DNA from: Candidatus Latescibacterota bacterium | GTDB taxonomy: Bacteria; Latescibacterota; UBA2968; UBA8231 | Length of the DNA stretch: 64,000 bases | Direction of reading: 5' to 3' | Assembly: GCA_965221775.1 (NCBI GenBank) | Contig: CBDCSU010000006.1 | Location: 1,472,001 to 1,536,000 of the forward strand | Translations under genes and position numbers: made by a program | Part shown: positions 1-64,000 of the stretch, in pieces | Numbering within the stretch: position 1 is the stretch's first letter | How the letters are laid out: each line of letters starts with the position of its first letter | Notes under the pieces: generated by a model | What the model saw: the letters and a program-made list of their open reading frames with translations, nothing else | What the model was told of the DNA's origin: nothing | Databases searched by the model: none

Positions 1-816
1 GGCCCAGGCGCGCCAGACCTTGTCCTCCACCTGGGCCCGCGCCTCTTCCATGAGCGACTCCTGGGCGTCGCGCTCGCACTCGATCAGCTTGTCGGTGATG
101 GCGATGAGGGAGTCGACGATCATCGCCTCGTCGGCGCCGAGGGTGGCCTGGTTCGACACCTGGAAGAGGTTGCCCGCCGCGTTGGAGCCCTCGCCGTAGA
201 CCCCGCGGACGGTGAAGGAGAGCTGGCCGAGCCCCTGCAGGACGCGCTCCATCTCCTCGGTGAGGACCAGGGCCGGCAGGTGGATGAGGACGGAGATGCG
301 CAGGCCGGTGCCGGTGTTGGTCGGACAGGCGGTGAGGAAGCCGAGGTCGGGATCGTGGGCGCAGGAGAGGACCCCCAGCAGCTCGTCGTCGAAGGAGGAG
401 ACGGCGGCCCAGGCCTCGCGGCCCCGGGTGCCCGGGTGGATGGCCTGCAGGCGCAGGTGGTCCTCCTCGTTGATCATCACGCTGAGGGACTCGTCGCGGT
501 TGTACAGGACCCCCCCGCCCTTGTCCTCGGCCAGGGCGGGACTGATGAGGTGACGCTCCACCAGGAGCCGCCGCTCGGAGGTGTCGAGGGGGTCCATGGG
601 GTAGTAGGTGGCGTCGCCCAGGGAGGCGCTGCCCCGGGCCGCGGAGAGGACCTGCTCGATCACCTGCCGCTGCTGCTCGGCGGTGATGCGCCCCGGGAAG
701 GGATAGCCGGCCAGGTTGCGGGCGAGCCGCACGCGGCTGCTGACGACCATGCCGTCGGCGTCGTCCTCGCCGCCCATCCAGCTGGGGGTGGCGCCGACCA
801 GGGGGTCGAGGTTCAC
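1..816 (-). CDS. mcsB: Protein arginine kinase McsB (3' end outside window)
   Basis: Manual translation from GTG at 816: VNLDPLVGATPSWMGGEDDADGMVVSSRVRLARNLAGYPFP...INEEDHLRLQ...GFLTACPTNTGTG; overlaps the mcsA stop (GTGA). Confidence 0.92.
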   Translation of the reverse strand, partial: MNLDPLVGATPSWMGGEDDADGMVVSSRVRLARNLAGYPFPGRITAEQQRQVIEQVLSAARGSASLGDATYYPMDPLDTSERRLLVERHLISPALAEDKGGGVLYNRDESLSVMINEEDHLRLQAIHPGTRGREAWAAVSSFDDELLGVLSCAHDPDLGFLTACPTNTGTGLRISVLIHLPALVLTEEMERVLQGLGQLSFTVRGVYGEGSNAAGNLFQVSNQATLGADEAMIVDSLIAITDKLIECERDAQESLMEEARAQVEDKVWRAWA

Positions 817-1316
817 GGCGCGCTCCGGCGGATGCGGTCCCGCAGCTCGGCGGCCTTCTCGTAGGACTCCTCCGCCACGGCCTGCCGCAGCTCGCGGCGC
901 AACTGCTCCAGCCGGTCGGAGTCGCCCCGGTCGGCGTTCCCGGCGGGCCCGGCCGCGGCAGCCTCCCGGGGGCGGGGCTCGCGGCCCACGTGGGAGTCGG
1001 CGCCGTGGATGCGCCGCAGGAGCCGGCGCATGGGCGCCCCGAAGGCGGCGTAGCAGGCGGGGCAGCCGAGGCGGCCGTGCTCGCGGAAGCGCTCGTAGGT
1101 GAGGCCGCAGTCGGGGCACTCGGCGTCCTGGCTCTCGACGGCGAGGTGGCCCAGGACGACGTTGATCTTGGTGACCGCCTTGGCCGGGGCCTTCGGCCGG
1201 ACGCCGCTCTCGCGGCGGGCGCAGCGGGGGCACAGGCGCAGGCTGCGCTTGTCGTCGCCGGAGACGATGGTGAGGTCCACGGCGGCCTCGCGCTTCTTGC
1301 AGGACTCGCACTGCAT
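813..1316 (-). CDS. mcsA: McsA activator (Zn-finger CxxC motifs + UvrB/C domain)
   Basis: MQCESC...LCPRC...ECPDCGLTYERFREHGRLGCPACY...EESYEKAAELRDRIR; ATG at 1316 inside ORF 813..1550. Confidence 0.92.
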   Translation of the reverse strand: MQCESCKKREAAVDLTIVSGDDKRSLRLCPRCARRESGVRPKAPAKAVTKINVVLGHLAVESQDAECPDCGLTYERFREHGRLGCPACYAAFGAPMRRLLRRIHGADSHVGREPRPREAAAAGPAGNADRGDSDRLEQLRRELRQAVAEESYEKAAELRDRIRRSAP

Positions 1317-1318
1317 GG

Positions 1319-2041
1319 TCAGTCGAGACTGAGCCGGCCGTCGACGAGCTGGCCGGAACGGTCGAGACTGGCGGCCAGGTCGCGGTCGTGGGTCATGACC
1401 AGGAAGGTCTGCCCGCGGGTGGCGGCGAGGTCGCGCAGCAACTCGTGGAGAGCGGCGCTGGCCTCGTGATCGAGGTTGCCGGAAGGCTCGTCGGCGAGCA
1501 CCAGGGGCGGGGACATGACCAGGGCCCGGGCCACGGCCACGCGCTGGCACTCGCCGCCGGACAGCTGCCCGGGGCGGTGGGACAGGCGGCCGGCGAGGCC
1601 GACCTGCTCCAGCAGCGACTCGGCGCGCTCGCGGCCTCCGCCGGGGAGGCGGGAGACGAGGGCGGGCATCATCACGTTCTCGAGGGCGGTGAACTCGGGC
1701 AGCAGGTTGTGGAACTGGAAGACGAAGCCGACGTGGCGGTTGCGGAAGTCGGAGAGGCCGCGGTCGTCGAGGGAGAGGACGTCGACGCCGGAGATCTCCA
1801 GGCTGCCGGAGGTGGGCCGGTCGAGGGTGCCGAGGATGTGGAGGAGGGTGCTCTTGCCGACGCCGGAGGCCCCGGTGACGGCCAGGGTCTGGCCGGCGAG
1901 GAGGTCGAGGTCCACGCCCTTGAGCACCGCCAGGGCCCCGGTCCCGGCGGAGTAGACCCGGCGGATGCCCCGGGCCTTGAGGACGGGGGCCCCCGGGGCC
2001 GGGGCCGGATGTCCGGCGGCGATGGTCTCCACGGCGCTCAC
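1319..2041 (-). CDS. lolD: Lipoprotein-releasing ABC transporter ATP-binding protein
   Basis: Walker A GASGVGKST, GFVFQFHNLL, LSGGE, LADEPSGNLD; GTG start overlaps the permease stop. Confidence 0.88.
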   Translation of the reverse strand: MSAVETIAAGHPAPAPGAPVLKARGIRRVYSAGTGALAVLKGVDLDLLAGQTLAVTGASGVGKSTLLHILGTLDRPTSGSLEISGVDVLSLDDRGLSDFRNRHVGFVFQFHNLLPEFTALENVMMPALVSRLPGGGRERAESLLEQVGLAGRLSHRPGQLSGGECQRVAVARALVMSPPLVLADEPSGNLDHEASAALHELLRDLAATRGQTFLVMTHDRDLAASLDRSGQLVDGRLSLD

Positions 2042-3291
2042 ACGATGTAGCGGATCGCCTCGACCGGCTGCAGGGAGGCGGCCTTGCGCGCCGGCAGCAC
2101 CGCCGCGAGCAGGCAGATGGTGATGCTCACGGCGGAGACGATGACGAAGTCGAGGGGCTGCATGTCGACGGGGAGGGAGCTGATGATGTAGATGTCGCTG
2201 GGGATGGAGACGATGCGGAAGCGGTCCTGGACGAGGCAGACGCCGAGGCCGATGAGGCAGCCGAGGAAGGTCCCCACGAGGCCGATGAAGAGCCCCTGGT
2301 AGAGGAAGACGCGGCCGATGCCCGGGGCGCGGGCGCCCATGGCGCGGAGGATGCCGATCTCCGGGGTCTTGATGAGGATCGACATGGTGAGGATGGAGGT
2401 GATGTTGAAGGCGGCGACGACGATGATCAGGCTCAGGGCGATGAAGATCACCCATTTCTCCAGCTCCATCCACTGAAAGAGCTCGGGGAACTGCTGGGTC
2501 CAGTCGGAGACCCGGTAGGGGTAGCCGAGGTGCTCGGCCAGATCCTCGCGCATGCCGACGGCGGCGTCGAGGTCGCCGAGGCGGAGGTGAATGTTGGTGG
2601 CCCCGTCGACGCCGAGGATCTCGCGCGCCTTCTCGAGGGAGATGAAGGCGAAGTTGTCGTCGTAGTGGAACATGCCGCTCTCGAAGAGGTTGTTGACGAC
2701 GAAGGAGCGCACCTTGGGCGTGAGGCCGCCGATCATGACGTCCTCGAGGGACTGCTCCCGCAGGGAGAGGAGGAAGACCACGTCCCCCAGACCGACACGC
2801 AGCCGGTCGGCCAGGTTGCGGCCGAGGATGATCCCCGGGGGTCCGCCCCCCGCCCGGGGCTGGAAGTGCATCTCGCCGTCGTCGCCGTAGACGAGGTGGG
2901 CGGGCAGGTCGGAGACGCCGGCGAAGCTGCCGGGCTCGACGCCCCAGACGACGACGCCGTCCATGTCGTCCTCGGCGTTGGCGAGGACGAGCTTGCTCTC
3001 GACGATGGGGGCCGTGGCCACCACCCCCGGCCGGCGGGCGAGCTGGCCGGCCAGGGTGTCGGCGGCGGCGATGGGGTCGCCGTGGTAGCGCCAGACGCTG
3101 ACGTGGGCGTTCATGCCGATGAGGCGGGCCTTCACCTCGCCGGTGAAGCCGTTGGTCACGGAGAGCATGATGATGAGGGCGGCCACGCCCAGGACGACGC
3201 CGCCGGTGGCGATGAAGGCGATGACCGAGAGGAACCCCGGGCGCTGCTTGGACTGCAGGTAGCGCCGGGAGACGAAGAGCTCGTAGCTCAC
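2038..3291 (-). CDS. Lipoprotein-releasing ABC transporter permease LolC/E family
   Basis: MSYELFVSRRYL..FLSVIAFIATGGVVLGVAALIIMLSVTNGF; EIGILRAMGA; C-terminal PARKAASLQPVEAIRY. Confidence 0.9.
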   Translation of the reverse strand: MSYELFVSRRYLQSKQRPGFLSVIAFIATGGVVLGVAALIIMLSVTNGFTGEVKARLIGMNAHVSVWRYHGDPIAAADTLAGQLARRPGVVATAPIVESKLVLANAEDDMDGVVVWGVEPGSFAGVSDLPAHLVYGDDGEMHFQPRAGGGPPGIILGRNLADRLRVGLGDVVFLLSLREQSLEDVMIGGLTPKVRSFVVNNLFESGMFHYDDNFAFISLEKAREILGVDGATNIHLRLGDLDAAVGMREDLAEHLGYPYRVSDWTQQFPELFQWMELEKWVIFIALSLIIVVAAFNITSILTMSILIKTPEIGILRAMGARAPGIGRVFLYQGLFIGLVGTFLGCLIGLGVCLVQDRFRIVSIPSDIYIISSLPVDMQPLDFVIVSAVSITICLLAAVLPARKAASLQPVEAIRYIV

Positions 3292-3295
3292 GCCC

Positions 3296-4394
3296 CTAAA
3301 CCGTCCGGTCGGCGGTGAGGAATGCCTCGATGAAGGCGTCGATGTCGCCGTCCATCACGGCCTGCACGTTGGCCGACTCGTGGCCGGTGCGGTGGTCCTT
3401 GACCATGGTGTAGGGCTGGAAGACGTAGGAGCGGATCTGGCTGCCGAAGTCGATCGCCTTCTTGGTGCTCTCCACGGCCTCCATCTTCTTGCGTTCCTCC
3501 TGCTTGTGGTGATCGTAAATCCTCGCCGTGAGAACCTTCATGGCGGTGCTCTTGTTCTTCATCTGGGAGCGCTCGTTCTGGCACTGCACGGTGATCCCCG
3601 TGGGCCGGTGGGTGATGCGCACCGCCGAGGAGGTCTTGTTGACGTGCTGCCCCCCGGCGCCCCCGGCCTTGTAGGTGTCGATCTGCAGGTCCTCCTCGCG
3701 CAGCTCGACCTCGGGGATCTCGTCGACCTCGGGGTAGACGAAGACGCTGGCGAAGGAGGTGTGGCGGCGCTTGTTGGCGTCGAAGGGCGAGATGCGCACG
3801 AGGCGGTGGACGCCGGCCTCGGCCTTGAGATGGCCGTAGGCGTAGGGGCCGCGGATCTCGAGGGTGACGCTCTTGACGCCGGCCTCGTCGCCGGGCTGCA
3901 GGTCCATGAGATCGGACTCGAAGCCGCGGCGCTCGATCCAGCGGCCGTAGAGGCGCATGAGCATGCCGGCCCAGTCGGCGGCCTCGGTGCCGCCGGCGCC
4001 CGGGTGGATCTCGAGGATGGCGTCCTTGGGGTCGTCCTCGTCCGAGAGCATGGCCTGGAACTCCAGGCGGTCCAGCTCGCCGCCGAGGGTTGCGGCCTCG
4101 GCCTCGACCTCGGCCAGGGTCCCGGCATCCGCCTCGGCGGCGGCCAGATCGCGCAGCTCCAGGAGGTCGTCGAGGCGGGACCTGAGCCCGTCCCAGGGCT
4201 CGATGGCGTCCCTCAGCCCGCGGGCCTGGCGCGAGACCTCCTCGGCGGCGCGACGGTCGTTCCAGAAGTCGCCCTGTCCCATGCGCCGCTCCAGCTCGGC
4301 CAGGCTCTGCCGGCGCCGGTCGAGGTCAAAGATACCCCCGGAGCCGTTCCAGCCGTTCGGCGCAGTCGAACAGGATCTCCTCGTTGGCGGCCAT
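3296..4394 (-). CDS. prfB: Peptide chain release factor 2, with programmed +1 frameshift
   Basis: 22-codon first frame MAANEEILFDCAERLERLRGYL ends in CTT-TGA-C; the +1 frame continues DLDRRRQ...GAGGTEA...RISPFD...GGQHVNKT. RBS AAGGAG before ATG at 4394. Confidence 0.96.
4325..4340 (-). promoter_or_regulatory. RF2 autoregulatory +1 frameshift site
   Basis: Minus strand CGGGGG-TAT-CTT-TGA-C: internal SD-like run 3 nt before the slippery CTT TGA. Confidence 0.93.
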
Positions 4395-4406
4395 GGATTC
4401 GCTCCT

Positions 4407-4952
4407 TCAGTCCTCGGGTTCGTTGTAGCGTTCGAAGGTGAGCCTCTCGGCCCGGGCCTCCTCGGGAATCTCGAAGAGCAGCTCCTCGTCGATGGTCTCG
4501 TCGCGATCGAGGTGGAAGCGGTCCCCGAGGCGGATGAACATGGGCGAGCGCGACATCGGGTAGTAGCGCGTGCCGTCGTCGGTGACCAGCTCGAAGCACC
4601 GGGGCACGACGGGGTAGCCGATCTTGAGGCGCGCCTCCATCCGGACCCGCACGAGGACGAACTTGCGGCCCTTCTCCGGGTAGCCGTGGAAGAAGTGCAG
4701 GTAGCGGACGCCGCCGTCCTCGGGGACGCTCCACCGGATCGGCTTCTGGAGACGGCCCAGCAGGTCGGGGAGTTCCTCGAGCTGGCCCACCGAGCCGCCG
4801 GTGAAAATGGCGAGCTTCCAGGCCATGACGCCGCCGCCGCCGACCACGCAGCCGGCGATCACCCCCCAGCGGATCATGCGCATGCGCCGGGCGAAGCGCT
4901 GGCGCCGTTGGCTGCGGGAGCTGTCGCGGGATGGCGCGGCGGGCTGCTTCAC
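4407..4952 (-). CDS. Membrane-anchored hypothetical protein (DUF4352-like Ig-fold possible)
   Basis: Basic N-terminus, one TM helix, then KFVLVRVRM...FELVTDDGTRY...LLFEIP pattern. Confidence 0.6.
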   Translation of the reverse strand: MKQPAAPSRDSSRSQRRQRFARRMRMIRWGVIAGCVVGGGGVMAWKLAIFTGGSVGQLEELPDLLGRLQKPIRWSVPEDGGVRYLHFFHGYPEKGRKFVLVRVRMEARLKIGYPVVPRCFELVTDDGTRYYPMSRSPMFIRLGDRFHLDRDETIDEELLFEIPEEARAERLTFERYNEPED

Positions 4953-5007
4953 GGCGAGAGAAGGTACGGCGCGCCCCCGTGGGCTGCCAAAGGGAGAGGC
5001 GGCCCCT

Positions 5008-6726
5008 TCAGAGCCCGCGCAGGACGGCGATCCTGCCGGTGCGGCGGAAGGAGTCGCCCTCCAGGCGGTAGTAGTAGACGCCGGAGGCGAAGTCGCCGCC
5101 GACCTCCCAGGAGAGGGCGAGCCCCGGCAGGTGGTAGGTCCCGGCGGGCAGGCGCCGGTCGATGACGTGGACCAGGGCGCCGGCGGCGTCGAAAAGGCGC
5201 AGGGAGAGGCTCTCGGCCCCGGCGAGGTCGACGGGGAAGTGGACGGTGGGAGAGAGGCCGCGGGCGGGGTTGGGGAAGGGCGCGAAGGCGGCGCTGTCCA
5301 GCGGCCTCGGGGCCTTCAGGCCGCTGGCCCGGGCGGCGTCAACGCGCCCCCAGCCGTAGAGGGTGTCGGGTCCCGCCGGACCGAGGTCGACGGCGGTGGA
5401 GCGCAGGGCGGAGGCCACGTCCTCGGGGGTCCAGCGGGGGTGCTGCTGCAGCAGCAGGGCGCAGACGCCGGCGGCGATGGGGGCGGCGTAGGAGGTGCCC
5501 GAGACGAGGGAGTACTCGCGCAGCGAGAACGGTTCCGAGCCCTCGGCGGCGCCGCGGCCCGAGACGGTGTAGACCCCCTGCCCCGGGGCGACGACGTCGG
5601 GCTTGATGCGGCCGTCCGCCGTGGGGCCGCGGGAGCTGTAGGCGGCGATCTCCCCGCTTACGGGGTGCACCGAGCCGACGGCGATGACCCCGGGGGCGTC
5701 GGCGGGCACGGTGACGTAGCGCCAGTCGCCGAGGGCCTCGTTGCCGGCGGCGGCGACGACGACGATCCCGCGGGCCACGGCCAGCTCCGCGGCGCGGCTG
5801 GTGAGGGCGGTGGCCCCGTCCAGGTCTTCCCAGTCGTACCCGGTGCCGTCGTCGAAGCGGGTATAGCCGACCGAGGCGTTGACCACCCGGGCGCCGAGGC
5901 TGTCGGCCCACTCGATGGCGGCGACCCAGCGGTCCTCCTCGATGGGCAGCTCCCTCCCCACGCCGCCCTCGGAAGGCGTGACGTCCTCGGTCTTGGCCAG
6001 CAGGTACTCGGCGGCCGGCGCCACCCCGATCAGGCGGCCGGGGTCGTTGCCGGCGATCACCCCGAGGACACCGGTGCCGTGGATGTTCTGGCCATGGGCG
6101 GCTTCCTCCCCGGTGACCGGCTGCCCGGACTCGTCGCCGACCTCGTCGTCGCCGTTGATGAAGTCCCGGGCGGCGGCGACCCGCAGGCCGGCGAAGGCGG
6201 CGTGGGCCCTCCAGTTGAAACCGGCGTCGATGAGGGCGACGCGCACGCCCTCGCCGAGGAGGCCGCGGGCGTGGAGGAGGGGGACGTCGACGGCGGCCAC
6301 CTGCGCCAGGGAGGCGCCGTAGTCGAGGTCGGCCGGGCGCGGAGCGACGCGGCCGGGAGCAGGGTCGACGGGAAGGGCCGGGGAGGGCCGCCGCCAGCGG
6401 CGCACGGGGCGCACCTCGCGCACGAAGGAGAGGCGGCGAAGGCGGTCGGCCTGGCCGGGGCCGGCGTCGACGCTGACGGCGTTGAACCAGCGCGAGCGCG
6501 CACGGAGGCGGAGGCCGAGGGCCTCGACGGCGGCGGTGTAGCGGCGGTCGAGACCGGCGTCGAGGGCGGGGCCGGGGCGGACGCGGCGGGGCTCCGGCCA
6601 GGCGAGGGCCTCCCCCCGGTGCCCGGGCTTGTCGGCGAAGAACACCCAGAGGGGCTCGGCGGCGGCGAAGGCGGGAAGGAGGAGAGCGGCGCCCGCGGCC
6701 AGGAGGGACCGGCGGAGGATGGGCAT
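5008..6726 (-). CDS. Secreted S8 (subtilisin-like) serine peptidase with C-terminal sorting/FlgD-like domain
   Basis: Signal peptide; triad ALIDAG, HGTGV, SGTSYA; SSRGPTADGRIKPDV; tail PFPNP...SGVYYYRL. Confidence 0.9.
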   Translation of the reverse strand: MPILRRSLLAAGAALLLPAFAAAEPLWVFFADKPGHRGEALAWPEPRRVRPGPALDAGLDRRYTAAVEALGLRLRARSRWFNAVSVDAGPGQADRLRRLSFVREVRPVRRWRRPSPALPVDPAPGRVAPRPADLDYGASLAQVAAVDVPLLHARGLLGEGVRVALIDAGFNWRAHAAFAGLRVAAARDFINGDDEVGDESGQPVTGEEAAHGQNIHGTGVLGVIAGNDPGRLIGVAPAAEYLLAKTEDVTPSEGGVGRELPIEEDRWVAAIEWADSLGARVVNASVGYTRFDDGTGYDWEDLDGATALTSRAAELAVARGIVVVAAAGNEALGDWRYVTVPADAPGVIAVGSVHPVSGEIAAYSSRGPTADGRIKPDVVAPGQGVYTVSGRGAAEGSEPFSLREYSLVSGTSYAAPIAAGVCALLLQQHPRWTPEDVASALRSTAVDLGPAGPDTLYGWGRVDAARASGLKAPRPLDSAAFAPFPNPARGLSPTVHFPVDLAGAESLSLRLFDAAGALVHVIDRRLPAGTYHLPGLALSWEVGGDFASGVYYYRLEGDSFRRTGRIAVLRGL

Positions 6727-6727
6727 C

Positions 6728-7393
6728 TCAGGGTTCGGCCGGGGTCCGGCGGTCGATGATCTCGGTGCCCTCGGGAGGGGTGAAGCGGAAGAGGCCGTCG
6801 TCGAGGCGGCCGTCCCGGCGGTGGCCGCTGAGGATGAAGATGCTCACGTCGTCGTTGGGCTCGACCTGCTCGATGCGCAGCAGACGCCAGCCTCTCTCCT
6901 CCACCCACAGGCGCATGCGCTTGAGCCTCAGGGCGGGGGGCACGTCCTCGGTGGGCTGCAGGGTCAGCATGTAGACCTCGCGCCCCTCCAGGTCGGTGCG
7001 CTGCACGGCGACGGGACGGTAGCCGTCGGCGTACTCGACGAGGACCTCCCACGGCGTCCGCAGCACGCCCCCGTCGTAGGGGGAGACGATGACCTGCTCG
7101 TTGGTCTTGCTGTAGGCCCAGATCGCCTCGCCGTCGGCGACGACGAGGTCGCCGCCCTCTAGCTGCACGCGGAAACGCCCCGGCCTGTGGGTGTAGATCT
7201 TCCCCTGGCGGGTGGCGTGCTTGTCGAGGACGGCCCAGTAGAACCGCTTCTCGAAGCTGGCCTCGTAGGTGCGCGCCCTGGCGAAACGGTCGCGGACCCG
7301 CTCCATGATCTCGTCACCGGTGACGGCGGCGGCGGGCGAGGGCCGCCACGGGGCGGCCAGGACCACCGCCCACAGGAAGGGCGCGAACCTCAC
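6728..7393 (-). CDS. lolA: Outer-membrane lipoprotein carrier LolA
   Basis: Signal peptide; RPGRFRV...VVADGEAIWAY...LFRFTPPEGTEIID; directly after ftsK. Confidence 0.82.
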   Translation of the reverse strand: MRFAPFLWAVVLAAPWRPSPAAAVTGDEIMERVRDRFARARTYEASFEKRFYWAVLDKHATRQGKIYTHRPGRFRVQLEGGDLVVADGEAIWAYSKTNEQVIVSPYDGGVLRTPWEVLVEYADGYRPVAVQRTDLEGREVYMLTLQPTEDVPPALRLKRMRLWVEERGWRLLRIEQVEPNDDVSIFILSGHRRDGRLDDGLFRFTPPEGTEIIDRRTPAEP

Positions 7394-9822
7394 GAGGCCC
7401 CTTCTTCGGCCGGGTCGTCGCCGCCCTCGGCGAGGATGCGCCTCGGCCTGGCGCCCTCGGCGGGCCCGACGATGCCGGCGAGTTCCAGCTCGTCCATGAG
7501 CCGGGCGGCCCGGGAGTAGCCCACCTTCATGCGCCGCTGCAGGTAGGAGGTGCTCGCCTGCTTGGACTCCAGGACGATGGCGACGGCCTCGTCGAAGAGC
7601 TCGTCGCGGTCGCCGGCGTCCTCTCCCGAGCCGCCGCGGGCGGAGAACACCTGCACCTCCTCGGCCTGGTAGCCGCTGTTGCGGATCTGCTCCACGAGGC
7701 GCTCGGTCTCCTCGCCGGAGATGAAGGCGCCGTGGATGCGGATCGGCTCGCCCTGGCCGCTGCGCAGGAAGAGCATGTCGCCGCGGCCGAGGAGGCGCTC
7801 GGCGCCGTTCATGTCGAGGATGGTGCGCGAATCGGTCTTGGAGGCGACGAGGAAGGCGATGCGCGAGGGGAAGTTGGCCTTGATGACGCCGGTGATGACG
7901 TTCACCGAGGGGCGCTGGGTGGCGAGGATGATGTGGATGCCCACGGCCCGGGACTTCTGGGCCAGGCCCATGAGCGAGGCTTCCACGTCGGCGGGAGCGG
8001 TGAGCATGAGGTCGGCGAACTCGTCGATGACGATGACGATGTAGGGGAGCTTGCGCACCTCCTCGCCCTCGGCGGCGCCCTCGGCCCCCGGGCCGTCGGC
8101 GAGGATGCGCTCCACCTTGGCGTTGTAGTCGGCGAGGTTGCGCACCGCCATCCGGGCCAGCAGCTGATAGCGGGCCTCCATCTCGGCCACGGCCCAGCGC
8201 AGGGCCTCGGCGGCCTTCTTCGGCTCGGTGATGACGGGCACCAGGAGATGGGGGATGTCGTTGTAGATGGTCAGCTCCACGACCTTGGGATCGACCATCA
8301 GCAGGCGGACCTCGTCGGGCGAGGCGCGCAGCAGGAGGCTGCAGATCAGGGTGTTGATGCAGACGCTCTTGCCCGACCCGGTGGCGCCGGCGACCAGCAG
8401 GTGGGGCATCTTCGCCAGGTCGGTGACGTAGGTGTCGCCGGCGATCGTCTTGCCGAGGGCCATGGCGAGCTCGGAATCGTCGCGGCGGAAGGCGCGGGAC
8501 TCGACGATCTCGCGGAGGTAGACGGTCTCGCGGCCCTGGTTGGCGATCTCCACGCCGACGACGGACTTGCCGGGCACCGGCGCCTGGATGCGGATCCCCT
8601 CGGCGCTCATGACCCGGGCGAGATCGTCGGCCAGGGCCGAGATGCGCCCCACCTTGACGCCGGCGGCGGGCTCCACCTCGTAGCGGGTCACCACCGGACC
8701 GGGGCTCACCTCCACGACCTTCCCCATGACGTCGAAGTTGGCCATCGCCTCCTGCAGGACGCGGGCGTTCTCGAGCAGGGTCTCGCGGTCGACCTGCCCG
8801 CGGTCGGCCGGCACCGGATCCAGCAACTTGGTCCCCGGCGGGCGGTAGCGGCGGATCCGGGGGCGGGGCCTGGCGGCGCCGGAGGCCGAGGCGGAACCTC
8901 CGGACTCCGGGCGGGAACGGCCGTTGCCCGCCGACCCGTTGCGGACCCGCCGAGCCGGCGGAGGCTCCTCAACGACCGGCAGGGGCGGCTCCCGCGGAGG
9001 GCTGTCCCCCGGAGGGACGACCTCCTGAAGGGGGTCCTCTTCCAGGAGCCCCACCGGCCTGCCCGGCGCCTCCGGCTCCTGGGGCTCTTCCGACTCGGGC
9101 GGGGGCGGCGGCGCTCGGCTCACCGGCTCGTCCATGGAAACCGTCATCGGCGCGTTCTCCGGCCCCGTCCCGCGCGCAGCCGGGGGACGCCCGGGCTCCC
9201 CGGGGGGTTCCGGCGGCTCCTCCTCCCAGACGTCGTGATCCGCTTCGGCCCGGGCCTGGCGGCCGTGGCGACGGCGGCTGCGCCATTCGGCCAGGGCCTG
9301 CGCCCAGCGGCGGGGATCGATGTCGGTGACCAGCACCAGGGAGACCCCGAGGAGGCCGATGAGCAGGATGGCGGAGCCGATGCGCCCGGTGAAGGGAATG
9401 AGGACGCCGGCGCTTGCCCAGGTGCCGAGCCAGCCCCCCCACTCGAAGGCGGTGTAGGGGGACCAGCCGGGCAGGCCGGAACCGACGGAGAGGAACAGAC
9501 CGATGCCGGCGATGCCGAGGGAACGGGCGGCGTACGGCTTGCAGGGGTGCCGGCGGAAGCGGTTCCAGGCCCACAGCACGGAGAGAAGCGGCAGGGTGTA
9601 GGCGGCGTAACCGACGGCGGTGAGCAGGCCGTAGGAGACGTGGGCGCCGAGCCACCCGGCGCGGTTCATGGCCGGCTGTCCGGCCTGGCTGGAGTTGGGC
9701 GGATCCTGGGGGGAATGGGTGGCCAGGCTCAGCACCAGGAAGGCGGCCAGGGCGAGGAGCACCACGCCGATGATGTGGGACCCCTTGTCTCGGGCCACGA
9801 GGGGATCTGGGCGTTCGGCCAT
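7390..9822 (-). CDS. ftsK: DNA translocase FtsK
   Basis: N-terminal TM domain, Pro-rich linker, PHLLVAGATGSGKS, IVIDEFADLM, ATQRPS, gamma domain QRRMKVGYSRAARLMD; ATG at 9822 chosen as start. Confidence 0.95.
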   Translation of the reverse strand: MAERPDPLVARDKGSHIIGVVLLALAAFLVLSLATHSPQDPPNSSQAGQPAMNRAGWLGAHVSYGLLTAVGYAAYTLPLLSVLWAWNRFRRHPCKPYAARSLGIAGIGLFLSVGSGLPGWSPYTAFEWGGWLGTWASAGVLIPFTGRIGSAILLIGLLGVSLVLVTDIDPRRWAQALAEWRSRRRHGRQARAEADHDVWEEEPPEPPGEPGRPPAARGTGPENAPMTVSMDEPVSRAPPPPPESEEPQEPEAPGRPVGLLEEDPLQEVVPPGDSPPREPPLPVVEEPPPARRVRNGSAGNGRSRPESGGSASASGAARPRPRIRRYRPPGTKLLDPVPADRGQVDRETLLENARVLQEAMANFDVMGKVVEVSPGPVVTRYEVEPAAGVKVGRISALADDLARVMSAEGIRIQAPVPGKSVVGVEIANQGRETVYLREIVESRAFRRDDSELAMALGKTIAGDTYVTDLAKMPHLLVAGATGSGKSVCINTLICSLLLRASPDEVRLLMVDPKVVELTIYNDIPHLLVPVITEPKKAAEALRWAVAEMEARYQLLARMAVRNLADYNAKVERILADGPGAEGAAEGEEVRKLPYIVIVIDEFADLMLTAPADVEASLMGLAQKSRAVGIHIILATQRPSVNVITGVIKANFPSRIAFLVASKTDSRTILDMNGAERLLGRGDMLFLRSGQGEPIRIHGAFISGEETERLVEQIRNSGYQAEEVQVFSARGGSGEDAGDRDELFDEAVAIVLESKQASTSYLQRRMKVGYSRAARLMDELELAGIVGPAEGARPRRILAEGGDDPAEEGAS

Positions 9823-9904
9823 GTGGATGCCTGCTCGCCCCGGATGGACGGGACCTGTGGCAAGGGGAAGAAGGAGGACCGGGGGAGGGCCTCCCAAGGT
9901 TCTT

Positions 9905-10780
9905 CTAGCGCCGGGTCACGACCCGCTTGCCGCCGGCGATGCGGCCGCCGGCGCTGGACTGCGCGAAGACCACGTACAGCCCCGGGGCGGCGGGACGCCC
10001 GCGGGCGTCGAGTCCGTCCCAGGCCAGGCGCGTCTCGATGGCGGCGGGGCGCCAGTCGGAGAGCCGCGCGACCCGGCGTCCCTCGGCATCGAAGAGCGTG
10101 ACCGCGAGCAGGGCCGGCGCCGCGGGGAGGCGGCACAGGACCTCGAGGCGGCCGCCGAAGGCTTGGGGCCCGGCCTCGATCTGTATGAGGCCGCCGGCTG
10201 CCGCGGCCTGGTCGACGCTGTTGGCCCGCCCGGGGGTGCCGCCGGCGAGGTAGGAAACCCGCCAGGCGGAAGGCTCCCCGCCTTGGCGCTCCCAAGAGTG
10301 GCCGGCGGTCCCCGCGGAGGGATCGTAGGTGAAGGAGTCGGCCACGGCACCGCGGGCATCGCGCAGGAGAACCGTCTCGGGAGCGGAGTTGGACCAACCC
10401 GCGCGGCCGAAGGACCTGTCTTCAATAGTAAGGATTCCTGCCCACCTTTGCACCGAATCGTAGGCCGCGGAGTTGCCGCGATAGCTGCCGTCGACGACGA
10501 CGGCGAAGGCCCCGGGGGCCAGGCGGGTGCCGGACCCGGCGTCGACGAGGGCGTCCAGCTCCTGGGCGTCGCCGAGGCGCCAACCCGCCAGGTCGACGGA
10601 CTCGGCGCCGGTGTTGCGCAGCTCCACGAACTCCTCGTGGTGCTCGCTGCCGGCGGGATCGGCCAGAACCTCGCTCAGAATCACCCGGGCCTGCGCCGGC
10701 GGCGCCTGGCACCAGAGGACGGCCAGCAGAGCGGCGGCCCGGCGGCGGAGCCGGCGCGTTGAACCAACCCGTGCGGTCAC
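9905..10780 (-). CDS. Lamin-tail domain secreted protein with FlgD-like C-terminus
   Basis: VILSEVLADP...EFVELRNTG..VDLAGWRL...GTPGRANS; WDGLDARG..APGLY; GTG overlaps the upstream stop. Confidence 0.75.
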   Translation of the reverse strand: MTARVGSTRRLRRRAAALLAVLWCQAPPAQARVILSEVLADPAGSEHHEEFVELRNTGAESVDLAGWRLGDAQELDALVDAGSGTRLAPGAFAVVVDGSYRGNSAAYDSVQRWAGILTIEDRSFGRAGWSNSAPETVLLRDARGAVADSFTYDPSAGTAGHSWERQGGEPSAWRVSYLAGGTPGRANSVDQAAAAGGLIQIEAGPQAFGGRLEVLCRLPAAPALLAVTLFDAEGRRVARLSDWRPAAIETRLAWDGLDARGRPAAPGLYVVFAQSSAGGRIAGGKRVVTRR

Positions 10781-12894
10781 AGCATCCCTCCTCGCTTGCG
10801 GATCACCCACTCCCCGGCAAGCAAAAGGGCGGCCAGCGACAACCACAGGTACTGGTCGACCTCGACGGCCAGACGCCTCTCCTCGGGGACCACCCGCGGC
10901 GGCGGGCGCAGGCGGGCGCGCAGGTCCCGCCAGGCCTCCAGGGGCCGGTACTCGCCGCCGCTGAGGGCGGCGATCTCGGCCAGGAGGCCGGGGTCGGCGC
11001 GCAGATCGACGGCCTCGACGGAGTGGCTCTCGACGACGAAGCGCCCCCCGGAGCGGCCCAGGGCGGCGCCCTCGTGGGAGGCCTGGACCTCATAGGTGTA
11101 CTCTCCGGCTTCCAGACCGGTCCAGGCGGCGCGGAAGCGGCCGGCCCCGGCGGGCTCCATGGCCGACTCGCGCCCGTCCGGCCCCAGGCGGATGCTGACG
11201 CGGGCCGAATCGACGGGCTCGTTGAGCTGGTCGTAGACCTCGGCCACCACCGCGGCGGGCTCGCCGGCGCGGTACACGGGACTCTCCGGGGAGGAGCGGA
11301 CCCGGCCCTCGACCGAGGCCGCGGCCAGCCAGCGGACGGCGGCGGGCCAGAAGGCGCGCAGGCTCCGCGCCTGCTCTCCGAGGCCGGCGGCGAGCAGATC
11401 CAGACGCCAGAAGCCGGTGCCGGCGGCCACCAGCACCCGGCCGGGCCCCACGGACCCGGCCACCAGCACCGGGTCCCCTGCCGATGTGCGCAGCAGCAGG
11501 CGGGACCCCGGCGCCGGGCGGCCCGCTCGAAGGGTGCCCGCCAGGGGCGGCCAGCCGCGCCAGGAGTCCCCGGCCGCGGTCTGCGCCAGCAACCGGCCGA
11601 GGGGATGGCCGCGGCCCTCGGGAGCCGCCTCCACGGGATCCCCGGTGGCCTCGATGACGGCGGGCCGGCCCCCGGAGAGGGGCAGCAGGCGGTCCAGCGG
11701 CCCGGGAGCGCGCAACAAGCGGGATCCGGCGAAGACGAGGAGCCCCCGCCCCGAGCGCAGGAACCCCTCGATCCCGCCGAGGGCGGCGGCCAGGTCCGGG
11801 TCCGGGTCGACCAGGACCAGGCAGTCCCAGCCCTCCGGGCTTTCGGGGAGGGGCTCGCCGCCGTAGAAGGAGCGGCCGTCCCGCCGGATGCGGGCGGTCA
11901 CCTGCAGGGAGGAGTCGGCGGCCAGGGCGCGCCGCAGGAAGGCGGCCTCGGGGCCGGGAGCGCCCGCGGCGAGGAGGACGCGCAGGCGGTGGCGGCGCAG
12001 GTGCAGGGACAGGAGCCGGCGGTTGTTCTGCCCGGTGAGTTCCCCGTCGAGGCCGCCGACGGCGACCGTGAGCAGGTGCGGACCGGCGGCGAGGGGCGGC
12101 AACTCCAGGTCGGCGGGCAGCACCTGGCCGTCGGCGCCGAGGACGACCCGGGAGCTGACGAGCTGCTCCTCCTCGGTGGAGACGCTCACCTGCGCCGCCC
12201 GACCCTGGTATCCCCAGCTGCGCAGGGAGAGACGCAGGCGGAGGGGGCGGCCGGCGAAGGCGGCCTCGGGAGCCGCGGCGGAGAGGAGCTGAACGTCCGC
12301 CGCCGGGTCGCCGGAACCGGTGCCGAGGGCGTAGACCGGCACGCCGAGGGAGGCGGCCACGGCGGCGGGGTCCTCCCCGAGGTTGTGGCGTCCGTCGGAG
12401 ACCAGCAGCACGCCCCCCAGGGTGCGGCCCTCGGGGACGGCGTCCTCGGCGGCGACCAGCGCGGCGGCGAGGTCGGTGGACCAGCCGGCGGCGGCGACCC
12501 GGGAGAGGGTGTCGAGAGCGACAGGATAGGGGCTGCCCGAGAACCCGCGCACCACCGCGTCGCGCAGATCGTCCCGCAGGCCGCCGCCGAGGACCTCCAC
12601 GGCCCGGTGGAGACGGCTGCTGCCCTGCTCGACCACGTTCATGGAGGCGCTGGTGTCGAGGAGGGCGACCACCACCGGCCGGCGGGCGCTGCGGGCCAAC
12701 CAGGAGAGCAGCGGCTCGGCGAGGACCAGGAGGATCAGGGCCAGGGCCGCGGCCCGCAGGACCCAGAGGAGGCGCCCGGTGGCGGGGTCGACGGCGGGCC
12801 GGGTGCGGCGGTAGATCCAGCGGCCCAGCCAGGCGAGGACCGGAACCAGCAGGAGCCAGAGCCAGACCCCGTCCAGGGACCAGCCCGGGGTCAC
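10777..12894 (-). CDS. VWA-domain membrane protein (with glutamine-amidotransferase-like and Ig-like regions)
   Basis: Two N-terminal TMs, MIDAS LLDTSASM, LLVSDGRHN, C-terminal TM LLLAGEWVIRKRGG. Confidence 0.75.
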   Translation of the reverse strand: MTPGWSLDGVWLWLLLVPVLAWLGRWIYRRTRPAVDPATGRLLWVLRAAALALILLVLAEPLLSWLARSARRPVVVALLDTSASMNVVEQGSSRLHRAVEVLGGGLRDDLRDAVVRGFSGSPYPVALDTLSRVAAAGWSTDLAAALVAAEDAVPEGRTLGGVLLVSDGRHNLGEDPAAVAASLGVPVYALGTGSGDPAADVQLLSAAAPEAAFAGRPLRLRLSLRSWGYQGRAAQVSVSTEEEQLVSSRVVLGADGQVLPADLELPPLAAGPHLLTVAVGGLDGELTGQNNRRLLSLHLRRHRLRVLLAAGAPGPEAAFLRRALAADSSLQVTARIRRDGRSFYGGEPLPESPEGWDCLVLVDPDPDLAAALGGIEGFLRSGRGLLVFAGSRLLRAPGPLDRLLPLSGGRPAVIEATGDPVEAAPEGRGHPLGRLLAQTAAGDSWRGWPPLAGTLRAGRPAPGSRLLLRTSAGDPVLVAGSVGPGRVLVAAGTGFWRLDLLAAGLGEQARSLRAFWPAAVRWLAAASVEGRVRSSPESPVYRAGEPAAVVAEVYDQLNEPVDSARVSIRLGPDGRESAMEPAGAGRFRAAWTGLEAGEYTYEVQASHEGAALGRSGGRFVVESHSVEAVDLRADPGLLAEIAALSGGEYRPLEAWRDLRARLRPPPRVVPEERRLAVEVDQYLWLSLAALLLAGEWVIRKRGGML

Positions 12895-13931
12895 GCCGCC
12901 AGCCCGGGCAGGGGAGGGCGGGGGCGGGCGTCGAGCCCGAAGTCGCTGCGGTCGCCGCGGAGCAGGCGGAAGCGGCCGGCGGCGGCGATCATGGCGGCGT
13001 TGTCCGTGCACAGCACCGGCTCGGGGACGAAGAGCGCGGCCCCCCGCGCGTCGAGGGCTTCGCGCAGCCGCCGGCGCAGGCGACGGTTCGCGGCGACGCC
13101 GCCCACCAGGGCGACCCGCTCCACGCCGGTGCTCTCCACCGCCTCTTGCGTGCGGCCCACGAGGACGTCCACCACCGCCTCCTGGAAAGAGGCGGCCACG
13201 TCTTCGGTGGACGGCCGAGCCCCGCCGCCGTCCACGAGCCGGCGCCGGACCGCCGTCTTGAGACCGCTGAAGCTGAAGTCGAGGCCGTCCCGGTCGGGCC
13301 GCGCCCGGGGCAGGTCGACGGCCCGGGGATCACCGCTCGCCGCGGCCTCGGACACGACCCGGCCGCCGTGCACCGCCGAGGTGGAGGAGAGCAGGCCCAG
13401 GAGCCGGGCGACCTTGTCGAAGGCCTCCCCGGCGGCGTCGTCGAGGGTGCGGCCGAGGCAGCGGTAGTCGCCCCAGGCCCGGACGTGGATCAGCTCGGTG
13501 TGGCCCCCGGAGACGAGGAGGGCGGCGAAGGGGGGCTCCAGGCCGGCGCCGCCGAGGCGGGCCGAGAACAGGTGGCCCTCCAGATGATGGACCCCGACGA
13601 GGGCGAGGTTCCGGGCCCAGGCCAGGGCCTTGGCGAAGTTGACCCCCACGAGGAGGGAGCCCACCAGGCCGGGGCCGAAGGTGACGGCCACCGCCTGGAG
13701 GTCGTCCAGGGAGGCGCCGGCCTCCCGCAGGGCCTGCTCGACGACGGGCTGCAGGGTCCGCAGGTGGGCCCGGGAGGCCAGCTCCGGGACCACCCCCCCG
13801 TAGGCGGCGTGGTCCTGCTGGGAGAGGACGATGTTGGAGAGGACGCTCCCGCCCCCGTCGAGAACGGCGGCGGAGGTCTCGTCGCAGGAGGTCTCGAGGC
13901 CGAGGAGGGTCACTCGCTCGCGGCCTTCCAC
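12891..13931 (-). CDS. tsaD: tRNA N6-adenosine threonylcarbamoyltransferase
   Basis: LGLETSCDET, GGVVPELASRAH, HHLEGH, LLVSGGHT, FSFSGLKT, CTDNAAMI. Confidence 0.97.
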   Translation of the reverse strand: MEGRERVTLLGLETSCDETSAAVLDGGGSVLSNIVLSQQDHAAYGGVVPELASRAHLRTLQPVVEQALREAGASLDDLQAVAVTFGPGLVGSLLVGVNFAKALAWARNLALVGVHHLEGHLFSARLGGAGLEPPFAALLVSGGHTELIHVRAWGDYRCLGRTLDDAAGEAFDKVARLLGLLSSTSAVHGGRVVSEAAASGDPRAVDLPRARPDRDGLDFSFSGLKTAVRRRLVDGGGARPSTEDVAASFQEAVVDVLVGRTQEAVESTGVERVALVGGVAANRRLRRRLREALDARGAALFVPEPVLCTDNAAMIAAAGRFRLLRGDRSDFGLDARPRPPLPGLAA

Positions 13932-13939
13932 GTCACGGG

Positions 13940-14293
13940 CTAGGTTGAATCAGTGAGCGCCTTGACTGGCGGGGTCTCCACTGCTTTCGAGGCTTCGAGC
14001 TTGTGGATGCGATCTTCCAAGCGGCGCAGGTCGGTTCTTACCCCCTCGGCCAAGTAGGCCGCGCCGTTGTGCATGAGCACATTGCAGGAGCTCATGTTGA
14101 CCAGGATGGTGACCGTGACGAGGGCCGCAGCCGTGCAAACGATCGTCTCCTTGTGGTTCCTGAACCAACCCTCTAGACGTCTTGTCGGCTTCTCGGGCTC
14201 AGGAGGATAGTCGTCAAACAGTTCTGGGGGAGGGGCCTCAACATCGAAATCCGGGGGGACATCATCTCTGTCGTCTGGAGGCGAGGAGGCCAT
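13940..14293 (-). CDS. Hypothetical single-TM protein, candidate toxin partner of the Panacea antitoxin
   Basis: ATG overlaps the antitoxin TGA (TGATG); acidic/Pro-rich N-terminus, TM TIVCTAAALVTVTILV, short coiled coil; atypical codon usage. Confidence 0.6.
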   Translation of the reverse strand: MASSPPDDRDDVPPDFDVEAPPPELFDDYPPEPEKPTRRLEGWFRNHKETIVCTAAALVTVTILVNMSSCNVLMHNGAAYLAEGVRTDLRRLEDRIHKLEASKAVETPPVKALTDST

Positions 14294-14760
14294 CACTTCT
14301 TGAATCTTCTGTGGAAGTGGCGATACAGGTCGTTCGTGGTGATCTTGTAGTCTTGGGTCTGATCGCCCCGCCTTCTCGCGGCACGCCAAGGCATCTCTCT
14401 GTGCGTCATCTGGCGGAGCCTCCAGGCTGAGAACTGTCCGAATCTGTCGTAGACGCTTCGCATCAGCTGAATCTGAGGGGCTTCAAAGTCGCCCATCAGA
14501 GGGCCTTCGGGGAGTTCCACGAGGCGAATCGGCATGCGCCCCAAGTGCGTGTATTCCTGCCACACTGAAGGCACGACGGGGCCGTGTTCCCATGCCTCAA
14601 TTCGATCCCTGAACAGCACCTGCTCTTCGAACGCAGCGACGTGGAAGCCTTGGAAGTAGTAGAGGAGCTTCTGCAACTTCATGTTGGTGATGCTGTCGCC
14701 GTCGTCGTACAGGTCGCCCATCCGCACGATATACCTCACCACAGCGTCTACGGCAGCCAT
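14293..14760 (-). CDS. Panacea/SocA (DUF4065) family antitoxin
   Basis: ITNMKLQKLLYYFQG...LF..RIEAWEHGPVVP...FSAWRLRQMTHREMPW signature; GGAGG RBS before ATG at 14760. Confidence 0.88.
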   Translation of the reverse strand: MAAVDAVVRYIVRMGDLYDDGDSITNMKLQKLLYYFQGFHVAAFEEQVLFRDRIEAWEHGPVVPSVWQEYTHLGRMPIRLVELPEGPLMGDFEAPQIQLMRSVYDRFGQFSAWRLRQMTHREMPWRAARRRGDQTQDYKITTNDLYRHFHRRFKK

Positions 14761-14791
14761 CGGCGGCCTCCGGGGAAGAGGGTTCCTGGAA

Positions 14792-14819
14792 AACCTAACC
14801 ACCCCTCCCGATCCGTCAA
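14792..14819 (-). promoter_or_regulatory. Putative sigma70 promoter of the Panacea gene
   Basis: TTGACG-16 nt-TAGGTT on the minus strand. Confidence 0.4.
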
Positions 14820-15227
14820 ACCGACTTTGCAGGATCGAGATGACGCTCTCAACCCGAGTCGGCAACCCCAGGCTGATCGCCCCCACCGTCAGCTTGACAA
14901 GATCTTCGGTGGAGCCAGCGCCTCCATCAGGTCCAGCAGGTCGGATGGACCGAAGGTGCCATCAGCCAGGCGGGCGAAGGCGATTTCTTCGACCGTTCAC
15001 GATTTTCCGGAGCCGTCCCTTGTTCAGCGGCCACGATAGCCGTTCGGCCGTCCATGATGCGGTGTGCATCAGGCCAGCGTTCAGCGAGCTGCCTCCAAGC
15101 GTATTCGGATTCCCCCGACAGGCTGATCAGGTACAGGATTCTCACGAGCGGGGTCCGGCGAGAGGTGGTTGGGTTGGGTGAGAGATTACCGTGCGCCCTC
15201 CGGGCGGTCAACCGGCGCCGAGGAGGG

Positions 15228-16169
15228 TCACTCGATCAGGGGTAGCAGGACTTCGGCCTCGGCGGGGTCGACCTGCCGGACTTCGTAGAGGCGGCCTCCG
15301 GGGACCTGGATGGGACGCGGGCCCTCGTCCGCGGCATACTCCACGAAGAGGCCGAGATCGGTTTCGGGATCCAGGGCTCCGATGAGGTCGGCGCCGCCGC
15401 GAACGCGCACGGTGACCCGGGGGGGGCTGACCGCGGCGCCGGCAGGCCCGCCGCGGACGGCGACGGGCACCTCCGGGATCTCGTACTCGGCCAGCTCCTG
15501 CACGTCGACGATGATCCTCACCTCGCCGGACTCTCCGTCGGAGAGGCGGATCATGGTGTCCGGCGGAGGCCGGACGGCGACCATGCGGTCGACGTCGGCG
15601 GTCAACTCCTGCTCCAGGAGGGAGTCGGTCTCCACGGCCTCGACGGACCGCATCTGGCTGGCAGGGCCCACCATGCGCACGGAATCCGGGGAGACGCGGA
15701 CGCCGCCGACGCGGGTGTAGGCATCGGCGACCCGGAGGTCGACCTGGGGGCGAACGGGAAAGCTGCGCTCGGCGCGGCGGTCGACCTGCAGGCTCAGCAC
15801 GCGGGGCTCGACCACCCTCTCGACACCGATTTCGTACTCGGAGTCGACCACCACCTGGTCCTCCCGCAGGCGCACGGGGAGGGTGCCGGGGCCCCGGGAC
15901 TTGGGCGCGACCCGCAACTCCAGGTCGGAGGCGGAGGTGCGCAGCAGGTCCATGCCGACACCCTTGACGACGACGCGGACCGTGGCCGGCGGCGGGCTCG
16001 CCAGGACGATGGGAAAGCCGCCGGTGGGGTTGGCGGGATCGGCGACCACCAGGGGGATCTCCAGCTCCCGGTGGAAGGAGTGTCCGCTGATGGCGTAGAG
16101 CCACAGGCCGCCGCCCATCAGGACGGCGCCGAGCTTGAGCCCCCAGTCGGCGAAGAGCCAGCGCCGCAT
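15228..16169 (-). CDS. YbbR/CdaR-like domain protein
   Basis: DWGLKLGAVLMGGGLWLYA N-terminal TM followed by three YbbR-like repeats (PATVRVVVKG, SPDSVRMVGP, SPPRVTVRVRG). Confidence 0.8.
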   Translation of the reverse strand: MRRWLFADWGLKLGAVLMGGGLWLYAISGHSFHRELEIPLVVADPANPTGGFPIVLASPPPATVRVVVKGVGMDLLRTSASDLELRVAPKSRGPGTLPVRLREDQVVVDSEYEIGVERVVEPRVLSLQVDRRAERSFPVRPQVDLRVADAYTRVGGVRVSPDSVRMVGPASQMRSVEAVETDSLLEQELTADVDRMVAVRPPPDTMIRLSDGESGEVRIIVDVQELAEYEIPEVPVAVRGGPAGAAVSPPRVTVRVRGGADLIGALDPETDLGLFVEYAADEGPRPIQVPGGRLYEVRQVDPAEAEVLLPLIE

Positions 16170-16188
16170 CAGGAGGCCCGCGAGGAGG

Positions 16189-16380
16189 CTATTTCCAGGA
16201 TTCCCGGACCTCCTTGCCGACGCTCAGCTCGCCGTTGTCGATCCGGAGGTTGTATCCGCACTCCGGGTAGGTGCAGACCCAGGCCTTGTAGTGGATGGCG
16301 GCGCCGTCGCGTCCGTAGTCGGACAGCGGGACCAGCACACCCTGCTCGCACTTCAGGCAGGTAGGGAATCCAGTATCCAT
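16189..16380 (-). CDS. Small zinc-ribbon protein (63 aa)
   Basis: MDTGFPTCLKCEQGVLVPLSDYG...KAWVCTYPECGYNLRIDNG; CxxC...CxxxxC; GAGGGAGG upstream. Confidence 0.75.
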   Translation of the reverse strand: MDTGFPTCLKCEQGVLVPLSDYGRDGAAIHYKAWVCTYPECGYNLRIDNGELSVGKEVRESWK

Positions 16381-16417
16381 GCAAGAAGCCCTCCCTCTCG
16401 ATGATGCCTTCGCTCGG

Positions 16418-16870
16418 TCAGCGCGAAACGCGCGCCTGCCGCCGGGCACAGGCGCGCACGGCCTCCTCCTGGCCGGGGGTCTCCACCGACCCCGGGCGGC
16501 GGCGGCGGACCTCCTCCAGGGCGTCCTCGGGGTCGGTCCCGGTGGCCACGAGATAGCACGCGAGCATGGTACCCGTGCGCCCCAGCCCGGCCCGGCAGTG
16601 GACGGCGGCGGCCAGGCCGTCGCCCTCGGCGGCGTGGACGAACTCCAGGAAACGGTCGACCTGCCCGGGGCCCGGGACGGTCATGTCCCGCACCGGCAGG
16701 TGCAGATAGCGCAGGCCCCGCGACTCCGGCCACAGGCCCAGCTCGGTAAGGGAGACCAGGGCGCCCACGCCGGCGCCCTCCAGGGCGCGGAGATCAGCCC
16801 CCGTCAGCTCCCCCGAGAGGCCGAAGCCGGCCATGCGGCCGGGGCGGATCCAGCCGAAGTTGTGGATCAT
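16418..16870 (-). CDS. Dual-specificity protein phosphatase (Cys-based PTP family)
   Basis: HLPVRDMTVP, catalytic VHCRAGLGRTG, RPGSVETPGQ. Confidence 0.88.
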   Translation of the reverse strand: MIHNFGWIRPGRMAGFGLSGELTGADLRALEGAGVGALVSLTELGLWPESRGLRYLHLPVRDMTVPGPGQVDRFLEFVHAAEGDGLAAAVHCRAGLGRTGTMLACYLVATGTDPEDALEEVRRRRPGSVETPGQEEAVRACARRQARVSR

Positions 16871-17553
16871 GGCGCCGGCGCCTCCCGGCCGGGCGGACCC
16901 TCGACCCAGTACTGGCCATCGGGGCCGACCTCCTTCTTCCAGATGGGGACCTCCTCCTTGAGCCGGTCCACCAGGTGGTGGCAGGCCTCGAAAGCCTCCC
17001 GCCGGTGGCCCGCGGCGACGCTGACGAGGATGGAGATCTCGCCGATTTCCAGGCGGCCGACGCGGTGCAGGATGCCGATCCGGCCCACCGGCCAGCGCTC
17101 CCGCGCCCGGGCGGCCAGTCGCGCCATGACGCGCTCGGCCATCTCCGGGTAGGCCTCGTACTCCAGGTACGAGGTCTCGCGCTCCCCGGTGCGGTTGCGG
17201 ACGGTGCCCGAAAAGGTGACGACAGCCCCGTCACCCGGGGCCCGCACTTGGTCCTGCAGGGCATCCACGGCAATCGCCTCCGTGACGATGCGGAAGACGT
17301 CGCCGGAGCCGCCGCTGACGGGCGGGATGAGGGCGACCTCGTCGCCATCGCTCAGGCGGGCGTCACGGGAGGCGTACTCGGCGTTCACTGCAACCTGCAG
17401 CGAGCCCGAGAGAGGCCCCAGGGACGGATGCGCGCGGCAGAGGATGTCGAGGAGCGCGGCCACGGTGGTGGGCCCATCCAACTCCACGTCGGTTTCCCGC
17501 AGGCCGGCGGCTTCACGGCAGGAGGCGAAGAACAGAACCTTCAGACGAGCCAT
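16867..17553 (-). CDS. Fused molybdopterin synthase MoaD-MoaE (MoaX-like)
   Basis: KVLFFASCREAAG...AVNAEY...VALIPPVSGG (MoaD) fused to GAVVTFSGTVRN...YEAYPEMA...HRVG...LKEEVPIWKKE (MoaE). Confidence 0.9.
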   Translation of the reverse strand: MARLKVLFFASCREAAGLRETDVELDGPTTVAALLDILCRAHPSLGPLSGSLQVAVNAEYASRDARLSDGDEVALIPPVSGGSGDVFRIVTEAIAVDALQDQVRAPGDGAVVTFSGTVRNRTGERETSYLEYEAYPEMAERVMARLAARARERWPVGRIGILHRVGRLEIGEISILVSVAAGHRREAFEACHHLVDRLKEEVPIWKKEVGPDGQYWVEGPPGREAPAP

Positions 17554-17645
17554 GTCCCTAATGTACAAAGGCCGCCGGATCCCGTGCGGGTTCCGGCGGC
17601 CAAGTGGCGCTCCGCGACCACTGTCGGCCCGGGCCTCGGCTCCCT

Positions 17646-19199
17646 CTACTGCAGGAGGGTCATCTTCTTCATGGAGGTGAAGGCCCCGGCGCGCAACTCA
17701 TAGTAGTAGACGCCGCTGCCTACCCTCACACCCCGCGAGTCCCGCCCGTCCCAGGTCTCGCGGTAGCTCCCGGCGGGCAAGGATGCCTCGGTGAGGGTGC
17801 GCACCCGCTGGCCGAGGCCGTCGTAGATGCGCAGGGTCACGAAGGAGCCCTCGGCGAGGTCGAAGCGGATGGTGGTGCCCGGGTTGAAGGGGTTGGGGTA
17901 GTTCTGCTCCAGGCCGCTGGCGAGCGGTACGACCTGCTCGCCGACAGCGGTGGCGAAGACGACCTCGATGGTCCCGGAGCGGCTGACGGCGCCGTTCAGA
18001 TCGATCTGCCGCAGGTAGTAGAAGACCACGTCCGCCGCGGGCGGATCGACATCGACGAACTCGTAGGTGCGGAACTCGTCGCTGGTGCCGGCGCCCGGAA
18101 CCAGGTCGCCCACGCGCTCGAAAGTCGCGCCGTCCACACTGCGGTAGACCTCCCAGCCGAGGTTGTTGGTCTGGGAGGCGACCCCCCAACGCAACAGAAT
18201 CTCGTCCTCGCCGGCGATCTCACCGGCAAAGCTGGCGAGCTCGGCAGGGACGGGAACGTCCCAGGTGACGCTGAAATCGACGCTCAGATCCCTCGACTCG
18301 CCACCGGTGTTGGGGGCGCTGGTGGCGGCCGAAACCATGGCGCTGGTGCTGCCGGCGGAGTCGTCGCCCTCGGCGTCGAGGGTGATGGAGGCGGACCCGG
18401 AGGCGTCGGTGTCCACGCTCACCTCCAGGCTCTCGCCGGCGGCCAGAGATCCCTCGCCCAGCACGTGGACGGTCTCGGAGCCGGAATTGCTCACGGTGAA
18501 GGTGACCGCCTGGCCCGCGGCGGCAGCCCCCGTGGCGTCGGCAAAGACGACGCCCAGGGTGACCTCGCCGAGGCTGCCGTCAGCGGCCGCGCCCATCCCC
18601 AGGGGCGAGTAGTCGGCGCTCACGTCGATGGCGGTGGAGGCGGTCAGGCTGGGCTCGGTGACCGGCGGAGGAGGCGGGTTGATCGTCACCGAGAGCCCGA
18701 GATCCTCGCCGGAGAACTCGTCGCGGTCCTCCCGGCTCGGGCCGACGGAGATCAGGGCGACGCTCAAGGATGCCTCCGTCTCGGCCGTGAAACTATCGGA
18801 GGTCTTCACCGAAAGGGTGATGGAAGCCTCGCCATCGACCTGATCCGGCGGCGTGACGGCGGCGGCCATGCGCACCTGGTTGTCGGTCCCCTCTTCCACC
18901 AGACCCGGTGTCAGCAGCGTCTGGACATCCTCGAAGCCGCCCCCAAGGGCGAGCCTGGCGGAGTTCAGATTGAAGTGGGCGGCGTCGGACACCTGCAGAA
19001 CAACCTCCAACTGCTTTACCCCGACGAGGCCCTCGGCCGCGACCTCCAGGCGGACCCTCTCATCCGCCCCCACACCGGCGACAGACATCTCGCCCACGAG
19101 GGTAAAGGCCGCGTTCTCGTTGTCCCCGGCGAGAACCCCGCCGGCCACGGCGAGGGAAAGGGCTACGGCGATCGGTGCTGCCTTGCGCAGAATCAGCAT
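17646..19199 (-). CDS. Secreted Ig-like protein with C-terminal PNPFNP/FlgD-type sorting domain
   Basis: Signal peptide; PAELASF...LLRW...NNLGWEVYRS; NYPNPFNPGTTIRF...WDGRD...SGVYYY...KKMTLLQ. Confidence 0.8.
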   Translation of the reverse strand: MLILRKAAPIAVALSLAVAGGVLAGDNENAAFTLVGEMSVAGVGADERVRLEVAAEGLVGVKQLEVVLQVSDAAHFNLNSARLALGGGFEDVQTLLTPGLVEEGTDNQVRMAAAVTPPDQVDGEASITLSVKTSDSFTAETEASLSVALISVGPSREDRDEFSGEDLGLSVTINPPPPPVTEPSLTASTAIDVSADYSPLGMGAAADGSLGEVTLGVVFADATGAAAAGQAVTFTVSNSGSETVHVLGEGSLAAGESLEVSVDTDASGSASITLDAEGDDSAGSTSAMVSAATSAPNTGGESRDLSVDFSVTWDVPVPAELASFAGEIAGEDEILLRWGVASQTNNLGWEVYRSVDGATFERVGDLVPGAGTSDEFRTYEFVDVDPPAADVVFYYLRQIDLNGAVSRSGTIEVVFATAVGEQVVPLASGLEQNYPNPFNPGTTIRFDLAEGSFVTLRIYDGLGQRVRTLTEASLPAGSYRETWDGRDSRGVRVGSGVYYYELRAGAFTSMKKMTLLQ

Positions 19200-19245
19200 T
19201 CCTGGGCCCGGCCTGGTTAGGTGTCCGAAGCGAGGGGTGAATGTG

Positions 19246-19283
19246 GAAGATGGGACCCCGCCCTGGGGCGGGATCCCATCTTC
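19246..19283 (-). terminator. Long stem-loop between the two surface-protein genes (terminator or mRNA-stabilising hairpin)
   Basis: GAAGATGGGA-C-CCCGCC / GGCGGG-A-TCCCATCTTC; the C-A mismatch becomes a G-U pair on the minus strand; no strong U-tract. Confidence 0.6.
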
Positions 19284-19310
19284 AAACCACGGTGGAACTG
19301 AACCTGCCTC

Positions 19311-22300
19311 CTACTTCAGGAGCAGCATCTTCTTGTGGCTCTGGAACTCCCCGCCCGCGGTGACGCGGTAGAAGTAGATTCCGGAGGACAAGGGCTGCCC
19401 ACTGTCGTTGGTGGCATCCCACTGGTAGCTGTAGCGGCCAGCGTTCTGGAACTCGCGGTCAACCATCGTCCGCACGACCTGGCCGAGCATGTTGAAGACC
19501 TCGAGGGTGACCTCGTTGGCGTCCGGCAACTGGTACTTGATCGTGGTCTCCGGGTTGAAGGGGTTCGGGAAGTTGTTCTCGAGGGCGTAGACCTCGGGAC
19601 GCGTCTCGACCCGAATCGCGACCGGATCGGTGATCCGGTTCAACCCGTAGCTGCCGTCCTGCACGCCGCCGGCCATGACCTCGACCAGGCTCTCCTCGAT
19701 CTCCTCGATGGACCGGAAGACCAGGGTGACGCCCAGATCGCCCTCGCTGACGGTCTCGCCGAAGGCGGCGATGTGGATCTCTCCGTCGGCGTTGGCGATG
19801 ACCCGCGGCTGAGCCAGACCAGCCTCACCCAGCGGGTTGTCCTCGAAGCGCGGCTCGACGAACTCGAGGTAGCGGTCGTCGAAGTTGACGGTGAACCCGT
19901 AACCCCGAACCTCGGCGAAGTCCTCCAGGCTGACCAGCAGGGACATCTCCTCGCCGACGCGCGGCAACTCACCCGCCGCGTTGTCGATGTAGAAGCGAGC
20001 CTCGCTGTTCAGACCGGCCTTCGTCGGCACCGCCTTGCCGATGCCCGCGACCTCCTTGCCGAAGCTCTCGGCGAAGGCGAAGAAGTCGTCGACATCGATG
20101 ACGTCGTTCGGAATGATGTCGAAGGCGGCCTCGTAGAGGTCGCTCTCGGCGGTCAGACCGAAGTGGTCGGCGAAGATGAAGAAGTCGTCGTAGTCGACGC
20201 GGTTGTCAGCGCCGAAGAGCCCGACGATCCGGTTGCCGTCGCCGTCGACGACGGTGTTGCGGATGGCCATGGCCGACTTCACGATCTCCGAGGCGGTGAT
20301 CTGCTCGAGATCCTTGGGCTCCACCTTGTAGGAGTAGCGCACGCCGTTGGCAGCGGTCAGATCCTCCCAGGAGGAAGAACCGGCCGGGGCTTCGCCCAAC
20401 AGCTGCCAGGCGCCGTCGCCGATGCGGCGGGAGATGTTGTAGCCCACCACGCCGGCACTGGTGAAGACATTGCCATTCGCACCGACCGCCTGCGGCACCA
20501 CCGAGGTCATCATGCGGTCATCGATCGACCTCGTCCAGTCGATGGTGATGCTGGCACCGGCGTCACCCGGAGTGTCCAGAGCGCGGACCCAGGTGACCGG
20601 GGCGGGCGGGATATCGTCGATGGCCCGCACGGCCTCCTCGGTACGGGTGATGTGGTCGTTCAACTCGCCCTGCACCGACTTCAGGCTCGGAACCAGGCCG
20701 CCGCGCTCGTGGAAGGCCAAGGCCTCCGGAGTCAGCGTGGCGAAGACCGGACCTTCCAGGTTGCCCTGGGCGGCCTCCCGGCTCCGGACCATCGTCTCGG
20801 CCATCAACTCGTAAGGCATGGAGACGGACTGGGTGACGGTGAAGGCACGCTTGTTGTCGGTGGCGGTGGTGTCCGTAGTGGTCTCCTCGCCGCCGTCCTC
20901 GGAGCCGTCGTCCTCCGTACCGTCGTCCCCGGAGCCGTCGTCCTCCGTACCGTCGTCTTCGGCACCGTCGTCCTCCATACCGTCATCTTCGGCGCCGTCA
21001 TCCTCCATACCGTCATCTTCGGCGCCGTCGTCCTCCATACCGTCGTCTTCCATACCGTCGTCTTCCATACCGTCGTCGGCCATTCCGTCATCGGCGCCGC
21101 CCGTACGGGTGGCATCGCTGGCGAGGCCCTGGCTCTCGGCGGTGACGCCATAGAAAGTGGCATCCCCGTCGAGGGTGGCGACTACGACGCGCATGACGTC
21201 AACACCGGGGATCGCGTCCACATGACCCCAAGCCACCGGCTGGATCGTGGGCTCGGACAACTCGACCACGTTACCCTCATCGTCAGTGCCCTGGGTGACG
21301 GTGACGTCACGCCAGATGCGGTAACCGCCGTCGAGGGTAGAGTGATTGTCGGAGAGGTCGAAGGTGAGCATGACGAACCCACCCTGGTCGCCCTGGCCGA
21401 GGGCGCCCTTGTAGTCCTCGCCGACCAACTTGTCGGGAGCGTCCGGACGGTGATCCTGCTGGTCCCCGTCATCAGTGCCGTCGTCGGTGGGGGTGACCAC
21501 CGCCGGCCGCTCGGTGACCGCCACCGTCTTGGTGGCCACCGTCACCGTTTCCCCGGTGACGTTACGAACGGTGAGTGGCAAATCTCCGAGGTGGGCGTTG
21601 CTCCGAATGGAGAAGGTGGCCACGCCGTTCTTGACCTGCAGAGCACCCGGGGGCAACTCGACCCCGATGACGGACGTGCTCACCTCGACATAGTTGTCCT
21701 GGTCGAGGACCGTGTTCCCGAAGGCGTCGACGTATCTCAAACCAACGTCGACCAGCGAGTGGAGATACACCGTATCGCTGACGGAGATCGTGATCTCCTT
21801 GTAGGCCGCATGCTTGATGACGAGAGAGGAGTCCAGCTTGCCGACGAAGGTAGTGTCGCTGTCGCTGGTGAGATCCTCCACCTTGACCGTGTGGGTCTCC
21901 GGAGCCTTCTGGGCGTTCAGCTTCACGTCGGCCTTCCAGGAAACCACATCCCCGACCCTGCCGACGCCCCAGGCATCGCTCGTGAGCCTGGCCATACCGG
22001 CGGGCATGCCCTCGGTGACCACGCCCTTGCCGGAGAGGGTCAGGCCATCGCCGGAACCGCCGGAGACGGTCACCACGGCATCGTTGTTGTAATCGACCTT
22101 GCCGTAGGCGAGAGCGGCCACATTCGCCTTGTTCCACGCGTTCACCGTGAGGGTGAACTGGGGATCCTTGTGGGCCGCCACCTGCCCGCTATTCGCGAGC
22201 TTGCCCTTGTCGTCGGTTCTCGTCCCTCCGGGGGGATTCGACGAAACGCTGAAGTAGGTGATCTTCGGCACCACGTAGTTGGTGTCGTAGGTCAGCTCGC

Positions 22301-24380
22301 CAGCGTCGGTGACCTTGTAGTTACCAGCGAGGTCGGCGCCGATGAGCGTCAACTTGTACTTGGTGTCGTCAACCAGACCGGTGTCCTTCCTGGCGGCGTT
22401 GATGAACTCCTCGTGCGGGATGACCTGCTCCTCCAGGTCCAGAAGCTCGCCGCCGGCCAGATCCCTGATCTTCTGTCCGGGCCTGTCCCGTCCGCTCACA
22501 TACTCGTAGATGATGCGGACGCTGTCGGCGTGCTCACTGAGCGCGAACCTGACGTCGGCGGTGCTGGTCTCCTCGATCGTGGAGATGTCGGCCGAGGTCG
22601 GGAAGAGGCCGTTGAAGGCGAGATCGTCGATATCGACATAGACGTCGGCGCGCTCGGCGGCCGGACCCTTGTTGCCGGCAAAGTCGGTGCCGGTGACCTT
22701 GATCGTCTTGACGCCGGTCTTGAGGACGCCCACCCCGTTGGTGTCGTGCTTGGTACGGGTGGTCAGGTCGGGAGTGGTCTCGATCGAGCTGACTCGACCC
22801 GCGGCATCAACATCGAAGATGAGGCGGAGCTTGCCCGCGGCGTTCAGCGCGGCATTGTTGTCCGAGAAGGCGCGGATCGTATCCGCCGCAGTCGGCACAT
22901 CGTCATCATTCCCGGGGACCTCGTCAGGGCCAGCGCCACTTGTCTCGATGACGGTGGGGGGGTCGGCGTCTGAGAGTCCCCACTTCCGAACGTCGTCGCC
23001 TTTGTTCCTGATCTTGAGGACGGTGCCGCCGAGGTCGATGTCCAGATCCTTGTACTTCTCCCCGGCGAACAGGGCATACTGGATGGGATTGAGATCGTTG
23101 GAGGTGCCCGAATTCAGAGTGCCGTCAGTAACGGTGTCTGGGCTCGCCACCTCGAGAGTGTCACTGCCGTCCTTGCCGCTGACGCCATCGATGACCGGCT
23201 TCTTGCTGTCAATGAGGAACGACAGACTAGCCGAGGCGCCGGCCGGGTCCCCGGACGGCGTGGCGCCACTTCGGTTACCCCACTCGTCGACGATGTAGGC
23301 CGTGGCCCTGTTTCTGGCTACGGGCGCTGCGCCCACGGTCTGGACTGTCACCTTCTCACCCACAAGGTCGCCGAACTCGCCCTCGCCGATGGCCTGCCGG
23401 AAGGTGAGGGTGTCGAGCCGGCCATTGCTCTCAAGGGGGACCGAGTAGGTCTCCTTCACCTTGCCGGCGCTTGTCTCCGGGGCTGACGCGTCAGTCAGGT
23501 CGAAGACCTCGACCTCGACGGTATGGTTCTTGTCGAGGATCAGCGGCATGTTGTCCGGCCCCACCTTGACATCGAATTCGAACTTGTCCCCGATGCCGGC
23601 GATGTCGGCCCTTACGTCGTCTGCTGCATCGGTATTGCCCTGGGTCAGCACGGCCGTGACCAAGTCGCCCGAGACCCCATCCCCCCCATGGAGGATCAAG
23701 GCCGCAGGGACCGGAGGACGGTCGGCGTCGATGGCGAAGAGCACGTTGCCCGGGGTGGTCGGGGACCTCTTGCCGGTGCCGGCCGTAACTGTGGCGCCGC
23801 CGCCGCTCGTCACTTCGTCCCACGCCACCGCCACGGCATGGATGCTCGACACCATGCCGCTGGTCTGGTGGACCTTGCCGTTCCAAGTGTAGGTGACCTC
23901 GGCGACGTTGGCGTCGACCTGGACCGACGTGGCATCGCCGGCGAAATAACGCGTCGAGTCGGTGTTGCCGTTGGACTTCTGGATCCGAACGGCAACGATG
24001 CCGGCCCCGGCGACAGCATCGACGGGCTGTCTCTCCAACGCAGCATCGCCCGTCAAGCCCAGACCGCCGTTGAAGTCCCCGGCCGCCGGCTCCACTGCAG
24101 GCACTCGCGCCTCAGGGCTATCCTTCACCTTGCCACCACCTGTAGCCTCATCGCCCAGAATCAGATCTCCCATGACCAAGGCGATGGCCACGCCGTCCGC
24201 ATCGTTGGGCGTGAAGTCCCTGACCACCGCCGTCACCGTGAAGGTGCCGTCGATGCCGAGGGTGGCTCCCGAGTCGGGCGCGGTGATGGTCACGCTGCGC
24301 ACCTCCGCCGCGTGGGCGTCGATGGCCCCGAAGCCGATCACCAGCGCGGCGAAAAGGGCTGCGTAATTCCTGCGCTGCAT
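19311..24380 (-). CDS. Very large secreted surface protein (Ig-like repeats, acidic linker, dockerin/EF-hand-like pair, cohesin-like domain, PNPFNP C-terminal domain)
   Basis: GAGGAGG RBS, signal MQRRNYAALFAALVIGFGAIDAHA; DNRVDYDDFFIFADHFG...DVIDVDDFFAFAESFG; NFPNPFNPETTIKY...SGIYFYRV...KKMLLLK. Confidence 0.8.
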   Translation of the reverse strand: MQRRNYAALFAALVIGFGAIDAHAAEVRSVTITAPDSGATLGIDGTFTVTAVVRDFTPNDADGVAIALVMGDLILGDEATGGGKVKDSPEARVPAVEPAAGDFNGGLGLTGDAALERQPVDAVAGAGIVAVRIQKSNGNTDSTRYFAGDATSVQVDANVAEVTYTWNGKVHQTSGMVSSIHAVAVAWDEVTSGGGATVTAGTGKRSPTTPGNVLFAIDADRPPVPAALILHGGDGVSGDLVTAVLTQGNTDAADDVRADIAGIGDKFEFDVKVGPDNMPLILDKNHTVEVEVFDLTDASAPETSAGKVKETYSVPLESNGRLDTLTFRQAIGEGEFGDLVGEKVTVQTVGAAPVARNRATAYIVDEWGNRSGATPSGDPAGASASLSFLIDSKKPVIDGVSGKDGSDTLEVASPDTVTDGTLNSGTSNDLNPIQYALFAGEKYKDLDIDLGGTVLKIRNKGDDVRKWGLSDADPPTVIETSGAGPDEVPGNDDDVPTAADTIRAFSDNNAALNAAGKLRLIFDVDAAGRVSSIETTPDLTTRTKHDTNGVGVLKTGVKTIKVTGTDFAGNKGPAAERADVYVDIDDLAFNGLFPTSADISTIEETSTADVRFALSEHADSVRIIYEYVSGRDRPGQKIRDLAGGELLDLEEQVIPHEEFINAARKDTGLVDDTKYKLTLIGADLAGNYKVTDAGELTYDTNYVVPKITYFSVSSNPPGGTRTDDKGKLANSGQVAAHKDPQFTLTVNAWNKANVAALAYGKVDYNNDAVVTVSGGSGDGLTLSGKGVVTEGMPAGMARLTSDAWGVGRVGDVVSWKADVKLNAQKAPETHTVKVEDLTSDSDTTFVGKLDSSLVIKHAAYKEITISVSDTVYLHSLVDVGLRYVDAFGNTVLDQDNYVEVSTSVIGVELPPGALQVKNGVATFSIRSNAHLGDLPLTVRNVTGETVTVATKTVAVTERPAVVTPTDDGTDDGDQQDHRPDAPDKLVGEDYKGALGQGDQGGFVMLTFDLSDNHSTLDGGYRIWRDVTVTQGTDDEGNVVELSEPTIQPVAWGHVDAIPGVDVMRVVVATLDGDATFYGVTAESQGLASDATRTGGADDGMADDGMEDDGMEDDGMEDDGAEDDGMEDDGAEDDGMEDDGAEDDGTEDDGSGDDGTEDDGSEDGGEETTTDTTATDNKRAFTVTQSVSMPYELMAETMVRSREAAQGNLEGPVFATLTPEALAFHERGGLVPSLKSVQGELNDHITRTEEAVRAIDDIPPAPVTWVRALDTPGDAGASITIDWTRSIDDRMMTSVVPQAVGANGNVFTSAGVVGYNISRRIGDGAWQLLGEAPAGSSSWEDLTAANGVRYSYKVEPKDLEQITASEIVKSAMAIRNTVVDGDGNRIVGLFGADNRVDYDDFFIFADHFGLTAESDLYEAAFDIIPNDVIDVDDFFAFAESFGKEVAGIGKAVPTKAGLNSEARFYIDNAAGELPRVGEEMSLLVSLEDFAEVRGYGFTVNFDDRYLEFVEPRFEDNPLGEAGLAQPRVIANADGEIHIAAFGETVSEGDLGVTLVFRSIEEIEESLVEVMAGGVQDGSYGLNRITDPVAIRVETRPEVYALENNFPNPFNPETTIKYQLPDANEVTLEVFNMLGQVVRTMVDREFQNAGRYSYQWDATNDSGQPLSSGIYFYRVTAGGEFQSHKKMLLLK
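20892..21095 (-). repeat. 15-bp coding tandem repeat (13 x DDG[M/A/T/S][E/A/G])
   Basis: Units such as CCGTCGTCCTCCATA repeated on the + strand. Confidence 0.9.
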
Positions 24381-24468
24381 CTTCTTCCTCCTCAGGGAGC
24401 CCAGTCCCTGTCCTGGTTTCTGCAGAAAAGTTCTGATGTAATGCGGGGATTCAGTGAGTATTCGCTCC

Positions 24469-24498
24469 ATAATATCACCGGCTCCTATGGGGTGTCAA
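24469..24498 (-). promoter_or_regulatory. Near-consensus sigma70 promoter of the large surface-protein gene
   Basis: TTGACA-18 nt-TATTAT with an extended TGn before the -10. Confidence 0.7.
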
Positions 24499-24565
24499 GC
24501 GAATTCTTGGTCTGGCAGGGGTACCGGCCCAAGAGTTTCAAAGGTAGGGTACATCCCCCTTGGGT

Positions 24566-27115
24566 TCAACCCCCATCCCCACTTCGGAACCGGTGCCGCC
24601 GCAGGGCCAGGGCCGCCCCCGCCAGGACGACAGCGGCGCTGGCGGCGCCGGCGGCGCGGGCCCGGGCCACGGGCGGGGAGCGGTAACGCAGCTCCACCAT
24701 GTGCTCGCCCGCCGGCACGGGGACCGCCTTCCAGACGTAGTCGGCGCGCAACAGGGGGGCGGGCCGGCCGTCGACGAGGGCGCGCCAGTGGGGGTGGTAG
24801 TTGTCGCCGATCACCAGCAGGCGGGGCCCGCCGGCGGACAGGTTGAGACGCACCACGCCCTCGCGGTAGTCGTAGAACTCCTCGGTCACGCGATCGCCGC
24901 CCAGATCGGCGTCCGGGCCGGGCAGGTCGATGGGCGGCGGCTCCTCCAGCAATACGGTGCGGCGCAGGTCGTAGCGCCCCTCGCGCAGGGCGGTGAGGAC
25001 CTCCGCCTCGCCGGGCAGGACCTCGGCGTGGGGCGCCAGGTGGAACCACGGCAACGCCGTCCGGTTGGCGTAGAGGCGCAGCTCGCGCCCCGCGAATACC
25101 TCGGGGAAGCCCTCGGCCCGCAGCTCGACGGAGCGCGGCGTGACGAGGAAGCGGGCGCCCATGAGATCGAGGATCGGGCGCGCGGCGCCGAGGATCTGGC
25201 CGTCGGTCCAGCGCACGTCGCGGCCCTCGGCGTGGCGGGCGCGCAGCACGCTCTCCACGGGCTCCAGCTCTCTCAGCAGGCGGTCGTAGCGGCGCAGGGT
25301 GAAGTTGGCGAAGCCGGTGGCCACGTCGGCGCCGTCGAGGTGGTAGCGCGCGTCCTTGAGGAAGCCGTGGCCCGGCACGGGGAAGAGGCGGAAGCGGCCG
25401 GGCTGCCGCTCGAGGAAGGCGCGCACGTCGGGGTTGGCCTGGCGGTAGTCGGCGTAGTCATCCGGGTCTTCGTACTTGAGGAAGAGGCGGTCGATGCGCC
25501 AGGTGTCGGCCACGGTGAGGGCGGCCAGGCCGAGGACGAGGAGGCCGGCGCCGACGCGGTTGCGCAGATGCAGCAGCAGCAGGGCGGTGCCGGCGGCGCA
25601 CACGCCGGCGCCGATGAGGCCCCCGCGGGCGAGCCAGGGGGCGGCGGCGGTCATGGCGCGGCGGCGGAACTCCGGGGCGTCGGACCAGAGGAGGGCGGTC
25701 CATGCCTCGGTGACCAGGCGCGGCGCGAGAGCGATGACGAGGCAGAGGCCGGTGAGGACGGCGCCAGCGACGAGGATGCGGCGCGAGAGGACGGGCGCGT
25801 CGCCGGCGGGGCGCAGGACGCGGCTGAGGCCGAGGGCGGCGAGGGCGACGGCGGGAAAGGCGAAGAGGAAGGCGGCCATGCCGATGGTGCGCAGCTCCTT
25901 GCCGCCGGGCAGGAGGTGGTAGGCGACATAGTGGACGGGGGTGTGGCCGCCGAGGGTGAAGGCGGCGGCGGCGGCGAAGAGGAGGCCGAGGAAGAGCACG
26001 AGGGGGCTGGCGCGGGCGCCGGGGACCGCGGCGAGGGCGAGGAGGAGGACGAGGATGCCGAAGTACTCGGAGTTGAGCTTCATGGGGTTGCGGCCCCAGT
26101 AGCGGTTCCGCTTGTCGGTGGGGTCGTCGAAGCCGCCGAACTCCGGCACGACGAGGGAGGCGATCTCCTCCGGGTGGAGGGACCAGCTGCGGGCGTGGGC
26201 GAGTTGCTCCCCGGGCGTGCGGCCGGTGCCGTCGTGGACGGCGGCGCGCTTGGACTCGGTCTTGACGTGCAGGTAGGGCGGGTAGACGCCTTCGGCGGCG
26301 AGGCCGAGACCGAGGGCGGCGGCGGCGGCGAAGAGGCCGGCGCGCTCCGCCAGGCGGGGGAAGGTCAGTCCCCGCAGGCGCAGGTGGACGAGCTTATAGA
26401 TGGTATAGGCGCCGGTGCCCAGGAGGGCGTACTGCATCATCTGCAAGTGGGGGGTGAAGATGCCGATGGCGATGAGGACGGGGAGGGCGGCCCACGAGCC
26501 GAGGGCCTGCCGGCCGCCGTCCATGCCGCGCTCGACGCAGAGGAGGAGGAAGGGGAAGAGGGCGATGACCGACATCTTGGCGTAGTGGCCGGCGAACGGG
26601 AAGCTGAGGAAGGTGGGCGCCGAGAGGAAGGCGAGGCCGCCCCAGAGGGCGGCCCAGCGATGGACGCCGACCTGCCGCAGGTAGAGGAACATGCCGTAGC
26701 CGGCGGCGAAGACGACGAGGATGTAGCGCCAGCCGACGGTGCGCTGGTGGGTGGTGAACAGCTCGATGAGGTAGGTGGGGAAGAACTTGTGGCGGATCTC
26801 CTCGGAGACGGGGTAGCCGCCCATGATGGGCGACCAGGCCGGGGGCACGAGGTCGCGCAGCTTCTCCGCCACCGGCGCCTTGCCGCGGTGGAAGTCGAGC
26901 CCCACGTCGTGGCCGAAGATGATCTTGCCGCTGAGAGGGAACTCCCAGAAGTAGACGAGGGCCACCAGCGCGAAGAGGGCGGGGGCGAACCAGGGGCGGG
27001 AGATGTACCGCCGGAAGGCGGGGGCGGGGGGGGCTTCAGGCGAGGCGGGGGCCTCGGCCTTCGGCCGGGGGTCCGCCTTGCGGCGTTGGTCGCGCCTGCG
27101 GTCCTGCTTGCCCAT
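24566..27115 (-). CDS. YfhO-family polytopic membrane glycosyltransferase (GT-C fold)
   Basis: About 13 TM segments; WSPIMGGYP, SWSLHPEE, YFG motif; C-terminal LVIGDNYHPHWRALVDG...AVPVPAGEHMVELRY. Confidence 0.8.
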   Translation of the reverse strand: MGKQDRRRDQRRKADPRPKAEAPASPEAPPAPAFRRYISRPWFAPALFALVALVYFWEFPLSGKIIFGHDVGLDFHRGKAPVAEKLRDLVPPAWSPIMGGYPVSEEIRHKFFPTYLIELFTTHQRTVGWRYILVVFAAGYGMFLYLRQVGVHRWAALWGGLAFLSAPTFLSFPFAGHYAKMSVIALFPFLLLCVERGMDGGRQALGSWAALPVLIAIGIFTPHLQMMQYALLGTGAYTIYKLVHLRLRGLTFPRLAERAGLFAAAAALGLGLAAEGVYPPYLHVKTESKRAAVHDGTGRTPGEQLAHARSWSLHPEEIASLVVPEFGGFDDPTDKRNRYWGRNPMKLNSEYFGILVLLLALAAVPGARASPLVLFLGLLFAAAAAFTLGGHTPVHYVAYHLLPGGKELRTIGMAAFLFAFPAVALAALGLSRVLRPAGDAPVLSRRILVAGAVLTGLCLVIALAPRLVTEAWTALLWSDAPEFRRRAMTAAAPWLARGGLIGAGVCAAGTALLLLHLRNRVGAGLLVLGLAALTVADTWRIDRLFLKYEDPDDYADYRQANPDVRAFLERQPGRFRLFPVPGHGFLKDARYHLDGADVATGFANFTLRRYDRLLRELEPVESVLRARHAEGRDVRWTDGQILGAARPILDLMGARFLVTPRSVELRAEGFPEVFAGRELRLYANRTALPWFHLAPHAEVLPGEAEVLTALREGRYDLRRTVLLEEPPPIDLPGPDADLGGDRVTEEFYDYREGVVRLNLSAGGPRLLVIGDNYHPHWRALVDGRPAPLLRADYVWKAVPVPAGEHMVELRYRSPPVARARAAGAASAAVVLAGAALALRRHRFRSGDGG

Positions 27116-27222
27116 GGTGTGGCCTGTTCCAGTCGGGGGGCGGCCCGGGAGACGCGGGAACTACTGTATTGGCAGGGCGGCCAGAGGGCCCGGGTGGTTC
27201 CCGGAGGCGCCGGAACCTGGCC

Positions 27223-27426
27223 TCATGGGGCGGCGGGGTCGTCCTCCACATCCGGGAACGGTGGGTTCACCCCCTGCCGCCGCGCCCAAGCGTTGGCCTC
27301 CCGGCAGGCCTTCAGCCGGCCCTCCTCAAAGCCCTTCTCAAGGCCTTCCTGGCGGCCTTCCTGGCGCGCCTTTTCGTGCTGGCGCGCCAGCCGGTCCTTC
27401 ATCCATTGCGTCATGACCCCGGTCAT
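27223..27426 (-). CDS. Short EGxE-repeat protein (copy A, tail only)
   Basis: AGGAG-5 nt-ATG; MTGVMTQWMKDRLARQHEKARQEGRQEGLEKGFEEGRLKACREANAWARRQGVNPPFPDVEDDPAAP. Confidence 0.65.
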   Translation of the reverse strand: MTGVMTQWMKDRLARQHEKARQEGRQEGLEKGFEEGRLKACREANAWARRQGVNPPFPDVEDDPAAP

Positions 27427-27530
27427 GTCCACTCCTGAAGGATGGCAGACGGCTGCTCAGAAAGCTCCATGGTCGATGATACTCCCGGGGCTTCCTTCCC
27501 GGGGCGGTCCCGAAGCGCCGGAACATGGCC

Positions 27531-27746
27531 TCATGGGGCGGCGGGGTCGTCCTCCACATCCGGGAACGGTGGGTTCACCCCCTGCCGCCGCGCCCAGGCG
27601 TTGGCCTCCCGGCAGGCCTTCAGCCGGCCCTCCTCAAGGCCCTTCTCAAGGCCTTCCTGGCGGCCCTCCTCAAGGCCTTCCTGGCGCGCCTCTTCGTGCT
27701 GGCGCGCCAGCCGGTCCTTCATCCACTGAGTCATGACCCCGGTCAT
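27531..27746 (-). CDS. Short EGxE-repeat protein (copy B, tail only)
   Basis: AAGGAG-5 nt-ATG; same sequence as copy A with one more 4-aa unit. Confidence 0.65.
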   Translation of the reverse strand: MTGVMTQWMKDRLARQHEEARQEGLEEGRQEGLEKGLEEGRLKACREANAWARRQGVNPPFPDVEDDPAAP

Positions 27747-27810
27747 GTCCACTCCTTGGACCCGCTTGTCCTACAGATGATACTCCCGGGCCGCGCGAGA
27801 TACCGCGCTG

Positions 27811-28299
27811 CTACCGGCTGGCGGCAGGGTCGTCCTCCACATCCGGGAACGGTGGGTTCAGCCCCTGCTTCCTCGCCCAAGCGTTGGCCTCCCTGCAGGC
27901 CTTCAGCCGGCCCTCTTCGCGACCCTCTTCGCGGCCCTCTTCGCGACCCTCTTCGCGGCCCTCTTCGCGACCCTCCTCACGGCCTTCCCGCAGGGCCTGC
28001 TGCCGCGCCTCTTCGTGCTGGCGCGCCAGCCGGTCCTTCATCCACTGAGTCATTACGCCGGTCATGTCCACTCCTTGGAGGATGGCAAAAGGTATGCAGA
28101 CGGCTGCGATGACGACCTCCCCCAGACCTCGCATGATACCCAGAGAGGTATCAACAAGACCCTTCCCCCCAGTGACCTCCGACCAAACTACAAGACCAGA
28201 CCCGTAGAGGGCGATGGCCAGGAATCCGGTCACGAACCAGACCCGCTTGTCCTCGACGATCGACCATATCCCGACTCTTGCCCCGGATTCCGGCTCCAT
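27811..28299 (-). CDS. Membrane protein (2 TM) with internal RBS/ATG and EGREEG-repeat tail (copy C, full length)
   Basis: TMs WFVTGFLAIALYGSGLVVW and VVIAAVCIPFAIL, then QGVDMTGVMTQWMKDRL...REG(REEG)x6 RLK; internal AAGGAG before ATG at 28065. Confidence 0.75.
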   Translation of the reverse strand: MEPESGARVGIWSIVEDKRVWFVTGFLAIALYGSGLVVWSEVTGGKGLVDTSLGIMRGLGEVVIAAVCIPFAILQGVDMTGVMTQWMKDRLARQHEEARQQALREGREEGREEGREEGREEGREEGREEGRLKACREANAWARKQGLNPPFPDVEDDPAASR

Positions 28300-28357
28300 T
28301 CAGAAGCTCCATGGTCGATGATACTCCCGGGGCTTCCTGCCCGCAATGAATGACCGC

Positions 28358-28951
28358 TTACAGGGTGCCCTTGGTGGAGGGCACGCCGGAGACGCGGTCG
28401 GAGCGCAGGGTGGCCATGTCGAGGGCGCGGCCCAGGGCCTTGAAGATCGCCTCGATGCCGTGGTGGTCGTCGGCGCCGCGGAGCAGGTCGACGTGCAGGT
28501 TCAGGCGCCCGTGGTCGGTGAAGGCGCGCAGGAACTCGGGGACGAGGGCCACGGGCAGGCCGCCCACGGAGCCGTCGCGGAAGGCGGCGTTGACGGCCAG
28601 GTAGGAGCGTCCGGAGAGGTCGACCACAGCCCGGGCGAGGGCGTCGTCCATGGGGACGTAGGCGTGGCCGAAGCGCTGGATGCCGGCCTTGTCGCCGAGA
28701 GCCTCGCCCAGGGCTTGGCCGAGGCAGATGCCGACGTCCTCGACGCTGTGGTGGGCGTCGACGTCGAGATCGCCGCGGCAGGTGAGGGTGAGGTCGAAGA
28801 GGCCGTGGCGGGTGAAGGCGTGGAGCATGTGGTCGAAGAAGCCGACGCCGGTGCTGGCCTCGCAGCGGCCGGTGCCGTCGAGGACGAGGGTGAGGTCGAT
28901 CTCGGTCTCGGAGGTGCGTCGCTCGACGCGGGCGCGGCGGGCGCCGCTCAC
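28358..28951 (-). CDS. hisB: Imidazoleglycerol-phosphate dehydratase
   Basis: RRTSETEI...TGVGFFDHML...DAHHSVEDVGI...PMDDAL...DDHHGIEAIFKA...PSTKGTL. Confidence 0.96.
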   Translation of the reverse strand: MSGARRARVERRTSETEIDLTLVLDGTGRCEASTGVGFFDHMLHAFTRHGLFDLTLTCRGDLDVDAHHSVEDVGICLGQALGEALGDKAGIQRFGHAYVPMDDALARAVVDLSGRSYLAVNAAFRDGSVGGLPVALVPEFLRAFTDHGRLNLHVDLLRGADDHHGIEAIFKALGRALDMATLRSDRVSGVPSTKGTL

Positions 28952-30270
28952 GGCGAGCCCTCCCGGCTCCAGGCTTGGAGACGGACCTCGACGGCGCGGG
29001 CGTGGGCCTCGAACCCCTCGGCGCGCGCCAGGCGGGTGACGTCGGCGGCGGCGGCGCGCAGGCGCTGGGGCGTCCAGGCGACGACGCTGGTGGCCTTGAC
29101 GAAGTCGGAAAGGCCGAGGGAGGAGGAGAACCGGGCGGCGCCGTTGGTGGGCAGGACGTGGTTGGTGCCGGCGTAGTAGTCGCCCACGGGCTCGGTGGAT
29201 GCCTCGCCGAGGAAGACGGCGCCGGCGTTGCGGACGCGCTCGAGCCACTCCCAGGGCTCGGCGACGAGCAGCTCCAGGTGCTCGGGGGCGAGGCGATTCA
29301 CCAGCTCGACGCCGGTCCGAAGGTCGGGGACGACGACGACGACGCCGTAGCGCGACAGGGCGCGGTCCACGGCGTCGAGGCGCGGCAGGGCCGCCTTCTG
29401 GCGCTCCACCTCGTCGCGCACGGCGCGGGCCAAGTCGGCGGAGGGGGTGATGCAGAGGGCGGCCTCGAAGCCGGAACCGTGCTCGGCCTGGGAAAGCAGG
29501 TCGGCGGCGATGAAGGCGGGAGATGCGGTGTCGTCGGCGAGCACGGCGATCTCCGACGGGCCGGGGACCATCTCGATGCCGACGAGGCCGTAGACCTGGC
29601 GCTTGGCGGCGACGGTGTAGGGGCCGCCGGGGCCGACGATCTTGTCGACGGCGGGGACGGTGCCGGTGCCGTGAGCGAGGGCCGCCACCGCCTGGGCGCC
29701 GCCGATGGCGTAGACCTCGTCGAGGCCGAGGAAGCCGGCGGCGGCGAGCAGCCCGGGGTGGGGCAGGCCCGAGGGCAGGGGCGGGGTGACGACGCAGATC
29801 TCGTCGACGCCGGCGACCTGCGCGGGGACGGCGGCCATGAGGAGGCTGGAGATGAGCGGCGCCTCGCCGCCGGGGACGCAGATGCCGACGCGGCGCAGGG
29901 GCGTGATGCGCCGGCCGAGGACGACGCCGTCGCCATCGTCGCGGAACCAGGTGTCGGCCTTCTGGGCCTCGTGGAAGGAGCGGATGTTGGCGGCGGCGCG
30001 CTCGATGGCGCCCATGAGGGCGGGATCGGCGGCGTTCAGGGCGTCGTGCAGGGCCTTCTGCGGCACGCGGAAGCGGCCCGGCGTGAGGCGCACCCCGTCG
30101 AAGCGGACGGTGTACTCGGCGACCGCCTCGTCGCCGCGGTCGCGCACGGCGGCGACGATGGCGGCGGCGGTCCTCTCGATGTCGGCGGGGATGGCGCCGC
30201 GCCGGCCGAGGACCTCGGCGAGACGGCCCTCCAGGGGGCCGCCGGTGGTGTAGTGGACGAGGTCGAGCAT
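28948..30270 (-). CDS. hisD: Histidinol dehydrogenase
   Basis: [53 protein letters not shown]. Confidence 0.96.
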
Positions 30271-30280
30271 GCCCGGGCCT

Positions 30281-31171
30281 TCAGTAGACGACCTTGTTGA
30301 GGGGGTACTCGATGATGCCCTCGGCGCCGCAGCGCTTGAGCCGCGGGATCAGGTCGCGGACGACGGTCTCGTCGGCGATGATCTCCACCGCCGCCCAGGC
30401 TTCGTCGGCCTGGCCGGAGACGGTGGGCGCGTGCAGGGCGGGCAGGTTCTGCATGACCTCGGCGAGGCGGTCGCGGGGGACGTTCATCTTCAGGCCCACC
30501 TTGGACTCGGCCTCCAGGGCGCCGAGGAGGAGGGTGAAGAGGTTCTCGGCCTTGCGCCGCTTCCAGCCGTCGGCCCAGGCGGCGTGGTTGGCGATGAAGC
30601 GGGTGGTGGACTCTAGCATGACCTCGACGACGCGCAGGCGGTTGGCGCGCAGGGAGGAGCCGGTCTCGGTGCAGTCGACGATGGCGTCGGCGACCCCGGG
30701 GATGCCGGCCTTGACCTCGGTCGTGCCCCAGGAGAACTCGACCTCGGCGTCGATGCCCCGGGCCTCGAGGAAACGGCGGGTGACGCCCACCAGCTCGGTG
30801 GCGATGCGCTTGCCGCGCAGGTCCTCCGCCGCCCGGATGGTAGAGTCCTCGGGGACGGCGATGACCCAGCGCATGGGCCGCGACGAGGTCTTGCTGTAGC
30901 GCAGCTCGCCGATCTCGTGGACGTCGGCTTCGCACTCCATGACCAGGTCGTGGCCGGTGACGCCCACGTCGACGACGCCGCGCTCGACATAGTGGGCGAT
31001 CTCCTGGGCGCGGAACATCATGCCCGACAACTCGGGGTCGTCGACCTCGGGCTCGTACGAGCGCGACGGCAGGTGGATGCGGTAGCCGGCGCGCTCGAAG
31101 AGGCGGAAGGTCGCCTGCTGCAGGCTGCCGGAGGGAAAGCCGATGCGCAGGCCGGGGGCGGACTCCGTCAT
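30281..31171 (-). CDS. hisG: ATP phosphoribosyltransferase (long form)
   Basis: RAQEIAHYVERG..DVGVTG, FSWGTTEVK, DAIVDCTETGSSLRANRL, C-terminal PTVS...GAEGIIEYPLNKVVY. Confidence 0.95.
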   Translation of the reverse strand: MTESAPGLRIGFPSGSLQQATFRLFERAGYRIHLPSRSYEPEVDDPELSGMMFRAQEIAHYVERGVVDVGVTGHDLVMECEADVHEIGELRYSKTSSRPMRWVIAVPEDSTIRAAEDLRGKRIATELVGVTRRFLEARGIDAEVEFSWGTTEVKAGIPGVADAIVDCTETGSSLRANRLRVVEVMLESTTRFIANHAAWADGWKRRKAENLFTLLLGALEAESKVGLKMNVPRDRLAEVMQNLPALHAPTVSGQADEAWAAVEIIADETVVRDLIPRLKRCGAEGIIEYPLNKVVY

Positions 31172-32106
31172 CCGGAGACCCGCGCGCCCGGGGCCGCCGC
31201 GGCCCCGGCGGCGAGGTTGTCGAGGGCACGGCCGGCCTCGCGGCGGTCCTCGTCGGTGCCGCCTTCGGCGAGGCGGCGCAGGGCGGGAGCGGCCGACGGC
31301 GGCGGGCCCATCTGCTCCAGGGAGCGAACCGCCTTGGTGCGGATGCTCTGGTAGGAGTCCCCGAGGCTGGCCACGAGGGCCTCCTCGACGGCGGCGCGCT
31401 CGGCGCCGGCCAGGGGCCCGGGCGAGCGGGGGGCGCGGCCGACGGCGGCCTGGCCGAGGGTCTGGACGGCGACGTGGCGCACCTTGGCCTCCTGGTCGCC
31501 GGCGAGGCGTATCAGGCCGTCGACCATGCCCTCGTACCCGAGGTGGCGGGCGCTGCCGAGGGCGGCGATGCGGATGCCGGGGACGGGGTCGTGGAAGGCG
31601 CGCTCGATCACCCCCCGCACGGAGTCGCCGAGGGCGGCGTGGAGGGTGTCGTCGAAGCAGGGGCCGAGGGCCTGCAGCACCGGCTTGCGGAGGATCTTGG
31701 ACGGGGTCTCCGCGAACCGCAGGAGCGACGGCAGGGCTTTCTTCGCCTTCATCTCCCCCAGACCCCAGGCGGCGTACGCGGCGACGTTGTAGGAGTCGTC
31801 GTCGAGGAGGCGGATGAGGGCGTCGGTGGCCCGGGGGTCGCGCATGCGGCCGAGGAGGCGGGCGACCTCGAAACGCACCCGCTTGTACGAGGATTGGGTC
31901 TCCTGGATGAGGCGGGGCACGACGCGGTCGCCGTAGAGCAGGAGCTTGCCCGCCGCCTTCTCGCGGACCTCGGACTGGAGGCTGCGCAGCAGCTGGATCT
32001 GCGGCTCGGGGTCGGGCTTGGCGCAGGCCGCGACCAGGAGGGCGGCCAGGGCCACGAGGCCGACAGCCCCCGCCGCGCGGGCGATGTACCTGCTCTTCGC
32101 GTTCAT
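31168..32106 (-). CDS. HEAT-repeat lipoprotein
   Basis: Lipobox LVAAC; repeats RVRFEVARLLG, VAAYAAWGLG, IRTKAVRSLE. Confidence 0.75.
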   Translation of the reverse strand: MNAKSRYIARAAGAVGLVALAALLVAACAKPDPEPQIQLLRSLQSEVREKAAGKLLLYGDRVVPRLIQETQSSYKRVRFEVARLLGRMRDPRATDALIRLLDDDSYNVAAYAAWGLGEMKAKKALPSLLRFAETPSKILRKPVLQALGPCFDDTLHAALGDSVRGVIERAFHDPVPGIRIAALGSARHLGYEGMVDGLIRLAGDQEAKVRHVAVQTLGQAAVGRAPRSPGPLAGAERAAVEEALVASLGDSYQSIRTKAVRSLEQMGPPPSAAPALRRLAEGGTDEDRREAGRALDNLAAGAAAAPGARVSG

Positions 32107-32411
32107 GTATTCAACGATAAGGCTGCCCTCCAACAGAGTCCACGAGGGCCGGCGCCGGGGGCGGGTCCCGCAGCAGGGACTCGCGCTCGTCGCAGCGGCG
32201 CAGGGCCGAGGCCGCCACCGAGGCCCATCCGGAGCCGGCGTAGGACTCCACCAGCCGCTGGTAGAGGGGGCGGGCGCGGCGGCGCCGGCGAGCCCCACTG
32301 CAAGGGGCGGGTAATCAGCCCCCTGGGTGGTAGGCAGCTTGACGTACCCGTACTATCTTATTGGCGGAGCAGTCAGGGATTCGGTTCCACTTGGTGATCC
32401 AGGGGTGGGAT

Positions 32412-32921
32412 ATGGTGTCCGAAACGACCAAGGAACTCTTGTGGCAGGGGCTTGTGGATGCCACGCACTTGTCCAGGTATTACGCCTATCTGACCAAGAG
32501 ACACATGAGTCGCCAAAGGTGGACAAGAGGAGGATTGCTCGTTTCTGCCATCCTTGGATTCTCCGGGCTATTCGAGGCAGTCCCTATCGGGGTTTCCGTG
32601 GTAGGCAACGTGGCTGTCGTCATCGTGGTCGTGATCGATTTCATGCACGACTATGGCCCCAAGGCAGCCACCTTGAACGCCACGAGCATCGTGTGCGCGA
32701 AGGTCGAAGATCAGCGACACGCACTATGGGCCGATGTGGTCGAGGATCGTATTGAAGAGGACAAGGCCAGGGAGATCAATTCCCAGTTGGAGCGCCTGAT
32801 CTCGGAGGCTGCGGTTGCACCGAGCTACTTGTCCGTAGAGCTCGACGACGATCTGAACCAAATCAGCTACGAGGAATCCACTGAGATGCTGAGAAGTCGC
32901 TATGCAATCAGCGAGGCGTAG
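32412..32921 (+). CDS. SLATT-like two-TM protein
   Basis: LWQGLVDA...RYY..L..R, two TMs (GGLLVSAILGFSGLF; VSVVGNVAVVIVVVIDF), DYGPKAATL, helical C-terminus; lower GC than the flanks. Confidence 0.6.
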   Translation: MVSETTKELLWQGLVDATHLSRYYAYLTKRHMSRQRWTRGGLLVSAILGFSGLFEAVPIGVSVVGNVAVVIVVVIDFMHDYGPKAATLNATSIVCAKVEDQRHALWADVVEDRIEEDKAREINSQLERLISEAAVAPSYLSVELDDDLNQISYEESTEMLRSRYAISEA

Positions 32922-33009
32922 TACGGAGAGGGCCTCAAGGCCGCCTCGCCCCCGGCCCCCCAATCAGCCTCCGCCCCCCAAGCCACCGCCGAAGCCGCCG
33001 AGGACGTAG
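32902..33009 (+). CDS. Putative 35-aa Pro/Arg-rich micropeptide overlapping the SLATT-like gene end
   Basis: Manual translation MQSARRSTERASRPPRPRPPNQPPPPKPPPKPPRT*. Confidence 0.4.
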   Translation: MQSARRSTERASRPPRPRPPNQPPPPKPPPKPPRT

Positions 33010-33168
33010 GAGCCAAGGAGTAGCGACAACCCAACGAGCGTTGGTCGTTCTCGGGGCTCAAGCTTCTCGGCCCGGCCCGCCCGGGCGGGCCGGATCTCCA
33101 GACAGATCGCGCTAGCCCGCGTCGCAGATTGATCCGTAGGACGCTACGCCTTCCTGGCAGGCGGCGGC

Positions 33169-34173
33169 TCAGAAGCCGACCGGCGGCAGCTCGCCGTAGG
33201 GAGGCGTCCGCAGCGGCTGGTCGAAGGGGTAGAGGAATCCGCACAGGAGGGCGCCCAGGAGCATGAGCGCCAGGTACCAGGCGAGGACGCGGCGGCCGAA
33301 GACGGCGCCGAGGGTGCCCACGGTGTGGAGCTTGGTGGCCGGGCCGGCGATGAAGAAGGCGAGAGCGGCGCCGGGAGCCATGCCCATGCGGACCATGGTC
33401 TCGACGATGGGGATGGCGGCGCCGCCGCAGGCGTAGAGGGGCACGCCGAGGGCGACGGCGGCGGGCACCGACCAGCGGTTGCCGGCGCCGAGGACGGCGC
33501 GGATCATCTCGGGCGTGAGGAAGGTGGAAACGAGGGCGGCGAGGAAGATGCCGAGGGCGAACCACCGGGAGATGAAGGAGAGGTCGCGGGCGAAGCGCCG
33601 CCAGAGGGCGGGAGCGGGGGCGGCGGCGGCCGGGCCGGAGCCGCCGGCCACGGCGAAGGGGGCGGTACCGAGACCGGCGAGCCACCCGCGGCTCTGCAGG
33701 GCGGCGGTGCCGAAGCCGGCGGCCAGGCCGATGCCGAGGGCGGTGACCGTGCGCGCCACGGCCATCTCGAGGCCGAGGGCGCCCAGGGTGTAGGTGAAGA
33801 GGGCGGGGTTCATGAGCGGTGAGGCGAAGAGGAAGGCCATCATCGGCGGCGCCGGGCACCCGGCGCCCATGACCCGGGAGGCGACGGGGATGGCGGCGAA
33901 GGTGCACAAGGGGGAGACGAGGCCGATGAGGGAGGCGCCGACGACCGAGCCGCGGCGGTGGCGGGAGAGCAGCTCGCCGAGGCGGGTGCGGGGCAGGTAG
34001 TGGGAGGCGAGGGCGCTCAGGGCGGCGCCGCCCAGCACCCAGGGCCACAGCTCGGCGGCGAGCTCGAAGAAGCCGATGCCGACGGCGCCGGTGCGCGTGC
34101 CCGGCAGCTCGTCGCGGCACCAGTCGGCGGCGTAGTAGAGCCAGTAGGAGGGATCGAGTTCGTACCAGCGCAT
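33169..34173 (-). CDS. Permease (ArsP/DUF318-like)
   Basis: SPLCTFAAIP, FLFASPLMNP, GVPLYACGGAAIP, AFFIAGPAT; multiple TMs. Confidence 0.8.
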   Translation of the reverse strand: MRWYELDPSYWLYYAADWCRDELPGTRTGAVGIGFFELAAELWPWVLGGAALSALASHYLPRTRLGELLSRHRRGSVVGASLIGLVSPLCTFAAIPVASRVMGAGCPAPPMMAFLFASPLMNPALFTYTLGALGLEMAVARTVTALGIGLAAGFGTAALQSRGWLAGLGTAPFAVAGGSGPAAAAPAPALWRRFARDLSFISRWFALGIFLAALVSTFLTPEMIRAVLGAGNRWSVPAAVALGVPLYACGGAAIPIVETMVRMGMAPGAALAFFIAGPATKLHTVGTLGAVFGRRVLAWYLALMLLGALLCGFLYPFDQPLRTPPYGELPPVGF

Positions 34174-34349
34174 CTCGGGCGCGGCCGCCGGGGCGAAGGC
34201 CCGGAACTCTCGGGAGATCTAGGATTCTACAGGGAGACGCCGCCGCTCAGGAACCTACGCAGCGGCCGTTGGTGTGTCATCTTGAGATTTGGGGGGGGAC
34301 TTGCCTCCCCGGGGTGGCGCAGATGCAACTACGGAATCCAGAACGAAGA

Positions 34350-34389
34350 AGAGCCCGCGCTCCAGCTATCGAGCGTGGGCTCTCTTTCT
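34350..34389. terminator. Intrinsic terminator, probably bidirectional
   Basis: GAGCCCGCGCTC-8 nt-GAGCGTGGGCTC flanked by AAGAA and TCTTTCT. Confidence 0.7.
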
Positions 34390-34398
34390 AGTCTTGCC

Positions 34399-34592
34399 TC
34401 ACGGACCGGGACCCGGAGGCCCACCTGGCGGCTGGCTAAGCGGGGTGCCTTGGGTAGACTTCAGACCTACCCCCTCGAGCAACCCCTCGATGCGGGCCAC
34501 GCGGCGGTCGACGTCCGCGATATCCTGCGCCATACATAGAGCACGACAGCGATGATAGCGGTAGGCTCTACCCAGAAAGGAAGATCGCTCAA
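34399..34592 (-). pseudogene. Small membrane/coiled-coil gene, apparently frameshifted
   Basis: AGGAGG-7 nt-TTG: LSDLPFWVEPTAIIAVVLYVW; the natural-looking continuation DIADVDRRVARIEGLLEG is in another frame. Confidence 0.45.
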
Positions 34593-34843
34593 GAGACCAC
34601 CTCCTGGATATTGAACTCCCGGGCGATCGCCTCGTGAGAGAACCCGGCTTGCAGACACCACCGGATAGCTGCATCTCGGGAGGGCAACACATAGATGCGC
34701 CCGGCCCCAGCGTCGTACTTCAGGTAATAAGGCGAGTGCTTATAGAGACGATCACCGGATGGAGCTCCCATGATGGGATTCAATCTGTCAGGATCCACGG
34801 CGATGAAGCTGCCATCCGGCAACTCGATGATCAATCGGCTCAT
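34589..34843 (-). CDS. Hypothetical protein (84 aa)
   Basis: AAGGGA before ATG; globular-looking sequence; stop overlaps the next TTG start. Confidence 0.5.
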   Translation of the reverse strand: MSRLIIELPDGSFIAVDPDRLNPIMGAPSGDRLYKHSPYYLKYDAGAGRIYVLPSRDAAIRWCLQAGFSHEAIAREFNIQEVVS

Positions 34844-35132
34844 GTCCCTTGCTCTGTCTCGCCTCCACCCCCGGCTGATCTCTCGACGCCCAGCCGGCGT
34901 CCGCTACTTCGCCCGGCCCTACCTCCCGCCTGCGCGGCTGCTGCTCTCACAGCTCGGTGCGGGCTCTCGGGCGACTCTTCGACCTCGCCGACGACCCGAC
35001 CCAGCGGGCTGGTGAACATGGACGTTGGTAGTCTACCACCCGCTTACCCGGCTGTCCAGCTTTCCAGCTCCCGGAGAGATCTACCGGGCCCGAGGATTCC
35101 AGGATTGACGGACCGCCCAGCGGCCCGGCGCT

Positions 35133-35162
35133 TTGACAACCGGAGAAAAGGCCGGTTAGGTT
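35133..35162 (+). promoter_or_regulatory. Putative sigma70 promoter of the TPR-rdgB-ABC operon
   Basis: TTGACA-18 nt-TAGGTT. Confidence 0.5.
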
Positions 35163-35213
35163 GAACCGGTTTCCACCCTCGCACCCCACCACCCGAGCAC
35201 GGAATCACCGAAA

Positions 35214-36599
35214 ATGACTGCGAGCAGATATCCCCGTACCCGGGCCCGCGCCCTGGCCGCGGCCCTGGGGATGGCGGCCCTCGCGTGGGCGGCCGCCGCC
35301 GCGGCCCAGCCGGACGAGGCGATCGTGCGCTACCGCGCCGGCTACGAACTCCTGATGAAGCGGGACTTCCGCAACGCCGCCATCGAGCTGGAGGCGGCGG
35401 CGGCGATCGACTCCACGTACGACGTGGCGCTCTACGCCCTGAGCCGGGCCCACGGGTTCCTCGGCAACTACATCAAGGCGGCCGACGCCTTGCAGGCGGC
35501 CCTGCGCCACGGCCTGCAAAAGCCGCCGGACAGGGCCCCCCGGTCCTATGTCGACTCGCTGCGCAAGGCGCTGCAGCCCGAGGCCTTCAATCCTCTCTCG
35601 AATTACCGGGGCATGCTGGGCGCAAATTACCACCGGAGCTGGATCGACTCGCTCAGGGCCTCCCGCTACCAGAGCTATGCCGTGGGTCTGGCCGACTTCC
35701 ATTACAGGGGCGGGTTGGTCTCCCGCCAGCAGCGGCGCTTCGGAGAGGCGATCGAGCACCTGGAGCTGTCCCTTCACAACCGACCTACCGACGCCTGGCT
35801 CGACTCCCTCGATGCGGCCTTCGCCGGTCCGCTGCGCCTCCTCCGTGAAGGCGAAGCGCGGCCGGCCTGGATCGACTCGCTGGAGACGGCGCGGGAGCTC
35901 GGCATCCGACACCGCCGGCACCGGGCCCAGACCTACTACACGATCGCTCTGTGCCACCTGAGCCTGCGCCAGCCGGACCGGGCCGCTTCCGCCTTGCGGC
36001 AGGCGATCGCCGTCTACCCCACCTACCCCTGGCCGTACGTCTCCCTCGGACGCATCCACCGCCAGCGCGGCGAGCTGCGGCAGGCGGCGCAGATGTACGA
36101 GAAGGCGGTCGCCGCGGACGGCTCCATCGTGCAGGCCTATTCCGGACTGGCCCGGGTGCGCCTCGACTCCGAGGACCTGGAGGGAGCGGTGAAGGCGCTG
36201 GAGAAGGCGGTCGCCGTCGACCCGGAGTACGCCGACGGCCTGGTGCTGCTCGGAACCACCCTCAACCACCTGCAGCGCTACGAGTCGGCGGTGGCGGCGC
36301 TGAAGAAGGCCGTCGAGGTCGATCCCAAGAACGCCGAGGCCCACTACCGGCTGGGCGAGGCCTACTACGGCACCGGGCAGGCGCGCCCGGCGGCCGGGGC
36401 GGCCCAGCAGGCGGTGCGCCGGCAGAAGGACTTCTACGCCGCCATGGTGGTGCTCGCCGACGCCCACCTCGACCTCGGGCAGACCGACCAGGCCCGCACC
36501 TGGTACCAGCGGGCGAGCAAGGACAGCCGCCAGCGCGACTACTGCAACCACAAGCTCCAGGAGCTGGAAGCGGCCGAGGCCGCGGCCGAAGGGCGCTAG
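35214..36599 (+). CDS. Secreted tetratricopeptide-repeat protein
   Basis: Signal peptide; repeats such as LEKAVAVDPEYADGLVLLG and LKKAVEVDPKNAEAHYRLGEAYY. Confidence 0.85.
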   Translation: MTASRYPRTRARALAAALGMAALAWAAAAAAQPDEAIVRYRAGYELLMKRDFRNAAIELEAAAAIDSTYDVALYALSRAHGFLGNYIKAADALQAALRHGLQKPPDRAPRSYVDSLRKALQPEAFNPLSNYRGMLGANYHRSWIDSLRASRYQSYAVGLADFHYRGGLVSRQQRRFGEAIEHLELSLHNRPTDAWLDSLDAAFAGPLRLLREGEARPAWIDSLETARELGIRHRRHRAQTYYTIALCHLSLRQPDRAASALRQAIAVYPTYPWPYVSLGRIHRQRGELRQAAQMYEKAVAADGSIVQAYSGLARVRLDSEDLEGAVKALEKAVAVDPEYADGLVLLGTTLNHLQRYESAVAALKKAVEVDPKNAEAHYRLGEAYYGTGQARPAAGAAQQAVRRQKDFYAAMVVLADAHLDLGQTDQARTWYQRASKDSRQRDYCNHKLQELEAAEAAAEGR

Positions 36600-36606
36600 C
36601 CGCGCC

Positions 36607-37212
36607 GTGGTGCTGGTCGCCACGGGCAACCCCGGCAAGCTCGCCGAGTTCCGCCGCCTGCTGAGGGGCATCCGGACGGTCTCGCCGGCCGAGCGCGGCC
36701 TGCAGGGGCTGAACGTCGCCGAGACGGGCTCCACCTTCCACGAGAACGCCCTGCTCAAGGCGCGGGCCTGGGCCGAGGCCTCCGGCCTCGTGAGCCTGGC
36801 CGACGACTCCGGCCTGGAGGTCGACGCCCTCGGCGGCGCCCCCGGGGTGCTCTCGGCGCGCTACGGCGGCGAGGGCCTCGACGACGGCGGCCGCTGCCGG
36901 CGGCTGCTGCGGGCGCTGGACGGCGTCCCCCCCCGAGAGCGCGGCGCCCGTTTCCGCTGCTGCCTGGCGGCGGCGTCCCCCGACGGGCGGCTGGCCACGG
37001 CCGAAGGCGTGTGCGAGGGGCGGATCCTCGAGGCGCCGGTGGGCCGCGGCGGCTTCGGCTACGATCCCGTGTTCCACGCCGCGGAGGCCGGTCGCGGCAT
37101 GGCCGAGCTGAGCGCCGACGAGAAGGGGGCGATCAGCCACCGGGGCCGGGCCCTGAACGCCATCCGCCCGCTGCTGCTGGAGCGCTTTCCGGAGATCGCC
37201 GACCGGCCCTGA
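36607..37212 (+). CDS. rdgB: Non-canonical purine NTP pyrophosphatase (Ham1)
   Basis: ATGNPGKLAE, ETGSTFHENALLKA, ADDSGL, GFGYDPVF, SHRGRAL. Confidence 0.93.
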   Translation: MVLVATGNPGKLAEFRRLLRGIRTVSPAERGLQGLNVAETGSTFHENALLKARAWAEASGLVSLADDSGLEVDALGGAPGVLSARYGGEGLDDGGRCRRLLRALDGVPPRERGARFRCCLAAASPDGRLATAEGVCEGRILEAPVGRGGFGYDPVFHAAEAGRGMAELSADEKGAISHRGRALNAIRPLLLERFPEIADRP

Positions 37213-37217
37213 GCCCG

Positions 37218-39032
37218 ATGCTCGGACCTTTCGCCCCCTACACGCGGCCGTACCGCCTGCGCATGGCCCTGGGCGTGGGGGCGATCTTCCTCTCCCAGGC
37301 GGCCAACGCCCGCATCCCCCTCGAGATCGGCGCCGCCTTCGACGACCTGGCCCTGCCGCCGGCGGCGGACATCCCGGGCCTGGTCGAGGAGCACCTGGTG
37401 CGCATCCTCGGCCTCTCCCTCCTGGTGGCGGCCGGCGCCTTCTCCATGCGCCGCCTCCTCGGCGTGGCCGCCACCTGGATCGAGTTCGACATCCGCACCG
37501 TCTACTTCGCGCACCTGCTGCGCCAGCCCCTCTCCTTCTACCAGGGGCACCGCACGGGCGACCTGATGGCGCGGGCCACCAACGACCTCCAGCAGATCCG
37601 GCTGTTCTTCGTGTACGGCCTGCGGGGCGTGGTGGAGACGGTGCTGATCTTCCTGTTCGCCATCGTCAATATGTGCCGCATCGACTGGGAGCTGACGCTG
37701 CTGGTGCTGGTCCCGGTGCCACTCATGAGCCTGTTCATCATCCGCATGGCCTCCCTCGTGCACTCCCGCTTCCGGGCGATCCAGGACTTCTTCGGCCACA
37801 TGAGCAACTTCGTGCAGGAGAACCTCACCGGGATCCGCCTGGTGAAGGCGTTCGACCAGGGAGGGGCCCAGGCGCGCGCCTTCGAGGGCCTCAACCAGCA
37901 GTACCTGGACCGCAACCAGCGGCTGATCCGGACGCGCGCCGTGTACCGCCCCCTCTCCTTCCTGATCGCCTCCCTGAGCCTGGGGATGAACCTGTGGCTG
38001 GGGGGGCGGGCGGTGACCGCGGGGGCCCTGAGCGTGGGCGATTTCGTCGCCATCAACGCCTACCTTACCATGCTGATCCGCCCCATCTCCCATCTGGGCT
38101 GGGTCGTCGACCGCTTCCAGCGGGCCCTGGTCGCCATCCGCCGCATCAACGAGGTGCTGGCGGTGGAGCCGGCGATCCGCGACCCCGCCGCTCCCGAGGC
38201 GGGGGGACCGGAGGCCGGGGCCGGGGCCGCCGGGGTGAGGGCCCGCGCCGGGCTGGCCGAGGGGCGGCGGCGGACGTCCTCGCGGGTGCGCGGAGAGCTG
38301 CGCTTCGAGGGCGTGGGCTTCGCCTACGACGGGCTGCCGGCGCTGCGGGGCATCGACCTCACCGTGCCGGCGGGCTCCACTCTCGGCATCGTCGGCCGCG
38401 TGGGCTCGGGCAAGACGACCCTGGCGCGGCTGATCCCGCGGCTGATCGAGCCGACGGAGGGGCGGGTCCTGCTCGACGGGGTGCCGCTGGCCGAGTGGCC
38501 TCTCGACGAGCTGCGCGAGGCGATGGGCTACGTGGCGCAGACGCCGTTCCTGTTCTCGGACACGGTGGGGGCCAACGTCGGCTACGCCGTGGAGGAGGCC
38601 GGCGAGGACGAGATCCGCGCCGCCGCCGGGGAGGCGGGCCTGCGCGAGGACGTGGAAGCCTTCGACGACGGCTTCGACACCGTCGTGGGCGAGCGCGGCA
38701 TCACCCTGTCGGGGGGGCAGAAGCAGCGCACCACCCTGGCCCGGGCGCTGCTGGCGAGACCGCGGATCCTGATCCTCGACGACTCCCTCTCCGCGGTGGA
38801 CACGCACACGGAGGAGGCGATCCTCGGGCACCTGCGGGGGATCATGGCCGGGCGCACGACGATCCTCATCGCCCACCGCATCTCCACCCTGAGGGACGCC
38901 GACCGCATCGTCGTCCTCGACGAGGGCCGCATCGCCGAGAGCGGCACCCACCGGGAGCTGGCCGCCTCCGGGGGGTTCTACGCCGAGCTGGCCCGCCGCC
39001 AGCAGCTGGCCGCCGAGCTGGAGCAGCTGTGA
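37218..39032 (+). CDS. Heterodimeric ABC exporter subunit (permease + NBD, degenerate Walker B)
   Basis: RTGDLMARATND, GRVGSGKT, LSGGQKQR, ILILDD. Confidence 0.9.
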   Translation: MLGPFAPYTRPYRLRMALGVGAIFLSQAANARIPLEIGAAFDDLALPPAADIPGLVEEHLVRILGLSLLVAAGAFSMRRLLGVAATWIEFDIRTVYFAHLLRQPLSFYQGHRTGDLMARATNDLQQIRLFFVYGLRGVVETVLIFLFAIVNMCRIDWELTLLVLVPVPLMSLFIIRMASLVHSRFRAIQDFFGHMSNFVQENLTGIRLVKAFDQGGAQARAFEGLNQQYLDRNQRLIRTRAVYRPLSFLIASLSLGMNLWLGGRAVTAGALSVGDFVAINAYLTMLIRPISHLGWVVDRFQRALVAIRRINEVLAVEPAIRDPAAPEAGGPEAGAGAAGVRARAGLAEGRRRTSSRVRGELRFEGVGFAYDGLPALRGIDLTVPAGSTLGIVGRVGSGKTTLARLIPRLIEPTEGRVLLDGVPLAEWPLDELREAMGYVAQTPFLFSDTVGANVGYAVEEAGEDEIRAAAGEAGLREDVEAFDDGFDTVVGERGITLSGGQKQRTTLARALLARPRILILDDSLSAVDTHTEEAILGHLRGIMAGRTTILIAHRISTLRDADRIVVLDEGRIAESGTHRELAASGGFYAELARRQQLAAELEQL

Positions 39033-40828
39033 GCCCGGCCCCCCTCTCCCGGGAAGAGGAGATCCAGGAGCGGCCCTTCAACCTGCGCCTGGCGGTGCGC
39101 CTGGTGGCCTGCCTGGGCCCCTACAAGCTGCGCGTCGCCGCCGCCCTGGTGCTGATCGTCGCCGCCGCCGCCTCCAGCCAGCTCGGCCCGTGGCTGACCC
39201 AGATCGGATTCGACGACTACATGCTGAAGGGGGACCTGGAGGGCCTCCACGTGATCGTCGCCCTCTACTTCGGTTCCCTCGCCGTGCAGTACGCCGCCCA
39301 GTACGGCCAGACGCGGGTCACGGAGATGACGGGGCAGCTGGTCATGCGCGACCTGCGGCGCCGGATCTTCGTCCATCTCCAGCGGCTGCCGATGCGCTAC
39401 TTCGACCGCACGCCGGTCGGCCGCACGATGACGCGCACCACCAACGACGTGGAGGCCCTCAACGAGTTCTTCACCGAGGGCGTGGTCTCGGTCTTCATCG
39501 ACCTGGCGACGCTGGCGGCGATCCTCGGCTTCATGGCGTTCATGGACCTGCGCCTGACCCTGGTCTCGTGCATCGTCATCCCGGTGGTGGCGGCAGCCAC
39601 CTTCTACCTGCAGGGCAAGGCGATGGGCGCCTACCGCGAGCTGCGGCTGCGGCTGGCGCGGCTCAACTCCTACCTGCAGGAGAACATCACCGGCATGGAG
39701 GTGGTGCAGCTCTTCAACCGCCAGCGGCGCAACCGCCGCGACTTCGACGGCGAGCACCTGCCCTACCGCCGCGCCGAGGACCGCGAGATCCTCTACTACG
39801 CCATTTTCTTCCCCTTCACCGAGTGGGTCTCCACGGTGGGTACGGCCCTGATCGTGTGGTACGGCGCCGGCGCGGTGCTGCAGGAGCGGATCGAGCCGGG
39901 GGTGCTGGTCGCCTTCCTCCAGTACATACGCCGGTTCTTCCGCCCCATCATGGACATCTCCGACCGCTACGCGCTGCTGCAGAGCGCCATGGCCTCGTCG
40001 GAGCGCATCTTCCTGCTGCTGGACACGCGGCCCGAGCCGGCCGGCGGCGGCGGCCTCCCGAAGGCGGGGGCCGAGGCGGAGACGCCGGCGATCGAGTTCG
40101 AGAGCGTGCGCTTCAAGTACGAGGAAGGGTCGGAGGACTGGATTTTGCGCGACGTCTCCTTTGCCGTGCCCGCCGGCCACAGCCTGGCCCTGGTGGGCGC
40201 CACCGGGTCGGGCAAGACGACGGTGGTCAACCTCCTGTGCCGGTTCTACGACGTGCAGGAGGGCTCGGTGAGGGTGGACGGGCTCGACGTGCGGGAGTGG
40301 GACGTGAACGCCCTGCGGCGGCGCATCGGCATCGTGCAGCAGGACGTCTTCCTGTTCTCCGGAGACATCGAGAGCAACATCCGCCTGGGGGACGGGGCGA
40401 TCCCGCCGGAGCAGGTGCGCAGGATGGCGCGCTACGTCAAGGCGGAGGCGTTCATCGAGCGCCTGCCGCGGGGCTACGGGCAGCCGGTGGCCGAGGGCGG
40501 CTCGAGCCTGTCGGCGGGGCAGCGCCAGCTGCTCTCCTTCGCCCGCTGCCTGGCCTTCGACCCGGCGATTCTCGTGCTCGACGAGGCCACGTCGAGCATC
40601 GACACCGAGACCGAGCAGCTGATCCAGGAAGCGGTGCAGCGGCTGATGCACGACCGCACGTCGGTGGTGATCGCCCACCGCCTGTCGACGATCCGCAGCG
40701 CCGACCAGATCCTGGTGCTGCACCGGGGGCAGGTGCGGGAGCGGGGGCGCCACGAGGAGCTGCTCGCCCGCAACGGCATCTACGCGCGGCTCTGCCGCCT
40801 GGACTACGGACGGGCGGCGGCCGGCTGA
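39029..40828 (+). CDS. Heterodimeric ABC exporter subunit (permease + NBD)
   Basis: GTG overlaps the upstream TGA; PVGRTMTRTTND, GATGSGKT, LSAGQRQL, LVLDEATS. Confidence 0.9.
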   Translation: MSPAPLSREEEIQERPFNLRLAVRLVACLGPYKLRVAAALVLIVAAAASSQLGPWLTQIGFDDYMLKGDLEGLHVIVALYFGSLAVQYAAQYGQTRVTEMTGQLVMRDLRRRIFVHLQRLPMRYFDRTPVGRTMTRTTNDVEALNEFFTEGVVSVFIDLATLAAILGFMAFMDLRLTLVSCIVIPVVAAATFYLQGKAMGAYRELRLRLARLNSYLQENITGMEVVQLFNRQRRNRRDFDGEHLPYRRAEDREILYYAIFFPFTEWVSTVGTALIVWYGAGAVLQERIEPGVLVAFLQYIRRFFRPIMDISDRYALLQSAMASSERIFLLLDTRPEPAGGGGLPKAGAEAETPAIEFESVRFKYEEGSEDWILRDVSFAVPAGHSLALVGATGSGKTTVVNLLCRFYDVQEGSVRVDGLDVREWDVNALRRRIGIVQQDVFLFSGDIESNIRLGDGAIPPEQVRRMARYVKAEAFIERLPRGYGQPVAEGGSSLSAGQRQLLSFARCLAFDPAILVLDEATSSIDTETEQLIQEAVQRLMHDRTSVVIAHRLSTIRSADQILVLHRGQVRERGRHEELLARNGIYARLCRLDYGRAAAG

Positions 40829-40841
40829 CCCGCGGGGCCCC

Positions 40842-40934
40842 TCAGTCGCCGGGCAGATCCTCCAGGACGGAGGGGGCGAAGAGCAGGATCCCCACCACGA
40901 GGCCGGCGATGACGCCGAGGAGGAAGCGGATCAC
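40842..40934 (-). CDS. 30-aa single-TM microprotein
   Basis: Manual translation MIRFLLGVIAGLVVGILLFAPSVLEDLPGD*; GTGA overlap with the upstream gene; host-like codons. Confidence 0.55.
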   Translation of the reverse strand: MIRFLLGVIAGLVVGILLFAPSVLEDLPGD

Positions 40935-41272
40935 GGGGCGCGCTCCGGGCTGCCGGCGGCGGCCTCGGCGGGATCCTTCGGGGCCGGGCGGGGGGACTGC
41001 ATGGCGGCGCGCAGCTCCTCCTCGCGGCGGCCGACCTCGTCGTGGAGGCCGTCGATCCGCTCCTTGAGGACCAGGAGGCCGTGATCGCCCTCCAGGGCGC
41101 CCTCGCTGAGGCGGCCGTAGACCTCCTCGCCGAGCTCGCGCAAGGCGGCGCGCAGGCGGCGGCGGGAGGCGGCCACGTCGGCGCGGGCGCGCAGGACCTG
41201 CGCGATGACGCGGCCGCGCTCGGCGACGCCGGCGAAGCGGTCCCGCAGGCCGTCAGCTAGCGGCTTCTTCAT
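40931..41272 (-). CDS. Coiled-coil hypothetical protein
   Basis: RLRAALRELGEEVY...RIDGLHDEVGRREEEL. Confidence 0.6.
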   Translation of the reverse strand: MKKPLADGLRDRFAGVAERGRVIAQVLRARADVAASRRRLRAALRELGEEVYGRLSEGALEGDHGLLVLKERIDGLHDEVGRREEELRAAMQSPRPAPKDPAEAAAGSPERAP

Positions 41273-41507
41273 CGGCACCGGCTTCTCCCGCGCTGCGGTG
41301 GACCATCAGGTCCTCGACCTTCTCGATGACGCCGTCGCGGGCCTCCCCGGCGCGGCGCAGGATGCGGCGGCGGGTGACCTCGCCCCGCCGCGGCGCCAGC
41401 AGCACCCCCAGGGCGGCCCCCACGATCAGCATGAGCAGGCAACTCACCAGGAAACCGGGCAGGGCGACGTCGTCGCGGGCGGGCCGGCTTCGGATGTAGT
41501 AGGGCAT
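41253..41507 (-). CDS. YtxH-domain protein
   Basis: AGGAGGAG RBS; IVGAALGVLLAPRRGEVTRRRI motif. Confidence 0.7.
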   Translation of the reverse strand: MPYYIRSRPARDDVALPGFLVSCLLMLIVGAALGVLLAPRRGEVTRRRILRRAGEARDGVIEKVEDLMVHRSAGEAGADEEAAS

Positions 41508-41645
41508 GTCACTCCTCCTGTGTTTCGGCTCTGAACCAAGCACTCGAAGGTACGGCTTCCTCTCCATTCGCGCCCTCATTCTCTGTTGAGGAAACCGGGC
41601 CCGCCGCCTAGATTCGACGGCCCCGCGCCGAAGGACGCCTCAGCC

Positions 41646-43127
41646 ATGAGCAAGGTTCTCGATCGACCGTCCCACAGCCTTCGCGAGTTCCGCATCCTGC
41701 CGGGGTACACGCCCCCCGACGGCAACGCCCTCAACGTCGATCTCACCACCCGCCTGTGCCGCAGCGGCGACGGCTTCCTGCGCCTGCACACGCCCTTCCT
41801 GAGCGCCGCCATGCAGGCGGTGACCGGCACCGAGATGGCGATCGCCATCGCCCAGCTCGGCGGCATTGGCATCCTGCCGGTGAGCCAGACGATCGAGGAG
41901 CAGTCCGAGAAGATCGGCCGCGTGAAGCGCTTCAAGGCCGGCTTCCAGACGAGCATCACCACGCTCTCGCCGCGGCAGACGATCGCCGACGTGATCCGCA
42001 TCATGGAGGAGACCGGCTACTCCACCTTCCCGGTGACCGACACCGGCGAGTTCCACGCCAGGCTCCTGGGGGTGATCACCGACAAGGACTTCGACGTGCG
42101 CCGCGACCACGCCCTCACCGTCGAGGAGCGCATGCGCACCGACGTGCAGTACGGCGTCGACATCTCCGACCTCAAGGAAGCCAACCGGCTGATGATCAAG
42201 TTCGGCCGCGGCTTCCTGCCCATCGTCGACGGCGGCGGCATCCTGCAGACGGCGGTCTTCAAGAAGGACCTCGACAAGCACCTGCAGCACCCCAACGAGT
42301 CGATCGACGCCCAGAAGCGCCTGCTGGTAGGGGCGGCGGTCTCCACCCATCCCGAGGACCGCGAGCGCGTCCAGTGCCTGGTGGAGCACGAGGTCGACGT
42401 CATCGTCGTCGACGCCTCCGACGGCCACACCCACTACCAGCGGCAGATGGTGGAGTGGATCAAGTCGACCTGCCGCGTGCCGGTGGTGGCCGGCAACGTG
42501 GTCACCGCCCGCGGCTTCGAGTTCCTCGCCGAGACCGGCGCCGACGGGGTGAAGGTCGGCATGGGCATCGCCTCGGGCTGCACCACCCAGGAGGTGAAGG
42601 CCACCGGCCGCGGCCAGGGATCGGCCCTGCTCGGCGTCTGCCCGGCCCGCGACCGCCACGCCGACGCCACGGGCGACTACCTGCCCCTCATCGCTGACGG
42701 CGGCATGGCGGGGCCGGCGGAGATGTCGGTGGCCCTGGCCCTCGGGGCCGACGCCCTCATGCTGGGCAACTTCTTCGCCCGCTACACCGAGTCGGCGGGG
42801 AACCTCATGCGCAACGCCGCCGGCGAGATCGTCAAGGAGTACTGGATGGAGGGCAGCGCCAAGGCCCGCAACCACCGGCGCTACGCCCAGTTGAAGGACC
42901 TGTTCTTCGAGGAGGGGATCACCGGGTACGTGCCCCATCTCGGCTCGATCTTCGAGAAGCTGCCCCTGGTGGTGCAGATCCTGCGCTCCACCCTGGCCAC
43001 CGCCGGCTGCCGGAGCATGGACGAGCTGCACGAGAAGGCGGTCCTGGAGATGCAGTCGGCCTCGGCCCTGCGCGACTCCGACATCCACGACATGGTGCCC
43101 TCCAACTTCGAGCAGCAGATCCTGTAA
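41646..43127 (+). CDS. guaB: IMP dehydrogenase family protein with CBS pair
   Basis: PFLSAAMQAVT, LLVGAAV, VVDASDGH, VVAGNVVT, KVGMGIASGCTT, IADGG, KEYWMEGS, EEGITG; upstream TTGAGG-17-TAGATT. Confidence 0.8.
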   Translation: MSKVLDRPSHSLREFRILPGYTPPDGNALNVDLTTRLCRSGDGFLRLHTPFLSAAMQAVTGTEMAIAIAQLGGIGILPVSQTIEEQSEKIGRVKRFKAGFQTSITTLSPRQTIADVIRIMEETGYSTFPVTDTGEFHARLLGVITDKDFDVRRDHALTVEERMRTDVQYGVDISDLKEANRLMIKFGRGFLPIVDGGGILQTAVFKKDLDKHLQHPNESIDAQKRLLVGAAVSTHPEDRERVQCLVEHEVDVIVVDASDGHTHYQRQMVEWIKSTCRVPVVAGNVVTARGFEFLAETGADGVKVGMGIASGCTTQEVKATGRGQGSALLGVCPARDRHADATGDYLPLIADGGMAGPAEMSVALALGADALMLGNFFARYTESAGNLMRNAAGEIVKEYWMEGSAKARNHRRYAQLKDLFFEEGITGYVPHLGSIFEKLPLVVQILRSTLATAGCRSMDELHEKAVLEMQSASALRDSDIHDMVPSNFEQQIL

Positions 43128-43137
43128 GCCGGCCTCC

Positions 43138-43974
43138 GTGCGGATCGGCTACTCCACGTGGGGCATGCCCGAGGTGGCGATCGACGGCGCCCTGAGGCAC
43201 CTCGCCGGCCTCGGCTTCACCGGCGTCGAGCCCACGGTCATCCCCGGCTGGTCAACGGAGCTGGACACCCTCGACGCCTCCGAGCGCAAGCGCATCCGCG
43301 CCCTCTTCGACGACCACGGCCTCGACATGCCGGCGGTGGCCGGCCACCGGTCGCTGCTGGCCGAGGGCGACGAGCACGACGAGAACTGGCGGCGCCTCAC
43401 CGGGGCCGTCGACCTGTGCGCCGAGTGGGCGCCGGCCTCGGGTCCGCCCCCCGCCCTCGACACCACCCTCGGCGCCCGCCCGGACGACTGGGAGCCGAAG
43501 CGCGATTTCATCCTCGACCGCGTGGGGCAGCTGGTCGACTACGGGGCCGCGGCCGGGGTCGTCATCGCCATCGAGCCACACGTGGGCTCCGCCCTCGACA
43601 CGCCCGAGCGGACGGTCTGGCTCCTGCGGCAGGTCGACTCGGAGTTCCTCAAGCTCAACTTCGACATCAGCCACTTCGAGGTCCTCGGTCTGCCCACGGA
43701 CCAGACCGTGGCCGCCCTGGCGCCGCACTCGGTCCACACCCACGTCAAGGACCAGCGCGGGCGCTCGCCGGCCCACGAGTTCCTGATCCCCGGCGAGGGG
43801 CCCTTCGACTTCGCCGCCTACCTGCGGGCGATGGAGGGCGCCGGCTACGAGGGCTACATCACCGCCGAGGTGAGCATGATGGTGCAGCGGCGGCCCGGGT
43901 ACGATCCCTTCGCCGCCGCCGATCTCACCTTCCGCACCCTGGACACGGCCTTCCGCGAGGCGGGCCTGTGCTGA
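43138..43974 (+). CDS. Sugar phosphate isomerase/epimerase (xylose-isomerase-like TIM barrel)
   Basis: IAIEPH, LNFDISHF, HTHVKD, PGEGPFDF, YITAEV. Confidence 0.85.
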   Translation: MRIGYSTWGMPEVAIDGALRHLAGLGFTGVEPTVIPGWSTELDTLDASERKRIRALFDDHGLDMPAVAGHRSLLAEGDEHDENWRRLTGAVDLCAEWAPASGPPPALDTTLGARPDDWEPKRDFILDRVGQLVDYGAAAGVVIAIEPHVGSALDTPERTVWLLRQVDSEFLKLNFDISHFEVLGLPTDQTVAALAPHSVHTHVKDQRGRSPAHEFLIPGEGPFDFAAYLRAMEGAGYEGYITAEVSMMVQRRPGYDPFAAADLTFRTLDTAFREAGLC

Positions 43975-43999
43975 CCGCCCCCACGGGCCAGGCCCTGCC

Positions 44000-44650
44000 A
44001 TGAGAGTCCTGATCACCGGCGCCGGGAGCGCTCCCGGCCGCGCCGTCACCGCCGAGCTGCGCCGGCGGCGGCACCGCCTGCGGCTGACCGACCGGCGGCG
44101 CCTGCGGACGGACCTGGAGTTCGTGCAGTCGCGGCTGGGCCACACCCGGGCCACCGACGCGCTGGTGGAAGGCATGAAGGCGGTGGTCCACATTCCCGGC
44201 CCGCCGGGCGCCGGGGCGGAGGCCGCCGACTGGATCGACGCCTGCACGCGGTGCACCTACAACCTGCTCACCGCCGCCGCGGCGGCCGGCGTCGAGCACT
44301 GCGTCTACCTGAGCACGCTGGACCTGTTCGCCGCGTACGACGAGGACCTGCGGGTGACGCCGGAGTGGCGGCCGCGGCCGACCACCGAGCCGGAGGTGAT
44401 GGCCCCCGGCCTCGGGGAGTTCGTGGCCCGCGAGTTCGCCCAGACGAAGCAGATCTCGCTCACCGTGGTGCGCCTGGGGCACCTGGCGGAGGCCGGCGCC
44501 GAGGGGGAGCCGGACCCCATGGGCGTGGACCCGGCCGAGGCTGGCGCCGCCGTGGCCTCCGCCGTGGAGGCCGCCGGCCAAGGCTACCGACTGCTGCACG
44601 TGCAGGGCGAGTTCGAGGGCGCCCGCTTCGGCACAAGGAGGTCGCGATGA
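44000..44650 (+). CDS. NAD-dependent epimerase/dehydratase-like protein (degenerate)
   Basis: MRVLITGAGS Rossmann start; TYNLLTAA; lacks a clear YxxxK. Confidence 0.7.
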   Translation: MRVLITGAGSAPGRAVTAELRRRRHRLRLTDRRRLRTDLEFVQSRLGHTRATDALVEGMKAVVHIPGPPGAGAEAADWIDACTRCTYNLLTAAAAAGVEHCVYLSTLDLFAAYDEDLRVTPEWRPRPTTEPEVMAPGLGEFVAREFAQTKQISLTVVRLGHLAEAGAEGEPDPMGVDPAEAGAAVASAVEAAGQGYRLLHVQGEFEGARFGTRRSR

Positions 44651-45393
44651 AGGTCTGTCTTCTCGGCGGCCACGGCTACCTCGGCCCCTGGGTGGTGAAG
44701 GAGCTGGAGGCCCACGGCTACGACCTGCGGATCACCGACCTCGAGCCGCCGCGCGGCTCCCCCCACGAGACGATGCGGGTGGACGTGGCCGACCTGCGGC
44801 AGGTGCGGCGCGCCGCCAGGGGCTGCGACGCCATCGTCAACTGCTCGGTGCTGCGCCCGCACCGCAAGATCGCCTGGGACGTCAACACCCTGGGCACGTA
44901 CAACGCCGTGCGCACCGCCGTCGACCTCGGCCACGACCGCTTCATCAACACGGGACCGCACTTCACCATCACCGGCGAGCCCTACCACGCCTTCGACTTC
45001 GGCATCGTCGAGGAGGTGCCCGCCCACTCCGGCACCAACCTCTACGCCATCAGCAAGGCCGCGGGACAGGAGGTCTGCCGCATCTTCAGCGACAACCACC
45101 CGATCCACGTGATGTGCATGCTCTTCCTCTCCTTCCGCGCCGCCGATCCGGACGATCCGGAGCGCGGCGGACGGGGCGATCTCAACCCCTTCACGGTGAC
45201 CTTCGCCGACGCGGCGCGGGCGATCCGCTGCGGCCTCGAGGTCGACACGGCCGGGCTGCCTTCGCGCAACGAGGTGTTCTTCGTCGTCGCCGACCTGCCC
45301 CACGGCAAGTACTCCAACGCCAAGGCCCGCCGCCTCCTCGGGTTCGAGCCCGAGGACTCGCTGGAGGCCTACTACCGGGAGAACCGCCCGTGA
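44647..45393 (+). CDS. Extended SDR / uronate-dehydrogenase-like oxidoreductase
   Basis: LLGGHGYLG, VNTLGTYN, YAISK; ATGA overlap. Confidence 0.8.
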   Translation: MKVCLLGGHGYLGPWVVKELEAHGYDLRITDLEPPRGSPHETMRVDVADLRQVRRAARGCDAIVNCSVLRPHRKIAWDVNTLGTYNAVRTAVDLGHDRFINTGPHFTITGEPYHAFDFGIVEEVPAHSGTNLYAISKAAGQEVCRIFSDNHPIHVMCMLFLSFRAADPDDPERGGRGDLNPFTVTFADAARAIRCGLEVDTAGLPSRNEVFFVVADLPHGKYSNAKARRLLGFEPEDSLEAYYRENRP

Positions 45394-46463
45394 CCGGCCA
45401 CGCCTTCGCCCAGGTCTTCGACGCGCCGGGGCGGCCCCTGCGCTACGAGCGCATCCCCCTGCCCTCGAGCCTGGAGGAAGGGGAAGCCCTGCTGACCGTC
45501 GATCTGGCGACGATCTGCGGCTCCGACCTGCACACCACCGGGGGCCGCAGGCGGCAGCCGACGCCGGCGGTGCTCGGCCACGAGGGGGTGGGCCGGGTGG
45601 CGGCCAGCGAGCGCGAAGGCCTGGAGGTGGGCGAGCGCGTGAGTTGGTCGATCGCCGACAGCTGCGGCGAGTGCCGGTTCTGCCGCGGCCACCAGCTGCC
45701 GGAGAAGTGCCTGCACCTGTTCAAGTACGGCCACGCCGACCTCGACGACGGCTGCGGCCTCAACGGCGCCTACGCCACGCATCTGCTACTGCGGCCCGGG
45801 ACGGCGGCGGTGCCGGTGCCGGAGGGGATCCCCGACGCGTTGGCGTCGACCGCCAACTGCGCCCTGTCCACCGCGGTCAACTGCGTGGAGCAGGTGCCGG
45901 AGGGGACGGCGTCGGCCCTGGTGCAGGGGGCCGGCCTCCTCGGCATCTACGCCTGCGCCCTGCTCCACGAGCGCGGCCTGCGCGTCTTCTGCAGCGATCC
46001 GCTGCCGGCGCGGCGGGACCTGGCCGCGCGCTTCGGCGCCGTCGGGCTGGACCCGGCCCTGGACCCGGGGCAGAGGCGCGAGCGGGTGCTGGAGGCGGCG
46101 CCGGACGGCGTCGACGCGGTCCTCGAGATGTCGGGGGAGACCCCGGCCGTGGCCGCCGGCATGGATCTTGTGCGCACCGGCGGCACCTACGTGCTGGCCG
46201 GCATGGTCCACCCCGACTCCGATCTGGCGGGGATCACGGGGGAGCGGATCGTCTTCAAGTGCCTGACCATGCGCGGGGTGCACAACTACTCGCCGCGGCA
46301 CCTGCGGCAGGGGATCGAGTTCCTGGCGCGCACGGCCGGGCGCTACCCCTTCGAGGATCTGTTGGGGCCGACCCTGCCGCTGCGCGACCTGGAGGAGGGC
46401 CTGGCCCTGAGCCGGCAGCGCCGCTGGCTGCGGGTCGCCGTCGCCCCGGGGCTGGAGGGGTGA
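45390..46463 (+). CDS. Zn-dependent alcohol dehydrogenase, phosphonate-catabolism-associated type
   Basis: ATICGSDLHT, VLGHEGVG, CGECRFC...EKC..LFKYGH, QGAGLLG, RGVHNY; coupled to phnA. Confidence 0.8.
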   Translation: MTGHAFAQVFDAPGRPLRYERIPLPSSLEEGEALLTVDLATICGSDLHTTGGRRRQPTPAVLGHEGVGRVAASEREGLEVGERVSWSIADSCGECRFCRGHQLPEKCLHLFKYGHADLDDGCGLNGAYATHLLLRPGTAAVPVPEGIPDALASTANCALSTAVNCVEQVPEGTASALVQGAGLLGIYACALLHERGLRVFCSDPLPARRDLAARFGAVGLDPALDPGQRRERVLEAAPDGVDAVLEMSGETPAVAAGMDLVRTGGTYVLAGMVHPDSDLAGITGERIVFKCLTMRGVHNYSPRHLRQGIEFLARTAGRYPFEDLLGPTLPLRDLEEGLALSRQRRWLRVAVAPGLEG

Positions 46464-47698
46464 CCGGGGCCGGGCGGGTCACCGCCAACGGCCGCTCCTA
46501 CGAGGTGCCGCGCCAGCCGGTGGTGGGCGTCTGCATCGACGGCTGCGACCCCACCTACCTGGAGGCGGCGGCCGGCGTCATGCCGGAGCTGGCGCGCCTG
46601 GCCGCCGACGGCGCCCGCGGGACGGCGCGCACAGCGGTGCCCTCCTTCACGAACCCGAACAACGCCTCCATCGCCACCGGGGCTCCCCCGGCGGTGCACG
46701 GGATCCCGGGCAACTACTACTACGACCGCGAGTCGGGCGAGGAGGTCATGATGAACGACCCCCGCTGGCTGCGGTGCCCCACGGTGCTGTCCGCCTTCGC
46801 CGGAGCCGACGCCGAGGTGGCGGTGGTGACCGCCAAGGACAAGCTCCTCGCCTTCCTGTCGCGGGGCCTGCCCGGCCGCTGCGTCCGCCTCTCGGTGGAG
46901 AAGGCCGCCGAGGCGACGCTGGAGGGCAACGGCCTGGTGGACGTGGCCGGCCTGGTGGGCGGTCCGGCCCCCGGGATCTACGACCCCGAGGCGAGCGTGT
47001 ACTGCCTGGAGGCCGGCGCCTGCCTCCTGGAGCGCGGCGGCCCCCTCGTGACCTACCTGTCGACCACCGACTACGTGCAGCACCGCTACGCGCCGGAGGA
47101 GCCGGAGGCCCTGGCCTTCCACGCGCGGCTGGACACCGTCCTCGGCCGCCTGCACCGCGCCGGGGCCGTGGTCGCGGTCACCGCCGATCACGGCATGAAC
47201 GCCAAGACGCGGCCCGACGGCTCGCCGAAGGTGGAGTACCTGGAGAGCCTGCTGCGGGAGGAGGGGGTGCCCGGGGCGCGGGTGATCCTGCCGATCACCG
47301 ATCCCTACGTGGTCCACCACGGGGCCCTGGGCTCGTACGCCACCGTCTACGTGGAGCCTGAAAGCCTGGAGAGGGCGGCGCGGGTGCTGCGCGGAGTGCC
47401 AGGCGTCGAGGCCGTCCACACCCGGGAGGAGGCGGCCGGCCTCTACCAGTTACCGCCCGACCGCATCGGCGACCTGGTGGTCCTGGCCGACGGCGGCACC
47501 GTCCTCGGGCGCACCCCGGACTGGCACGACCTGTCCCACGTCTCGGAGGGGCTGCGCTCCCACGGCGGCCTGCACGAGGCGACGGTGCCCTTCGTGGTCA
47601 ACCGGCCTTTGCGCGGCGAGACGGCGGAGGCCCTGGAGCGCGGCGAGCTGCGCAACTACGACCTCTTCGACGTGCTCTGCAACGGCGTGGGCCCCTGA
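46460..47698 (+). CDS. phnA: Phosphonoacetate hydrolase
   Basis: ANGRSY..P..PVVGVCIDGC, PSFTNPNN, EEVMMND, YLSTTDYVQH, TADHGM, LPITDPYVVHHGALG, LRSHGG. Confidence 0.93.
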   Translation: MTGAGRVTANGRSYEVPRQPVVGVCIDGCDPTYLEAAAGVMPELARLAADGARGTARTAVPSFTNPNNASIATGAPPAVHGIPGNYYYDRESGEEVMMNDPRWLRCPTVLSAFAGADAEVAVVTAKDKLLAFLSRGLPGRCVRLSVEKAAEATLEGNGLVDVAGLVGGPAPGIYDPEASVYCLEAGACLLERGGPLVTYLSTTDYVQHRYAPEEPEALAFHARLDTVLGRLHRAGAVVAVTADHGMNAKTRPDGSPKVEYLESLLREEGVPGARVILPITDPYVVHHGALGSYATVYVEPESLERAARVLRGVPGVEAVHTREEAAGLYQLPPDRIGDLVVLADGGTVLGRTPDWHDLSHVSEGLRSHGGLHEATVPFVVNRPLRGETAEALERGELRNYDLFDVLCNGVGP

Positions 47699-47771
47699 CT
47701 TGGCCCCCTTCTTGCTGCCTGCACGCCAGATTCGGCGGCATTACCTTCACAAGGGACACCAGGAGAGTACG

Positions 47772-48242
47772 ATGGACTGGAGCAACCCACTGATCTACAT
47801 AGTCGGCGGCATCGCGGGGATTGGGGCCATCTGGAAGCTGGGGGAATGGAAGGAGCGCACCGATGACTCCGTCAGCGCCATCAAGGACACCATTCGAGAG
47901 ATCCGCGAAGATATCAAGAAGATCCTGGGCCGCTTGCCGCCTCCGGCTGTCGAGCAGGGCAGCCCGCTACGGCTGACCGAGTTCGGCGAAGAGATCTCCC
48001 GGCGTCTCGATGCACGATCCTGGGCCACGGAAACCGCGTCGGTCCTCCTTCCCGAAGTCCGGGGCAAGCAGGCGTTTCAGGTGGACGAGTTCTGCGAGAC
48101 CTACGTCCAGACTCGTCTGAGCGAGGAGTGGAAGACCGAGGTGGCCCGGTGCGCGTACGAGCTGGGCCGGGACCGCGAGAGCATCCTCTCCGTGCTGAGG
48201 GTTGTCCTGCGCGACGAACTGCTCTCTCGCCTCCCGGACTGA
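47772..48242 (+). CDS. Hypothetical N-terminal-TM protein
   Basis: AGGAG RBS; MDWSNPLIYIVGGIAGIGAIWKLGEW, coiled coil, SPLRLTEFG, VVLRDELL. Confidence 0.65.
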   Translation: MDWSNPLIYIVGGIAGIGAIWKLGEWKERTDDSVSAIKDTIREIREDIKKILGRLPPPAVEQGSPLRLTEFGEEISRRLDARSWATETASVLLPEVRGKQAFQVDEFCETYVQTRLSEEWKTEVARCAYELGRDRESILSVLRVVLRDELLSRLPD

Positions 48243-48261
48243 GAGCAGCGGTCTACTTCGC

Positions 48262-49281
48262 CTACAGCTCCCCCAGCACCACCCTCCGGCCCTCGCGGAA
48301 ACTGACCTGCACGGCCTCGGTGAAGGCCATGTACTTCACGCCGTCCTCGAAGTTGGTGTGGGTCACCGGGCGGCCGTCGCGGACGGCGTCGACGAAGTCG
48401 GCCTCCACGTTCCAGCCCCACTGCTTCTCCGGCTCCACCACCAGCTCGCGCCAGCCGCCGTCGTCCAGGGCCACGAGGGCCTTGTCCTCCTCCAGGCGGA
48501 TCGACCCCTTGGTGCCGTGCATCTCGAAGGAGATGCCGCCGTGGGCGGCGACGCTGCTCACGTGGTAGACGGCGGTGGCGCCGCTCTCCAGCTCGGAGAG
48601 GATGCCGAGGCTCTCGGGCACGTCCGCCGGCTTCGGGGTGCCGCTCTCGGGGTCGGTGCGCTCGCCGGTGAAGATGTGGGCGTGGGCCATGAGGGCGCGG
48701 TCGTGGCCGACGTAGCGCCGCACCGTCTCGTTGAGGATGCCCATGGCCATGATGTTGTTGCCCGACAGCTCGCGCCGCTGGCGCCAGTGCAGGGGGGCGG
48801 AGGGGTCCCAGCCTCCGGTGAGGGCGCTGACGTGGACCTCCAGCCAGTCGCCGAAGACGCCGTCGGCGACCATGCCGAGGAGGGTGGGCTCGGTCTCCAG
48901 GTTGATGGGCGCCGGCACGATCATGGTCACCTTGTCGGAGGCCTGTGCCGCGGCCAGCATGCGCCGCGCCTCTTCGAGGTTCATGGCCATGCGCGCCTCG
49001 GTGAGGACGTGCTTGCCGGCGGCCAGGCCCTCCAGGGTGATGTCGCAGTGCAGGTAGGGCCAGGTGCCGATGCAGACGGCGTCCACCTCGGCGGCGTGGA
49101 CCAGCTCCTTCCAGTCGTCGTACACGGCGGGGATGCCGAATTCGTCGGCCGCCCGCTGCCCCGACTCGCGGGAGCGGTTGCAGACGGCCACCACCTCCAC
49201 GCCGTCGATCTCCTGGAACCCGGGGATGTGCCGCTCCCGGGTGTTGGCCCCGGCGCCGACGATGCCGATTCGCAATGTCAT
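48262..49281 (-). CDS. Gfo/Idh/MocA oxidoreductase
   Basis: LRIGIVGAG, DAVCIGTWPYLH, GKHVLTEARMA. Confidence 0.88.
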   Translation of the reverse strand: MTLRIGIVGAGANTRERHIPGFQEIDGVEVVAVCNRSRESGQRAADEFGIPAVYDDWKELVHAAEVDAVCIGTWPYLHCDITLEGLAAGKHVLTEARMAMNLEEARRMLAAAQASDKVTMIVPAPINLETEPTLLGMVADGVFGDWLEVHVSALTGGWDPSAPLHWRQRRELSGNNIMAMGILNETVRRYVGHDRALMAHAHIFTGERTDPESGTPKPADVPESLGILSELESGATAVYHVSSVAAHGGISFEMHGTKGSIRLEEDKALVALDDGGWRELVVEPEKQWGWNVEADFVDAVRDGRPVTHTNFEDGVKYMAFTEAVQVSFREGRRVVLGEL

Positions 49282-49309
49282 GTCCTTCCTCCTGTTCTCT
49301 TCGGTTGGG

Positions 49310-50776
49310 TTACTGGTTCCACTCGTACTTGCCGCGGTCGGCGCGCCGGTAGTCCCCGGGGCCGCGGCCCATCCAGCAGGCGCCGCCGGAGTCGACCTCG
49401 ATCAGCCTCGGCGACACGGGCTCGTACGCGGCGCGCGGGGCGACGGCGCCCTTGGCGACCAGGATCTTCTGCTGCTCCGGCGCGATGCCGGCACTGGTGA
49501 TCTGGTGGATGCTCATGGGCGGCTGGCGGTTGCTGTCGAGGACGAGCAGCCCCTCCCCCTGGCCGCAGGGCACGCGCAGGACGGCGGTGAGACCCTGGTT
49601 GTGGTGGCGCCCGCCGCCGTGGCGGCGCTCGCGCTCCTCGTAGCGGCCGTCGGACAGGGTGCGCACCGTGCCCTTCACCCGCTGCGGGTCCCCGTGCATG
49701 TCGTCGGTCTTGCCGCCGGCGTCGAGCTCCACCTCGGCGCCGATGCCGGCGGCGGCGCAGGCCCGCACCGCCTCCGGATCCCACAGGGTCACCACCCAGC
49801 CGTCGGCGCTCTGCGCCAGCAGCTCTTCCAGGATCAGGGTGGAGTCCCCCGTGGAGCCGCCGCCGATGTTGTCGCCCACGTCGAGGAGGGTCACCGGGTG
49901 CTCGTCGCTCTCCATGGCCTGGCGCACCGCCTCGGCCGGGCCGGGCAGCCCCGGGATCATCTGATCGCGCGCTTCCCACATCGCCGCTGACAGAGCGTCC
50001 GCCTCGGCGCGGGCCAGCTCCGGGTCGCCGTCGGCAACGACGACCACCGAGGGGCCCATGAACTCCACGTCGGCGTACTGATAGCCGCCGGCGACCGAGC
50101 AGGAGAGGATCCCCTCCCGCTGCTCCAGCTCCACGGCGCGGGCCAGGATGGGCTGCACGGGCGGCAGGCTGGTGTTGTGGAAGCAGATGTTCAGCACCAG
50201 CCGCGGTTGAGCCAGGGCCATGGCGGGCCTCACCTCGCCGCGCGCGGTGCGCGCCAGGATCGACGCCGCCTCCCAGCCGCGCTCGCGCTGGTCGACGTGG
50301 GGGTTGGTCTTGTAGATGACCAGGGCGTCGGCCGCCTCCACCAGGGAGGGCGGCACGTTGGCGTGGTAGTCGTGGGTGACGACGAGGGGCATCTCCGGGC
50401 CCACCAGCTCTCGCACGCGGCGCACGACCTCGGCGTCGCCGTGGGGGTACTCCTCGGCGACCATGGCGCCGTGCAGGGCGAGCAGGACCCCGTCGACGGC
50501 GCCCAGATCCTCCAGGCCGGCGAGGATGCGGCCGCAGAGTTCCTCGAAGGCGCCGCGGGAGACCGGCCCGGCGGGGGTGGCCGAGGCCGAGAGGATGGGA
50601 CACAGCTCCAGGCCCAGGTCCGCGGCGGCGGCCACGTACCCGGCGATCTCGTGGTAGGTGTCGGCATGCCGGGCCAGCATCTCCTGCCCCGTGAGGATGC
50701 CGAAGTCCTCGAGGCGGGTGGGCTGCACGGAGAAGGTGTTCGACTCGTGGGCGAAGCCGGCGACGGCGATTCTCAA
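49310..50776 (-). CDS. M81 family metallopeptidase (MlrC-like)
   Basis: AGFAHESNTFS, LALHGAMV, DYHAN, YKTNPHVD, DVGDNIGGG. Confidence 0.88.
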   Translation of the reverse strand: MRIAVAGFAHESNTFSVQPTRLEDFGILTGQEMLARHADTYHEIAGYVAAAADLGLELCPILSASATPAGPVSRGAFEELCGRILAGLEDLGAVDGVLLALHGAMVAEEYPHGDAEVVRRVRELVGPEMPLVVTHDYHANVPPSLVEAADALVIYKTNPHVDQRERGWEAASILARTARGEVRPAMALAQPRLVLNICFHNTSLPPVQPILARAVELEQREGILSCSVAGGYQYADVEFMGPSVVVVADGDPELARAEADALSAAMWEARDQMIPGLPGPAEAVRQAMESDEHPVTLLDVGDNIGGGSTGDSTLILEELLAQSADGWVVTLWDPEAVRACAAAGIGAEVELDAGGKTDDMHGDPQRVKGTVRTLSDGRYEERERRHGGGRHHNQGLTAVLRVPCGQGEGLLVLDSNRQPPMSIHQITSAGIAPEQQKILVAKGAVAPRAAYEPVSPRLIEVDSGGACWMGRGPGDYRRADRGKYEWNQ

Positions 50777-51417
50777 GTGTGCTCTCCCTTCAGCAGTCCG
50801 CGGTAGAGGCCGCCGGCGAGGGCCGCCCCGAGGAAGGTCCCCACCAGGTAGATCCAGAACAGGTGCAGCGTGTCGGTGAACACCGCCGGCCCCAGGGTGC
50901 GGGCCGGGTTGAGAGAAGCGCCGGTGAGGGGGCCGCCCATGAGGATGCAGAAGATCAGGGTGAGGCCGATGGCGGCAAGCCCGAGTTCGCCCCCGCGGCC
51001 GCTGACGGCGGTGACGAGGATGGAGGTGACGAGCATGAAGGTGAGGATCGCCTCCAGGACGAGGGCCTGGCCGTGGCTGACGCCCGGGGCCGGGACGGTG
51101 GCGCCCAGGGAGTCGGTGAAGCCGCCCACGGTCAGCTGGAGAGCGAGGGCGGCGACGAGGCCGCCAGACAGCTGGGCGAGCCAGCAGGCGGGCAGATGGA
51201 CCGCCTTCACCACGCCGGCGGCGAAGAGCCCGAGGGTGACGGCGGGGTTGATGTGAGGGGCGCGGCGGCCCCAGACGAAGCTGAAGGCGAGGACGACGAA
51301 GCCGTGGGCGAAGGCGGCGCCCAGGAGGCCGCCCACACCCGCGGCCACGGCGCCGGCGCCGATGAAGACGAGGGTGAAGGTCCCCGCCAGCTCCGCCGCG
51401 TATGCCCTGGCCTCCAT
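50773..51417 (-). CDS. Aquaporin (MIP family)
   Basis: AELAGTFTLVFIG, HINPAVT, SLNPAR. Confidence 0.92.
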   Translation of the reverse strand: MEARAYAAELAGTFTLVFIGAGAVAAGVGGLLGAAFAHGFVVLAFSFVWGRRAPHINPAVTLGLFAAGVVKAVHLPACWLAQLSGGLVAALALQLTVGGFTDSLGATVPAPGVSHGQALVLEAILTFMLVTSILVTAVSGRGGELGLAAIGLTLIFCILMGGPLTGASLNPARTLGPAVFTDTLHLFWIYLVGTFLGAALAGGLYRGLLKGEHT

Positions 51418-51476
51418 GGAGGTGCTTAACTTAGTGGCCCTCCCCGCCCGCCGCACCCGGAGCCTCGCTTCCAGCC

Positions 51477-52562
51477 ATGCGCATCCTCTTCATCGCCCGC
51501 CGCTACCCGCCCTCCCTCGGCGGGCTCCAGACCCACGCCTTCAAGCTCTTCACCTACCTGAGCCAGCGGCTGCCGGTGACCCGGGTGACCCTGGGGCGCG
51601 ACTCGGTCCTGCACCTGGCCTGGTTTCTGCCCTGGGCGTGGCTGCGGGCGGCCCTGGCGCTGCTGGCGCGGCGGGTCGACCTGGTCTACTTCGGCGACGG
51701 CGTCGCCGCCTCCCTCGCCTGGACCCTGGCGCCGCTGCGCGGCCGGGCCCGCTTCTGCTGCACCCTCAACGGCCTGGAGATGACCTTCCCCGACCGCCGC
51801 GCGCGGGCCCTGATGCGGGCCGGGACCCTGCGCTGCCACGGCGTCGCCGTGTACAGCGAGAACTCCGGGCGCATCGCCGCCGAGGCCTGGGGCGTCCCCC
51901 GGGAGCGGATGCGCCTCATCCACCTGGGGGCCGAGCCGGTGGAGCCGCCGCCGGAGCGCGACGAGGAGCTGCGCCGCGCCTTCGAGGCCGAGCACGGAGT
52001 CGCCTTCGGCCGCGACCGGCTGCTGCTCAACGTGGGGCGCATGGTGCCGCGCAAGGGCCTGGCCCGGTTCGTCGAGCGCGGCATGCCGCTGCTGGCCGCC
52101 GACGTGCGCCTCCTCGTCGTCGGCGACGGGCCCGACGCCGGCCTCGTGCGCCAGGCCCGGGAAGGCCTCGACGACCCCGGCCGGGTGCTGCTCCTCGGCG
52201 TCCTCGACGACGACACCTGCTCCATGCTGCGGCGCCACTGCGACCTGTTCCTCATGCCCAACGTGGCCACCGAGGGCGACGTGGAGGGCTTCGGCATCGC
52301 CCCCCTGGAGGCGATGTACTTCGGCACGCCGGTGGTCGCCTTCGCCGTGGACGCCCTGGTGGAAGCGGTGCGCGAGGGGGGGTGGCTGGCGCCGGCGGGC
52401 GACTACCCGGCCTTTGCCGGCGCGGTGCAAGCCTTCTACGATCTGACCCCGGAGGAACGCCGCGCCGCCGGCGAGGCGGCCCGCCGCTACTGCCGCCGCG
52501 AGTACACCTGGGACACGGCCTCGTCCCGCTATCTCGATTTCTTCAAGGAGCTGAGGAGCTGA
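51477..52562 (+). CDS. Glycosyltransferase family 4
   Basis: YPPSLGG, VGRMVPRKG, EGFGIAPLEA. Confidence 0.88.
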   Translation: MRILFIARRYPPSLGGLQTHAFKLFTYLSQRLPVTRVTLGRDSVLHLAWFLPWAWLRAALALLARRVDLVYFGDGVAASLAWTLAPLRGRARFCCTLNGLEMTFPDRRARALMRAGTLRCHGVAVYSENSGRIAAEAWGVPRERMRLIHLGAEPVEPPPERDEELRRAFEAEHGVAFGRDRLLLNVGRMVPRKGLARFVERGMPLLAADVRLLVVGDGPDAGLVRQAREGLDDPGRVLLLGVLDDDTCSMLRRHCDLFLMPNVATEGDVEGFGIAPLEAMYFGTPVVAFAVDALVEAVREGGWLAPAGDYPAFAGAVQAFYDLTPEERRAAGEAARRYCRREYTWDTASSRYLDFFKELRS

Positions 52563-52564
52563 CC

Positions 52565-53614
52565 GTGCACTACACCGAGCTGGACACGCCCGCCCTGTGC
52601 GCCGACCTCGACATCCTCGACCGCAACATCGCGCAGCTCCAGGCCGCCTGCGACGCCCTGGAGATCGACCTGCGGGTGCACACCAAGACCCACAAGACCC
52701 CGGCCATCGCCCGCAAGCAGATCGACGCCGGCGCCGTGGGGATCGTGGCCCAGAAGCTGGGCGAGGCGGAGGCGATGGCCGAGGGCGGCATCGAGGACAT
52801 CCTGATCCCCTACAACATCGTCGGGGCCCCCAAGATGCGGCGGCTGACGGAGCTGGTGAAGTCGGGAAAGACGACGCTCACCGTGGCCGCCGACTCCGCC
52901 GCCACCGTGGAGGGCATTTCCTCCGCCGCGGCGGCGGCGGGCTGCGCGGTGAGGGTGATCGTCGAGATGGACACCGGCGGCGGCCGCGTGGGCGTGCAGT
53001 CGCCGCGGGAGACGCTGGAGCTGGCGCGGCTCATCGACCGCCTGCCGGGGACCGAGTTCCTCGGCGTCATGACCTACCCCAGCCGCGAGGGGGCCCGGCC
53101 CTTCCTCGACGAGGTCCGCGGGCTGATCGCGGGCGCCGGCCTGCCCCTGCACATGATCAGCGGCGGCGGCACCGGCAGCGAGGAGGTCTCCAAGGCGATC
53201 GGCTGCACCGAGACCCGCATCGGCTCCTACGCCTGGGAGGGCATGACCCGCGTCGGCCGGCGGGAGGACCTCGACCCCTCGCGCTGCCCCCTGCGCCTGG
53301 TGACCACCGTCGTATCCACCTCGGTCCCGGGCCAGGCGATCGTCGACGCCGGGATGAAGGCCTTCACCAGCTATCCACCGATTCCCCACGGCTACTGCCT
53401 CGAGCATCCGGAGGTCCACCTCAAGGGCATGTCGGTGGAGCACGGCCACGTGGACACCACTGCCTCCGGGCATACATTCTCGGTCGGCCAGATCCTCTCC
53501 TGGATCCCCCTCCACGGCGGCATGACCACCAACCTCCACGACCGGATCTTCGTCCTGAAGGACGGACAGGTGGTCGACGAGTGGCCCGTGGCCGGGCGCG
53601 GCCGGGCCCAGTAG
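52565..53614 (+). CDS. Fold-type III PLP enzyme (D-threonine aldolase/D-serine dehydratase-like)
   Basis: LDTPAL..D, LRVHTKTHK, EMDTGGGRVGV, SGGGTG, SVEHG; GTG at 52565. Confidence 0.85.
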   Translation: MHYTELDTPALCADLDILDRNIAQLQAACDALEIDLRVHTKTHKTPAIARKQIDAGAVGIVAQKLGEAEAMAEGGIEDILIPYNIVGAPKMRRLTELVKSGKTTLTVAADSAATVEGISSAAAAAGCAVRVIVEMDTGGGRVGVQSPRETLELARLIDRLPGTEFLGVMTYPSREGARPFLDEVRGLIAGAGLPLHMISGGGTGSEEVSKAIGCTETRIGSYAWEGMTRVGRREDLDPSRCPLRLVTTVVSTSVPGQAIVDAGMKAFTSYPPIPHGYCLEHPEVHLKGMSVEHGHVDTTASGHTFSVGQILSWIPLHGGMTTNLHDRIFVLKDGQVVDEWPVAGRGRAQ

Positions 53615-53641
53615 ACCGAGCAGAACCGAAGGAGCCCAAGC

Positions 53642-54538
53642 ATGGAGATCCAGCCCTCCGGCGGCAGCGTCGTCGAGGTCGACGCCACCAACTTCGAGCA
53701 GGTCGTCCTCCAGGGATCGCGGGACAAGGTCGTCGTCGTCGACTTCTGGGCCGAGTGGTGCGGGCCGTGCAAGACCCTGGGCCCGATCCTCGAGGACGCG
53801 GTCACCGCCATGGGACCGAAGGTGGTGCTGGCCAAGGTCGACATCGACGCCAACCAGGACCTGGCCATGGCCTTCCGGGTGCAGAGCATTCCGGCGGTCA
53901 AGATCGTCAAGAACGGGCAGCTGGCCGACGAGTTCACCGGCGCCCTGCCGCGCGAGCAGGTGGAGGAGATCCTGCGGCGCCACGTGCCCGAGGCGCCGCC
54001 GACCCCGGCCGAGGAGATGGGGGACCTGGCCGACGCCGCCCGGCAGCAGCTCGAGATGGGCGACGTGGCCTCGGCGGAGCACCTGTTCTCCGAGGTCCTG
54101 CGCGAGGACGAGAGCAGCGGCCCCGGCCTGCTGGGAATGGCCCGCGTGCGCCTGATGCAGGACGCCGGCGAGGAAGCCGTGCGCAGCCTGGTGGACCGCA
54201 TCGAGCAGGGGACCCCCGAGTGGGAGCAGGGGCGGGCGCTGCTGCACCACCTGGAGCTGAGCGCCGCCTGCGAGGGCGGCGGCGGCCCCCGGGCCTGCGC
54301 CGAGCGCCTGCTCGCCGACCCCGACGACATGGAGGCCCGCTATCTCGTGGGCTGCTGCGCCGCCGCCGCCAGCGACTACGACACGGCCCTGCGCGAGTGG
54401 TTCGCCGTGGTGGAGAAGGACCGCAACTTCCGGGACGGGGCCGCCAAGGACGCCATGGTCTCCGTCTTCCACCTGCTGGGGCGCCAGCACCCCGCCGTGG
54501 CCGACTACCCACAGCGCCTCTACCGCATCCTGTACTGA
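53642..54538 (+). CDS. cnoX: Thioredoxin-TPR chaperedoxin (CnoX/YbbN family)
   Basis: VDFWAEWCGPCK plus a TPR C-terminus. Confidence 0.82.
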   Translation: MEIQPSGGSVVEVDATNFEQVVLQGSRDKVVVVDFWAEWCGPCKTLGPILEDAVTAMGPKVVLAKVDIDANQDLAMAFRVQSIPAVKIVKNGQLADEFTGALPREQVEEILRRHVPEAPPTPAEEMGDLADAARQQLEMGDVASAEHLFSEVLREDESSGPGLLGMARVRLMQDAGEEAVRSLVDRIEQGTPEWEQGRALLHHLELSAACEGGGGPRACAERLLADPDDMEARYLVGCCAAAASDYDTALREWFAVVEKDRNFRDGAAKDAMVSVFHLLGRQHPAVADYPQRLYRILY

Positions 54539-54553
54539 GACCCGCGCCGGCCT

Positions 54554-55210
54554 TCAGCCCTCCCGCCGGCCGACCACCGATACCGCCAGCCACCCCCCCA
54601 CGGGGAGGATGTGCGACACCAGCCGCGGGTCGTCGGCGACCCGGCGGTTGTAGGTCTGGATGCCGCGGCGTCCGTCGCCGGGCTCCAGGACCTCGTGGGC
54701 GTGGCCGTGGCCGTTGGCGTTGTCGGCGATGATCAGCCCGCCTTCGCGCACGTGGCGCAGGGAGAAGTCCAGGTAGCCCGGGTAGTTCTCCTTGTCGGCG
54801 TCGATGAAGGCGAGGTCGAAGGGCCCTTCCGGCTCGACGGAGGCCATCGTCTCCAGGGCGGGGCCGAGGCGGACCTCGGCGCGGTCGGCGACGCCGGCGC
54901 GCTCGAAGTTGCGCCGCGTCAGGCCGGCGTGCTTCTCCTCCACCTCGAGGCTGATCAGGCGGCCGCCGGGGGGCAGGGCCCGGGCCAGCCAGATGCCCGA
55001 GTACCCGGCCAGGGCCCCGAACTCGAGGATGCGGCGGGCGTTCACGGCGCGGGCCAGCAGGTGCAGCACCTTGCCGGCGTCGGCGCTCACCGAGATCCCG
55101 GGGACCCCGGCCGCCGTGGCCTCGGGCATGACGCCGCGCAGGACCTCGTCCTCGTCGACGAACAAGTCGAGGCGGTAGCTCTCCAGGTCGGGATGGGTCG
55201 TCCGTGTCAT
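54554..55210 (-). CDS. SAM-dependent O-methyltransferase
   Basis: ILEFGALAGYSG, FDLAFIDADKENY, GGLIIADN. Confidence 0.88.
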   Translation of the reverse strand: MTRTTHPDLESYRLDLFVDEDEVLRGVMPEATAAGVPGISVSADAGKVLHLLARAVNARRILEFGALAGYSGIWLARALPPGGRLISLEVEEKHAGLTRRNFERAGVADRAEVRLGPALETMASVEPEGPFDLAFIDADKENYPGYLDFSLRHVREGGLIIADNANGHGHAHEVLEPGDGRRGIQTYNRRVADDPRLVSHILPVGGWLAVSVVGRREG

Positions 55211-56841
55211 TGGGGCAGGCCTCCGCGGATGGGTACGTGCAGGACCACCGGCCGCGACTCCCCGAGGCCCTGGCGGAGGGCCTCGCGCAGGTGGTCCACC
55301 TCCTCGACGCGGACCCCCAGGGCGCCGCAGGCCTCGGCCGCGGCGGCGAAGTCGAAGGGCCCGAGGCCGCTGCTCCGGGGCTCGCCATAGGCGCGCAGGT
55401 CCCCGGAGAGGGTGATCCCCCAGGCCTCGTCGTCGGCGACGATCATGACGAAGGGCAGGTCCTGCCGGGCGGCGCACTCCAGGTCGGTGAGGTTGAAGGT
55501 GGCGGCGCCGTCGCCGGAGAGCAGGACCACCGGCCGGCGCGGGAACCCGAGGCGCGCCGCCATGGCGGCGCCGACCCCGTAGCCGACGACGCCGCTGGCG
55601 CCGCAGGTGAGCCAGGTGCCGGGGTAGCGGCGGCGGCCCAGGGTCTGGTGGAACCACTGGCCGATGTTGCCGCCGTCGGCGATGAGGACGGCCTCCTCCG
55701 GGGCCTCCGCGGCGACCGCCTCGCAGACCTCCAGGCCGGTGAGCCCCGCCTCGCGCAGGGCGCCGGCGGCGGGGTCGGCGCGCACCGAGGCGTCGAACTC
55801 GTCCCGGCGGCGGCGCGTCTCGGCCAGCCACTGCTCGAAGCCGGCGGTGCCGGCGGCGGCGCAGGCGTCGCCCAGGGCCTGGATGAAAGGGGCGGGCCCC
55901 GCCAGGACGGACAGGTCGGCGCGGTCCATGTGGTGCAGCCGCTCGGCGTCGACGTCGACGCGGATGACGGCGGCGTCCGGCCGCAGTGGCGGCGACTGCA
56001 GGTAGCCGACGCGGTAGTCGGCGGCCGCCCCCAGCATGAGGACGAGGTCGGCGTCCTGCAGCAGCGCCGGGCCGCCGCTGGCGGCGCCGACGACGCCGAG
56101 GTACTCGGGCCGCGCCTCGGCCACCGAGCCGCGGTCCCAGATCGGCACGGCGCAGGGGACGGCCCAGGCCGCGGCGAAGTCGGCCACCTCGCGGCCGGCG
56201 CCGCCGTAGAACACGCCGCTGCCGGCGACGATCAGGGGCCGCCGGCTGGCGGCCAGGAGATGCGCCGCCCGGCGCACGGCCTCCGGCGCCGGCGACGGGG
56301 GGCGGTCCTCCACGGGGGCGGGCATCGGCGGCGGAGCTTCGGAGAGGGCCTCCGTCTGCACGTCCATGGGAAAGGTGAGGTGCACCGGCCCCGGGCGTCC
56401 CGAGACGGCCGCGGCCAGGGCCTCGTGGACGATCTCGGGCACGCGCTCGGCGCGGTCCAGGGCGCGGGCGTACTTGCACACCGGCCGCGCCATGGCCACC
56501 TGGTCGAAGTCCTGGAAGTGCCCCTGGCCGGCCGTGCCCAGGGGCCCGGAGCCGGTGACCAGCAGCATGGGGGCGCCGTCGAAGTGGGCGTTCACCACCC
56601 CCGTGAGGGCGTTGGCGTGGGCCACCCCGGAGCTGACGGCGCAGACGCCGACGCCGCCGCTGAGCCGCCCCCAGGCCTCGGCGGCGTAGGCCGCGGTCTG
56701 CTCGTTGCGGGTGTCCACCACCCGCAGGCCGGCGCGCCCGCAGGCGCCGAAGATCTCGTTGAGGCCGTGGCCGCAGAGGGTGGAGATCCAGGTCACGCCG
56801 TGGGCCTGCAGGGCCGCCACGAGGGCGTCGGCGCCGTTCAT
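55207..56841 (-). CDS. Thiamine-diphosphate-dependent enzyme (acetolactate-synthase-like)
   Basis: DTRNEQTAAYAAEAWGR, GRPGPVHL, LSGDGAATF. Confidence 0.85.
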   Translation of the reverse strand: MNGADALVAALQAHGVTWISTLCGHGLNEIFGACGRAGLRVVDTRNEQTAAYAAEAWGRLSGGVGVCAVSSGVAHANALTGVVNAHFDGAPMLLVTGSGPLGTAGQGHFQDFDQVAMARPVCKYARALDRAERVPEIVHEALAAAVSGRPGPVHLTFPMDVQTEALSEAPPPMPAPVEDRPPSPAPEAVRRAAHLLAASRRPLIVAGSGVFYGGAGREVADFAAAWAVPCAVPIWDRGSVAEARPEYLGVVGAASGGPALLQDADLVLMLGAAADYRVGYLQSPPLRPDAAVIRVDVDAERLHHMDRADLSVLAGPAPFIQALGDACAAAGTAGFEQWLAETRRRRDEFDASVRADPAAGALREAGLTGLEVCEAVAAEAPEEAVLIADGGNIGQWFHQTLGRRRYPGTWLTCGASGVVGYGVGAAMAARLGFPRRPVVLLSGDGAATFNLTDLECAARQDLPFVMIVADDEAWGITLSGDLRAYGEPRSSGLGPFDFAAAAEACGALGVRVEEVDHLREALRQGLGESRPVVLHVPIRGGLPQ

Positions 56842-56851
56842 CGCGGGGGCT

Positions 56852-57811
56852 TCAGGACCAGGCCGGGTAGCGGAACAGGGGGGCGCCGGCGCCGGCCTCG
56901 GGTCCCTGGGCGTCCTGATCTTCGGCCGCCGGCGCGGGGTCAGCCGGGGGCGTCGCCTCGGCCGGGGCGGTGCAGGCGTCGACGGCGGGCCAGAACAGCT
57001 CGGGGTCGCCCGGCGGCAGCAGCGAGGCGGCGCCCCGGGAGAGGGTGAAGGCGGCGGCGCGGCGGATCTGCCCCGGGTCGGCATGGGGCTCGTACCAGGT
57101 GGGCCGGGAGCGCTCCACGCCCTCGGGCCAGCGGCCCCGGGCCAGGCTCTTGAGGGCCAGCACTCCCACGCCCTGGTCCGCGGCGCGGGCCACGACCTGG
57201 GGGCCGAAGCCGGCGGACCACAGGGCGTGGTTCACGGGGAACAGGACGGTGTCGAAGGCGAAGCGGTCCATCGCCGCCAGGGCCGCCTCGACGCTGTGGG
57301 CGGAGAACCCGAGGAAGCGCACGGTGCCGGCCTCGCGGGCCTGCCGCAGGGTCTCGATGGCGCCCCCGGCGCCGAAGGCGGTCTCCACGTCTTCGCGGGT
57401 GCGCAGGGCGTGGAGCTGGTAGAGGTCGAGGCGGTCGGTGCGCAGGCGGGCCAGGGAGGAGGCCAGCTCGGCCGCGGCTTCGGCCGCGGTGCGCTTGTTG
57501 GTCTTGCTGGCCAGGAAACAGCGGTCGCGGTACGGTTCCAGGGCGGCGCCCAGGAGCTGCTCGGCGTCGCCGTAGGTGGGGGCCGCGTCGACGTAGTCGA
57601 TGCCGCGCTCGAAGGCGCGGTCCACCATGCGCCGGGCCTCGGCCTCGCCGCGGCCGCTCACGGTGATGCCGCCGAGGCCGACGACGGAGACCGAGACGCC
57701 GGTGGCGCCCAGGGGCCGGCGGGGCACACGGCCGGGGTCGGCCCAGCCGCGGCCGGCGCCGAGGCCGAGGCCGGCGGCGGAGGCCACCCGCAGGAAGTCG
57801 CGCCGATCCAT
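56852..57811 (-). CDS. Aldo/keto reductase with Tat signal
   Basis: MDRRDFL signal; LGATGVSVSVVGLGG, DAAPTYG, DLYQLH, LGFSAH. Confidence 0.87.
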   Translation of the reverse strand: MDRRDFLRVASAAGLGLGAGRGWADPGRVPRRPLGATGVSVSVVGLGGITVSGRGEAEARRMVDRAFERGIDYVDAAPTYGDAEQLLGAALEPYRDRCFLASKTNKRTAAEAAAELASSLARLRTDRLDLYQLHALRTREDVETAFGAGGAIETLRQAREAGTVRFLGFSAHSVEAALAAMDRFAFDTVLFPVNHALWSAGFGPQVVARAADQGVGVLALKSLARGRWPEGVERSRPTWYEPHADPGQIRRAAAFTLSRGAASLLPPGDPELFWPAVDACTAPAEATPPADPAPAAEDQDAQGPEAGAGAPLFRYPAWS

Positions 57812-57905
57812 GGCGCAAACCACACCCGGCGCGCGGCGGGTGTCAAGCGGAGCGGGCACGGCGGGCCACGTGCGGGCCCCGGGCCCCGCGGCTATTCTTC
57901 GCAGC

Positions 57906-59282
57906 ATGAGAATCGACACGGACATCACCCCCCAGAGCCTGACCGCCGCCACCGACCGCTTCCTGGAGTGCAGCGGCCGCAAGATCCTCTCCATCGAGCG
58001 CAGCTGGGACCCGGCCGCCGGCGCCCCGGTGTACACGCAGGCCGGGCGCTACACCACCCGCGGGTGGACGGAGTGGACCCAGGGCTTCCAGTACGGATGC
58101 GCCGTGCTGCAGTTCGACATGACCGGCGACGAGCGCTTCCTCGAGCTGGGCCGCACCCACACGGTGGAGCGCATGGCGCCCCACGTCTCGCACGTGGGCG
58201 TCCATGACCACGGCTTCAACAACCTCTCCACCTACGGCAACCTGCGGCGCCTCATGCTCGAGGGCCGCATCCCCCACGACCCGCGGGAGCTGCAGCTCTA
58301 CGAGCTGGCCGTCAAGCTCTCCGGCGCCGTGCAGGCGGCGCGCTGGACGCCCACTGCGGCCGGCACCGGCTTCATCCACTCCTTCAACGGCCCCCACTCC
58401 CTGTTCTCCGACACGATCCGCACCCTGCGCATCCTCTGCCTCGCCGACCGCCTCGGCCACGTCCTCATGGGCGAGGGGGACCGGCCCGTCGACCTCCTCG
58501 GCCGCGCCGTGGAGCACGCCCTGACCACGGCCCGCTTCAACGTCTACTACGGCGAGGGGCGCGACGCCTGGGACGTGCCCGGCCGCGTCGCCCACGAGTC
58601 GATCTTCAACACCAACGACGGCCAGTACCGCTGCGCCAGCACCCAGCAGGGCTACTCGCCGTTCACCACCTGGACCCGCGGCCTCTCCTGGATCCTGTGC
58701 GGCTACGCCGAGCTGCTGGAGTTCTTCCGCGGCGTGCGGCCGGCGCAGCTGGAGCCCTTGGGGGTGAAGAAGCGGGACCTCGTGTCGACCATGGAGAGAG
58801 CGGCCCTGGCGGCGGCGGAGTTCCACATCGGTCACAGCTTCGCCGACGGCGTCCCCTTCTGGGACACGGGGGCCCCCGGCGCCGCCGCCTTCGGGGACTA
58901 CGCCCACCAGCCCTCCGACCCCTTCAACGACGCCGAGCCCCTGGATTCCTCGGCCGCGGCGATCTGCGCCCAGGGGTACCTGCGCCTCGGCAACTACCTG
59001 CTGAAGAGGGGCTCCCGCCGGCGCGGCGAGCGCTACCGGGCCGCCGCCTTCACCATCGCCGCGGCCCTGCTGCAGGAGCCCTACCTGGCGGCCTCGAGCC
59101 GGCACCAGGGGATCACCCTGCACGCCATCTACCACCGCCCCAACGGCTGGGACCACGTGCCCCGGGGGCGCCGCATCCCCTGCGGCGAGTCGTGCATGTG
59201 GGGCGACTACCACACCATGGAGCTGGTGCTGCTGCTTCGGCGCGAGGCCGAGGGCGGCGCCTATCCGACCTTCTTCGCCTGA
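57906..59282 (+). CDS. Glycoside hydrolase family 88-like (unsaturated glucuronyl hydrolase)
   Basis: [33 protein letters not shown]. Confidence 0.8.
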
Positions 59283-59300
59283 GCCCGACTGGAGAATCCC

Positions 59301-60446
59301 GTGAAGATCACCGCCATCAACACCTTCGTCGCCCGCTTCGGCAACCGCCCCCGCGCCCTCATCAAGGTGGAGACCGACGAGGGCCTGTACGGGTGGGGGG
59401 AGGCCTACTCCACCGGGCCCGACCTGTCCGTGAAGCCCGTGGCCGACTACCTCTTCGAGCTGATCGGCGGCGAGGACCCGCGGCGCATCGAGTACATCAT
59501 GATGAAGCTGATGCAGGAGTTCCGCTTCCCCCCGGGGGGTGTGGGCCTGCCGGCGATCTCGGCCCTCGATCACGCCTTGTGGGACATCTCCGGCAAGGCG
59601 GCGGGCCTGCCCGTGTACATGCTCCTCGGCGGCTCGGTGCGCGACCGGGTGCGGGTCTACCGCGCCATCGGCGGGCGCGACGGCAAGGAGGCGGCGGAGA
59701 CGGCCCACAGGCTCAACGAGGAGCACGGCTTCACCGCCTTCAAGACCAGCCCCTACCAGATCCCGCCCGACGCCAGCCGCTGGGGGCGGGTCTGCTCGAC
59801 GGCGGCCAGCTACTTCGAGGAGATCCGCGCCAACACGCCCGAGGACTGGGAGTTCGCCTTCGACCCCCACGCCAAGATCTTCGAGCCGGTGCGCGCCCTG
59901 CAGCTGGCCGACGCCCTGGCGCCGTACGACCCCCTGTTCTACGAGGAGCCCCTGCGGCCCGAGCACATCCCCCAGTGGAAGCGCCTGCGCGAGCAGATGC
60001 GGGTGCCCCTGGCCACCGGCGAGAGCCTCTACGGGCGCTTCGAGTTCCTCGACCTGATCGCCGCCAACGGCGCCGACATCATCCAGCCCGACATCTGCAT
60101 CTGCGGCGGCCTGCTGGAGATGCGCAAGATCGCCGCCATCGCCGAGGCCCACTACGTCAGCGTGGCGCCCCACAACCCCATGGGGCCGCTGGCCACGGCG
60201 GTGAACGTCCACTTCGCGGCCTCGAGCCACAACTTCAAGATCCTCGAGTACATCCTGCCCACCGAGAGCGACTGGAACGACTGGGTGGACGAGCCCTACC
60301 TGCCGAAGGACGGATACCTCGAACTGCGCCCGGACCGCCCCGGCCTCGGGGTGGAGGTGAACGAGGAGGCGATCCGCGGCGACGAGTACATCCACTGGCA
60401 GCGCACCTGCCCCATCCGGCCCGACGGCGCCACCGGGTACATCTAA
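59301..60446 (+). CDS. Mandelate racemase/galactonate dehydratase family enolase
   Basis: [43 protein letters not shown]. Confidence 0.9.
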
Positions 60447-60460
60447 GGGGCGCCGGGGCA

Positions 60461-62320
60461 GTGGCTTCCGGCGGCCGGCGGGGGAAGGTGCGGCGCACGT
60501 CGACACCGCCGGCCCAGGAGCGCCTGGAGGCCCTGAAGGCGCTGTTCCCGGAGGCTTTTGCCGAGGGCCGGGTCGATCTCGAGCGGCTGCGGCAGGCCCT
60601 GGGCGAGGCCGTGGACGGCGGCCCCGAGCGCTACGCCTTCACCTGGGCCGGCAAGGGCGAGGCGATCCGCCTGTTGCAGGTGCCGACGGAGGCCGCCCTC
60701 GCCCCGGCTCCGGAGGACTCGGTCGGCTTCGAGGAGACGGGCAACCTCTTCATCGAGGGCGACAACCTCGAGGCCCTCAAGCTCCTCTACAAAGCCTGCG
60801 CCGGGCGGGTGAAGATGATCTACATCGACCCGCCGTACAACACCGGCGGCGAGTTCGTCTACCCGGACGACTACTCCGACCCCCTGGGGACCTACCTGCG
60901 GCTCACCGGCCAGAGCGACCGGCGGGGGAACCTGCTCACCAGCAACCCCGAGACCTCGGGCCGCCACCACTCGGCCTGGCTCTCGATGATGTACCCGCGG
61001 CTGTTCCTCGCCCGCCAGCTGCTGCGCGACGACGGCATCCTCTTCGTCTCCATCGACGAGCACGAGCGCCACAACCTGCAGCTCCTCCTGAACGAGATCT
61101 TCGGCGAGGAGAACCTGGTGGCCGACCTGATCTGGAAGAAGAAGTCCGGCGGCGGGTCGGACGTGAAGGAGATCGTCGTCGACCACGAGCACATCCTCGC
61201 CTACGGGCGGTCGCGTCCGGCGGCCCTGTTCGCCGACAAGGGGGCGACGGCGGCGACGCGCTACAACGAGACCGACGACGAGGGCCGGCGCTACAGCCTC
61301 GACCGGCTGGACAAGCCGAGCCTGGGCTACCAGGAGAGCCTGGACTTCCCCATCGAGGGGCCCGACGGCCGGACCTACCGCGTGCCCCACGCCGACCCCC
61401 GGCGCAAGGTGGCGCGCTGGCGCTGGTCCCGGAAGAGGGTGGAGGAGCGCCGCGGCGAGCTGGTCTTCCGCTGGCCCCACGTGTACACGCGCAACTACGA
61501 GAAGGAGGGCTCGAGGCCGCGCAGCCTGCTGGTGGACCGGCGCTTCGGGCGCACGCGCACGGGCAAGACGGACCTCACCGCCCTGTTCGGGGCCGAGGTC
61601 CTGGAGCGGGCCAAGCCGGTGCGGCTGATCAAGCACCTGTGCGCCATCGCCACCGGGCCGGGGGACATCGTCCTCGACTTCTTCGCCGGCTCGGGGACCA
61701 CCGGTCAGGCGGTGATGGAGCTGAACCGCGAGGACGGGGGCCGGCGGCGGTGGATCCTGGTGCAGCTGCCGGAGCCGACGGACGAGAGGTCGGCGGCGAA
61801 GGCGGAGGGACTGGGCACCATCGCCGGGATCTGCGCCGAGCGCCTGCGGCGGAGCATCCGCCGGCTGCGGGAGGAAGAGGGTGCGCCTTCCGGCGGCGGC
61901 GCCCCGGAGGAGGACCTCGGCTTCCGCCTGTTCCGCCTGGGGGAGAGCAACTTCCGCGGCTGGCCCGCCGTGGAGGAGGGCGACCCGGAGGAGTACGAGA
62001 GCGCCCTGGAGCGGTTCGTCGATCCCCTGCGCGAGGGCTGGAAGGCGATGGACGTGCTCTTCGAGGTGGCGCTGAAGGAGGGCTTCGGCCTCGACTGCCG
62101 GGTCGCCCGCCTCGACGGGACCGGGGAGAACACCGTGTACCGCGTCACCGACGAGGAGCGGGAGCAGTCCTTCCACCTGTGCCTGGACGGCGAGCTGAAG
62201 GCGGAAACTCTGCGGGCCCTGGGACTCGGCCGCGACGACCTGCTCATCTGCCGGGACGCGGCCCTCTCCGACGAGGCCGCCGCCAACGCGGCCATGACCT
62301 GCCGCCTCAAGACCCTCTGA
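60461..62320 (+). CDS. mod: Type III restriction-modification methyltransferase (Mod); start approximate
   Basis: [56 protein letters not shown]. Confidence 0.92.
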
Positions 62321-62325
62321 TCCCG

Positions 62326-64000
62326 ATGAAGCTGCGGTTCGACGCCCACCAGCCCTTCCAGGTGCGGGCCGTCGAGGCGGTGGCCCACCTGCTTGACGGG
62401 CAGCCCCCGGTGGAGGCGGGGGTGGACCTGGGCCCCGGGGACCTGCCCGCGGTGGCCAACCGGCTGGACCTGGACGAGCCGCGGCTTGTGGCCAACCTGC
62501 GGCGGGTGCAGGAGGACAACGGCATCCGCCCCGACGACGGGCTGCGCCCCATGGAGGAGGAGATCGAGGCCCCGGGGGGCACCCGCACCGTCCGCTTCCC
62601 CAACTTCTCCGTGGAGATGGAGACGGGCACGGGCAAGACCTACGTCTACCTGCGCACCATGCTGGAGCTGTTCCACCGCTACCGCCTGCGCAAGTTCATC
62701 ATCGTCGTGCCCTCGGTGGCGATCCGCGAGGGGGTGCTCAAGAGCCTGGTGGTGACGCGGGACCACTTCGCCCGCCTCTACGGCAACACCGTCCTGCGCC
62801 ACGCCGGGTACGACGCCTCGAGCCGCTCCCAGGTGAGCCAGTTCGCCCTCTCCGGGGGCGTCGAGGTGCTGGTGATGACGATCGACGCCTTCAACAAGGC
62901 GGCCAACGTCATCCGCCGGAGCGCCGACCGCCTCCAGGGACGGGCGCCGATCGAGTACATCCAGGCGGCGCGGCCGGTGCTGATCCTCGACGAGCCGCAG
63001 AATATGGAGAGCCCCAAGAGCCGGGCGGCCCTGGCCTCCCTCGACCCCCTGCTTGCCCTGCGCTACAGCGCCACCCACCGGCGCCCCTACAACCTCGTCT
63101 GCCGCCTGACCCCTTTCGACGCCTACCGCCAGGGCCTGGTGAAGCGCATCGAGGTCGCCTCCGTGTCCCGGGAGGAGGACCCCGGACGGCCCTGGCTGCG
63201 CGTGGCCCGGGTGAGGAGCGGCCAACGCAGCGTCACGGCGCGGCTGGCGGTGCGCAAGCTCTCCGCCGGGGGTACGCCGCGGGAGAGCACGCTCACGGTG
63301 CGGGCCGGCGATTCCCTCTCGGAGAAGACCGGCCGCGGGGAGTACCGCGGATTCGACGTCGACGAGATCGACGCCGGCCGCGGCGTGGTCCGCTTCGCCA
63401 ACGGCGTGGAGCTGCGCGCCGGCGAGGAGCACGGCCCCGACCGTGAGGCCCTCTTCCGGGAGCAGATCCGCCTCACCGTGGACGAGCACTTCCGCAAGCA
63501 GGACCGGCTGAGGGCGGCGGGAATCAAGGTCCTCTCCCTGTTCTTCATCGACCGGGTGGCCAACTACGCGACGCCGGACGGGCTGATCCGGCGGCTCTTC
63601 GACGAGGCCTTCGACGCGCTGAAGGGCGGCTACCCGGAGTGGCGGGACCTGGCGCCGGAAGCGGTGCAGGCCGGGTACTTCGCCCACCGGCGGCGGCGGG
63701 GCGCCGTGGAGTGGCTGGACTCGGTCTCCGGCGAGAGCGCCGAGGACGCAGCCGCCTACGCCCTGATCATGCGCGACAAGGAGGCCCTGCTCTCCTTCCC
63801 GGGGCCGGGGGACGGCGATGAGGAGCGGCGCCGGAAGCGGGTGGCCTTCCTGTTCTCCCACTCGGCCCTGCGCGAGGGCTGGGACAATCCCAACGTCTTC
63901 CAGATCTGCACCCTGAACCAGTCGGTCTCGGAGGTGAGGAAGCGCCAGGAGGTGGGGCGCGGCATGCGGCTGTGCGTCGACCAGGAAGGGCGCCGGGTGC
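62326..64000 (+). CDS. res: Type III restriction endonuclease subunit (Res), 3' end outside window
   Basis: Manual translation MKLRFDAHQPFQVRAV...FSVEMETGTGKTYVY...ILDEPQ...RYSATH...IKVLSLFFID...SHSALREGWDNPNVFQICTL. Confidence 0.92.
   Translation, partial: MKLRFDAHQPFQVRAVEAVAHLLDGQPPVEAGVDLGPGDLPAVANRLDLDEPRLVANLRRVQEDNGIRPDDGLRPMEEEIEAPGGTRTVRFPNFSVEMETGTGKTYVYLRTMLELFHRYRLRKFIIVVPSVAIREGVLKSLVVTRDHFARLYGNTVLRHAGYDASSRSQVSQFALSGGVEVLVMTIDAFNKAANVIRRSADRLQGRAPIEYIQAARPVLILDEPQNMESPKSRAALASLDPLLALRYSATHRRPYNLVCRLTPFDAYRQGLVKRIEVASVSREEDPGRPWLRVARVRSGQRSVTARLAVRKLSAGGTPRESTLTVRAGDSLSEKTGRGEYRGFDVDEIDAGRGVVRFANGVELRAGEEHGPDREALFREQIRLTVDEHFRKQDRLRAAGIKVLSLFFIDRVANYATPDGLIRRLFDEAFDALKGGYPEWRDLAPEAVQAGYFAHRRRRGAVEWLDSVSGESAEDAAAYALIMRDKEALLSFPGPGDGDEERRRKRVAFLFSHSALREGWDNPNVFQICTLNQSVSEVRKRQEVGRGMRLCVDQEGRRV

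Follow-up and report, generated by a model that had tools for sequence, protein, structure and literature searches.

A two-transmembrane protein gene with tail-only copies in Candidatus Latescibacterota, and possible antitoxin-like control within its family

The window that we analysed, a 64,000-nucleotide stretch of Candidatus Latescibacterota DNA, contains three related genes in the order C-B-A: a full-length gene, C, whose product combines two transmembrane (TM) helices with a long, repeat-bearing tail, and two short genes, B and A, that encode the tail without the TM part. Judged from its sequence, C is a member of a widespread family of small two-TM proteins that is uncharacterised and unannotated. 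The short copies are very probably real genes that have been kept by selection. The best overall explanation, to which we give tentative and somewhat less than even credence, is that this is a family of long and short forms in which the membrane form would be under antitoxin-like control.

Three related genes between hisB and a YfhO-like gene

C, B and A are minus-strand genes flanked by hisB on one side and by a gene for a weakly YfhO-like membrane protein on the other (Table 1), and the coordinates assigned to the copies and their starts in an earlier, sequence-only reading of this DNA all hold. hisB is co-directional with hisD and hisG (Pfam Histidinol_dh, E=1e-153; HisG, E=1.1e-42), and the downstream gene matches Pfam YfhO at E=2.5e-05 with 23.3 bits, below the cut-off of 28.5. 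The neighbourhood is a housekeeping one: the 18 ORFs scanned include the his operon, TsaD, MoaD/E, IMPDH, transporters and T9SS-sorted surface proteins, with no mobile or defence genes among them. We found no further copies or fragments of C, B or A within the window (tblastn; blastn with word size 7), and no Rfam match at E<=1 over 26900-28600. On a public contig of 2,595,205 bp, proteins identical to A and to B have been called as genes; for the exact C protein and its internal-start product there was no match in the protein collection. The triplication is unlikely to be an assembly artefact, because the three copies differ from one another, the exact A and B are called on a public contig, and related arrangements occur at the same site in two other genomes.

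Table 1. Positions of the genes and sequence elements at the locus, numbered within the window
Feature	Position	Strand	Details
849-aa polytopic membrane protein	24566..27115	-	Downstream neighbour; weakly YfhO-like
Copy A, tail-only, 67 aa	27223..27426	-	ATG 27424-27426; CAGGAG 27432-27437
Copy B, tail-only, 71 aa	27531..27746	-	ATG 27744-27746; AAGGAG 27752-27757
Copy C, 162 aa	27811..28299	-	ORF; two TM helices and tail
Tandem array (12/24 nt) in C	27908..27984	-	Encodes (REEG)n GX3 repeats (TRF; repeat codons)
Candidate internal start of C	28063..28076	-	AAGGAG 28071-28076, 5-nt spacer, ATG 28063-28065; Met79, at TM2/tail boundary
Conserved upstream element of C	28300..28357	-	From sequence and alignment
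hisB (imidazoleglycerol-phosphate dehydratase)	28358..28948	-	Upstream neighbour of C; Pfam IGPD E=3.6e-64

The N-terminus of C carries an IWSIVE motif, and hydropathy places hydrophobic segments at about residues 20-40 (TM1) and 51-77 (TM2), separated by a short loop. An AlphaFold2 model built from a 44-sequence alignment (pLDDT 88.7) has helices at residues 16-43 and 48-144, such that TM2 and the tail form a single continuous helix. The tandem array in the tail has a period of 24, with 3.2 copies and 96% matches (TRF). Four-residue repeats had been described in the tail under the label EGxE; the repeats are indeed there, but a better label is GX3 (E-G-R/L-x), since Gly recurs at each fourth position. 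GC3 is 0.68 and 0.63 in the TM part in two species, 0.80 in the tail and 0.95-0.98 in the flanking genes. Searches with C gave little: of the 290 PDB matches that Foldseek gave for the model at E<=10, all generic helical hairpins, none reached E<=0.001; PADLOC assigned 0 families; matches to PHROGs and NCBIfam were sub-threshold and repeat-driven; and tblastn against 50,697 phage and 72,556 plasmid records produced no match. Against Pfam at E<=10, C, B and A matched only Yae1_N.

The putative Shine-Dalgarno (SD) sequence of the internal start is made up of the codons CAA and GGA, both rare in four flanking genes (CAA is used for 4 of 27 Gln residues, GGA for 2 of 166 Gly residues), and the same CAA GGA occurs at one of the two syntenic loci described below (L001), where neighbouring synonymous sites have changed. 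We judge, with modest confidence, that the internal ATG of C is probably used as a translation start. The conserved upstream element of C begins 11 nt past the hisB stop codon and holds TTGCGG (28341-28346), a 17-nt spacer, TATCAT (28318-28323) and then CCATGGAG, which gives GGAG 7 nt ahead of the ATG. A 15-nt motif, CCCGGGAGTATCATC (coding strand), is present in three copies at 100% identity (27475-27489 at A, 27776-27790 at B and 28317-28331 at C), and over 45 nt the element is 95.6% identical between C and the second syntenic locus (L002) and between C and A, as compared with 72-78% for the coding parts. TATCAT, earlier described as -10-like, belongs to a conserved element but did not pass as a consensus promoter: a scan for consensus promoters and terminators returned 0 and 0 sites, so that any promoter function of the element is putative. 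A candidate internal promoter, from a TATCAT 63 nt ahead of the internal ATG, was dropped, since it is absent in L001.

Both tail-only copies contain relics of the part of C that they have lost. Copy B holds an exact 14-nt match to the N-terminal coding region of C (27759-27772 = 28240-28253), and copy A holds 19 nt of its TM2 coding region (27438-27456 versus 28089-28107, 84%) together with 40 nt of its upstream region (98%); the upstream element of A is at 27457-27501. These retained pieces are colinear with C, so that two deletions are needed for each short copy. As first noticed from the sequence, the breakpoints of A and B differ, B having kept an N-terminal piece and A a TM2 piece, and both copies retain the upstream motif, the SD-like sequence, the ATG and an intact tail ORF. 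The A and B tails share 87-88% protein identity with that of C; at the nucleotide level, A is 96% identical to B over 162 nt and 74% identical to C. The distance from the first Met to the conserved NAWAR anchor is 60 residues in C, 48 in B and 44 in A, with fewer repeats in A and B than in C.

Tail-only genes in syntenic genomes and in the wider family

Two other Candidatus Latescibacterota genomes have a syntenic hisB/YfhO-like site (L001 and L002), and the YfhO-like downstream neighbour is present in both. The arrangement is short-long in L001 and short only in L002, in whose chromosome a pattern scan found no second locus. The tail-only copy in L001 lies directly after hisB and starts at the second Met; neither the first ATG nor the upstream element is left in it. 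A tandem duplication is marked by 57 nt between this copy and the long gene that duplicate the start of the downstream gene (81%). In L002, the junction joins the upstream GGAG straight to TGGACATG. The orphan short gene of L002 would fit an autonomous function of the tail as well as it would fit an orphan antitoxin.

There are four distinct tail-only junctions at this one syntenic site in three genomes, two in the window and one each in L001 and L002, which bears out the earlier claim that the membrane part was removed independently. Each of the four tail-only copies read as DNA still has an SD-like sequence and a start codon ahead of an uninterrupted tail frame, and every partial copy read as DNA has lost the TM part, never the tail. 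Over 41 anchor codons, dN/dS is 0.09-0.20 for 12 pairs (within the window, and window versus the two loci), and the long gene of L001 differs from the tail gene of L002 by eight synonymous and no non-synonymous changes. The view that the tail copies look selected rather than decayed is supported by this purifying selection on tail codons, and by the wide occurrence of tails as called genes.

Close full-length relatives of C form 11 clusters at 62-86% identity, and 34 of the 35 short matches to B start with MTG[V/L]MTQWMK. Of 30 tail-only proteins, 27 have a Met1-to-NAWAR spacing (32 to 52 residues) that is a multiple of 4, in line with the proposal that the number of four-residue repeats varies as it does in Rpn proteins. 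Full-length distant relatives at about 30% identity share the family's motifs (phmmer; for example P0012, E=5.2e-18 over residues 2-145). C has the family's N-terminal (R)E/G-S/I-I-W-S motif, two TM helices and Met at the end of TM2, together with the GX3 repeats, the conserved W/A-rich helix and the P-F-x-E/D-P-P end seen in a 44-member alignment with C as first sequence. Its tail ends in NAWAR-x-QG-x-N-PPFPD followed by an acidic, disordered end, where the wider family has W-x-A-W-N-x-RR...G-x-PFDEPPP; apart from the tail start, this C-terminal peptide is the best conserved part.

Short forms are common in the distant branch as well. The tail of the distant member P0016 matches 259 proteins of fewer than 90 aa at E<=0.001; of the 120 listed, 115 show no TM-like window, and the Met that ends TM2 is the first residue of most of them. 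In 30 long proteins that are well anchored (score >=35; the short protein P0325, which starts inside the repeats, was left out of the anchoring), the residue opposite the short Met1 is Met in 23, Val in 6 and Phe in 1, against a background of 193 Met among 10,934 residues. At lower anchor scores the Met count falls to 35 of 64, and the alignments there are often misplaced. Two members of one distant subfamily, P0427 (long, 194 aa) and P0345 (short, 78 aa), are both on a 78,971-bp contig, and two pairs of short proteins one repeat apart are each on contigs of the same size (P0307 and P0337, 22,083 bp; P0379 and P0405, 6,654 bp). These are protein records only, and some of the "short" proteins in databases may stem from long genes whose annotated start is the internal one.

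The nearest ESM Atlas clusters (0.94) are without names and mostly from Chloroflexota; named family records come from Latescibacterota, Chloroflexota and Ca. Poribacteria, and the family as a whole is reported mostly from Chloroflexota. The only protein name on 24 listed cluster members is "hypothetical protein", on one of them. Literature searches for a family with two TM helices and a GX3 tail (FDEPPP, EGREEGREEG, intragenic antitoxin with transmembrane) found no paper.

Comparison with Rpn and other helical proteins

The closest parallel in gene organisation is with RpnL and RpnS. According to the excerpted text of PMC10400941, RpnS is an internal-start product of the Rpn gene; its four-residue repeats lie 8-20 residues past its Met, in a dimerising helix; stand-alone copies of RpnS are found downstream, having arisen independently by duplication; RpnL is blocked only by an RpnS of equal repeat number; and toxicity, neutralisation and phage defence have all been shown. 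Here, too, the short protein corresponds to the C-terminal part of a long protein, in whose gene there is an internal SD and ATG (a candidate start); four-residue (12-nt) repeats, variable in number among close relatives, follow soon after the short Met in a long helix; and stand-alone short copies have arisen repeatedly beside the long gene by tandem duplication. By analogy, then, the logic of an internal start, four-residue repeats and stand-alone copies would parallel that of RpnL and RpnS. Were the Rpn rule to apply, A and B would not match C, since their repeat numbers are below that of C.

The likeness does not extend to the protein domains. Unlike RpnL, C has a two-TM hairpin as its N-terminal domain, rather than a PD-(D/E)XK nuclease, and the tail has no counterpart of helices 2-3 in the RpnS/DUF4351 bundle, ending instead in a Pro-rich peptide. 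The repeat sequences themselves are nearly the same (EGR-x-EG), and hhalign of the tails against RpnS-like proteins gave 97.7% over 59 columns with the repeats included. With the repeats masked, the probabilities for the same comparison were 3.2% and 0.5%; a control of known relationship also scored low (2.4%), so that the masked comparison has no power. PF14261 and PF27070 did not match C, B or A at E<=10, and the best hit of a tail profile against PDB sequences was an unrelated protein (E=2.7). TIGR01784, which describes a PDDEXK_2-type nuclease, did not match C, and matched B at E=0.0043 with 16.9 bits against a cut-off of 52.1, over model positions 209-247, which is the repeat zone. The sequence-only reading had suggested a profile search of the tail against RpnS; profile searches detect no RpnS/DUF4351 homology outside the repeats. 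C, B and A do not qualify as members of the Rpn family, because neither a nuclease domain nor DUF4351 was detected and the likeness lies in the repeats. For Rpn, the toxic action, its neutralisation and the defence against phage are demonstrated; at the present locus all of these would be predictions from sequence. A complex prediction for C with B scored 0.30 against a mark of 0.32, in a run without controls, and counts neither for nor against pairing.

Gly repeats of the GX3 type mediate helix-helix pairing. Such repeats (GxxxG, deca-GX3) are described for helices of FliH/YscL and Yae1/Lto1 in excerpts of PMC2674601 and PMC4523923, and the tail resembles these proteins in its charged helix with Gly at every fourth residue; its best library matches are found there. 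Both assignments were rejected. The Yae1_N (PF09811) scores were 19.8, 23.2 and 20.2 bits against a gathering threshold of 27.5. FliH models matched down to E=1.4e-08, with scores far below the family cut-offs of 180-293 bits; the best FliH/YscL match, NF004270, reached 34.6 bits against a cut-off of 180 and covered only model positions 38-99. The C-terminal domain of FliH is missing from these proteins, and the neighbours scanned include neither flagellar nor type III secretion genes. Some short relatives carry the name "FliH" at JGI, a mislabelling caused by the repeats.

Small two-TM toxins and effectors, and class II holins, likewise have a charged cytoplasmic C-terminus, and in such systems a second product of the same gene may oppose the first. 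Comparison with small membrane toxins, abortive-infection effectors and holins revealed no link in sequence or fold. The second product here, unlike that of dual-start holins, is entirely without a membrane part, and the surrounding genes, unlike those of holins and defence effectors, form no lysis cassette or defence island.

A long/short model and its alternatives

We propose that the long form is an inner-membrane protein whose tail is also made separately as a soluble protein. The long form would be a helical hairpin, with a short N-terminus bearing the IWS motif, TM1, a short outer loop, and a TM2 that continues as a cytoplasmic helix for about 70 further residues carrying the variable GX3 repeats. 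The separate tail could be made by either of two routes: from the internal SD and ATG at the TM2/tail boundary, or from stand-alone genes, whose origin is apparent in the DNA: the unit was duplicated in tandem, and the TM part was then deleted while the upstream element, SD, ATG and tail were spared. Short forms may associate with the long form's tail helix by way of the face formed by Gly at every fourth residue, with repeat number setting the register or specificity of pairing, and may thereby cap or titrate the membrane form, restraining its assembly or activity. Whether a short form binds the long form we judge to be evenly balanced. That the long form is harmful, or is a defence effector, seems to us rather unlikely. 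We take a similarly doubtful view of the fuller proposal that the family is a membrane-effector counterpart of Rpn, with a harmful or defensive long form, an internal-start antidote, specificity set by the repeats, and stand-alone tails serving as spare or cross-reactive antidotes.

A different reading, possible but on the whole unlikely, makes the tail the working unit: a soluble helical adaptor whose C-terminal peptide binds a conserved cellular partner, with the long form as a membrane-tethered isoform for localisation or sequestration, the copies serving dosage or diversification, and nothing toxic. The strong conservation of the C-terminal peptide, second to that of the tail start, speaks for such an adaptor, and the short forms are abundant, both among the 259 distant matches and among close relatives, with 34 short clusters to 11 long. 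The presence of only a short gene in L002, the housekeeping context, the stable synteny in three genomes and the lack of matches to defence or toxin families all agree with it. It offers no candidate for the partner, however, and leaves unexplained both the atypical codon usage of the TM part in two species and the consistent loss of the TM part, rather than the tail, in partial copies. A third reading, with the foreign-looking codon usage in its favour, makes C a lysis or pore protein, holin-like or otherwise of phage origin, whose timing the short forms regulate. Class II holins resemble C in having two TM helices and a charged C-terminus, and P0016 hits a holin family of PHROGs, phrog_20, at E=0.052; but the holin C-terminus is far shorter than the tail of C (about 85 residues), C itself matches no holin family in Pfam or PHROGs, the neighbours scanned include no endolysin or prophage gene, and the searches of phage genomes and of PDB structures at E<=0.001 found nothing. 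We consider a holin-like origin most improbable.

It is also conceivable that A and B are non-functional leftovers of duplication and deletion at an unstable, repeat-bearing locus, their intact frames reflecting youth. The 96% identity of A and B points to a recent origin, and their anchor codons differ by three synonymous changes and one non-synonymous change, too few for a test. The L001 short copy, without its first ATG and upstream element, has a dN/dS of 0.53 relative to its neighbour, on three changes. Four of the 34 short clusters (P0137, P0145, P0153 and P0154) look frameshifted or truncated, and one of the 11 long clusters, P0010, has kept the TM part and lost the tail end, so that decay runs in both directions. 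By contrast, SD, start and frame were spared by all four independent junctions; dN/dS between the short copies of the window and that of L002 is 0.13-0.16, on 9.5-11.5 synonymous changes; the 30 intact short clusters, with identity down to 65%, have 19 invariant columns and change in length in four-residue steps; the long/short pattern recurs in a branch only about 30% identical; and the upstream element is more conserved than the coding sequence. That A and B are mere leftovers we consider very improbable.

Intragenic antitoxins were reportedly first described in 2023 and, to our knowledge, have been described for one effector type only, the Rpn nucleases. If the long/short model with antitoxin-like control is right for this family, which spans several little-studied phyla, a gene-within-gene antitoxin with specificity set by dodecamer repeats would be a portable module for unrelated effector domains, rather than a peculiarity of Rpn; the Gly-every-fourth-residue helix of the tail would be a candidate programmable dimerisation "ruler"; and hundreds of small ORFs now called hypothetical or mislabelled FliH would gain a testable role. 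On a more modest reading, the locus is a clean natural example of how a membrane protein gene has been turned, several times and under selection, into a gene for its soluble tail. It also bears on a question raised in the excerpted discussion of PMC10400941, namely whether the Rpn nuclease may be needed for repeats to expand and for short copies to be born, because here 12-nt repeats have expanded and downstream short copies have arisen without a nuclease domain; if the model holds, both processes would be independent of the Rpn nuclease.

Organization of the locus

The long gene and two tail-only copies described in the sequence-only reading are real: the ORFs, the internal Shine-Dalgarno (SD)-ATG and the shared upstream motif were all located. 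Searches of the window by tblastn and by blastn with word size 7 turned up no additional copy, whole or partial, leaving the paralogue count there at three; we consider it very improbable that the triplication is an assembly artefact. Further upstream of hisB lie hisD and hisG.

Features of the region, in window coordinates
Feature	Position	Strand	Remarks
hisB	28358-28948	minus	Pfam IGPD, E=3.6e-64; borders region on upstream side
Copy C, 162 aa	27811-28299	minus	TM1 + TM2 + tail
Copy B, 71 aa	ATG 27746	minus	tail only; 88% identical to C
Copy A, 67 aa	ATG 27426	minus	tail only; 87% identical to C
Weakly YfhO-like membrane protein gene, 849 aa	24566-27115	minus	borders region on downstream side

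Hydropathy windows place two hydrophobic segments at residues ~20-40 and ~51-77 of C. An AlphaFold2 model from a 44-sequence alignment (pLDDT 88.7) has helices at 16-43 and 48-144, with the final ~18 residues disordered; because the second predicted helix spans 48-144, TM2 and the tail would form one unbroken helix. At the TM2/tail boundary, AAGGAG precedes an ATG (its A at 28065) with a 5-nt spacer, and the tail repeats are 12/24-nt tandem arrays. A 15-nt upstream motif occurs three times with 100% identity. An exact 14-nt relic of the N-terminal coding region of C survives in B, and A retains a 19-nt TM2 relic together with 40 nt of the C upstream region. Since these relics are colinear with C, each short copy reflects two deletions, placed differently in A and B, as had been proposed.

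The upstream element (45 nt) is 95.6% identical between genomes, versus 72-78% for coding parts, and reads TTGCGG-17 nt-TATCAT in the three copies that come after hisB or a duplicated junction. We regard it as a candidate promoter; the TATCAT taken earlier as -10-like is part of this conserved element, but a consensus scan called no promoter there. In copy A (27424-27471, minus strand), a relic of the ATGGAGC upstream of C opens a 15-codon uORF (MELSEQPSAILQEWT) whose TGA stop overlaps the tail ATG (ATGA), an arrangement that would permit termination-reinitiation coupling. The uORF is missing from B, and the equivalent ATG of C opens another, longer frame.

The same site in related genomes

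A genome scan with the patterns GVMTQWM and VGIWSIVE matched 41 stretches, two of which were confirmed, yielding two Candidatus Latescibacterota chromosomes (loci L001 and L002) in which the site is again flanked by hisB upstream and, downstream, by the membrane protein gene seen in the window. The order in L001 is hisB, a tail-only copy that begins at the second Met and lacks the first ATG and the upstream element, a 57-nt duplicate, and a full-length gene that shares 88% identity with C. The duplicate (5891-5947 versus 6592-6648; 81% identity) repeats the beginning of the YfhO-like gene that lies downstream; because it sits between the two copies, the array expanded through tandem duplication that took in the unit together with its downstream junction. 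L002 has a single tail-only gene, in which a deletion joins upstream CCATGGAG straight to TGGACATG, placing the tail behind the upstream element and GGAG of the long gene. Across the window and these two loci, each of the four tail-only derivatives at this site has a junction of its own; all four keep an SD-like sequence, a start codon and an open frame, and at the DNA level none of the four partial copies is a TM-only fragment. The suspicion that the membrane part was removed independently while the tail was kept is thus borne out in three genomes.

At the 41 anchor codons that could be aligned, every comparison of two window copies, or of a window copy with one from the loci, yields a dN/dS of 0.09-0.20. 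The long gene of L001 and the tail of L002 differ by eight synonymous and no non-synonymous changes; L001-long versus L001-tail gives 0.53, from just three changes. The tail is under constraint, measured along paths that mix long and short ancestry and so are not strictly tail-only lineages. Set beside these values and the start signals kept in every derivative, the reading of A and B as decaying remnants seems improbable.

The internal SD is written in the codons CAA and GGA, which make up 4/27 Gln and 2/166 Gly codons in four flanking genes, and 1/6 and 2/21 within C; both are retained in L001, where adjacent synonymous sites have changed. GC3 in the window is 0.68 for the TM part of C, 0.80 for its tail, 0.85 for B and 0.84 for A, against 0.96-0.97 for the flanking genes; in L001 (6001-6489) it is 0.63 for the TM part and 0.80 for the tail, against 0.95-0.97 for the flanks. 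Neighbouring genes of the two loci together span 0.95-0.98. Such atypical codon usage could reflect selection for low long-form expression, or foreign origin. Because the anomaly is present in two species at dS ~0.5, it suggests constraint and not just recent import; what is constrained may be weak expression of the long form, or else a feature of the RNA or of a promoter. Repeats are homogenised per genome, as (REEG)n in the window (27908-27984; alternating GGT-CGC / GGC-CGC units) and (RQEG)n in L001 (about 6300-6390), pointing to recent, independent slippage or conversion.

Long and short forms across a protein family

Taking C as query, a word-seeded search (7,999 candidates scored) gave 446 proteins at E<=0.01; the 120 matches listed include at least 11 close full-length clusters (62-86% identity) and many distant full-length proteins of the same layout (about 25-40%). 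Exhaustive phmmer against 1.84 billion representatives gave 523 matches at E<=0.001, 14 of them at E<=1e-10, and those 14 are all full-length or tail-only forms. In a 44-member alignment, the order is an (R)ESIWS N-terminal motif, two TM helices, a Met ending TM2, GX3 repeats, and the C-terminal end W-x-A-W-N-x-RR...G-x-PFDEPPP, or NAWARxQG-x-PPFPD in the Latescibacterota branch. P0014 and P0157, distant two-TM family members, instead end in KRGI-x-L-S/T-x-x-DEDAL after the repeats, loosely resembling the RG-x-x-x-E-E-I turn of RpnS-like tails; as a thin lead, the two kinds of tail may be linked.

The family is absent from the curated libraries examined: the sole Pfam match, Yae1_N, is below threshold; NCBIfam FliH models reach at most 34.6 bits against cut-offs of 148.9-293; PADLOC has no match to C; and PHROGs matches are weak and repeat-driven. 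The N-terminus, with the two TM helices noted earlier, matches no family above threshold in these libraries. Given the FliH scores, the public JGI label 'flagellar biosynthesis/type III secretory pathway protein FliH' on the short tails P0123, P0381, P0385 and P0406 is a repeat-driven misannotation. In the ESM Atlas the neighbours (0.94) are clusters without a name, found most often in Chloroflexota, and the few named records come from MAGs of Chloroflexota and Ca. Poribacteria.

A search with B matched 35 proteins at E<=0.001, from 85 candidates; 34 start MTG[V/L]MTQWMK, and the remaining one is an Rpn-type tail. Four of the 34 short clusters look frameshifted or truncated, and in 27 of the 30 intact proteins the Met1-to-NAWAR distance (range 32-52) is a multiple of 4. 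A long cluster (P0008) and two short ones (P0144, P0147) occur together on one contig of 2,684,416 bp. In a public protein collection, proteins identical to A and B appear as called genes of a 2,595,205-bp contig, whereas exact C and its internal-start product were not found there.

The distant branch, of ~30% identity, repeats the pattern. The tail of its member P0016 matched 259 proteins of <90 aa at E<=0.001, from 3,803 candidates. Among 120 short proteins examined (119 of the 120 matches listed, plus P0042), 115 lack a TM-like window, and most start M-[VLI]-x-A..., the TM2 end of long forms. Short forms were then anchored by their first 10 residues on 64 distant long proteins. At score >=35 (n=30), Met1 faces M 23 times, V 6 times and F once; across all 64 the facing residue was M 35, V 8, T 6, L 4, I 3 and other 8, many low-score anchors being misplaced. 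Met makes up 1.8% of background residues. A preference for M or V over L or I would fit a start codon (ATG or GTG), a lead from protein sequence. P0427 (long, 194 aa) and P0345 (short, 78 aa), of one subfamily but with different repeat numbers, are each on a 78,971-bp contig. The long/short pattern is thus not confined to this locus but runs through a large family that lacks annotation.

Comparison with Rpn and possible function

The Rpn study (PMC10400941) describes RpnS as made from an internal start, with a dimerising first helix bearing 4-aa repeats from 8-20 residues past its Met; the repeats vary within species, rpnC and rpnE are followed by stand-alone copies of independent origin, and RpnL is blocked only by RpnS of equal repeat number. 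All architectural points recur here, with internal translation predicted from sequence, and C repeats start ~22 residues past Met79. Unlike Rpn, however, C, B and A have no PD-(D/E)XK domain and no DUF4351, and so are not members. Aligning the tails with 14 RpnS-like proteins by hhalign gave a probability of 97.7%, E=1.7e-12, over 59 columns, resting on the repeats; with repeats cut away the values were 3.2% and 0.5%, but known-related close and distant tails likewise gave 2.4%, so the trimmed comparison discriminates neither way. The earlier observation is unusual and real, and its Rpn analogy sensible. We judge the locus Rpn-like in layout, not an Rpn member; what is probably new is the pairing of such gene-within-gene logic with a novel N-terminal domain that lies in the membrane.

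We tentatively favour, at somewhat less than even probability, a reading in which short tails restrain the membrane form. An internal start inside C would supply a short tail and the stand-alone genes further ones; these would pair with the GX3 helix of the long form and hold in check a membrane protein that might otherwise be harmful, a putative toxin-antitoxin role. Against restraint stand the housekeeping neighbourhood, the absence of a PADLOC match to C and of phage or plasmid relatives of it, the orphan short gene in L002, the repeat numbers of A and B, which differ from that of C, and a long cluster (P0010) that has lost the tail end. The main alternative, possible but less probable than restraint, is that the tail itself acts in the cytoplasm through its conserved C-terminal peptide, the long form being a tethered isoform. 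A holin-like module, to which the two TM helices might point, is less likely even than decay of A and B.

Near the locus, the gene at 16418-16870 (minus strand) codes for a dual-specificity phosphatase, 150 aa long, whose PTP type is 'Swiss Army Knife / polymorphic toxin' (PF22784, E=1.1e-23). Two large FlgD-Ig-domain proteins are encoded at 17646-19199 and 19311-24470 (both minus strand), the larger (1,719 aa) with a Por_Secre_tail (T9SS) sorting domain.
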